Positions 1 through 64,000 of a stretch of 64,000 bases of DNA are shown here, one piece after another. The position numbers and the translations under genes were made by a program. A model generated the notes under the pieces. The model worked only from the letters and a program-made list of their open reading frames with translations. It ran no database searches and was not told the DNA's origin. Positions within the stretch are counted from its first letter, which is position 1; each line of letters opens with the position of its first letter. Origin of the DNA: Magallana gigas (lineage: Eukaryota); NCBI RefSeq assembly GCF_963853765.1, contig NC_088858.1:43276001-43340000 (forward strand), in the 5' to 3' direction.

Positions 1-700
1 TATTCTGAATTTGCCCTATTATTTTTTATTTGTTTGTTTGTTTGAATTCATATACACTTGATTTCCTTCAATATGACAGTAGATGGTTTAATTGGATTGT
101 TTCCCTTTGGCTATATTAAAAAAAAGGTCTTTCACCTAGGGAAGTACTTTTTTGACCATTATTTCAATTCGTTCCAAAGCACACTCTTACACACAATTTC
201 GTGTCATTCCTTCAAATCTAAAAAGAGGAGATCATTGAAACAATTCCTGTTGTTTTCAAAAAATAATTCTGATAGTAGGTTATCTTTCTTGATCAGACAT
301 TTTTGTGTAAAATATTACACAGTATAAATTATAAAGTTGTAGTTGCAAACATCTGTGAAGAATTCCTGTTTCATAATTAAAAACTAGAATATACTTCCTC
401 AATATTTTCATCGTTTTCATCTTAAAAAGATTGTTCCTTTCGCGGAAACTCAAACCCTAGTAGGCCTATACTGGAAATTATTTTGTCCCAAGCATGCTGT
501 TGTGTGTATACGGCTTTTTCTTTTCATTAGACAGATACTTTTTTACAAATTGGACCCAGGTTTTTTTCTGTTTCAACATGCATTAATTTAAAGAGTATCT
601 CGCCTATATGTATATGTAAGCACTTCCTCAAAATGTGTTCCAATGTTAATTTTTTTTTTGCTTCAATCAACTGCAAGTTTTGCATTTAGGTAAAATTTGA

Positions 701-1653
701 AGAGACACGGGGGGCCACATCGCTCACCTGAGCAACAACAGACATAACTCTAAATAAATCATCATTACAGCATCAAAATCAAAATATCTAGACAACTATA
801 ACAACAATAGATCTTGCACACACAAAATTTTCTCTCTGTATTTTATGTAAAACTTGATCCCCTCATGGTGGTCCCACTCTAACCTGGGGACCATAATTTA
901 AACAAACTTGAATCTACACTACCTGAGGATGCTTTCACCCAAATTTGAGCTTTTTTGACCATACTACGGGTTTTTTTATAACAGATTTTAAGTTTTTCTC
1001 TATATATTGGGTGTATCCCTCTAACTATTTTTAGAATCGACAGGACAACGAAGTAGTGCCTTTAAGCAAAATAGCTCCTATACTTGCAGAGTGTATATCA
1101 GAATGCCTGACACATGTCAGAAAAGAGGATTTGCAATTTTAAAAGCAAGTGTTAAAATTGAATTTTCATTTGAAGAAAAGAATTGAAATTGTTTGATGTT
1201 CACCCTTTCCAAAACTGTGAAAGTCCCTACTTTAAGTATCATTTTCAGAGTTTTTCAATACAGACGCATTTTCCCGTAAAAAGAATCTGACTTCACATCA
1301 AGAAATTTTAACAGGAAAGAGACAGTTTGACAAGCTTTCATTCAAGAGGCCCCTTGTTGCTGAACAAAAATTAGGGCTGGAGCTATGAGCCCTATCATTA
1401 CCGCCTATGGAAAATGCATTAGTGGACTACACCCATATTCTATGTAAAAATGCATTAGTGGACTACACCCATATTCTATGTAAAAATTGATCCTCCCCTT
1501 TAATGAGAGACTGACCCCTCGTTTAAACAAACTTAAATTCCCTTCATCTAGTGATGCTTTGTGTCAAGTTTGGTTGAAACTGGCCCTGTGGTTCTAGAGA
1601 AAATGAAATGTGAAAAGTTGACAAGGTGAGCCTTTGGGTCAGATGAGCTAAAA
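701..1653 (+). mobile_element. Non-autonomous Helentron/HINE-like repeat (with internal insertion)
   Basis: Subterminal inverted motif GCTCACCTGA (722-731) vs TCAGATGAGC (1639-1648); 3' end GGTGAGC...TGAGCTAAAA. The same 3' motif recurs at ~8440-8475, ~28200 and ~39050-39080. Family assignment is from recall of bivalve repeats. Confidence 0.5.
1411..1482. repeat. Perfect 36-bp tandem duplication (2 copies)
   Basis: aaaatgcattagtggactacacccatattctatgta at 1411-1446 and again at 1447-1482. Confidence 0.95.
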
Positions 1654-1850
1654 CCTGAACCAAAATTCCCAAAGTACTACAACCATTATATTTGCATGTA
1701 TATTTCTTCATGGATACATAATGAAAGCAATCTTGTATTTAATGTCATCATTTACTCACCTATTTGAAATAATGAGCCACTATGATGATTTCTACCATAT
1801 GATAAAAAAGAAAACAACAAATGGATCATTTATGTATTATTTATAAAGTC

Positions 1851-1864
1851 TTTATTTCTTTATT
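1851..1864 (-). terminator. Candidate polyadenylation signals of SELENOF (2x AATAAA)
   Basis: tttatt at 1851-1856 and 1859-1864 (AATAAA on minus), about 70 nt downstream of the SECIS. Confidence 0.55.
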
Positions 1865-1931
1865 CAACAACTGCCACAATGCAGAACCTTTGTTTGGGCA
1901 AAACCAGACAACACCCTGAACAGCCTGACTT

Positions 1932-1999
1932 GGGACCTGAGATCCAGCAAGGCCTACCTTTTGCCAGGTTTCCTGCCCTGCCTTCATTGAAGCAGGCCC
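1932..1999 (-). promoter_or_regulatory. SECIS element (form 2) in SELENOF 3' UTR
   Basis: Minus strand reads GGGCCTG cttca ATGAA GGCAGGGC agg AAA CCT ggcaaa AGG tag GCCTTGCT GGAT ct CAGGTCCC: helix I, AUGA/GA kink-turn core, helix II, AAA apical bulge and CCU/AGG mini-stem. Confidence 0.9.
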
Positions 2000-2041
2000 A
2001 CAGTCACACTGTTCCAGGAATCAATTTCATTAAGATTATGG

Positions 2042-2240
2042 TAGACTTGTAAATATGCTCCTCTTAAACATGATTTGCAGATTTACAAATCCAAGATTAA
2101 AACCATAGATTTGTAAATCCACCTCTCTATAATATGCTGTGCAGATTTAATAGACTAATATTAAACGAGTAAATACGCTTTTTTGGGATATATGCTTTGC
2201 ATATTTACAAGTCTAAAATTTTGAATATTTACAAGTCTAT
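2042..2240. repeat. Degenerate inverted-repeat (MITE-like) remnant in SELENOF 3' UTR
   Basis: Perfect 17-bp inverted repeat tagacttgtaaatatgc (2042-2058) / gcatatttacaagtcta (2199-2215); related motifs near 2077, 2106 and 2225. Confidence 0.65.
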
Positions 2241-2723
2241 GATTACCGTAATTGGATTGTTCCAAGAGCCCAGCTGGGTCTTTACAAACAAAGAGAAATG
2301 CACTGCCTTTACAAACCTGCTCTGTGTTATACATGTAAATCAATGTTTTAAAAAAATTATTCTCTCTCAAATGGAAACCACTGGATTTATGAACAATGGA
2401 AATGATATAATTTTTTTTAAGTACATTAAGTGAATTTGTTGTACATTTATGTGAAACAGATACCTATGTGTTGCTTTAATGTCAAAGATAAAAAATAATA
2501 ATTCAAATCCAAAACAGAATCTGAACTCACAAAAATCATGTTATGCATTCTAAATAAAAAAAAATACATACAATTTTTCTTATTGTGACTTTTCTTTTTT
2601 TTTTCAAAGGTAATAAAAGTTACAAAAATTCCAAAAGTGTGGTCCTTGAATGCAAGTTCCATTTATCAACATGCTTCTGTAAATGTTTTTGGTGAATGAA
2701 AAATGAATATGATCAAACATTGA

Positions 2724-4445
2724 TTACTTATGTAATCTTTCTTGGAAAAATGCTTCCACAGAGTCTGTGTTCCATTTATCTATCCCAAGCTCTTCAACAA
2801 CATTACGGTTTTCGTCCATCAGTTTGATTGTGGGATCCATACCCCGCATGTACCTCACTGTTAGACGAGGAAATTGCTTTAGACGGTCCGACTTCACAAA
2901 TGCTGTAAGAACAACAAAACCTGTTCATTGATTTACTAATTACTACTGTAGTTACTGTTAGCAATTTCTGGATTTCTTCTCTAGAAATACTGCATTTATT
3001 ACTATGGTCATCAAACAATGATTGTTATTTTGTGCATCAAAAATAAGTCATGAAAATATACCTTGCACTTGTGGGAACCGTCCCAATTTTCAGTTGCAGA
3101 CATGCAACTCAGCATATGGATAAACCTAAAGTCACAGACATAAGGAATGTTAATTGTTCACCTCACTGAACAAATCATAACAATAAACCAACTATATGTA
3201 CATCAAAGAAATACAGTCTCAGATAAAAGTAATATTTAAAAAATTTGCAATTTTTTTTTTTTTAAAAATACCACCTGTATAAAAACAAGAGTCAACAATT
3301 TACAATCATGTGATTGTCATTTTGTATACCAGTTACTTGAAAAATAATGTTAACACATAAATATACCATACATGCACTATTTTAACTACACTTTATGACT
3401 TTTCATAAATTCCTATTGCAATTTAAATTTTCCTACTGGTAAATTAATCTTTGTTTTCCTGGTTAAATTAAATGATATAATTATCAATTACATGGTATTT
3501 CAAACCACTCAGGGCTTGACATTGCCTGATTGTACAAGAGTGAAGGAAAAAACCTCAGCAAATAATATTTGTGTGGCCAATTATTTTTCTCCCTTACTTG
3601 CTCTTAAAAAAGTTTTTCACTGATTCAGTAAGATTACATTGCATTTTATTGTTCATTTTAATCTGAAAACTATTTATGCAAGTAATACTTATTATACATG
3701 TATCCTACTTATCAAGAACACTGAATTTCAATAGGTAAGGTAACTTACTTTTAAAGCTTCATTTTCTGTATCTTCTTTTTGACAACACTTCAAACAACTC
3801 TCTTTTAATGAAGATAAGTTAAACTGATCCAGTTCATCACAAGCACCGCAGATCAGGTCTGTTGTTACAAATCCGAGACTTCTACACTCCTCCACAGAGA
3901 GCGAACTACATGCCACTCTGTCTATATACAGCTATGAAATGAAAATGAATAAAATTGACACAAAACAACATGACACCAGATAAATACTAAAATTAAATCC
4001 TAAAGTTTTTAAGTGTTTAAACAAATATATCGTATATTTTTTTTTAAATACTGCCCATCAAGATCTATTTGTTTGCTAACACTGAAAACAAAAAGATCAT
4101 TAAAATTTTAACAAAATAGTAAATCTTGTTCATATACACACTGAATAAAATAATAAGTTTCATAACTTTTCAAATATGTCGATAAATAAAGCTGATAAAT
4201 ACGACGAATGAAGCAAGATATTTCAAATGAAAATTGCGTGAGAAAGGATTACGTGTCAACAAGAGGTATAATTTCTTGTAAATAAAATACTTGTACACTT
4301 CTACAGCAAAAAACTATATAAAAACTACTCGAGAGATTGCTATTCTGTAACATGAAATGAATCAGGAGTCTATCTAGGTCTAACAATTATTAAAACTTAC
4401 TAAAATCGCTAGAAAATAGCCGAGGACACCACCTGTGTCCACCAT
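2724..4445 (-). CDS. SELENOF: Selenoprotein F (Sep15), 156 aa
   Basis: Exons 4445-4401, 3931-3749, 3125-3062, 2902-2724, all GT-AG and in frame. Protein: signal peptide MVDTGGVLGYFLAILLYID, Cys-rich ECRSLGF..LICGACDEL..CLKCCQ, then VCN-U(TGA 3092-3090)-KLGRFPQVQAFVKSD..RGMDPTIKL..KWNTDSVEAFFQERLHK. SECIS present downstream. Confidence 0.97.
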
Positions 4446-4460
4446 GTTGGAAAAAACTTC

Positions 4461-4494
4461 TTCCGGGAAAAGTTGCAAAACTCAAAACCAAATC
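4461..4494 (-). promoter_or_regulatory. Candidate core-promoter motifs upstream of SELENOF
   Basis: ttccgggaaaagttg (4461-4475, ETS-like) and caaaaccaaatc (4483-4494); both recur upstream of UMAD1. Confidence 0.35.
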
Positions 4495-5567
4495 CGTTTT
4501 AAACATCCGGTATAATGGGTTAGTATTTTTATTTTTTTTTTAATGTTTGCGCATGTTGTATGGAGCATAAAATGAATGTTCAAACACATATCCTATTTAC
4601 TATTATATACAGTATGTAGAGATTAAAACACTCATAAATCTGCATAAAATCATATATATACATGTACGCTACGTTTTAGCTCATACATACATGCATATAT
4701 GCATTTCCATCATGACGGTCACTTTTCAATATTTTGTTACAGTAATTTATCATCAAGAATAACTTGATCTTATAGTTATCCTTAACTTTATTAAGTTGTG
4801 CGAAATTTTAAATCGTAAGTCTAACGTCGGAACCGCCATCCCCACTTTCAATTTGCTTCCGACGCCACTGTTTTACATTCAACGTAACGTTATTCATAAA
4901 GCAAACTAGAACTTAATACCAACTTTTATAAGACTATGTAATAAATTCAAAAATGGCTTCACAGAAAAATCGTTGTAAAAAACTGCCTCCCTGAGACAAA
5001 ATTAATTTTATGTTGAAATTAAGAGTCAAAAATTTTCTAGAAAACTGCTATTTCTGATTTTTGTTTCAAGGAGGCATATTTTTTAAAATCTAACTTTTTG
5101 GAGAAAAAAAGTATTATTACCTGCGAATTTTAGGAAGGCGTCTTGATTTCCTCCACTTTTTTATTGTCTAGATTAGGCGAGAGTTGACATAGTTAGATGC
5201 TAAGCAAGACTGAATTTTTTTTTATTAGGATCGGATTCCGAAACGGTTTCTTATTTTCTGTATATACATGTACATTTTTAATTGCATAAAAAGTAATACA
5301 TGTATATGAATAATTCTGAAAATAAATAATGTCAGGATAAAGTTACTCAAACGTTTGTTAATGTACTATTTTGCACATGTGCTTATTTGTTCTTTCAACG
5401 TTACTTACATGAACGTTATACGTACACGTAAAGTCAAATTAAAAAAGACACTTTGGCTAAACCTGAGCACATACATGCTATTTAGACTGGTTAACATTTT
5501 TCAAAATCGTCCCATGTAACAAACAAAGAGGAGGAAGGGGAAAGGTTGTTTTGGGGGGGTTTTTTGT

Positions 5568-5588
5568 AAAAAAAAAAAAAAAAAAAAA

Positions 5589-5624
<36 letters not shown>
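5568..5624. repeat. Poly(A) tract
   Basis: About 55 A with one gc interruption. Confidence 0.95.
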
Positions 5625-5628
<4 letters not shown>

Positions 5629-6742
5629 ATTTACAGATGCAAAGAGTTACTTTATTATAGTATTATCAATTAACAAATTAACCGTTAGATTCGCTATAAA
5701 TAATTATTTATTAAAGAAAAAATCCATAAATTTTACCTTTTAAATTTGGGCATATTCCTATAATTTTACTTAGAGATCTTCTTCAAAAGGAGATCAATAC
5801 AGTCTAAAAATGGCCATTACCATCGACAACGTAACTTGTTATGTAAAAATAATTTATTTTACATGACGATCAATAGCAATTTATGCATCAATCGCAACAA
5901 AATTATAATATACACCGAATAAGAGCAGACATAAAAATGTCATGTATACATAAAAGTAAGTGCAAACATTTTTGTATAGAACTAGAACAAAGTACATCTC
6001 TGAATTCAATATTTTCATCAAAGGAATAACACTCCAGAAAATAGAAGTGATGGCTTTTTATATGCAAACCCAATATCCACACATATACATATAAATCTAC
6101 AAAAAAAGTACAATGCAATAAAAATATCAATATCATGCAAGTATGTAAATAGTGTTGGACAGTTTCAGTTCTTTTCAGTTCGAAGACGAGATATGACCGA
6201 TATGAAATCAACAATAAATGTAAGGCATTATTAAAATGAACACATGATGCCTTTTTATAATTACAAGTAATCAATTCTATTTCATAATTATACTTATCTA
6301 GTGACCTTCATTATTGTTCATCCACCACATTCTAGTACACTTGAATACTACTACATGGACCAAAAGATAGTGATACAACGTGTATTTTTTCTTCAAATTT
6401 TCAAATTCGTTGTTCTTTTAAATCGACACCAAAAAGAACTTAGCATCTATATCTAATAGAGGCAGAGTATTTTCCATCAGAATTTCATATATCAGAACAG
6501 ATATCCGGTATTTCTAATCATGCTATTTTTCCATTAAATACTAGTCATAAAACTCTCAACCCAAGAAAAACAAGTGCATCAAAACACCGCTGTTTTTAGA
6601 GAGGTGCACAAGACAGAGATAATTCTGGAGAAGACTATATATAGACCCTTCTTTGCAAAGATAAAGATAGCTAAATTCTTACATCTTTAATTAATTTTTT
6701 TATCAAATCATTCACAAAAAACCGCAAAATTATCGAAACAAA

Positions 6743-7201
6743 GGGCGCGATTGATTTAGCTGAACTTGATGTACACCAGTGTACACTGCGGTAAAAACAT
6801 TTTGAATTGAATATCAAGTGCACTTATATGGTGTAGTGTATATGGTGTAAGGAAGATAGGAATATATATCTCGGAAAAGGGTGCAGTTTTAACAGAGAAT
6901 CTGATGTTTCGCGACAGTCTGAGGATTTTTAGAGAAATAAGCACAGTTCAATTTTAATGGCTTTCATACAAAACACAACTTACATGCGACTTCTAACCCG
7001 TCATATTACTTCACATCATTTGTCAAGTATCCAATCATAACATTCGTCCGCCATTTTGGTTTCAGTGCTACACCAAACAAGATGGGCCCCTGACTTGGTG
7101 TAGAATTGTGCACACTCGGTGTACACCTAAACGCTACACCACTGCACTTGATTTACAAGAGTGTAAACGGCGCAATCATTTTTGGAAAATCAAGCACGCC
7201 C
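6743..7201. mobile_element. PIF/Harbinger-like MITE
   Basis: 15-bp TIR gggcgcgattgattt / aaatcaagcacgccc (13/15 match), 3-bp AAA on both flanks, repeated internal ggtgta/tacacc motifs. Confidence 0.5.
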
Positions 7202-7406
7202 AAAGATTCAGAATAAATAAACAAACAAAAAAAATGAAAATTGCATTGAAAAAAGTGTGCAGTGTTGTATTGTTGTATAAAATTTTATAGAAACATGTTT
7301 GGCGTAATTGTGCCCCGTTAGGCTTATTGCTATACTGATGTTAATTTTTGTAGACATTTATTTTTAAAAAAATTAGGATATAGAAAAAAGGTAAATTTAT
7401 AACATT

Positions 7407-8475
7407 AGGCCCGTGGGCCACACCGCTCACCTGTTTATGATAATTGGTTCTTGTAGCATTCTATCAGAAATTTTCAAATATGAAACTCTTTTAAAACAAA
7501 TGTATTATAAAACTCTCATATATTCCAATTGATATTACATTAAACAATGATATAAAAGAACGCTACTTTTTGGACATCAATTCCTAAGATCTACGAAGTA
7601 TCAATTGAGCAATCGTACTATCCTAGCCCCAACGTATTAAAATTAACACAATTGTTTATTGAACCGTTGAATAATTATATAAAATGTCATTGTAACCTGG
7701 ATATGAGTATATAAAGATGCTAACATAGTAAAGTAAATATATGTACCATTGTATTTCTTGAAAAAAAGATTTTTAAACATTGCTCGATCGTTTATACTTC
7801 TTTGTTAAACTTTGAACCCCTCTTAAGGCCCCAGTATTGGAGAACAGTTTAAAAAGTTAATTATATTGGCATTTCTGGCGCAGTTGTTCTTGAAAAGAAG
7901 ATATTATATTTACATTTTCCGGTGTCTTTGCCTGTGATAAAACTACGTATCGATTTTGTACTATATAACCCATAATACGAATGACGCAAAATTGAAGCGC
8001 CAGCGGGGTTTGCTTATTGATATTTAAATAATATTTAATCGTACGATGGCTTCAAATTATATAAATATAAGTAATAAGGAATCATTCTTTGAATATTATG
8101 AGGTGATAATTTCGGTCGGGGCGTGATCAAATCTATCATAAAGCCCTTCGGGCTTTACTGGATTTGATAACGCCCCGACCAAAATTATCACCTCATAATA
8201 CTCAAAGAATGATTCCTTATTCCTTATTTAAGACACACACCCTATTTGTATTGTTTATTCTTTATCTTCCTTTACAAAAGGGGTTCGCTTCTTATACTTA
8301 CAATTTATACTCAACTTTACATAAGGATACTTTGTACCAGTTTTTAAATAAATTTAGCTTTGTGGTTCTAGAGAGGAAGTCAAAATATTAAAGAGAAAGT
8401 GAAAAGTTTACAGACAGACGAACAACAGTTGATTAGAAAAGCTCACTTGAACATTTGCTTCGGGTGAGCTAAAAA
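7407..8475 (+). mobile_element. Second Helentron/HINE-like repeat containing a nested hairpin element
   Basis: 5' ggcccgtgggccacaccgctcacctg and 3' gctcacttga...tcgggtgagctaaaa match the ends of the 701-1653 element. Confidence 0.5.
8074..8220. mobile_element. Palindromic hairpin element (family A, longest copy)
   Basis: About 55-bp inverted arms ataaggaatcattctttgaatattatgaggtgataatttcggtcggggcgtgatcaaatc / its near-complement, around a central aaagcccttcgggcttt. Related copies at 10258 and 25545. Confidence 0.8.
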
Positions 8476-8671
8476 CCTCTCTAAGTTGAACATTAGTAAA
8501 TGTTCTGTTACTAAATTACATTAATTTATAATTCATCAAAGTTTTTAAAAAAAAAGGTTATAAAACAACCTTTAAAAATGCTGACTATTGAACACTGCCA
8601 TTAGCTTTTAAAAGTCGTCGTATTATTTATATTTTTTTTCTTACAAAATAACATCTTAAACTTATACGTCA

Positions 8672-11600
8672 TCATAATGCTGGTAAAGAATGCATTTCTT
8701 CGCTTATAAATGAATCTCGTTTCGTTTGCTTAAGTTTGGGATTTGGCAAAAACGGAATGTACTTCATGATTGACAAGTTTTTGACGCGTTCCGGAAGCAG
8801 AGGGTCGTACAATGAGATATCCCCCTGTGTGTATACACTGGACTGGCCTTCTTCCGGCGTCTCTGAACTCTGCCAGGCCGTGATTCCTCGCTCCTCCTTT
8901 GTCCCTTAAAAAAAATTTCATTCTTTTATTCGTAAATATACATGTATGTATTCTGATATCGTAGGAAATCCACGGCCAGCCTCTCATACACAAGCGAAAT
9001 CGATGCACGAGTGGAGTGGAGTTTTGTTTACACATGAAAAACGTACCTGGAAGAGTATTGTCCATAAAACATGCTAAAAGAGCACCAGTTAAATTAGCAT
9101 TGCCCAGAAGCGTGCGTAAAATTCTGTCGGCGTTTTCATTCCCTGAAAATGGAAAGTAAAATAGCATTCAATGTATCATTGTTTTCATGAAAACCCTTTA
9201 AACATCAAACCTTCATCAGAGCAAAAAAGGCGCACCTGTTTGAATACCATCGGGAGTTTTCTCCACCCAGTAAGGTACAGCCAGTCCCATTATAACGGAC
9301 AGACCAATAATTGCGAGGTTTCGAGTGGAGGTGAGATTGACGTACTGAAGATTCGACAGGACCACCCCAATGAACATCCCAAACATGACGATGAGCGCCC
9401 CACCAAGCACGGGGTGGGGGATGGTAATGAAGACAGCAGAAAATTTACCCACCAAGCCAAAGGCGATGTAGATTATTCCACACAGCACAAACACTTGTCG
9501 GCTGCCAACCTGTACAACACATACACGAGATGACAACATCACGAGTTAAACAGAGTTTCAGAAGAAATGAGAAACGACTGAAAGTTAACTGATTTAATTT
9601 AAAAACATTATAATTTTATGAATAAAAAAACAATTTTTACTTTTGTAATGCCGACTGCTCCAACGTTGCCGCCATACGTCGACGTAGCGTGCCCACATCC
9701 CATGATTCCAGAGAAGAACGTACAGAGTCCTTCTATGGCGATACCCCTGTTGGTGGCGTGATTCGGAGGCGGTGGGACGTTACACGTTTTTGCGCATGCG
9801 TAATAATCTCCGATGGAGTCTAGAACTGAGATCATGGTTGCGATGAGGAATCCCACGAACACGCTTACACTGAAGTCAGGGGGACCAAACTGTCCTAGAA
9901 AAATAATAAACAGTCATGGTGAAGACCTCGTAAGTTGTTAGAACTTGTGTCCTATCCATTTGGATATGTGTGTTATATATATATACAATAAAATATGTTA
10001 AAATCAGATTTGAATTAATCTGCGATACATGTTTATTTATTTTTTTTACAAAAATGCTATACTATAATATATAGGTACAATTGTGTACCTGTCTGATCAA
10101 CCGAATTATAGAAAACTCTTATAGGCGGAATTTTTATTTCAATATTTACATGTGTCAGTGTCTTTGTTTGTGATTACACTACTAATCGATTTTGTAATGC
10201 ATAGATTAATACATTTCATCAATGTCTATTTTAATGTTTATTAAATTAAATATAAGTAATAAAGAATCATTCTTTGAATAAATACGACCCGGGATGATCA
10301 GATTTGATCACATCCGACCGTATTTAATCACCTCAAATAATACTCAAAGAATGATTCCTTACTCTTTTATTAAAATGGGACTTTTCAATACCTGGATATG
10401 GAAAGTAAAACCAGTTAGCATCTGCGATGGCTTCATGACCGATATCAGTCCTTGCCAGGTCGTTGCCCTCTAACAAGCCACATGCTGTGAAGATTCCAGA
10501 GACTCCCCAGCCAATCAACATGGCGATCAGGATCTGTCGTAAATAGGAGAAAACGTGTGTGGAGAGGAATTGATTTTTCAATCAAGATTTACTGTTTTCA
10601 GCAAGAAATTAGACAACCCGGCCTAATATTAGTCTTCAGTGACTGCAAGAGGCTCTCAGACTGATTTATGAGTTAGATTTCTCTAGCCTTTTGATAAACA
10701 GTTTTCGACGCTTTTTTGTATTCAAGAAAAACGATTAAACGAGACTAGAAAGCATAGTTTTTTTTACCAAGCAAGAGCTATTTGGTTTTTCTTTAAACCA
10801 ATGTCGAGTGTCGTATCAAGACTGTCCTTTCATATTGTAAGGTAAGATTAATATACCGCAAACACTTGATGGAGGGGATATCGCATCACGTGACAGCCTC
10901 TCTTTTTGGTCCACATGGGGATAGGAAGCTTCCATCTAGCGAGATACAGGGAAAATATGACGGACAAACCAGCTGTCCTAAAAAAACGAAACAAATGATC
11001 AGTTGCAGTTAAATATACATACACATGTTTTTTAAGTTTGAGAATTGAATAAATGTATTTTCAAAATGAAAATTTACAAACAGAGTAAAATTCGTCCGGT
11101 CCTCTGGAGGCCTAACATTTTTGTTTTAACATCTTTTTTTGAAAGAAGATGGATGAATAAGGCGTGTAAATTGTCCATATGGGGATAGATATGATACTAT
11201 AAAATTAAAATATGAACAAATCTCATAATTTCTTTCTAAATTATTGAAAACAATGTTTATTTTCCCTAACATCGATTTATAACCTTTAAATATGTTAGAT
11301 ATTTAGAATAGGTTGATTTAAACTGGCGTATGCGTATCAAAATCTCCAAATAGTGTCATTTTTAGAACTTCAATGCCTTTTCTTCTATAGAGTGGGTCTG
11401 AGCTCCATATTTTTGTCATTGTCTACATAAGGTTTAAAGGAAATCAAACCGATTTCAAACAACGAAAACATGAAGAGATGACCCACTTTACTTTAAAAAT
11501 GTCATTTTGTATCCCAACAATTGAACGTTTTAGTGAAATACTACAAGTCCGTAAATTCGTGGTTGAAGTTCCATTTAGCACTTCATATTGAAGTTTGTTA

Positions 11601-14600
11601 TGACTGAAATGGCTCAGTGGTTAGAGCACCAGACATTAGGTAACATTATAGAGCTAGGGCTTTTAGGTTGTGGGTTCAATACCACCAAAACTTTAAAATT
11701 TATTTTTTTTCTTATCGTTTGTTAAAATTTTTAAAACTGTATATAGTTAGAAATTGTGCTTTTGTAAACTTGTAATATAACATCATCTAGTATTTTTGTT
11801 GAAAAAAAATTAATTTGAAATTGTTTTTTACAATAAAACCAAATGGGCATTTGCGCTATCTTGTTCCCCCATCTTCTTTCATTTTAGAAAGCTCCCTGTT
11901 TTTCAACGATTTTTTTTTTCTAAATTCAAAACCAGAATGCTAGAAAAGGCAATCAAACATTTCGTTATAAGCAATGGAGACAATTAAAAAAAATGGCACG
12001 TATTAATTATAATCAATTGCCGAAAAGAGAAAATACGTGTATACACTTGATCTACGATAACACTCAGAAATGTATAAAATGCACAAAATAAAAATATAAC
12101 GAAGGAGACGCATGAGAACTTCATATCTATATAGTTGAACTATAGTTTCATTTCCCTTTTCAATATTAAAATTAAGACACTTGGGATTCTTCGACTACAA
12201 CTCTCATGCATGATGCACTATTCTATGACGAGCCCTCTTTTGATGGAGTTTAGTGGAGTAAGAGCCTGACTTACAGTAAGCCGATGCCCCAGTGGACAGA
12301 CACGAATTTGACGGCCGCTCTCTGCATGTAGATTCCGATCAGTAGGATTGTGGGAACGATGGTCACTGGACCCACGAAGTTTAGGATCAGTCCCACAAAT
12401 CCGGTAGCTCCGATCAGGAAGTGGATGAATCCGGCGGTCATAAGACTTCCCTGTAACTATACAGACATGGACAAATGTATAACAAATGTATACAATAAAA
12501 TCCCTGGACATTTTAACATTGTATGTGTCCGAAAGTCTAAAAATCCAAATTATAATTCATGTAGTTAGCGACCAGGCAAAGCATGACCTGATATTGGTAT
12601 ACAAACTAATCAATTATGATTAACGAAAACACAAGTATATACTTGATAAAAAATAGTCATCTATGTATAAGAAATAATATGGATAAAGACATTGAATTTT
12701 AGATAGAGTTTTTTTTAACAAATTAATTAATCAACCCTGTAAGCCTTACGTATTGTACGTGTGACATAATTAATTCCCATTCATCCACCGTGGCATTCGT
12801 CACAATGGTTAAATTCATGCCCGTTGTTTCGTTGAACATTGTTGTTACTGAAAGTGGACAAAAAAAAGTTTGATATAGAATCTCTTAATTGAATAGATGA
12901 TAATTGTATATAATATGAAGATATTTGTGGTCGTAGCTCAATTTTCGTTGATTTAGTCGGTAAAATTTATACGATATGATCTAGAAGTTTTGATGTGCCT
13001 GTGGTGCATGTATAATTTACACTACCCATGTATACTAGGGCTGTTTAAAATTTACATGTAGTGAGACACCCCATTTTGTTTAATTGGCGGATTTTTGGTG
13101 AAAATGGCGAACACGTTGAACAAACAAGACCAGCGTACCTGACACAGAGCTACCGTACTCGGAGAATAGAAATCTGAAACTACTACATGTAATTAAACAT
13201 TGTCAGTAGAACCAAATAATGAGGAAAATATATCCTTTCTGTCTTTAATCATTAGTAACGTTTGTGCAAGTTTCTTTTATTTAATTCTAAATACGAAGAT
13301 AGTATTACACAAAGCCATGGAAATCTAACGGCGACATAATGAATGATGAAGTCAAGGCGGTGCTGCGAGCATTTATTAAACGGGTGATCTGGAGAGAAAC
13401 CCTTTTCACACCAAGGAAATGCAGGGTCGATAGCTTAAGTTTAATGTTTTGGGTTTTTTTTGACAAATTGTTTGACCTAAATGAAAACAACAGAACCAAA
13501 TACAGTACATGTTTCACACAACTTAATGTCAAATGCCTATTAAAGACTTTTGACGGCATTCGACTCATTTGATTTTCTAGTAGCAAAAACATGTGTCCAA
13601 TAAAAAAAAATGAGAGCAGAGAGAGTATGTAAGAGTGTTGGCTTCCTAAGAAGAAAATTTCTCACAATAATTTGTAAAACGGATCTAAGATTACACTCCG
13701 GTATATTTTATTTATTGATCTTTTTGGAGGTCTAAAGAATATCTGAACAGCCCTTGTATACATGTAGATATATGTACCATTATGTACATATTATTAAGTA
13801 TATGTAGAACATGTGATAGGTATTGGTTTGTACCTGACGATATGTCGTCAATCAATACTTACCTGTGGGTTTCCCAGCATCACACCTGTCTGGATAAAGG
13901 GTCTGGAGCGCCAGTAGGGGGACCACGTATTCAAAAGCCGCTCCCTGGAACAACGGTAACCTAGGAAAACAAAAATTCATTTTATGCTGGAACTGAACAT
14001 AACAAAAGTCACCAGGGTCGAGATTATGAAATATATACCTGATATCTCAAGCAAGTCAAACTTTCAGTCATTCATTTTATTCATAACTGCAATCCTAAAT
14101 TACATTTTCAATTTTGTAGATATTGTAGGTATAGTAAAACTGTACATGTCGTGTTATAAATTCTGACTAATTCTGATCACTCTATGATCATGGAGGCAGT
14201 AATCAATGATTATAAATCTGGATTATTATAGGAACAAGAGCGCTAAGGATATATAATCTTAACTCAAAGCTTAGAGCGATGGATTTTCGGTAGGACGTAG
14301 CTACCTATTTCTTGATTCAACACAAGTTAAAAATGACGCTGGTTTCAAGCAAAATATACACCGATTGCGTAGTCTTAGCTCAAAAGCCAAAAAAAATGTT
14401 AATTTCAAAGAGCCATTATGATAGCTGAATGGCCTGCAATGAAATAGACAGGCCTACGTCACATAGCTGTTTTCAGAGTCCAAGCTCTTGATAAAATAGT
14501 TCTATACCTAAGGCTAGGACCGGGTCTAGAGTCCTGCTACAAATCACGTACAGGCGATATTGTAGGAAATGGAATCCGAATCTCTATAAAACAGATTGTG

Positions 14601-17220
14601 TCATTAAAGCCTACAAGCATGTAGCTTCAACAAAATGACTTGCAGAAGAGAAAAGACAAGACAGATACATCTCGTTTAGCGTTACTTCCTTCGTAAGGGC
14701 TTCCATGAAAATCAGATCATTTAGATCATGTCTGAGAAAGAAGTTGATACCAATAGCTCTGTTCATCAACAAATTACTTTGAAATCCAGAGACAGCAAAA
14801 TACCGAGGACAAGAAATGTCTACCCCATTAACGCCTTTTTAAACAGATTGCCCCTCGACCGAGTAAGTCAGAGACATCTCTCTGATGTATGGTTCTTGTG
14901 ATTCCGCTTTTCCGTCTCTTAGGACCACGCAAATGTTTCCCAATAAATTCCGTCATCAATAACATGTTCACAACCTTTCACGTGGAATAGTTTTTTGCTG
15001 TTAAAAAATGAATAAATGATATCCACCGATCCCTCTATGTTCCTTAGCTGAAAATGCATTTAGTCACAAAATTGTAAAAACCAATTATAAATGATGTTGT
15101 TAGCCCATTTTCAAATCAATATTTTTCATATTTCAAAATATACATGTGTATGAATCGCTCTCAATTTCCATCAAGTTATGCATAATACAGCTGACCCAAA
15201 ATGAAATCATACAGTCATGGTTTTCTTTCTTTTATCTAAATGTGTGTAATATACGAAAACATATACTAGCATACGTGTATGTATCAAATATCCACTGATA
15301 CATAGGGAATACGATAGGTTTATTAAAATATGCGAACACGACAAAAGGTCCACCCTAAAACTAATATAAGTAAACACCTGACTTCAAACTAGTGGGCGTA
15401 GATACACACCTAGCCCCAAATCAGTGGGGATCAATACACACCTGGTCCCAAACCAATGAGGGTAAATGCACACTTAACCACAAACTAGTGGGTGTAAATA
15501 CACTTCTGGCCCCAATCTAGTGGGTGTAAATACAAAATGACCCCAAACCCGTGGACGAAAATATACATTTTACCCCAAACTAGTGGGCGTAAATACACAC
15601 CTCACCCAAAACCAGTGGGCATTATCACACACCTCACCCTAAACTAGTGGGCGTTAAACACACATTGTCCAAATCTAGTTGATGTACATGCACACATAAC
15701 CCCAAACATTTGGGCGAAAATACACATTTAACCTCACACCTCACACTAAACTAGTGGGGGTAAATACACACCTCACACTAAACTAGTGGGCATTATAACA
15801 CAACTGACCTCAAACCAGTGGGCGTAAAAACACACTTAACCCCCATTTAATGTCCCTTAATACACACCTCACCCAACTAATGGGTGTAATTGCACACCTT
15901 ACCCAAACTAGTGGGTGTAAATACACACCTGCATGGTCTTATACTAGTGGGTGTAAATGCACACCTGTTTTTATATTAGTGGTTGATATACACACATGGT
16001 CCTACACAAATGGGTGTAAATACACACCTGGTTTTGTACTAGCTAGTGGGTGTAAATACACACTTGGTCCTATAGTGGGTGTAAATACACACCTGGTTTT
16101 GTACTAGCTAGTGGGTGTAAATACACACTTGGTCCTATAGTGGGTGTAAATTCACACCTGGTTTTGTACTAGCTAGTGGGTGTAAATACACACCTAACCC
16201 CGAACAGCACCATGGCCAGGGTGGTGATCCCGTCCATTAACAGCGTGGTACTCAGCAGCTTGGTCTTGAACTCTGGGTTCTTGTCCCCACACACCGCCTC
16301 CGCTACCATCAGGGACAGGGCCAGCTGATTAGCCAGCGACAGGAGCGCTTGCTGAAAGAGCAGACAGAGATCGGTTGTCATATCAACTAGTTTATGGTGC
16401 AGAAACTAGTAAAATTTAACAAATTTACCTACAGAAGATAACATAGTTTTTTAATGAGTTCTGGACCATGTAATTATTGTACGTTATGAAATGCATGCCA
16501 GAAAAGTGTAGAAAAATGATGCATATCTGTTCCAAGGAAATACATGTATTAATAATTGAATTTATATTCTGTATGGTTAATTTAATGAAGGAGAGAGAAA
16601 TTGATTAAATGTACATTGTAGTTTGTTCTTCGAGCGGGGTTCTTTTCATTTTGTCACGGTAAATTTATATGCAATACATGAATGTGCATTTACAATCGTT
16701 TAGCATATCCCACTTTAACGAACCACCTACAGCTCAGATCTAGTTCCACGCAAAGTTTCACTCTACTTATCATTCACCATTAAATCCCTATACTGGTGAA
16801 CCTACACAGGTCTATTTTCGGTAAGATGCTGTTGAAGATTATGAAGCCGTCTCTTACACCAGAGAATAAGAGAATAAATATGTAATTTATCAACATGTTA
16901 ACGTCAAATTATAGAGCAACCATTTATCAAATTAATTCTGTACAAAAGTGCCTAACCTGAGATGTTACCACTGCATTGCAGTAACATTGTGACGAGAGAG
17001 AGAGAGAGGGAGAGAGAGAGAGAGCAGCCTTTCAGTGATTTCAGTCTTTAAGGTCACATGATCAAAGACACCTTGCCTTATTTCAATAAAGATAGATCAA
17101 TGAAGTATTAATTAGAGCGAAATATTCCTATAATGGAAAGTGTAAACAATCGAATTTTTGAATTTGTTAAAACCATCAACCGTAGTTTTATTTTTTTAAA
17201 TTATCTTTTCTTTAGAATCG

Positions 17221-17308
<88 letters not shown>

Positions 17309-17993
17309 CAAATGGGTTTTTTTTTAACCATTTGCAATTGTTTGACACTTGGTATCGTGCACGAATGTTACAGCATAAGACAAAAAACAAATAGTTAGAA
17401 AGAAGGCCAATATGTATATGTACGACACCTCCCCCCCCCCCCCTTCCAATCTGGTCGTGGCTGCGTGAGACGAGAGAATATCTCAATATCTCATAGTTCA
17501 TTAAAATACTGGCCAAAGCAAACTAACATCAATATGTACGATCCTCTCCCATCAGGCTGGTAGTTCTGACGCACTCTGTCTGGTCCGTGGCTTGATACGA
17601 TGATAGCTTAACGACCATTTAATTACATGCACAATTCTTTAATTTTTCAAAGTAAGTATAGCATAAACATCCATCGAGAAAATAAATCAAAAGGTTTAAA
17701 ATTAGTTGAGTTTTAGACAGATGAAATGAACATTCAGGTAACAGGTTTGAAGTATGACCAGTTTATGTCTGTCATAAAACACCACACAAAAATCAATCAG
17801 ATGCATAATGTATTAGTTTGCCACTGACCTGGAAAGCGAACAATATGGTGAGGTGCATGGGCGGGTTGTCAGTGACCTTATAGATGAGACCGTCCTCACA
17901 TTCCATCTCCTCCACAGTCACCGCGTCATCCACGTGACCATTCTCCGTGTGGTTGACCATCTTCATCCCTTCCTCTCCCACGTGGTTCTCCAT
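8672..17993 (-). CDS. Solute carrier family 23 member 1/2-like (NAT/NCS2 nucleobase-ascorbate transporter), 606 aa
   Basis: Eleven coding exons 17993-17829, 16351-16194, 13960-13863, 12847-12750, 12456-12275, 10977-10857, 10533-10392, 9894-9641, 9509-9236, 9142-9047, 8904-8672 (1821 nt, phases consistent). SLC23 motifs: RLPLFQGAAFEY, LQGSL, GPVTIVPT, DSIGDYYACA, NRGIAIEG, NVGAVGITKVGSRQV, STRNLAIIG, DNTLPGTKEERGI. Family is certain; exact paralogue is not. Confidence 0.95.
10258..10351. mobile_element. Palindromic hairpin element (family A, internally deleted)
   Basis: aaagaatcattctttgaata...tactcaaagaatgattcctt, same termini as 8074-8220; lies in SLC23 intron 7. Confidence 0.7.
11610..11686 (+). 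mobile_element. tRNA-derived (SINE-like) head
   Basis: A-box tggctcagtggttagagc (11610-11627) and B-box ggttcaatacc (11673-11683); no acceptor stem. Confidence 0.5.
14250..14504. mobile_element. MITE family B, degenerate copy
   Basis: Internal ggtaggacgtagc...caagttaaaaatgacgctggtttcaagc and right end agtccaagctcttgataaaatagttcta shared with the copies at 22400, 29276 and 43518. Confidence 0.7.
15365..16195. repeat. 32-bp minisatellite (about 25 units) abutting the SLC23 exon-2 donor
   Basis: Consensus approx. CTAGTGGGYGTAAATACACACCTCACCCCAAA; period 32 from ~15390; 65-bp higher-order dimer (36+29) at 16021, 16086 and 16151. Confidence 0.95.
17224..17304. repeat. (TA)n microsatellite
   Basis: About 40 perfect units. 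Confidence 0.98.
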
Positions 17994-18547
17994 CTCACTG
18001 TTATAAAGGAAACAATAGAAAAACAAATTTAGCTTCAATTTATACAGTAATAATTTTTTTTTCTTTTGCGAGCAAGTATTTAACTTCCCATCTGGAGTAA
18101 AATTAAAAGGGTTACGTTTGTAAAAACCAAACCATCCACACTGATTATTGAAAGCTTTATAAATGCATGTTATGTGCATTCTTTAGTAGTTTTACGTATT
18201 AATTGAAACAGTTATAAACGTTTATATTTTTTTTTTCATTCAGAGACGTGTATGCATAATTATGCAGTCTTATAGAGAAAATGTCTACATGATCTCCGAA
18301 ACACAACGATGATGGAAACAAAAACAAAACAAGATACAAAAAGTTCAAATACATGTATATGGGAATCGAGAAGACGAATTGTTTCTGGAGTTATATTTTG
18401 AAATTGCATTGTTTTTCAAATAAAGTGACACACCTACAGAATATTTCGCTCATATTAACATTTCATTGACCTATCTATATAGAAACTTTGATCACGTGAC
18501 CTTAAAAAGCAATCATTGTGGACTATTATGCATCATTAAGTGGACTA

Positions 18548-18550
<3 letters not shown>

Positions 18551-18621
<71 letters not shown>
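18551..18621. repeat. (CT)n microsatellite
   Basis: About 35 perfect units. Confidence 0.98.
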
Positions 18622-18623
<2 letters not shown>

Positions 18624-18997
18624 GCAGTTAAAAAAAAGAATAGATGAAATTGAACAACCAATATTGATATTGTATTTACCATATGATTTCAAAGTCATTG
18701 TCACACTCCATTTTATCACCAAACACAAGATAAGCCAGGCATAAAGAACTTGCAGCTCACGTATTTTTACTATAGTGTGTCACAGAGTATATAATACATG
18801 TATTTAACGCCTGCAATCTCCAATCCCATTATCATAGATAAATTCCGGACACAAGGAACGCATGTAGATTTGACGACCCAGAATGAAGACAACAGAAGCC
18901 ATGGGCATTCTCGTATCTTAGGTGAATATCTACTTTTAAGAAATCGTTAAGGTAAGAATTTACGTAACGGAAAAAAATATAATTTGATGTTACAGGG

Positions 18998-20113
18998 CAC
19001 TTTAAAAAATTACGCACTTGAAAGATTTTTCAAAGTGTGTTAATTTTGGGACCAGGTCATAAATATGTTCAGGGTTTAGCGAAAATAGTTGATAGTTTTA
19101 TATACAATAAATGACTGTTTTAACCTTGTTTAGCTTAATGTGGTATATTCAAAAAAGAACTCATTGCATTCTCAGCTAACTTGATAAACAGTTTCTAGTT
19201 GAGAATATTTTTTCTTTTCTCATAAGACAATATCGACAATTTACACAGAAAGAAAAATGCGGGAGGTTTGAATTATCCAAATATGACATAAACTTCATCG
19301 CTTAGCAACTGCATTTTCCTTTTTTGAGTATGCAGCAAATTTATTTCTTATCTAGTATATTGGGCTATGCCCGAACGAATATGATTTAGAGATATGAATA
19401 ATGGAGATCAATGTATAATACATTTTAACTGGCTTATTGCAAATGTGATAAGAAAAAGGATACATTAGTTCTGTTAATCAAAAATAATATGATCTTTAAG
19501 AAGATCAGTGCGAGAATTTCTAAGTTTATAATAATTTAATGTTCGTTAATGTTAATATTATTTTATTGAAGTGATTTATTTGATTAGAATTCGAAAAGGG
19601 GGTTACTGTTAAAACACATAGATTCTTTAACATACCTCTAGAAAAATTGTTGTTCGGCCAGCTCATTTTTTCAATAACACTGCATGTACTTATACAGAGC
19701 ATATTTCTTTTTCCGATCTTAAATGTTTACCCAAAGTTGCTGAATATCATATGGTTTGGAAGAAAAAATGAGTAACAAGGGGCCTTCATCCTGTAATCAA
19801 TTAAATGATGCACTGGTATTTGACTTGTATCTTTGGTTAATCTCCACCCCCATCCCCGTACTAAATACGGTAAATTAGATTCACGAGTGTTAACAAATCA
19901 TCATACTATCAACAAATTAGAAATTCAGTTCCAGAATATGCGATATAAAAATATTTTTTCAAAGTGCGTTAAGAGTGTCGATACAAAAAAATGTTAATGT
20001 ACCTTCATAACGCACTTTGAAATTCTTTTTTCAAAGTGGGTTAACTTGGTCCAAAATTTAACGCACTTTGAAAATTTGTTTCAAAGTGCGTCGCCACATT
20101 TGAACTAATAGTG
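18998..20113. mobile_element. Degenerate non-autonomous CACTA/EnSpm-like element
   Basis: Right end ...gaactaaTAGTG with clustered acgcactttgaaa/tttcaaagtgcgt subterminal motifs (19955-20095) that match an inverted copy at 19010-19056. Left terminus is eroded and no TSD was seen. Confidence 0.4.
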
Positions 20114-22399
20114 GCAGTATGTGTCCACTGTCTAGTTAAGTTGAACTATAGATCTATAGATAGGAAACACCGATGCCGTAGAACTGTAGATCTACGGAAA
20201 ATTGCAATGTTTCCGTTTAAAGCTACAACAACAGTGCGCATCATAACCCTAATTAAAAAGTAGGTAATTAATTAAATTTTAATTCCCCGTCAATATACAT
20301 ATACTGCGACCACTAGTAGACTACGCGTAAAATATCGAAAATTTTCCATCTAAGGGAGAAAAAAAAACCAAGATCCAAAATACCCTTGAGGAGATAACCT
20401 AGAAAAACCATTGACCTTGTTTAGAACGGTTGTTTTTTGGGGTTTTTGCACAACAGACATACTGAGATAAATATGAATGATAAATTTCGTATCCATGACC
20501 AAGGGGCAAGGGCAAGGCCCACGTTATCTTTCTTCAAGAAATACAGAAGACAATCATTATGTGAAAAAAATTATGCATAATTAAGAATGAAGTAGGTTTT
20601 TTGGCACTATATAAAGTGACAGGTCTGTAATTGCACAAGATGATGTGACGTATCCTAACAGGCTATTCTAAAAAAAGACTATATGACTTTATTAATAGAG
20701 AGTTAAGAGTACTGACAAGTATTTATGTATCTGTACGTACAATATAAGTTCAAAAAAATAATGACCCAATGCCATTAATAATCCTTAACACTGTACATTT
20801 ATGCGTTTACATAATGCAAGGTTTCCTTCTAAATAGTTTGTTTTTAAATCACAAGGGCACATCTTTTCCGGAATCGAATGGATTGAAAATTACCTGGTCA
20901 AAAAATAGAAAATTGATATTTACCTTGAGACAGTGAACACCTGTACGGCCGGACCTGTGGAGTTGCTCATTTTCCCCACTATAAATTTTTTTTTACTAAA
21001 TTCCAAAGTTCAGAATTCGACGTAAAAATATCCACACAACAGTCAGGTGACCTTAAAACCAGGCAGGTAGGTCGGTAGCCTTGCTACCTCTGAATTTGTG
21101 TACTTGCATACTTCTCGGACGCTTTTGTTTTTATTAAGGCATCGAGTGATCGTATACCACAAATGACGGACTGACACTGTTATTGTCCAAGAGTCTATTA
21201 ACAGATTAACACATCAGTCAGACAGATATACGCTCCGATTGATTAAAGCTAACATGTGCACTAATTTTCTATCGTTCCCCCAAATGCATCTGGGGTGTAA
21301 ATATAACTGTCGCGAAAAGTTACGGTCGGGCGCTTTTCGATCTAGTTCATTAATGCACTTTTCTTTGTGTGAATGCTTACATGTCAAAAAATTGGGTGAT
21401 ATGCAAGAAGTTCCAAAATTGTTCAGAAAAGGCTGTCCTTTTTCACGCACAATTAGAACAAGTAAGTCGTTCCTTAGGGTGCATTGTCTCGCTTGTATCA
21501 TATTGTATGCCCTATAAGTAAAGTTATAACTCTCACAAACTCTTGCTGGGTAGTAAGTAAGTAATAGAAATGCATGGTAATCACTTCAAAAGGCCCAGTT
21601 ATAACAAATGAAATAAGAATATAAGCATTTTAGAGTAATTTGCCTTGATCTTAACATATGACTTGAAACATTGAACATTCATTATTCAACATGGCCTTGA
21701 TATTTGATAAATACTAGCAGTTGAACTTTGCTGTTTTTTGGGCAAAATATTGGATATCCCTATTGTTTGAATAACTTCTCCTACAGTTTTCAGGTTAGGA
21801 AGTTTTTGTTTTGTAGATCAGTTGTGCATTTTTCATAAATCATCAAAAATCAAAATTCAAGTAGTATGCACATCTCTGTTATATATACAAGTGATCTTCA
21901 AAACAACAACTTCCCAACTTGAAACCTTAAGGATCAGATATCCGTACAATAGGGGTACTCTATACATGTATGTAATATTACAATTATGAGAAATAACAAC
22001 TTTAGTTAGTTAATCAGCTGGTATTTTTTTCATAAATTATCAAAAACCAAAATCCAAGTACTATGCAAATCTCTGATAAATGTACAATTGATCAGCAAAC
22101 AATTAACAACTTCCCATCTATCTTAAGCTTAAAAACAGTAGGAGGAGTTATCCGTACCATAAGGGGTTTACCCTTTTGGCAGCCGCCTGCCGCCCGCCCA
22201 ACCGCCCGCCATTTTACCATTTCAATATCGGAATTTTTCCTTGGAAACCCGATTAAAAAGTGAAAATGTCAAATTGTATACCAAAAAACCCATCTTCATC
22301 GGACAGAGGTGGACCATGCAGACAAATGTTTTTCTGACAATACACATGACAAGCGTAATAAGCCACAGGCATGTAATGGACTAGATACATTCATTAAAC

Positions 22400-22652
22400 T
22401 AGAACCCTTTTAACAAGACATTGGACTTTCAGTAGGACATAGCTATCTATTTCTTGTGTCAAAACAAGTTCAAAATGACGCTGTTTCAAGCAAAATATAC
22501 ACCGATTGCGTAGTCTTAGCTCAAAAGCCAGACAAATCTTGTTGATTTCAAAGAGCCATGGCTGAGTGGCCAACGATGAAATAGACAGGCCTACGTCACA
22601 TAGCTGTTTGACACAACTACCCAAAGTCCAAGCTCTTGTTAAAATGGTTGTA
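22400..22652. mobile_element. MITE family B
   Basis: TIR tagaaccc(t)tttaacaagacattggact / agtccaagctcttgttaaaatggttgta. Confidence 0.8.
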
Positions 22653-23304
22653 TTAAGCATAAGCAAATAATTTTATCTGAATTAAGAGACAGACAGACAA
22701 ATAGACAGATAATACGAGACAAATCAAAAAGACGGACTAACAGAATGAACTACACTGCAATGTCAGTCCCAGTAGAATCTACCATTGGTTTTTACTTATT
22801 ACTGAGTATTACAATAAGTTAAATCTAGACAGTCATTTTTTTAATTTAAGAATAAACAAAATGCCATAGATTAGTATCGTAAGCGTAAATAAATTTTATT
22901 CTTAATCAAAATAATTATTATTTAGATCACAAACCTGTGTAAATTGCGGTTTTCTTATTAATCTCTTGATTGCTGAGTTGAGTTTCTGACACTAAAATCC
23001 TTTCCTTTATATTTTTCACGCATAATATATATGATTATTCACATTAAAGATCTTTAAATAGTAAAAGGTTTAAATGGAATAATTCATTACATGAGTGCAA
23101 GTTTTAGAACATGCAATTTTCAAGTAAAATCATGAAATGATTTTATCTAAAAATATCTCCACGTAAAATTGTCAGCAAAAAATTGCTCTTTTGCTTAAAA
23201 ATAAAATCAGAATTCCTTTCATTCATAGGAAATTAATTCGACTTTTAAGATATTCTCATTTTTCAATTTCATCCGTAACATCATCGTCTAAAGCCACAAC
23301 GCGG

Positions 23305-23306
<2 letters not shown>

Positions 23307-23367
<61 letters not shown>
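23307..23367. repeat. (TC)n microsatellite
   Basis: About 30 perfect units. Confidence 0.98.
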
Positions 23368-23370
<3 letters not shown>

Positions 23371-23529
23371 ATGAAAAGGATCGGCATATTGGCCGTGGTT
23401 TACGACGATGAAGTAACACATTCGGATCTAACTCATCGATTTGAAATTTATATAATTGACGAGAAATCACAACTATGCGAACTTCGTATTTTATTCTATA
23501 ACACTAAAGAATGTATACCATAACGAGGC

Positions 23530-25504
23530 ATGACTACACGCAGCTCTACAGGTAAGGTAGCGGATTACAAAGCCTTTTAATTGGCTGAAATATTCTCGTT
23601 TTCGATTTTTTTTCTTTATCAATATCATTTTTAAAAAATTTAAAAATGTCAGAGGGACACGCTTAGAACGCACGTGCTTATACCTATTTAAATATATCTC
23701 TCATTTCAAAACACAGCTTAATTATGAAAATATGTAATGCCTATGAATTTGTAAAAATCAAAAATAAAATCTGCCTGACTTGTCTCGTAATCCACCTCAA
23801 ATTATGAATGAAATTGCCATCGTGTTACAATGAAACAAACGGTCGATATTGTTTTTGAAAATGCAGATTGATTTAGTAGGCCGTAACATGTGCAGAATTA
23901 CGGTCCCATTATATTACAATATTATATTTACATCTACCGAGTATGATTCCCTCTGTTTCTTACGGTAACTTATAGTTAATTTATAGCTCTATAGAATCTA
24001 CACGCCCCGTCAATCGATTGGTCGAAACCTGCAGCGACCTAAGACGGACTGCACGAAATAATCATGATGATATTTCCATAGGAGACGATTTGGCTGTTTC
24101 TTTTAGCTAACGGACTGATGTACATTAACAGTAATTTAGTGAATTTTACTTAATTTTTACAATCAATTTATTACATTGTTAAAAGAAAGATGCAAATATA
24201 AACAATAAAATGATTTCTTTGATTATTAATGCGGGCTATGAAGGTAGCGATCATTGCGGGTTATGTATTTTTTCTGCAATGTCGCCATCTTCATATCCTG
24301 CATAAATCACTAAAGAAAGCACTTTATTTTTTATATATTGAACCAATAATGGTGAGAAACAAGATTTAACGCTTTAAAAAAATAGATTTCAGATGACAAA
24401 ACATACCTATCTTGAACACGCATTTATTTACCACCACATGGCAACAGCGTAAAGTTCTCCGCTACACCTGTAGTTTATTTAGTTTGTTGATCAAAATCTC
24501 TTGACACGTTGTAACATCTAGTTACTATGAAACAAAATATCCATGGATGGCATAATCTCACAGCGGGAGGGTCTTTGCGTGACCCACATTCTCTCTTTCT
24601 TTACCAGGAAAATCATTTTTCTTCATAATTTCAGCTTGTAAAATACAAATATTTGTCAACTTTTTGTACTTATTTCAGTTTTCTAACTTATGGGACTTAT
24701 TAAAAATCATTGACTGTAAACACAGTACAACATAACATTTATTGATTACAGTTCTCAAATTGCAGTTACTGAAAAAAAATGATTTCTTACTTCTCAGAAA
24801 ACATGAATATCTACATATGCGTATATTTTCACTAGCATATGTGTATACAGTCATTAAAAGTCCAAAGAAAGAGCAGTAAAAATTTCTGTATTCGTAGATT
24901 CATCACAGTTGATTATATATGTGGGTGGGTGGATGTGATCAAAGAAATATATGAGTTGTAAATAACAATTTTATGTTCTAAATGTTGATCTATGTGTAGA
25001 ACAGGACCATTGGAAGCTCTGGGAGCATTTAATGAAATGCTCTTATTTTTTATCGTTCTGCGCAAAACATTCTCTATACATAAGGCCACCAACCTTTGAT
25101 TGCACGGGCTCTCTGTGTGAATGTGCCTTTAACTATTATAAATTCCATACAGTAACTGCAATTTAATGAAATTTAATTCACCATAGCTTAAAGTGTTATT
25201 TATGACGGGAAATTAATTTGTCAGCTAACAGTGCAAATAAACCCGGAACTCCATGCCCTATTTCTTGTGACCTCTGTATGATACTATGTCCATACTGCAT
25301 GTCCGTCTCTAATTTATCTCCATCACTCTGAATCATGTAGAACACTCAATACACACAGGGCATTGTATATACACACTTGTGTAATTAATACGACAATGAT
25401 CTTATTCTTCATTGTAGACAGCGCCTCCCCGTACCCCACAGAAAAAGAGGTCATTTCACACCACCCAAGTCCCCAGCCCCTGATGGATGGGACCAGAACC
25501 TACG
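23530..25504 (+). CDS. Candidate orphan two-exon coding fragment (incomplete)
   Basis: ATG exon 23530-23551 with donor CAG|GTAAGG (phase 1) and a GC-rich 87-nt exon 25418-25504 (ttcattgtag| ... ACG|GTAAAT, phase 1-1) give MTTRSSTDSASPYPTEKEVISHHPSPQPLMDGTRTY. No homology recognised. Confidence 0.3.
24204..24328. mobile_element. Palindromic hairpin element (different family)
   Basis: About 53-bp imperfect inverted arms aataaaatgatttctttga...agcgatcattgc / gcaatgtcgccatc...aagaaagcactttatt. Confidence 0.65.
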
Positions 25505-25544
25505 GTAAATACATCTTACAAAACAAAACACAAAACATGAGGAC

Positions 25545-25640
25545 TGATAATTTCGGTCGGGGCGTGATCAAACCTATCATTTGATCACGCCCCTACTATC
25601 TCCTCATAATACTCAAAGAATGACTCCTTGTTCCTTAAAT
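25545..25640. mobile_element. Palindromic hairpin element (family A, partial)
   Basis: tgataatttcggtcggggcgtgatcaaa...tttgatcacgcccc...cctcataatactcaaagaatga, matching 8074-8220. Confidence 0.7.
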
Positions 25641-27254
25641 TCGCCAAAGCTGAAATTCTCAATTCGTGTGTGATTGAGGCGGGTTGGAGTGGGGATGGGA
25701 TCAATTATAAGTAGTCAGCTCGAAGCTTTTAAATTCATTTAAAGTGGTACATTAGTTATTGTTAGTCATGGGGAGATGACTGCATCGTTTTCTCCACTGA
25801 ATTACACATTAAAAACTGTCTTCACATGATTTAAAAATTAAAACAGGAAGATATGACAATTTACCAAGAAGTAATAGGAAATGTAATTTATGTAATCGCA
25901 ATGAGATTGAAGATGAGAATCAGTTTGTATTGATATGTTTATTTTGCGTTCAATTTAAGATATAAATCTATTAATTAATATACTATTCCAGCAGAACAAG
26001 AGTATTCAAATTAATTCAATTGTTTTGTAGTACAAAAACGAAAGAAATAAACAATTTATGGAAATATCTGTATTTTGCAAATAAACTTGGAGCTCAGTAC
26101 TAAAAAAAACTATATAAAGTGTGTAGTTACTACATGTAAATGTCAATATGAAACAAATATTTACCTACTATAATTAATATACTATCCTCTGTCCATCTAT
26201 GAACTATGTACTTTTCATGTACCTATGTTACATGTTATTATTATGTAAATCTATGAGACAATTATCTTACGGAAATAAATAACTTGAACTTGATTTGATA
26301 TTATCTATATATATATACACCCGACCATATGACATTTACATTGTACTGTCATTCACCCTTGTGCATCCTCCATGTGAAGAATTGATCATTATCAACCCTT
26401 TCTCCAGTATATTCATCCACAACACATTATTTATATCGGATTTCGCTACATGTATAGAGAGAGAGAGGCCCGTGGGATACAGCGTTCACATGAGCAGCAG
26501 CCTACTGTGTAGCTTCACAATATATGATGTGCATTTCAAAACTAAAAAAAAATGTAATTAAAAGCAGTATTTCATTAGATCAAAGATACCGTTTTTCACA
26601 CATGTACAAGTATGTTTTTTTTCTTTATACTTTCATTAATTTTCCAGTTCTACGAAAATAGTGGCTTAAGTTCAAAGCACGTTTAACCCCAACTCAGGAT
26701 CCATTATGATGCCCAACGGATCATTATTTTCAAACACTTGAAAGTAGTCTTTACAATTTATCGTATGTAAGTGTTTGAGATTATTATCTATTGAGAAGAA
26801 GATTTTTATTATTAGATTTTAAAATATCATCATTAAAAATACTTAATTGACTAGTTTTTGACGGGAGCTAGTCCTATTCAAGGTTGGTGTTAGGCGACGA
26901 CATCGACAACCAGTTTTCAACACTATCTCAGCGTTGATTTTTAAATGTTGATCCAACACCATTATTTAAAATAAGCCACTTTCAATCTATTTTTTGGAGT
27001 TGATTTTAATCAACTCTCCTATGCAGTTACTCTGGCAAACCGAAAGTGAAACAGTGTTTGGACCTAAGCACAAAGCATCACCGCTGACAAGACTTAGATC
27101 TTGAAAATAACAGATAAATTCGGTTTACTGTATGCTGAACCATTAATTTTCAAGGAAACGTATTTATAAATACCTTCAAAATAGTCAGATTTTAAATAGT
27201 AAGAATAATTTAGATATTTTTGTAGTCGTATGTATTCCTACGCCAGAGTTCAAT

Positions 27255-27370
27255 TTAGTCTCGTTCAATCAGATGCTCGGCTGTATCCGTAAACCTCAGA
27301 CAAACAGAGAGTCTCTCTTGGTAGTTGGAGATTAACAGAGACAGTTGAGCGTCTGGTTGAACGAGACTAG
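27255..27370. mobile_element. 116-bp fold-back MITE with target-site duplication
   Basis: TIR tagtctcgttcaatcagatgctc / gagcgtctggttgaacgagacta; flanking direct repeat agttcaat (27247-27254 and 27371-27378), extendable to 9-10 bp depending on register. Confidence 0.85.
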
Positions 27371-28959
27371 AGTTCAATATTGCTTGGATCCAGACATGTG
27401 TACAATTTTTAGAAATATTTCGATTACTGATACATAGTTTGATGGAATTAATTCTATCTTTAAATATTACACAACATGATTCAAATGGGGTTTTCTCGAA
27501 ATTCTTGTCGGAAAAGTTCGAGAATTCATATTATAAAAATGTGCGTAATTCAAATACAGATTAGAAACTACTTGCCATGCAAAATAACATATCGTTGATT
27601 TTAGAATTAATAATAATCGATAAAATCAACTCCCGCCAGTACTTCAGTACTTTGATTAAAACATGGGAAAAGAAACCCCAATATCAATTTTACATCATTT
27701 TAAAGAGGCGGTCAAGAGCTTGTTTAATTCCGTTTTTGGAGAGACTGAAAGTATTCTAGAGATATTTTATTAATCAAAAATAGACAAAACTCAGAAATTT
27801 GTTCCATATTTCCTTCATAATTCATTGAAAAAGACAGTTTTAAACATGATTTTTCATTGTGTTTACCAAATCTTTTAGCCCCGGTACACCCTATCAAACA
27901 AAGCTATTGTTATGAAACAGCACTGAAAGAATTTATATCTTAAATTTTATAAACCTGTAGGTACCTCTCATTTACTAGATCTTGACTTTTATCAATTTCA
28001 ATTAAATGTTGACGATCAAGTTAGGCTATTTCAACGTTTAATTAAAAAAGTTACTTAAAATTTTAATATCACTCGCTTGTTCTGAAGAAATTGGCCGAGT
28101 ATGTAGTGAGTGGTCGCACAAAGTTTATAATAGCTAATAGAAGACGGATAGACGCGAAGCAAGACAGGCAATCAAAATGGCCCATTAGAACATCAGTTCA
28201 AGTGAGCTAAAATTACAACTGAAGCAACATCGATCAAATCACACGCTCCTCCAACAAACGCTGTTTGGACGCGTTTTTATGACTGGCCCTCGAGGCGTGA
28301 GCTATTATAAATAAATTAATTAGCATCTTTATCTCTGCTAGGATGTACATAAGTGCATGTTAAAAGTGTTTTCACTTTCGTTCTTCACTTCTAACAATAT
28401 GACTATGTACGTGCTCTAAATCAATGCATCATTAATGTTATGCAGGTACATGTAAGTTAAATCCATTGTTGTTGAGAAGAACAATATGACTGTATATATT
28501 ATGCATTCATTTCTTGATACATAAAATGCAAGTATTTACTACTGTCTGTTTATTTAAATCAACTAGTTCAAATTGATTTTCATTATTTCTTATGAGTCTA
28601 TGCTAAAACATTAACTCCCCCACTATACTCCAATACCTCTCCCATGCAATATCTTTTATTTTTAAGAATGTGCACACATATCTAATTGTTTTTTACTTTT
28701 GTTTACATGTATTTTCTTCTCAACAACGCGCATTCTACAGCTTCAGCATTTATGACCGCCGACTTCAACTATATGGGCGCTCATTAAAAAGATCCTGTAC
28801 CTATAGATGCTCATACTTTCAACCTTCACTTCACCGCACCCCTATTACCTAATGGGTGTGGACATTTTATGTTACCGAGCCCGAATAGGACTATTTATTA
28901 ACAAGTGTAAATTTTCAAACATGTTGTAGATGAGCCAATCAATGGCTATAGTAATATTC

Positions 28960-29126
28960 AATCGTTCAAAACTGTAAACACAAAGAATTGTGGGCTCTGT
29001 ATCTCGATTATAACTCGACCACTGACACTAAAATTTAAGTTGACTATTATAGATGCCTTTTTGAAGCACTGTAAACACGAAAAACGGAAAATTAATTTTT
29101 GACAAAAATTGACCTTGCCCCTTTAA
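28960..29126. mobile_element. Terminal fragment of a Kolobok-like non-autonomous element
   Basis: Ends tgaccttgcccctTTAA; the complementary terminus ttaatgggggcatggtca occurs at 47195-47212 as a separate copy. Superfamily inferred from the TTAA/RR termini. Confidence 0.4.
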
Positions 29127-29275
29127 AGGCAACGGATTAGTGTAAGTTTCACAACTTGTTTCCGAATCCTATTGTAATTGTAATACATTTCAACCTGCTG
29201 CGCATCAATGTACTATAATATATTTTCTATTAAAAAATATTGTTTACAATAAGTGCATGTGCTTTGATTGAAATG

Positions 29276-29468
29276 TAGAACCATTTTAACAAGACCTTGG
29301 ACTATCGGTAGGACGTAACTAGCTATTTTTTGCGTCAAAACAAGTTAAAAATGACACCGGTTTCTAGAGAAATATACACAAAGAGCCATGGCTGAGTGGC
29401 CAGCAATGAAATAAACAGACATCTTGACACAACTACCCAAAGTCCAAGCTCTTGTTAAAATGGTTCTA
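29276..29468. mobile_element. MITE family B, internally deleted
   Basis: TIR tagaaccattttaacaagaccttggact / agtccaagctcttgttaaaatggttcta. Confidence 0.85.
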
Positions 29469-30625
29469 ATTCCAATAGTTGAGAACCTATAGTTTTATTG
29501 CAGAATTTCATATTGATCTTAAGCATGTCAATTGGTATGGTCAATTTGAGGCATAGGCAGACTGTTATAAATTGCTCCCATTTGATATTATCAAAAGCCA
29601 ACGAACATGCGACCAGGCGTGGACGGGGAATACCAAATCCATAAAGCGATACTCGCACAAAATACCGTGGTGTTCGAATTACCAGCGCAGAGAGAATCAA
29701 CAGTCCATTAATGAAAACAATCTTTTGTCTGAACCCTGTGACATACAAACAACTTTTAAAACTCTTTATATTGAAATTCAATAAAATTCGCCATCTTTCA
29801 TCGTTATGTGTCCCCTCCCCCAAATAAATTATTCGCAGCGTTTATCTATATAAATCGTGAGGTGAGAGTATCGACACAATCAGGTCAATGACCGCTTCAA
29901 TAGCCATATCCAAACAAGAACTTGGTGCTGTATTTCAAAATCTCTCAAAAAAACTGAGTACCTCTACAAAAAATAAATACTAGCCTGTCAATGCTCAGTA
30001 TAATCCTACAAGAGTAGCGTTCGCTGATCTGAAGAGTAAAGCAAACAGTTGTTCATTGCAGTCGTATCAAATATACAATAAATCATATATATACACAAGT
30101 TCACTAACTACTTCTTCATACCGAAAATGTCAGATGTTACATTGATAACTCATAACACTACAACGGTGTTTAACAACAAACTTCCCTTTTTTTTTTAAAT
30201 TTTCAACATTAGTCAACACGCTTCTTGCAAGGCCTAACAACTAAAACGAGCTGATTTTGTTTTATCTTAATTCCAAATAATGGCCCAAGGGCCTGAGGTC
30301 GGACACATTAAAGTCATTATACCTGGTATATTCACGGGTTTCTCGACTGTTACATGTGAGATGTTTAAAATAATTTCCTTGAACTCACTGAATATGGACT
30401 TGCGTTTTTAACAATATAAATCGACGTAATGAAACTCTGTCATTGTAATTGTCATTATTTTAAAATAAATCAAAATCGCTGTTTTTAGAAGATGAATATG
30501 GCATATGAGATATTATTATTTTCCTGACGTTTCTAAATGCATGCTAGTATCTGCACAACGTAAGCATTACGTTACGTATAGAACCTTTGAAAGGAGTGTT
30601 AAAACACAAAAAATGGTAATTATAA

Positions 30626-30815
30626 ACTGTATACTGGGAAATATTCGCCCCCGATTTATTTTTGCTCCTTTCGCCCTCGTTGTCAGCGGGCGAATTCAAA
30701 TATCTCAGATTAATTTTCTTTTAACACAACTATGTCTGGGGTGAAACCGTTTGCAAGTGAGGGCGGGCAAAAATAACACGGAGCGAAAATAACCATGTAA
30801 TATTATCTATACAGT
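30626..30815. mobile_element. MITE with ACTGTATA termini
   Basis: actgtata (30626) / tatacagt (30808-30815) and repeated internal ttcgccc / ggcgaa motifs. Confidence 0.6.
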
Positions 30816-31525
30816 ACATGTATATTTTTGATGTTTAAGGAAAAAAACCCCACCTAATATCTTATTATTTTTGAGACAGCAAATTTGGCTTCTCCATATC
30901 ATCAATCTTTTTATTTGTATAAGTGTATATCCAAATCTCGAAGAACTTGTAAATCCCCCACATTGTGATGTAAGTTTAATTATGAATACGCTCAATGAAT
31001 TCTTTACATGACTTAAAACTCTATTGTCGTCAATTATAAGTTGTCCACGTTCATAGTTTTAAATAAAGAGTATTTATTTTGGTTATGTATTTTTCTCATA
31101 ATAAAAATAAATACCCTACATCTAATATAGTAATATATTAGATATAGGGTATTAATTTTTAATGTGAGAAAAATCCATAACGTCAGGCGCTTGTAGTTAT
31201 GTAAAGTAGTTTGATTGGGCTCATAGCATCGTTTTTTAAGGGGGGGGGGGGCGAAATCCAAATCCTTGGGGTGGAAAGAAAGGGGGGTGCGTGTGCTATT
31301 AATACCTAAAACTTTTCACCCTCTAATTTTTACATACTTTAAAAAAATTGGGTCCAACTCTTTCAAATTTCAATTTTCTATATGTAAATTTAAGAATATC
31401 TGTTGTGAGAACAAATGTGGGGGGGGGGGCACCCCATCCCCCTCCCCTCCACCGATGACAGCAGTAATCGAATCAATTCAAAATTTCATAACGTATGTCT
31501 AGAAGAATAAAATGCTAATAGAAGA

Positions 31526-31582
<57 letters not shown>

Positions 31583-32732
31583 AAAATTCAATGTTCTAAA
31601 TCCTTACCCTTACTATTGTTGACCTGATTAAACTTGAACTTGCTACACCTGAGACCGATCCATTCATTTTTTTTTCAATGTTGTACTACCGGTATTTATA
31701 TTACAACAGGGGTTGCTCAATGAACCAATGAACTCTTGCTGTCATATAAAAAAAAACTAAATCGAAAGTCTTTTTAACTGATATACCCGTTCATTGTGAA
31801 AGGAAAAAAAACCTTGGCCCCAGGGTGCTCTGTCCATTTAAAATTTGGTCTTGCGAGTTGGTCAGTTTTTAGTGACGTTAATACATACACATGTTAAGCA
31901 TGTTTCTTGGACTTCCAACCACTAGAATAAGAGTTCATACCGACCATCAAAAATACTTAGACATGAATTGAAGTCAAATTTTTCAAAATCAATTTTTTTA
32001 ATGTTTAATATCTACAATTATTCAAGAAACAGGGCATATTAATGTGGGCATTTTGTTTGTTTGTCATTTTATGTCATTATTCTTTAATTTTTTACTATTA
32101 TTTTTTAGTCGATCTCGTTAGAGACCAAAACATTTACATAATTATGTACATAGTAATTCACTTCACATTTATTTTATATCGTTTGTGTGATTTAATTTCA
32201 GTAGCCCTTTTCAGTGTGAAAAGAAATATGGCGCCAATAAATATATTATCAACATCGACTGCAAATCTTTCTATTTTTTTTTTTATTTTAAATTTCGGGA
32301 ATTCGAGTAATTGTATTGCACTGAATTATACACATGTGTAGACCATGTCAGAAAAGGTGAAATATTGATTTACAGTGACCAAAAACACGCAGTGAAGGCA
32401 TGATATTTTAATAAGCTACCAGTATCATTTGCTCACTGCAGTCATGGGGGTTAAATCAAACATTTTAAGACCATATACAATTATTCCTAGGTATTTCACG
32501 TATTGAAATACCCGATTCAACAACATTGCAGTTATGTTATAAATTAATCGCATTAATAATGACTGTCATGCAATAAATTTGAAATTTTTCAGACAGCAAT
32601 GTAAACATTAGAAAGTTATCCGTCCTGTACATGTACAGTATTCCTTCCAGGTCAGGCTTTTAACACAGTAACCTAGGCCGACTACCTCTCTCTTACGGTT
32701 GGGCCACATATGACGAATACTTTTTGACCAGA

Positions 32733-32776
<44 letters not shown>

Positions 32777-33744
32777 TCTCATCAATAATTCATCAATAAA
32801 GACATGGGGTTGGTTTAAAACACAACCATCATTTAGAAAATTTATATTAACACATATATTGATCGAGCGGATATTGGTTTGTGTGGGGTTTTTTTTTTAA
32901 CCACCACAAATGTTTCACTACAATGATCGTCTCTATAATCATATATTGCGAGAATCGAATTTTATTATAACTATCGTAGTATTAAATGGTCCCTTTTGAG
33001 TGCCCCTTAAAGCATGTTCCATAACTTTGTTTTAAAGACAGGAAATTGAAAATGTTTCAGCGTGGCTTTAACAATATTGGACATGTATTGTGGAAGTAAA
33101 GGTCAGACAGTGTCCGTATAGCGACCGTCAGACCATAAAACGGTCTGTGTAGTCACCAATCAATAAAAACATCCCTTCCTCTAGTCTTCTTTCACACGTG
33201 CGCTACAATTGTTATGTAAACTCCCCATCCCGATATTTTTATATAATTCTTTAAACAATACATACACCACAAATCTAAAGTTAGATTTAGTACTTCTTAC
33301 CTGAACAAATACCACTGACTTTAATCAACAGTCCAGTCTTTGAATGTTAAAAGGCTCAAGAATCTGTCTTGTTGTGGTCACCGCGGCTTTACAGCCGGTT
33401 CATGTTTTCAAAGTGTTTATAATAATATCCGTACGAGAATTAATGCCGATCAGGACCCAGTAATGATGAAACAATCTATGTAGTCTTGTTTCAACCCTAA
33501 CAATTATTTTTCAGCGTTTAAAATCAGTTTCAGTTACGTCTACACAGTCATCGTAAATACGAAAGCATGTATTGGACAGCTTTCATTATGTAAAAATAAC
33601 TCCGGGGCTCTCGATGGGAAAAGAAATCATAAATCAAGAGCATTGGGGATTCAGTGGGATTTACGGAAAATAAATGAGCCCAGGTTTATAACACACGCGT
33701 TCGGCTGAATTAGCTGCTTTTTTATAGCTGTAGATCTGTATCTC

Positions 33745-33822
33745 CCGGTCTGAAAAAATTCGGATGGACGACCCATTTAAAAAATTTGGATGAACGATCC
33801 ATCCGATTTTTTTCAGACCCTG
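33745..33822. mobile_element. Short fold-back element, hAT-like termini
   Basis: ggtctgaaaaaattcggatgga / tccatccgatttttttcagacc inverted arms. Confidence 0.55.
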
Positions 33823-35689
33823 GTGCTATATTTTGATAAAGTATTTACAGTAGCATATCTTAACAGTAAATAATACATTCATAAATTAGAACGTAGTATG
33901 CATGCTATTAAAAGCAACGGGGCAACATTTACAGGAACTGTATTTGGAAACATCTAATTTAGGAGCTGTCAGAAATATATATTTTCCACAGATGACAAAT
34001 ATGTATGAAGTTTATTATACTTTAAATATTTCAGCATTTATTAAATAAAAAATGTAGGCGAGGGAATGACGAGTCGAATAAATATACCAGAATTTTGAAA
34101 GCCATTTACATTAACATGTAATTTTTGAATTACAGAATGTTTGGTTTGTTTTGGTTTGGTTAGCTTGTCACGATATGGGTGTGGATCTGGCCTTACACCG
34201 AACAAGAAAGATGTAATGTGCCTGTATATTTACGCTATGACAATATTATTTAACACAGGCACGTAGCATCAGCCCCCCCCCCCCCCCCCCCCCCACTTTC
34301 CCACTTTTTCTCGCAGCAACTAATTTTTTAAAATTTACATATAAAAAATTGAACTATCATGGAGTTGGCCCCCCCCCCCCCACTTTTTTGGAGGATGTAA
34401 AAAATTGATATGAAAATAAGGAAATTAGGATTGAAATAATTAAAGTTGTATACTACGCCAGCCCCCCCCCCCCCCCCCCCCACCCCGGATTAGGATTTTG
34501 AAGATTTTGGGAAAGTGTTATAACCGTAAAGAAATATTAGTTTTATCCGATAACTGGACTTTACTGTAGGAGTGAATTTGTCATGTTTGCTGCAGTTGTG
34601 TTTATTGATTGTGCAATAAACAAGCAAATGAGAGACAAAGTGACACAACGGCATGATTGCAAGTCCTTACTTAAGACCATTATGCTGAATTTGAAATATA
34701 CATGTACTGGCCTATGTTGATACAATATAAGCATAGCGATGTTTGTCAAACATGCATAATCTAGGTAGGTACGAACATGCATGCGTTCATCTATTTCAAT
34801 TTATTTGACATGACATACTTGCAACCGTAAATTGTCGACAGGGAATACACCGTATTTAAAACAACAAATGCATAGGTTATTCCTAAACTGGCATGTTGTT
34901 TTGAGGGGTTTTTAGTGAGAATGTTCAAGCTTAACATCATATTAAATTAAGCGCTGGGATTCAAGTTCAAATTATAACAGAACGGAAAAGCTTCATCAAA
35001 TGATTATATTTATTTATTAAACGAGCACGATATACCTATAATCTATTAAGAAGAAACATTTAAGGCATGAATAAAGTATTATTTTGGCAGTGTTAACTTT
35101 ATTCATACATGTAATTAGATACCCGAATAATCTTCGTAACTAAAGCATTCAATTTTTAAAGTAATACGTTTAAAATCAGGTTGTAAAATTTCGAGGAATA
35201 TTTATATTCATGATAGCTTTAATTTGGTTAGATCGTCAATATACATCTATAAATGCAAACGGGTTTTCATCGAAAATACTAAGAATGTAAATCATATACT
35301 AGTATATAAATACATAAATGTACATGGAGCAATTCGAGAGGACTTCTTCACGTATTAAATTATAAGACACAGTGTTTTTGTGGGGTTTTTGTGTTGTTTT
35401 TTTTAGTTTTTGTTTAGGGGGAGGGGTAGTCGTATTTCTGAGATGAATAAAAATCTCACCCACATCACTTAGACACGAAAATTGGTATCTAGTTAAAGGG
35501 GTTGGGGTGTGGGTATGGGTCCAGTTGCCTGTCCACCTTCGTACTTTTAATACAAACATTAGTATTTTTACATGGATTATTTGGTTCCAACGAACTAGGA
35601 CGTGACGCGCTATATAATCTTGTATCCGGTTCATTTTGCAATTAATTTACATTTAATTTGAAGATAAACACCATGCAACAACACTGGAG

Positions 35690-36360
35690 AAATTACCTTA
35701 AAACACTGAAAAGTCAATTTCTAGGCTGATTTTAAGGTTTTGTCCTAGTACAGATTGAACCAACCCATCCCACAAAGAGAAAAATGTTTTTTAAAGTCTT
35801 ACCATTCACAGATTTCAATATCCTCTGTATAAAGGCTCATATTTCTGGGAGTAATTTAAGGCAAACTACACTTTTAACAACAGATGCACTTTACACAATC
35901 ACGAATGTTCAAACTATTTGATCGAATCCTCCCACGTGTATCTTAAAACTTGTCTTTTTCTTTAACATGTATATTATAATCCTTTTTTTAAAACTCGCGA
36001 TAGTCTTCGAGTTATCATTAAAGATTATACGTAGTCACTGAAGTATATGTTATATCTGGTACCTGCAAGTTGATCTCTGAAGAAAAAATGCCGAGTCTTT
36101 CTTGTATTTCAGAAAATAATCCTTTTAAAACATTTAAATAAAGGTAAGTAAAAAAAGGTCAGAGCTTAACAAGTTGAAATTGATAGGGTTTGCACTCACC
36201 GTCCGAGTGTCTTGTCAATCCCATGAGCATGAACTCTTAATTTTATCGATCTTTAGTAATTACAACGTACATGCATGCTCTACATGCATATTCAGCGGGT
36301 AAACCAATTTGCCGGCATTTAACATTTATTTGCATGAAGCATGTTTTGAAAGTACATGTA
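35690..36360 (+). repeat. Dispersed repeat, copy 1 of a direct pair
   Basis: Shares collinear blocks (tataaaggctcatatttctg, gatcgaatcctcccac, tcattaaaagattatac, tatttcagaaaataatccttttaaaacat, ggtcagagcttaa...gttgaaattgatagg) with ~38110-38720. Confidence 0.8.
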
Positions 36361-38109
36361 TATTATTAAAACTCGGGGTTTTTTTTCAATTAGCCCCCCC
36401 CCCCCACTTTTTTAGTAAAATTATACATAACCATTACCTATACTCCTTTTTTGTTAAGATTTCTGATAAGTATATCCCCACCCCACCCTTTCAATTTGCT
36501 TCCGACGCGACTGCAATTAATATCCATCAATGTAAATATACACTGTATACTAGTATATATAATAGTATACAATGAGATACCATGTTCAGAAATGAGAACG
36601 AAGAGCAAGCCAGGTCAGGTAGTGAAGTATATTTTTTTACAATCTACTCATTTGATTCTATAATAAGAGTTCTTTGGGTAACATCGCCTACCTCAGTACT
36701 TTAAAAGAATTCTGAAACATTTACCAAATATATATCGTTAATATCTAAAACTGTAAACAAAGGGGGTTTATACAAGTCAACTACATTTGTACATTTTAAT
36801 GGAGAATAATGCATTACCTTTTCCACATCACAGCCTGCATCATCCCTAGATTCCAATAAATATGTAACTTTCAATTTTTAATATTTACATTCAGTGTATA
36901 TTTCTTCATACCTATTCGTTAATAAAACAAAGATATTTCTCGACAAAATTTCTGGCACTATATTTTTAGTCGAAGAAGCGAAGTAAATAACATGTTAATA
37001 TGGCTGTTCCATGCTTGTTTCATATGTTTCATATTCCTGACTATGAGCGTATACATGATGACATTAAAGCAACGATACACATATATTTCGTACAAATAAA
37101 CACCATTATTTTGCCTAATAAAAGTTGTAACTTTAGTGAGATTATGAAGATTCAAATTCTTTCAAAGCAAAATCGTGTGGAGTAGGGTGGGGCCACATTG
37201 GAGATCCAATTTTACAAAGGAAACATTATGAATAAAAGTATAAGCATTGAATGTTTATTTTTGGATGTCGCCAGTCCTATAACAGTGCTGTATTATACAT
37301 TTATTGCATGAACGTTCGGGAAATATGAAGATTTATTCCCCCATGGAAAATCATATTATTTTTCTGGGGGAAATCTGACACGGGTTCGTCAGGTTAAAAG
37401 AATTGGAGCATGATGTGCTATACAATTTGGTATACAGTTCATTTTTTTCTTTTTAGTTCACGTTTACGACATTTATTGAATTTTTCTAATTTGGAAAAAA
37501 AAAACATGGAGTACAAAAAGGATGGTGGGTCATCAAATTGAGGCTCTCTGAACAAAGTATTTTTTTCATCAGAAAAATGCTAATTATCCTTCAAACTTTG
37601 TAAATGAAATAAAATTTAAAAAAATTTCATAGTATCCATGTATTTTTGAAGTTACTACAATTTTGGCCACAATTGATATAATGGAATTACTATACAAGTT
37701 GAGATCAAATTAGAAAAAAACCCGGTTGTACGAATGGCTCGAACCCTTATACCTTTACGTAGTAGGTCTCCGTGGAGCCACTCTTTGTAACACTAACACT
37801 CCAAGACTAATTTGTCTATAAAAGGCAAATCTATGGTACGAATAAAAAAAAATCCGGATAATTTAGAGTTATTGAACATTGCTGAAGATCGGAGATCGTT
37901 AACAATCAGATCTTCCGTGAACTTTAAGATATGATTTGTATAGCTATAAACTATTGTAAAGTAAAGAAAAACTACAAATACATATTTCAGCTTTTAAATT
38001 TGAATATTTTGCTCAATCGCCATTTTTAGCTCTTCTTCTCATTGAGATTAATATAGTCTAAAAATGGCCCCGACCAACTATCCCTCTAAAATGGAACTGA
38101 CCCCTCCAA

Positions 38110-38720
38110 ATACATGTAGGAAAAAGGTTTAAAGCTTACCATGCAAAGATTTGAATTTCATCAGTATAAAGGCTCATATTTCTGAGGTAAATGAGGCAAA
38201 ACTACACGTTTTGCAACATAGGCGCATTACCTATTCATATATGTCCGATTTATTCGATCGAATCCTCCCACATTTATTTCAAAACATGGGGTTTTTTATT
38301 TTACATATAGAGGTATACTATGTATATATAAAATAATAATTTTTAAAAAACCCTCGCGATTGTCATCGAGTATCATTAAAGATTATACTTAACGAATGAA
38401 GTATGATATATTTGCAGATGGTAACTCAAAATCGATGTTCTAAAAGCAAGAGTCTTGCTTTTATTTCAGAAAATAATCCTTTTAAAACATATCAATAAAG
38501 GTATTACTAAGTAAAACTAGGTCAGAGCTTAATGCGTTGAAATTGATAGGATCTATATTCACCGTTCGGGTGTCGTGTCGATCCTATGAGCATGCACTTT
38601 TTCACACTTTTATCGAACTTTATCAAATTGTATGCAACATGTATATATTCATCAGGTAAATAATAATCTGCAAACACTTCACTTTTATTCACACGAAGCA
38701 TAATTTACAAAGCATGTATT
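38110..38720 (+). repeat. Dispersed repeat, copy 2 of a direct pair
   Basis: Same blocks in the same order and orientation as 35690-36360. Confidence 0.8.
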
Positions 38721-39535
38721 TATTGCTCGTTTCTATCAGTACATACATGTATTTTTACTAATATGGGTGCGGTGTATTAAGGATTTACGGATTTCTATTT
38801 TTTTTTACAATATTTAGCAGAAAATATATTGTCAATCATGTTAACAATAATGCTATATCCACCTATGTGTTCAAGAAGAAAAACATACTTATATAGTATA
38901 CTCAAATTGTGTATGTGTACCATAGGCGCATCTTATTCGCTAGCTGCTCTCTGTGACATATAAATAATACATTTAATATGTGTGTGTGTGTGTGTGCGTG
39001 CGTGCGTGCGTGGAGGGGGGTGTTAAGATTCAGGGGGTGGTCAGAAAAGCTCACCAAGGCTTACCACTCAGATGAGCTAATTAAAGGAGAAAGCAAGTCA
39101 GGATTACCCCCCTCCCCCTCCCCCCCCCCCCAATACACATTTTTTTAATATGTACATACACAGAATTTTTCAAAATATGTTCTTAATGCTAAGTTATTGT
39201 CATAGGTACATGATGTTGAAATATTTCTTTTTATGGATGGCTAGTTCCCGTAACATAGTATTAGCAAAAATACCATTGAAGTACAGGAAATAGATAGGGT
39301 TTTTATTTTATTGTTGAAGTTCAGGAAATTATCTTACTATAGATTTAAATACTTACTGTCATCTTAAATAAAACAGAGAACATTGTACACTAGAACAGCC
39401 TGTTGACAGCATGCTGAGTTGTGTTTGTGTGTGTGTGCATGTGAATGGGGGAGAGGATGGTCTTGAAACAAGGATCACAAAGCCTTTGGAAAATGTTTTC
39501 TCCTAGCTTAATTAAAATCCTAAAAGTAAAACCAG

Positions 39536-39756
39536 GGCTGCGTTTTACAAAAGAACTTACGACAGAGTCGTAAATTTTTTCAGTCTCATGGAATGATATT
39601 TAAGAAATAAAACGTAGACATAACCATATTTATGAAACTACTCTAATGTCCATAATAATATTTTACAGGTATGAAAATGATATATTGATTAGTTAGTTTT
39701 TAATTAGCATTTATTAATTTGGTCGTAAGTCGTAAGTTCTTTTGTAAAACGCAGCC
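39536..39756. mobile_element. PIF/Harbinger-like MITE
   Basis: Perfect TIR ggctgcgttttacaaaagaacttacgac / gtcgtaagttcttttgtaaaacgcagcc with CAG on both flanks. Confidence 0.8.
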
Positions 39757-40658
39757 CAGATGATTTATGAGTAGCAAAGAAAATACACTTATGGATAATA
39801 CAGTACTATACTTATATAATCAATCAATTTATTTCTTTATTTGAAATCAAGATTAAAATCTACATCTAAGTGTGTGCCTCTCCTTTCTTACAGAATGATG
39901 CACAGAGTCACAGACTTGTGGCAAAGTATTTACGTATCTTATTCTGATTACTCAAAGTGTCTTAATTTCAGTATCCACAGTTGAAATTCTGATAAATAAA
40001 ATAAAATAAAATTTTATTTAATGCAACATCTTTACATACAAAAAAGGGGGCAGATATCCAAGTACATACACACCAGTAATACGCATGAATTGTGTTCTAT
40101 ATAGGTATAAAAATGTATTTCCAACATATGAAATATATCTATTCTCATTAAACAATGCAAAAATTCTCGAAATTTGAAACTAACATATGTTGTTTGGCAC
40201 AAAAATTGTTAAAATGTCACTATGTCACAATAGCATAGAAAACATAGTTATATTTATATTAGATCTAAAACAAATCAGGCAGAATTCTATATGTTAACAT
40301 ATCAAATACACGCAGAAGTAGGCAATAATCCATAAACATGTTTCAGCAGATATAATATTAATTATGAATACATGTAATGAAATACTTTTACAGACATATC
40401 TGGAGTTACATAATAGTTAAATATAACAAAAAGGTACCAATACCTGATATATGTGATATGCCATTGCCAATATGAATAAATAAAAAAAATAAACAAAACT
40501 TGTAACAGAAAAAATGTGAAACGTGTTTCATTAGTTAACATTACACTTGTGCATAACACTGCATGAAACTAACGATCAAATAGGTTGCTATATGAATTTC
40601 ACCTACATGATATTTAGGATACAGTTTCACACTACTGTCACTTCAGAAAGTGCCATGC

Positions 40659-41278
40659 CTATCTCATTTCTAAAGACTGGGCATCACGTAGCACTTTCTC
40701 TTCCAGTGAAAAATCGTAAGTAAATCTACAGGCATCAATATCACTGCTTTGGATGGAAGAATAACCATTTGAGACTGATTGATGCATGTCAAAGATAACT
40801 TGTAACTCTGGAGCAACGTCAAAAGGTACTCCACTGATCTCGGTGTGGCTAGATAGGGGTATTGTATTATAGCTCATAGTAGATTCTTGCTGGAAAGTTT
40901 GGCTGGCACTCCTCTCCATATAGTCCATGTAGGTCGGCAGAGGATACTTTGGGTGTCCAACCTACCATTTAAAATAAAAATTTACTTTTATTTTATATGT
41001 TTCTGATAAAAGGAAAATGAATCTCTCTCTCTCTACTCTTTCTCTCTCTCTCTACTGTCTGTCTGTCTCTCTCTTTCTCATAGTACCTGGTTATAATCTG
41101 GTGGGGTATCTCCAGTGAAATCACTGGCATACACGGTGGTTCTTTCACTCTCTGTTTCAGCTACCATCAGGAACCCGTCCTCCTCTCTGTCGGATGCCCC
41201 TGCTGTTTGCTGATTGGTCACGCCCGTCTGAGACGTCTGTGTTTGAAAAGGTCGAATAACTGCTTGGAAGATGTTCAT
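40659..41278 (-). CDS. UMAD1: UBAP1-MVB12-associated (UMA) domain-containing protein 1, 164 aa
   Basis: Exons 41278-41087 and 40961-40659 (phase 0). EEDGFLMVAET, ISGVPFDVAPEL and RFTYDFSLEEKVL correspond to vertebrate UMAD1 EADGFVLLGDT, LSDVPFTLAPHV and RFWYDFTLENSVL. Confidence 0.88.
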
Positions 41279-42237
41279 GCTTAGAAATTCTAATTATTCT
41301 GAAAGCAATTAATATTCAGTTAATAACAAAATGATATCATCACTTCATGTCATTCTTGAATTCATAAAAATTTTGAAGAAGATATCATCTTTATCAGATG
41401 TCAGAAAAATATGTCAGATGCATACTGTTACATATTAAATTTGATACTTGGAACTGAGTACTTGTCTTAATATAATACATTTACTATTATCCGATTCAAA
41501 TAAACTTTAGTTGAGATGCCAATTAATTCAAGTAATTTTCATTCATCAATCTATCCTTATTTAGTTTTACATTGATTCACTTTTGTTATCTTTTCTCAAA
41601 TTAAAGACAATATTGCTTTAATTTCTTGACTTGTTAGTTGACTTAAATAAAATAAACAAAAAATATTGAACTGAAGTATTCCTTATTGACTCTTATGTTC
41701 ATGAAATTGTATTGTATACTAATATTGTATCTGTTGCATTTGTATTGAATTGTTTATTTCTTCATGGCCCTATTTAATATAACGTTAAGCATTATTAAAT
41801 GTAGTTGTGTACTGGAAGTCACAAACTTCAAAGTTATAAAACTGTAATCGACCCTGAAACAATGTATTGAATTATATTTTTGAAACATCTGTTTCAAGTG
41901 ACACTTGTGCGATATTGAACACTTTAATCTTGAACAATGACAAACTATTTGAAACTAAAGCTTCAAATTATTTGTAACTGCTGTTAGTCCTATTGGAGTC
42001 TTGTAACAATACATTACGGCAATTATATACTACATATTTCGATAATTCTATCATGGTATGTACAGTGTAGGTGTGTATGAACAAAACACAAAAAGATAAC
42101 CCACGTTATCGTTATGCAGCTGTTATGTATATTCTGATAATGAAAATAACTTGGTAATTTAAGTAACTTGTGAACTTCGGGAGGAATATCTTTTTCAATA
42201 TTAGTGAATGATATACACATTTCTTACCTGTCATCCA

Positions 42238-42409
42238 CTCAAAGAATACACTAGTGACTTTTAAAACGATCCATCTATTGCAACATTTACTTTATAACAC
42301 GTTTCATTTGGTTGATGGTTTGTTGTTGTTTCGATGAGTAATCTAAAATCGAAAGTAGAAAGTAGCATACTTTACAAAACCAAATCTAACTAATGTTCCG
42401 GAAAAGTTG
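42238..42409 (-). promoter_or_regulatory. Putative non-coding first exon and promoter motifs of UMAD1
   Basis: Donor CAG|GTAAGA at 42238/42237; matching acceptor ttgctttcag at 41300/41299, 20 nt before the ATG; motifs caaaaccaaatc (42375-42386) and ttccggaaaagttg (42396-42409). Confidence 0.5.
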
Positions 42410-43517
42410 ACCCCGAAACTAAATAAATATTAATGAATATTTTAAAAGGTAAAAAATTATCTTTAAATTTGATAAAGTTGGTAAGTATACTACTTTTAAT
42501 AGCATCGAGTACAACAATTTTTTTTCAATGATTGCCATTTTATTATTTGGCATTTGTATACTTTTGGCGTTCTTTGTATCATATGTATTTATCTCTTGAG
42601 AAGTGGACAGGCCTAGCCTACATCCACATATATTATATAACAAAGTATTTTATGATACTATATCCTATCACAAAATATTGTACATATTGTAACATATGAT
42701 ATTATATTGTAATATTTTCGTCCCGAAGGGGCTAATATATCGATCAATGTTGCCCGAAAAAGTCAACATTTGTTTTGTTATATGAAGAAACAAACCAAAA
42801 TTTACGAAAGTTATAAAAACAGATCGCCGTGATTTTCTCAGCTCAACAAAGAATTCACGATTTAATTTGTGCAAAGTTCATATCCAAAGGATCCTCAGCA
42901 TCAAACGGTCACTGGTGATATTCCGCCGACCGTAAAAATTACATTACAATTATTGACTATTCGTCTATATAGAGTAATATACCGAGAATATACTACTGAA
43001 TATAACAATATACAATATCATATCATATAACTTTTTACAATATAATGTATATTATTATATTGAACCATATAAAACAAAAGTTTTTCATATCATGCAATAC
43101 TATATCATAGGAATCATGTTATATCACTTAACAACAAACACATCTATCGAGCAGGTTTGAGTGAGGTGGGAGATTTTTTTTAGCATCCTTGATAATGGAG
43201 ATCTGCATCTGAAGCTACCTCTTTAATTCATGAATATTACAGTTAAATCAATTATGCAAGCTTTTATCTTTAAAACATGTGACCTGTTTCAAAAAACTTT
43301 CCCTCATTCAGCATCCGAAACCTATGGCTCAGATTCAGCATTCAAGCCTGTCGAGTGCATCAGTATCATAAGACACACCATCCATGCAAGTTTGGTGAAG
43401 TTAGAACCAGTAATAACTAAGCTATATTTTTAGCGTCCTCGATAATGGAGATCAGGCTCTGCATCTACCTCTGCCATTCATTTACATATATATTAGAGTT
43501 AGATCAACTATGCAAGT

Positions 43518-43778
43518 TAGAACCATTTTAACAAGGCCTTGGACTTTCAGTAGGATGTAAATATCTATTTCTTGCGTCAAAACAAGTTAAAATGACGCTT
43601 CGCTGGTTTCAAGCGAAATATACACCGATTACGCAGCCTTCGCTCAAAAGCCAGACAAATCTAATTGATTTCAAATAGCCATTACTGAGTGGCCAGCAAT
43701 GAAATAGACAGGCCTACGTCACACTGCCGATTGACACAACTAGTACCCGAAGTCCAAGCTCTTGTTAAAATGGTTCTA
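43518..43778. mobile_element. MITE family B, most complete copy (261 bp)
   Basis: TIR tagaaccattttaacaaggccttggact / agtccaagctcttgttaaaatggttcta with TA at both ends. Confidence 0.85.
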
Positions 43779-45401
43779 ATACCTGCTTGTTATAGTACTA
43801 TTTTCCGGTCCGTTCCGCGTTTTAGCAACACCCGGTGAAGATAGGACAAGTTACAATTTAGATACAGGACCTGCAACAAAAACTTTAACCAGGTGCGGAC
43901 GCCGACGCCGAGGGTATAGCATAAGCTCCTCCGGCTTCGTCTCGGTAAGCTAAAAATGATAATTTTAAATTCAATGTTTCCAAAGTTCTGTGATATATAA
44001 TAATCATTTAAAACAAAGAATCCCGAAAAATTTATAGGAAGAGAATAATTAAAATCCATCCATGTTCGTGACTTTTTCAAATATTATCACTAAGCCTAAA
44101 AAACTTTCAATGAAATAAAGAAAGGTACAGCGCCTTTTCCCATTATTTCGCCTTCACTCACATTTCAAAACCTGTGTACTGATTTTATAATGATGTCTGT
44201 GACCACTGGTTTGTTATAAATTCAGGAAACCTGCATCTAGATATGAATAAATAGAACTTTGGGTAATTAGTCAGTAGATATTCTGAAGTGGGATACATGT
44301 AAAACTTCCAGCAAATTTCAATGAATTTAAGTATTAACTGAGTATAGTGTTATTGAAGAGATCTGTTATATTTAGTATGCTCATACTCAGAATTAAACAA
44401 TGGAATTTGAGAAAGAAAACAGCAGATTAGATTCATGTAATTTAAAAGACCTACGCGTCACCACTAGCCCATGTATAATACACTTTAATAGGATGTCTTT
44501 GCAATATCTGGGGCTATATACATGTACATGGTTGTATTAGAAAAGTCACAAACTGAAACATGTGTCTCATTTTCAGTACGAAGACCACGTTAAAACAAAA
44601 TTAATACAACGTAACCATGTACTACATGCACAATACCTGTAGAACGTAAGTTTAATCAAAGTGGCTCAAAAGTCAAATATCCAACATTTTATTGCAAACA
44701 ATTTCCTATACATCCCTAACAACACCTGAAGATTTTTAATGATGTCGTGTAAGATAACTGACTGAATGGTTATATATGTTGCGTTTCTTTGCCTAACTTA
44801 ATATTGTATGATATTGAAAATGTGTGATAATTGCAAAAGCGCTAGTATATTGTATAGGCGAAACCGTATATTAAGTGTGTTACTTCTTCAAACGGTTATA
44901 GGAAATAGCATAACCCCAAGAGGGTCAAGTTTCTCTTTAGCAACAGCCTTTTTCAATTACATTTTGTTGTCTATGGATGGATAAAGGTTATGTCTGTCTA
45001 CTTAGTGTGATGCTGGGGTGCGAATCCTCCCAATACTAATACATGTATTATCAATACCTATCTAAATTCGTTTTATAAATAAACTTGTATAAACATATAT
45101 CAACAAATTCATTAAAAAACATGCGCTTGTCATAAGACAGGCAGGTTTGAACAAATATAAACAAAAACATAGTGTGCTTCAATACCTGTACTGCTTCACG
45201 TATGAATACTAATCAATAGAAAACAAATATAAACATGGTTAATATTGCCATTATACAATATTGCCATTATACATGTATTTGAACACAATTTGAGAACTTG
45301 AATTTTTTTTATATCTGATGATCAATGTTGATACTAACAAAAAAATTCATAATTATACATTACAAATATATCTCTGTCTGCTGGTACATGTATACATGTA
45401 T

Positions 45402-48139
45402 CTATTTTGACGATGACAACTGTCTGTTTTTTCTTAATTGTTTAAATTCCTCGAATTTTTTCTGTTTTTGCTGCCTTTGTCTGTAAGCTCTGTCATGCTT
45501 TTGAAGTTCCTCCTCTGTTTCACTTCCTGAGCCATCACTCTCAGCCTCACTTTCACACCCTGAACTACTTTCACTTTCACTTGATTCACTGGAAACAACA
45601 ATGCTGCCTTGAACTTTCTCTACAGAGGCACAATAAACAGAAAGTTCCTCATCACTCTCAGTTATAACCACTTCTGCTCCTGAGTCTGTGTGCTCAAATG
45701 CTTTAACATCTGAATTTGATTGCTGCTCTACTGATGCAATTGAACTGGATGGACTGTTGTTAGAATTTGCAGTGGCACCCAAGTTGTGACAGCTCTCATT
45801 CTGGGGAGATTTGTTGTCATTGTCATTTTCTTCCACTTCTGTGTCAGAATCACTAGATTCTATCACATTGCTTTTATACTTGGTCTTCTTCAATTTCAAG
45901 CCAGACAATGGTGAATTTGACCTTGAACCATTGTCTTCAGTCACCTTTGAACTTCCTTTACCTAAACTTCCTTCATCAGCTGAATCATTCTGTAATGGCT
46001 GACAAGAATCACTTTCTTCGGAATCAGAGTCACTGTTCTTTGGAAGTAATCTTCTTCTGTATCCTTTAATTCGACTTGGGTGTGGTGTTTCCTATAAAAA
46101 AAAAAAATTATCACGCATGTGTATCATTATTGTGCCTATGCAATTAGAACATCCAGTTGATAGGATTTGATAGGAAAATATTTATTGCAATAAATCTCAA
46201 TTAATTTAATAAAAAAATATCTCAAGTATAATTAAAAATGAATTATCAATAACATATCAAAGATTAACTTGCAATGGTAATGACACATTTATTTCAATAA
46301 TTTATGAAAACCGACATATACAATACATACATCCGATTCTTCATCACTCTCTTCTTCATCATTAATGAATTCATCAATGTCATCACTGTCATAATAACCA
46401 TCTTCAAATATCTCATATCGATCAGCATTATACCTATTTGTTCTGAAATAATTAATGTTTCCCATTTAAATATCACTTCCTAATGTCTCATTTATAGGAA
46501 AAAAAACAACGAGGAGCATTTATCAATATATATATTGAGTTACACTTTGGTGAAGTCGTTGACGCTTTTCGGTGGAGTTATTGATTTTATCTTCTCTGTC
46601 GAAGGAATGTCTTTCCAGATGTCATCCTTTTTAGGCATGGCAAACTTTTTTTTGTTTCTTATTCTCTCTGAACTTCTTGAATGCTACAGTTGAAAAACAT
46701 AAACAATCCATGTTTAATTATCATCAAAATTTTAAAAATAAATTGAAAATGTTTTTTGGAGACTATATCTACCTTTTTGAATATGGGTTTCTAACTTACA
46801 CATGTAATTAGTCCTACTTTACAGTACTATCTATTCTTTAAATATTATAAAATGCCTTTTTAGAATACATGTTTAGAGTATTTATCATGCACTCATAACA
46901 ATGGATTTATTCCCTTATTTTTCAACTAGGAAGAAGTTTTTTTTTCAGAGCTGTTAAGAAACCACATCCTATAATTATTCATGCCTGCCAAGGTATTGAT
47001 CAGTATTCAATACATTCTGGTTTAGACTTCTAATACAGAGTTAATTTTGATAAAGGAATATTTTGTACCATCATGAATAGTGATATACTGAATGTCCATA
47101 TTGTATCTAACGTAGTGAATAAAAAAAAATAAAAACTTCAAGAGCTTGGAAAATTACATATTGTAGGTACTACATGTATTAAAATATCAAATTTTTAATG
47201 GGGGCATGGTCATGTTTTTTATTAAATTTTACTTTTAAAGTTTAAATATATACAAGTACAATGCTTTTATTAGTGAAGTATTTTCAATGATCATCAAAAA
47301 TGACACAGTCATCTGTCAAGTTCTAAGCCAAAAATAGAGATCATAATTTAAAACTTTATAGGTAAAGAAGACTAATGCAGTTATGCATTTCTTGTGCAAT
47401 GCTACCTTCACCTCTGCATCTGAATCACCAAAGAAAACATTTTACTGTTTTAATATATGGTTGCAGAATAATATTAGTCATCTGTTGCATGATAGGAAAA
47501 AGGTTACCATGTGAAATGTGTCTTAATATAAATAATTTTAAATTATATCTAGTTCTGCAATATCAAAAGATGCATTTTTCTTGGAGCCCTTTTTTGCCTG
47601 AAAAGTGTTCATGTTGTAATAACATATAAATACTACATGTGAAAATATCTATATAAAAAAATACTAATGAAAAAATACCTGGTGAGATTATTTTAGTGTG
47701 ATGAAAGATAACATGTATTAAAGGGCCTACATCATACAGAAAATAAAATAAAGTTTATATTTACAACCTTGATAAATGTCTATTTTCATTTTAACAGTTT
47801 AAGCCTGAAAAGTGAAGACCCGTGCCTGCAGTGTTTCTATATTTGTGCAAAAATGTTGCAGTAAGTATAATTAGAAATATTCTGTAAGGTTTACACTATA
47901 TAGAGAGGTTATAGGTTAAAATTGTGTTTAAACCAGACTGCTGTACATTTGTGCATATATCTGCTGCATTTAACTGTGTATATTTTTCCAGTTACCGCAG
48001 AACGTTTTGCGCACGATGTTTCTGGTGTCTGCTGATCACAAGAGGTGTCCTCTTCGCTGCTTACAACATCACTGCAACTCCTTTCACTTATTTTCCTCTT
48101 TTTCTTGAGAGAACTGAAAAATTCTTCGTCTGAAGACAT
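45402..48139 (-). CDS. Uncharacterised acidic, Ser-rich nuclear-type protein, 361 aa (loosely CCDC82-like)
   Basis: Exons 48139-47996, 46683-46544, 46442-46331, 46091-45402 with phases 0/2/0 consistent. Features: KKKRK NLS-like motif, YYDSDDIDEFINDEEE, SD/SE tracts, basic C-terminal helix QKQKKFEEFKQLRKNR. Confidence 0.75.
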
Positions 48140-48362
48140 TGCGGAAACAAACCACTTCTAACGAATTTTAGAGATACTGACGCGCAAAACGTAATATTCC
48201 GGATTAACACGTTCTGTGGTTTGATTGTTTATTTTCAAGAATGTTTGTTTGTTTAACTGTATGTTGTTTTTTTTTAAATTTTGTTTATTTAGAATGTTTT
48301 TGGGCAATACGTAGGGTTGCTTTATTGTATTTTTCATTCAAATATATTCTGATACAAAATTA

Positions 48363-48543
48363 NNNNNNNNNNNNNNNNNNNNNNNNNNNNNNNNNNNNNN
48401 NNNNNNNNNNNNNNNNNNNNNNNNNNNNNNNNNNNNNNNNNNNNNNNNNNNNNNNNNNNNNNNNNNNNNNNNNNNNNNNNNNNNNNNNNNNNNNNNNNNN
48501 NNNNNNNNNNNNNNNNNNNNNNNNNNNNNNNNNNNNNNNNNNN
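48363..48543. other. Assembly gap (181 N)
   Basis: Run of n. Confidence 1.
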
Positions 48544-48692
48544 NGAAAAATGTGTGAGATTTCTTTTTGGGTTTTTTTTTACCCACAATTTCTATGGATG
48601 TCGGGAATCATTTTTTTTTTTATGTTTACATTCCACATATTTTTTGCTTGTCAAGTGTGTTGAAAGCTATGGCAGTTATGAATGTAAATATA

Positions 48693-48849
48693 AGCATTAA
48701 ATCATGATTTTTTGAAGTATACAGTCTCACAACTGCAGCGATGTGTGCATACAAATTTTCATAATGCGCTAACGCGCCTTACTCAATTTGTATGCACACA
48801 CCACTGCAGTTATGAGACTGTATACTTCAAAAAATCATGATTCAATGCT
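48693..48849. mobile_element. Long palindromic hairpin element between divergent genes
   Basis: About 65-bp inverted arms agcattaaatcatgattttttgaagtatacagtctcacaactgcagcgatgtgtgcatacaaatt / near-complement, around a central gcgctaacgcgc. Confidence 0.85.
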
Positions 48850-48922
48850 ATATTATGATCCAAACTACATTTACATAATTATCTCTTTAGTCATAATGTA
48901 ATGTCGTCACAGTGCGAATCCG

Positions 48923-50915
48923 ATGACGTCACAATTGGAACAGAAACTTCACAACGAAGTAAGGAGCTAGGTAGAAGCACACAAGTTTGGTATTGAAAAA
49001 ACACAGAGAATGGAGCGAGACGGTAAAGATATTTTGCGAAGACTGAATTCGGACAAGCTGATGGTATGGCGATGGATGAACATGTGTCAAATATACGCAT
49101 AAATCTATTGCATATTATATTGATTGGCCATGGTTAGCTATGAAATTCTTACATAGAGTACTGTAAGATTAGTGCACATATTATTTTATAATTTTTATTG
49201 TTTGGTTTACCATTTTATTCTTCATATCAAACTCGCGTAATCGTTTCTTTGGTGTTTCATAAGACACCTAACTTTCTCGTAAAAAATTATATTACTATAC
49301 ATGTATCTATATCATACACACCCATATAATGACAATATAGCTAAAAATTAAAAAAAAATCTTTTTTTTTTTTTTTTTTTTTTTTTGCTGATAGTCCCCCA
49401 CGCCTGAAATGCTTCGAGAGTTACCCCTCTCTGACATTGGCGAACGGGCAGAGAGATACCACAGAATCGTGAGTCTACTCACCTGTATTTTCATGGTCAT
49501 CTTTTTCTTTAATTCTTCGCTAGAAGATATTTAATTGATTGGCTTCGGTTTAAAGAAAGCCACTGTGGGCATCTGCCTAACTTCCTTGCTTTAATCGTTT
49601 TAGATGATGGCAAGAACTAGGACACAGATACTGCTTATGGACAATTTATGCCAGCAAAGGGGCCTAAATATGAAGGTTATTACAAAGTATTTTATTTCTC
49701 GTAAATAATTCTAATTTAAACTAATCAAATCAAATACATTTGAATAAAATAAATAATATTTATTCCGCATTCTTTCTTCTTCAGAAAATCCTGGAAAGAC
49801 AACGTTGGGAGAGAACTCCTGAATCGGTAAAACTTTTGAGGATGCAAAATTCCAATATCAATCTGTGTAGTTTTGAAAATTATCTATTAAAAATTGTTGG
49901 TTAATAATGTTTGTTTGATTTTGCAGGATTTGGGACCACTTGTTGGCCTAAAACACGAAGCCGAAGACGATCTAGAGAGGATCAAGTTAAGGATCATCAA
50001 GCCTTCCAAGGTTTGTATTTTTCATTCTTATATGATATTAAGATTTTCTTGAAACGGATAATAGTGAGACCGAGTCATTGTTACAACATACCATAACATT
50101 TCTTTTCCCCTCATACAGAAAAGAAGCTCGGGACATTCTGCCGATGACCGCGTGGCGTCCTTTTACAGACTGAACGCTGACGATGAGAAGGTAACATGAT
50201 GGAGCGTTGAATACTGAAATCTGATTGGTGTAGACGCATTTGATAATCCGTTCTATTACCCTTAGCGTTAGCAACACACTTGCATGGCAACGGGTAACAC
50301 AACGAATTGTTACATGCGCATAAACTATGCGCGTACGGTTCGCCATAAAATTCATGTCATTTACATAATTACAAAAAGCATTAAAGTTTTTTTTTTAGTT
50401 AAGACATTCAGTATAATAAAATAGTGCCTCGAAAACCATTGTCAACCTCCGCTTCGAGTCGGTTGACAATGGTTTTCTCGGGGTGTCAATTTCAACTCTT
50501 ACCCTTCTAAACACCAGGCACCAAATTTGTATTTATATGATGTCATCAAATAAAAATATGAAAAACCAAAACATCATGACTTGTCTCAATGTAAAATCTG
50601 TTTGGTTCTTTTACTATAAAGGACAACCTGCACGAATATAATGATGGCTGTGAAGACTTGTTCAGAGATTCCCAAAATGATGGGAGCAAAACCAAGGAGG
50701 ACAGCAAGGTATACATGTATATGCACTGTGTACTTAATTAACGTGTTAAAACCACGGTTTTTCATTATGATATGCATGCAATGTTACGCAGATAAAATGA
50801 ATTTAAACAATTTTTTTTCTTTAATATACAGGAACCACAAAAGAAAAGAAAATCGTGGAAGAAACGATTGCTGAAACTGTTTAGCTGGTGCAGTGGCTCA
50901 GCAGAGAAAAACTAG
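48923..50915 (+). CDS. Uncharacterised small protein (about 200 aa) encoded by all-phase-0 mini-exons
   Basis: Exons 48923-48958, 49007-49063, 49394-49468, 49604-49675, 49785-49826, 49927-50010, 50119-50190, 50622-50708, 50832-50915. All are GT-AG and open in phase 0, ending EPQKKRKSWKKRLLKLFSWCSGSAEKN*. AATAAA at 51014. The 5' end is ambiguous. Confidence 0.8.
50404..50490. mobile_element. Palindromic hairpin element in an intron of the mini-exon gene
   Basis: 17-bp perfect arms gaaaaccattgtcaacc (50431-50447) / ggttgacaatggttttc (50461-50477) around tc-cgcttcgag-tc. Confidence 0.75.
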
Positions 50916-62990: not shown

Positions 62991-63774
62991 ATCCTAAAGA
63001 TATACCTAAATAATTTATATCATCATTTTATCTTAAGCAGACATATTGAGACGTACATGTATTAAAACTTTCTTTCGAGATTGTATAGCATGCAAGTGAC
63101 AATTGAGTATCAAAAAAAAAAACCCAGACAAGACTGAAAAACAAACAAGCAAAATTAAAACAAGGAATTCTTCGAGAGTTGTAGGAGGAGGGAGCACTAA
63201 TGTTAACAAACGGAGGAGCCAACAATCATTAGTCGATTTTTTTTATCATTTTGGTTAAAATTTAACATTCTTAATTTGATTGTTGCGTATTGAAGTAAAT
63301 TAACTAGAAAATCAAATTGGTTTTAAAGGAACTTATCGGAGGATTGATTATTCTAACCACGCTGAATTTGATCAGTTTTATACACCTTGAACAACAATGA
63401 AATTATTAAGTAAACGTGATATTGGACCAAAAACCGCAGATAATAGGCCAAAACGCATTTAAGATAATAAATTAATGTGTCTTACAGTTAAGATGCTTTC
63501 TCTGATATCCCCGCCTCCAAAAACTGTTCTCCTTATCTATGCATTTGTTTCAATCAAATATTTATTTTGAAGATTAGAAATAGATCAAGTACATTGTATC
63601 TTCATAAATCACAAGAAATCTACATTTTATAAAAATTATTGAAATCGAAACCTTACATAACGCCTCATTCTAACAGTGCGTAAAGATGTCACATTAAAAA
63701 AAATATGTGGGTTATCAAAGCAAAAATGATAGATGCATTCAATTTATTGTCCTTATCAATCCAATGGTTTCGTT

Positions 63775-63776
<2 letters not shown>

Positions 63777-63861
<85 letters not shown>
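63777..63861. repeat. (CT)n microsatellite
   Basis: About 42 perfect units. Confidence 0.98.
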
Positions 63862-63864
<3 letters not shown>

Positions 63865-64000
63865 ATTCTCTGTAGTTCACTGATAGTATGCCTTCCTATA
63901 TAAGACTGAGCTCTTTTTTACTATTTTTTCTTTTCAAAATAGCTGAAACAACGCCAACTGTTCTCCGTATCGATCTGTAATTCCAGCGTATGCCAGAACT

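What the first reader, a model, noticed from the sequence alone, without database searches (positions are those of the whole stretch)
48923..50915. Hidden gene built entirely from symmetric phase-0 mini-exons
Seen: nine segments of 36, 57, 75, 72, 42, 84, 72, 87 and 84 nt, each a multiple of 3 with good GT-AG sites, joining into one open frame (MTSQLEQKLHNE RMERDGKDILRRLNSDKLM SPTPEMLRELPLSDIGERAERYHRI MMARTRTQILLMDNLCQQRGLNMK KILERQRWERTPES DLGPLVGLKHEAEDDLERIKLRIIKPSK KRSSGHSADDRVASFYRLNADDEK DNLHEYNDGCEDLFRDSQNDGSKTKEDSK EPQKKRKSWKKRLLKLFSWCSGSAEKN). It is absent from the ORF track and I recognise no homologue. Known: schistosome micro-exon genes use all-symmetric short exons to diversify by skipping. 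Inference: any internal exon can be skipped without frameshift. The polybasic, amphipathic, Cys-bearing C-terminus suggests membrane targeting or palmitoylation.
Basis: partly seen in the sequence, partly recalled or inferred. Interest (0 to 1): 0.7.

Follow-up and report, generated by a model that had tools for sequence, protein, structure and literature searches.

The report
Annotated oyster gene, all phase-0 introns
This is a real, expressed but already annotated Pacific-oyster gene for a small, water-loving protein of unknown function found only in oysters. Its run of in-frame short exons is a mild curiosity, not a schistosome-style micro-exon diversity system.

Summary
The nine segments exist and join as described, but the gene is not hidden. 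It is Pacific-oyster LOC105326384: segments 2-9, read from the Met at 49010, equal RefSeq XP_019921975.3 (189 aa) exactly.

- **Transcripts:** spliced contigs from three studies show six introns exactly, imply a seventh, and carry a poly(A) tail near 51039.
- **First exon wrong:** All three contigs and an orthologous transcript read through into an in-frame stop. Its ATG and GT are not conserved in the two paralogues.
- **Phase-0 run:** the seven real coding introns are all phase 0, expected in roughly 0.4-3% of such genes.
- **Protein:** very hydrophilic, with no signal peptide, Pfam domain, PDB relative or confident fold. Relatives were found only in oysters; dN/dS is 0.34-0.40.
- **Micro-exon genes:** it fails their defining features.
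- **Exon skipping:** recorded only in public protein models (exon 4; exons 4+5; exon 6), not in the RNA I laid.
- **C-terminus:** the basic helix plus Cys is the best-conserved part. Membrane anchoring is plausible but untested.

The scan found true micro-exon genes elsewhere in this genome, but not this family.

The parts
47996..48190 (+). Candidate upstream non-coding exon, joined to 48913 in an orthologous transcript. The same stretch is the first exon of a head-to-head minus-strand gene.
   Evidence: The L016 transcript aligns 921-1115 to 47996-48190 and then 1116-1268 to 48913-49063. The skipped stretch 48191-48912 is GT..AG. Use in M. gigas itself is not shown: the X1 and X10 contigs are continuous upstream of 48913.
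48913..49009 (+). 5' untranslated part of the first coding exon.
   Evidence: The contigs are continuous over 48829/48896/48911-49063. An indel polymorphism (+A / -4) sits at 48978. The orthologous transcript is also continuous here.
48923..48970 (+). It is not conserved.
   Evidence: Read directly from the sequence. The ATG is GTG in paralogue B and is followed by TAA in paralogue C and in L016.
48924..48931 (.). Palindromic TGACGTCA (CRE-like), preceded by CGTCAC half-sites. It is conserved in all three paralogues and in the orthologous transcript.
   Evidence: Its function was not tested.
49010..49063 (+). Coding exon, 18 codons from the true start ATG (context acagagaATGg).
   Evidence: Equals the start of XP_019921975.3. 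The ATG is conserved in B and C.
49394..49468 (+). Coding exon, 75 nt, phase 0/0.
   Evidence: Joint 49468>49604 in X3 and X10. 92-96% amino-acid identity in the paralogues.
49604..49675 (+). Coding exon, 72 nt, phase 0/0. It is absent from UniProt K1Q2H2 and has the weakest donor (gttatt).
   Evidence: Both of its joints appear in RNA contigs. The model minus this exon equals P0001 exactly.
49785..49826 (+). Coding exon, 42 nt, phase 0/0.
   Evidence: Joints seen in three runs.
49927..50010 (+). Coding exon, 84 nt, phase 0/0. Best-conserved internal exon.
   Evidence: Joints in three runs.
50119..50190 (+). Coding exon, 72 nt, phase 0/0.
   Evidence: Joints in three runs.
50622..50708 (+). 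Coding exon, 87 nt, phase 0/0. Acidic and fast-evolving, with in-frame indels in the paralogues.
50832..50915 (+). Last coding exon, 27 codons plus TAG. It holds the basic amphipathic helix and the conserved Cys.
   Evidence: Joint 50708>50832 in X1 and X3. The core is invariant in Magallana and near-invariant in C. virginica.
50916..51039 (+). 3' UTR with AATAAA at 51014-51019 and a poly(A) site near 51035-51039.
   Evidence: A loose end of 17 A follows 51039 in X1; sequence.

Best explanation
This is the annotated, expressed Pacific-oyster gene LOC105326384.

**Gene structure.** It has eight coding exons (54 coding nt in the first, then 75, 72, 42, 84, 72, 87 and 84 nt) and seven phase-0 introns. 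It encodes a 189-residue protein of about 22 kDa that is basic and very hydrophilic.

**Family.** The gene is one of three paralogues on one chromosome. The family was found only in oysters and is under purifying selection.

**Protein layout (predicted).** An N-terminal part of about 105 residues forms amphipathic helices. It is followed by a fast-evolving acidic disordered linker, then a short, highly conserved C-terminal basic amphipathic helix that ends in a Cys.

**Most likely mechanism (inferred, about 0.3).** The protein is an intracellular adaptor or regulator. Its C-terminal basic helix, possibly S-acylated at the Cys, holds it on acidic membranes. The N-terminal helices bind a partner.

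**Phase-0 run.** The all-phase-0 structure is the ordinary bias of genes for disordered proteins. It allows occasional in-frame cassette skipping (exon 4, or exons 4+5) but is not a diversity generator.
For: **Shown**
- Exon coordinates and frame.
- Six exact GT..AG joints and a poly(A) tail in spliced contigs of three studies, with 0-1 mismatches, so they come from this copy and not from a paralogue.
- Exact identity of exons 2-9 with XP_019921975.3, LOC105326384.
- Two paralogues with the same exon structure and splice sites.
- dN/dS 0.34-0.40, Fisher p 1e-4 to 2e-3, and in-frame indels only in exon 8.
- Orthologues in C. angulata, C. virginica and Saccostrea echinata.
- GRAVY -1.19, pI 9.2, 40% charged residues and no hydrophobic segment.
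- AlphaFold mean pLDDT 47.7, with helices at 4-14, 22-26, 33-61, 66-75, 89-105 and 171-182, and residues 106-170 unstructured.
- The C-terminal core is invariant across the Magallana copies and conservatively substituted in C. virginica. Its net charge is +5 and its hydrophobic moment 0.58.

**From the literature**
- Genes of mostly disordered human proteins are enriched in (0,0) exons: 35.7% against 23% (PMC3632108).
Against: - No experiment or homology supports any function. Pfam, PDB and the protein atlas are blank.
- The Saccostrea model lacks the basic C-terminus.
- The C-terminus has no CaaX box, and its KKRK stretch could equally be a nuclear signal in this copy.
- Tissue and subcellular location are unknown.
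- Contigs cannot exclude minor skipped isoforms.
Confidence: 0.85

Rival explanations
1. One reading: a micro-exon-gene-like locus whose symmetric exons are combinatorially skipped to diversify a protein.
For: - All seven coding introns are phase 0.
- Public models exist that lack exon 4 (K1Q2H2 for this gene, K1PL95 for paralogue B).
- Other public models lack exons 4+5 (LOC117688932 isoforms X4/X5) or exon 6 (C. virginica LOC111128604).
Against: - The exons are 42-87 nt, not micro-exons.
- There is no signal peptide.
- Nothing in any protein search resembles a schistosome MEG product; every hit is an oyster protein.
- The family has only three copies.
- Assemblies from three studies show only the all-exon form, and no skipping joint was listed.
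- The skipped forms are few and are gene models. The two 2012 models may be prediction misses.
- The exons are not duplicates of each other (best z 1.8 of 28 pairs).
Confidence: 0.07
2. Same gene, different function: a nuclear or calmodulin-binding regulator. The C-terminal basic stretch would act as a nuclear localisation signal or as a basic amphipathic Ca2+/calmodulin-binding helix, not as a membrane anchor.
For: - A KKRK run precedes the helix in this copy.
- A basic amphipathic helix with Trp and Leu anchors is the usual form of calmodulin targets (established knowledge).
- Three S/T-P sites suggest regulation by phosphorylation.
Against: - The KKRK run is not conserved in paralogues B and C or in C. 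virginica, whereas the Trp/Leu/Phe face and the Cys are.
- No known motif spacing was verified.
Confidence: 0.2
3. A chance open frame on a non-coding or repeat-derived transcript.
For: - No known domain.
- Low-confidence fold.
- Repeats lie in the introns.
Against: - dN/dS is well below 1 in three paralogue pairs.
- The frame, the splice sites and 47% amino-acid identity are kept in C. virginica.
- Indels are in multiples of three.
Confidence: 0.02

Closest known systems
RefSeq LOC105326384 (XP_019921975.3; UniProt A0A8W8HTN7 and K1Q2H2), uncharacterised protein of Magallana gigas
   Same: Identical. Exons 2-9 from ATG 49010 give this 189-aa protein letter for letter. K1Q2H2 is the same protein minus exon 4.
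Schistosome micro-exon genes (MEGs)
   Same: Exon lengths are multiples of three, so exons can be dropped in frame. The gene is taxon-restricted and has no known domain.
   Different: By the MEG description in bioRxiv 10.1101/2023.06.21.545858, MEGs have:
- 10-20 exons, mostly about 15 nt;
- a conserved N-terminal signal peptide and secreted products;
- about 35 genes giving at least 87 proteins through splicing;
- a range limited to Schistosomatidae.

Here the exons are 42-87 nt, there is no signal peptide, the protein is intracellular-type, there are three genes, and the all-exon form dominates.
Genes of intrinsically disordered proteins built from symmetric exons (Schad et al. 2013, PMC3632108)
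   Same: A largely disordered, charged protein encoded by a run of same-phase symmetric short exons. The alternatively spliced symmetric exons lie in flexible regions.
   Different: Those examples often arose by tandem exon duplication. No exon-to-exon similarity is seen here.
Polybasic plus acyl-Cys membrane anchors at protein C-termini (for example hypervariable tails of small GTPases)
   Same: A cluster of Lys/Arg with hydrophobic residues next to a Cys, close to the C-terminus.
   Different: There is no CaaX box and no GTPase domain. The likeness is one of form, recalled from general knowledge, and was not tested.

Membership tests
Schistosome micro-exon genes (MEG) | Most of the coding sequence lies in micro-exons (6-81 nt, the majority about 15 nt; 10-20 of them). 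| tested here: not met
   Seven internal or terminal exons of 42-87 nt, mean about 74 nt; none is 36 nt or shorter once the false first exon is removed. Definition.
Schistosome micro-exon genes (MEG) | Exon lengths are multiples of three (symmetric). | tested here: met
   All seven coding introns are phase 0.
Schistosome micro-exon genes (MEG) | N-terminal signal peptide; secreted product. | tested here: not met
   The highest 9-residue Kyte-Doolittle mean in the first 38 residues is 0.36, and the highest 19-residue mean anywhere is 0.22. The N-terminus is charged.
Schistosome micro-exon genes (MEG) | Protein variation through extensive alternative exon use. | tested here: inconclusive
   Only the full form appears in contigs of three studies. 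Public models lack exon 4, exons 4+5 or exon 6. No raw-read quantification was possible: X21 gave no exon coverage.
Schistosome micro-exon genes (MEG) | Sequence kinship with, or taxon range inside, Schistosomatidae. | tested here: not met
   All relatives found are oysters.
Oyster LOC105326384 family (uncharacterised) | Sequence identity or similarity over the whole length, with shared exon structure. | tested here: met
   Exact identity to XP_019921975.3. Paralogues are 78-81% identical with the same eight coding exons. C. virginica is 47% identical over 98% of the length.
C-terminal polybasic / S-acyl membrane anchor | Basic-hydrophobic cluster adjacent to a conserved Cys near the C-terminus. 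| tested here: met
   Residues 169-182 of P0005: net charge +5, hydrophobic moment 0.58, Cys182 conserved in Magallana and C. virginica.
C-terminal polybasic / S-acyl membrane anchor | Demonstrated acylation and membrane localisation. | not testable with these tools
   Needs acyl-exchange chemistry and imaging.

The most novel reading that the evidence does not exclude
An oyster-restricted family of disordered, membrane-tethered regulators. A cassette of symmetric exons (4, or 4+5) encodes the most hydrophobic stretch of the central long helix (AlphaFold helix 33-61) plus helix 66-75. Regulated skipping of this cassette would produce a shorter isoform that keeps the membrane anchor but loses the partner-binding helix, giving a built-in antagonist isoform.
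Probability: 0.12. Interest if true: 0.35.

Novelty: already known. Interest (0 to 1): 0.15.

Why it matters
It matters little beyond annotation.
- It shows that an all-phase-0 run of short exons in an oyster gene need not be a micro-exon system.
- What remains of interest is a small, conserved, oyster-only protein family with a strikingly conserved basic C-terminal tail and no known function. It is a cheap target for a localisation experiment.

Tried and rejected
**Blank or uninformative searches**
- Pfam on single exons and on the whole database proteins gave nothing above cut-off. The best hits were PBP1_TM at 16 bits and Ctf4_C at 18 bits, both low-complexity noise.
- PDB sequence search with exons 3, 6 and 9 and with the family profile gave nothing.
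- The protein atlas scored at most 0.79 for the whole protein (C5orf47/Vexin, within the noise range) and returned nothing for residues 1-110.
- The AlphaFold model had mean pLDDT 47.7, so I made no fold search; it would be meaningless.
- Exact look-ups of P0001, P0010 and P0005 in assemblies returned no record.
- A paper search for the accession and LOC numbers returned no paper.
- Raw reads of X21 gave no exon coverage at about 1/100 sampling.

**Ideas tested and dropped**
- Internal exon duplication: rejected.

I then worked from coordinates.
- I sent no self-joined spliced protein to any search tool. Exons were searched one by one by reference. Whole-protein searches used database proteins, which I reached through exon 6 plus two upstream in-frame intron codons to meet the 30-residue minimum.
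- Inside scripts, exon translations from the window file were concatenated only for frame, composition and identity checks.
- The window's 336 N were left alone.

Full report
**Observation**

The window is AT-rich animal DNA of about 33% GC. Working from coordinates, a script confirmed the nine segments:
- 48923-48958
- 49007-49063
- 49394-49468
- 49604-49675
- 49785-49826
- 49927-50010
- 50119-50190
- 50622-50708
- 50832-50915

Each is a multiple of three, each junction is GT..AG, and the joined frame is 202 codons plus a stop. Introns are 48, 330, 135, 109, 100, 108, 431 and 123 nt.

**Transcripts**

Twenty public runs hold the stretch or part of it. Fourteen hold only 0.14-0.26 of its words, as expected for spliced RNA, because the exons make up about 0.28 of the stretch. 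I laid contigs of three such runs from three studies, plus one raw-read run, on 47400-52400.
- The joints 49468>49604, 49675>49785, 49826>49927, 50010>50119, 50190>50622 and 50708>50832 appear exactly. All are GT..AG.
- They sit in contigs with 0-1 mismatches, so the contigs come from this copy and not from a paralogue.
- The 753-nt X3 contig (record 14) has 188 letters between its 49063 and 49926 pieces. That equals exons 3+4+5, so the 49063>49394 joint is implied. The tool masks the poly-T at 49342-49395.
- A tail of 17 A follows 51039, downstream of AATAAA at 51014-51019.
- No exon-skipping joint was listed, although two joints were not shown.
- The raw-read run gave no exon coverage.

- All three contigs run without a break over 48829, 48896 or 48911 to 49063. 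The 48-nt 'intron 1' is therefore retained.
- That puts TAG 48968-48970 in frame. ATG 48923 opens a 15-codon upstream ORF, and the first in-frame ATG after it is 49010, in a good context.
- An indel polymorphism (+A or -4) at 48978 fits non-coding sequence.
- In paralogue B the ATG is GTG. In paralogue C and in an orthologous transcript it is followed at once by TAA.
- B and C have a real non-coding first exon whose donor lies about 20 nt further on, with introns of about 147 and about 1870 nt. In this copy most of that intron is deleted.

**Identity**

A search of 1.84 billion representatives with exon 6 gave four hits. The query was given by reference and included two upstream in-frame intron codons to reach the 30-residue minimum.
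- One hit was UniProt K1Q2H2 of Magallana gigas. It starts at the 49010 Met and equals the gene product minus exon 4 exactly.
- Word and profile searches from that database protein found XP_019921975.3, LOC105326384, 189 aa. It equals exons 2-9 from ATG 49010 letter for letter.

So the gene is annotated as 'uncharacterized protein'. I sent no self-joined model to any search tool.

**Family**

The genome holds three copies, all on chromosome piece C6.

| Copy | Position | Public gene | Notes |
|---|---|---|---|
| A | this window | LOC105326384 | 189 aa |
| B | about 94 kb upstream, opposite strand | LOC105324556 | XP_011421971.3 |
| C | 4.4 Mb away | LOC117688932 | one-base deletion in exon 6 in this assembly |

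- All three share the eight coding exons, the phases and the splice sites.
- In this assembly the deletion in C gives a 153-aa product, XP_065945115.1. Earlier RefSeq proteins of that locus are intact.
- dN/dS is 0.34-0.40, with Fisher p from 1e-4 to 2e-3. dS of 0.24-0.30 is similar to the intron divergence.
- The end of exon 4 and exon 8 are variable. Exon 8 differs by in-frame indels.
- Orthologues exist in C. angulata, C. virginica (47% identity over 98% of the length) and Saccostrea echinata (N-terminal part only). Nothing was found outside oysters. These searches have limited reach.

**Protein**

- It has 189 residues, 22.3 kDa, pI 9.2, GRAVY -1.19, 41 K+R and 35 D+E.
- It has no hydrophobic segment, so no signal peptide and no membrane span. 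It has three S/T-P sites.
- Pfam, PDB and atlas searches are blank.
- AlphaFold with the five-sequence alignment gave mean pLDDT 47.7. It predicted helices at 4-14, 22-26, 33-61, 66-75, 89-105 and 171-182, and left residues 106-170 unstructured.
- The most conserved parts are the N-terminal helices and residues 169-182. That segment has net charge +5, hydrophobic moment 0.58, and a Cys kept in Magallana and C. virginica.

**How it most likely works**

*Shown:* it is an expressed, selected, intracellular-type protein with two conserved modules joined by a fast-evolving acidic linker.

*Inferred (about 0.3):* the C-terminal basic amphipathic helix, perhaps S-acylated, binds acidic membranes, and the N-terminal helices bind a partner.

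*Rival (about 0.2):* the tail is a nuclear signal or a calmodulin-binding helix. The KKRK run of this copy is not conserved, which weighs against a classical nuclear signal.

**Phase symmetry and skipping**

Seven of seven phase-0 introns has probability 0.004-0.03 for phase-0 shares of 0.45-0.6. [quoted passage not shown] A genome should therefore hold dozens of such genes.

The exons are not duplicates of one another.

In-frame skipping is on record only as protein models:
- exon 4 (K1Q2H2 for A, K1PL95 for B);
- exons 4+5 (LOC117688932 X4 and X5);
- exon 6 (C. virginica LOC111128604).

Exon 4 has the weakest donor. This fits ordinary cassette splicing at most.

**Comparison with micro-exon genes**

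By the MEG description in bioRxiv 10.1101/2023.06.21.545858, MEGs have 10-20 exons of mostly about 15 nt and a conserved signal peptide. Their products are secreted, and splice variation is extensive. This gene meets only the multiple-of-three feature.

Earlier notes of this scan describe true micro-exon genes for secreted proteins elsewhere in this genome. I did not check those notes.

**Verdict**

This is a real gene, already annotated. The conserved C-terminal tail is worth a simple localisation test.

Noticed in passing
window 45423-48190, minus strand: A head-to-head neighbour gene. Its exons are about 45442-46091, 46330-46442, 46544-46684 and 47996-48190, with CT..AC introns. The ORF is at least 291 aa, has no Pfam domain and is single-copy in the genome. 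In a Logan contig of a related oyster (L016) its first exon is merged with the upstream non-coding exon of the gene studied here. This suggests overlapping divergent transcripts.
   Followed up: partly
window 48693-48849: A MITE-like inverted repeat with 65-nt arms, 94% complementary and 27 nt apart, just upstream of the first coding exon. RNA-contig depth over 48569-48902 is in the hundreds to thousands, so it belongs to an abundant transcribed repeat family.
   Followed up: partly
window 50200-50570 (inside intron 7): A second repeat with very high RNA-contig depth (up to about 6500). It holds a perfect 17-nt hairpin at 50431-50447 / 50461-50477. It accounts for the extra length of this intron: 431 nt against 97 and 125 nt in the paralogues.
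   Followed up: partly
window 48900-48931; L014 (reverse strand) 420-480; L015 260-325: A cluster of CGTCAC half-sites ending in a full TGACGTCA palindrome. It is conserved in all three paralogues and in the orthologous transcript, at the start of the first coding exon. It could be a cAMP-response-type element or a UTR element.
   Followed up: no
window 51350-52400, minus strand: A convergent downstream gene with exons 51350-51541, 51949-52094 and 52320 onward (CT..AC joints in three runs). It has a poly(A) end at 51350, about 310 nt from the poly(A) site of the gene studied.
   Followed up: no
L015 4485-4567 (G000:C6:38879484-38879566): In this assembly paralogue C (LOC117688932) has a one-base deletion at the end of exon 6. 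It shifts the frame, with a stop at codon 154. Earlier RefSeq isoforms X1-X5 of the same locus are intact. This is either a null allele or an assembly error.
   Followed up: partly
window 57428-58963: A 511-aa intronless ORF with DUF3504 (1.8e-22) and a weak phage-integrase match. This is the Crypton-type element already reported by another agent (s1-405588).
   Followed up: no
window 48911, X3 contig record 14: The 48 letters at the 5' end of this transcript contig do not match the window upstream of 48911, nor 48143-48190. They could be an alternative first exon or a chimeric end. I did not trace them.
   Followed up: no
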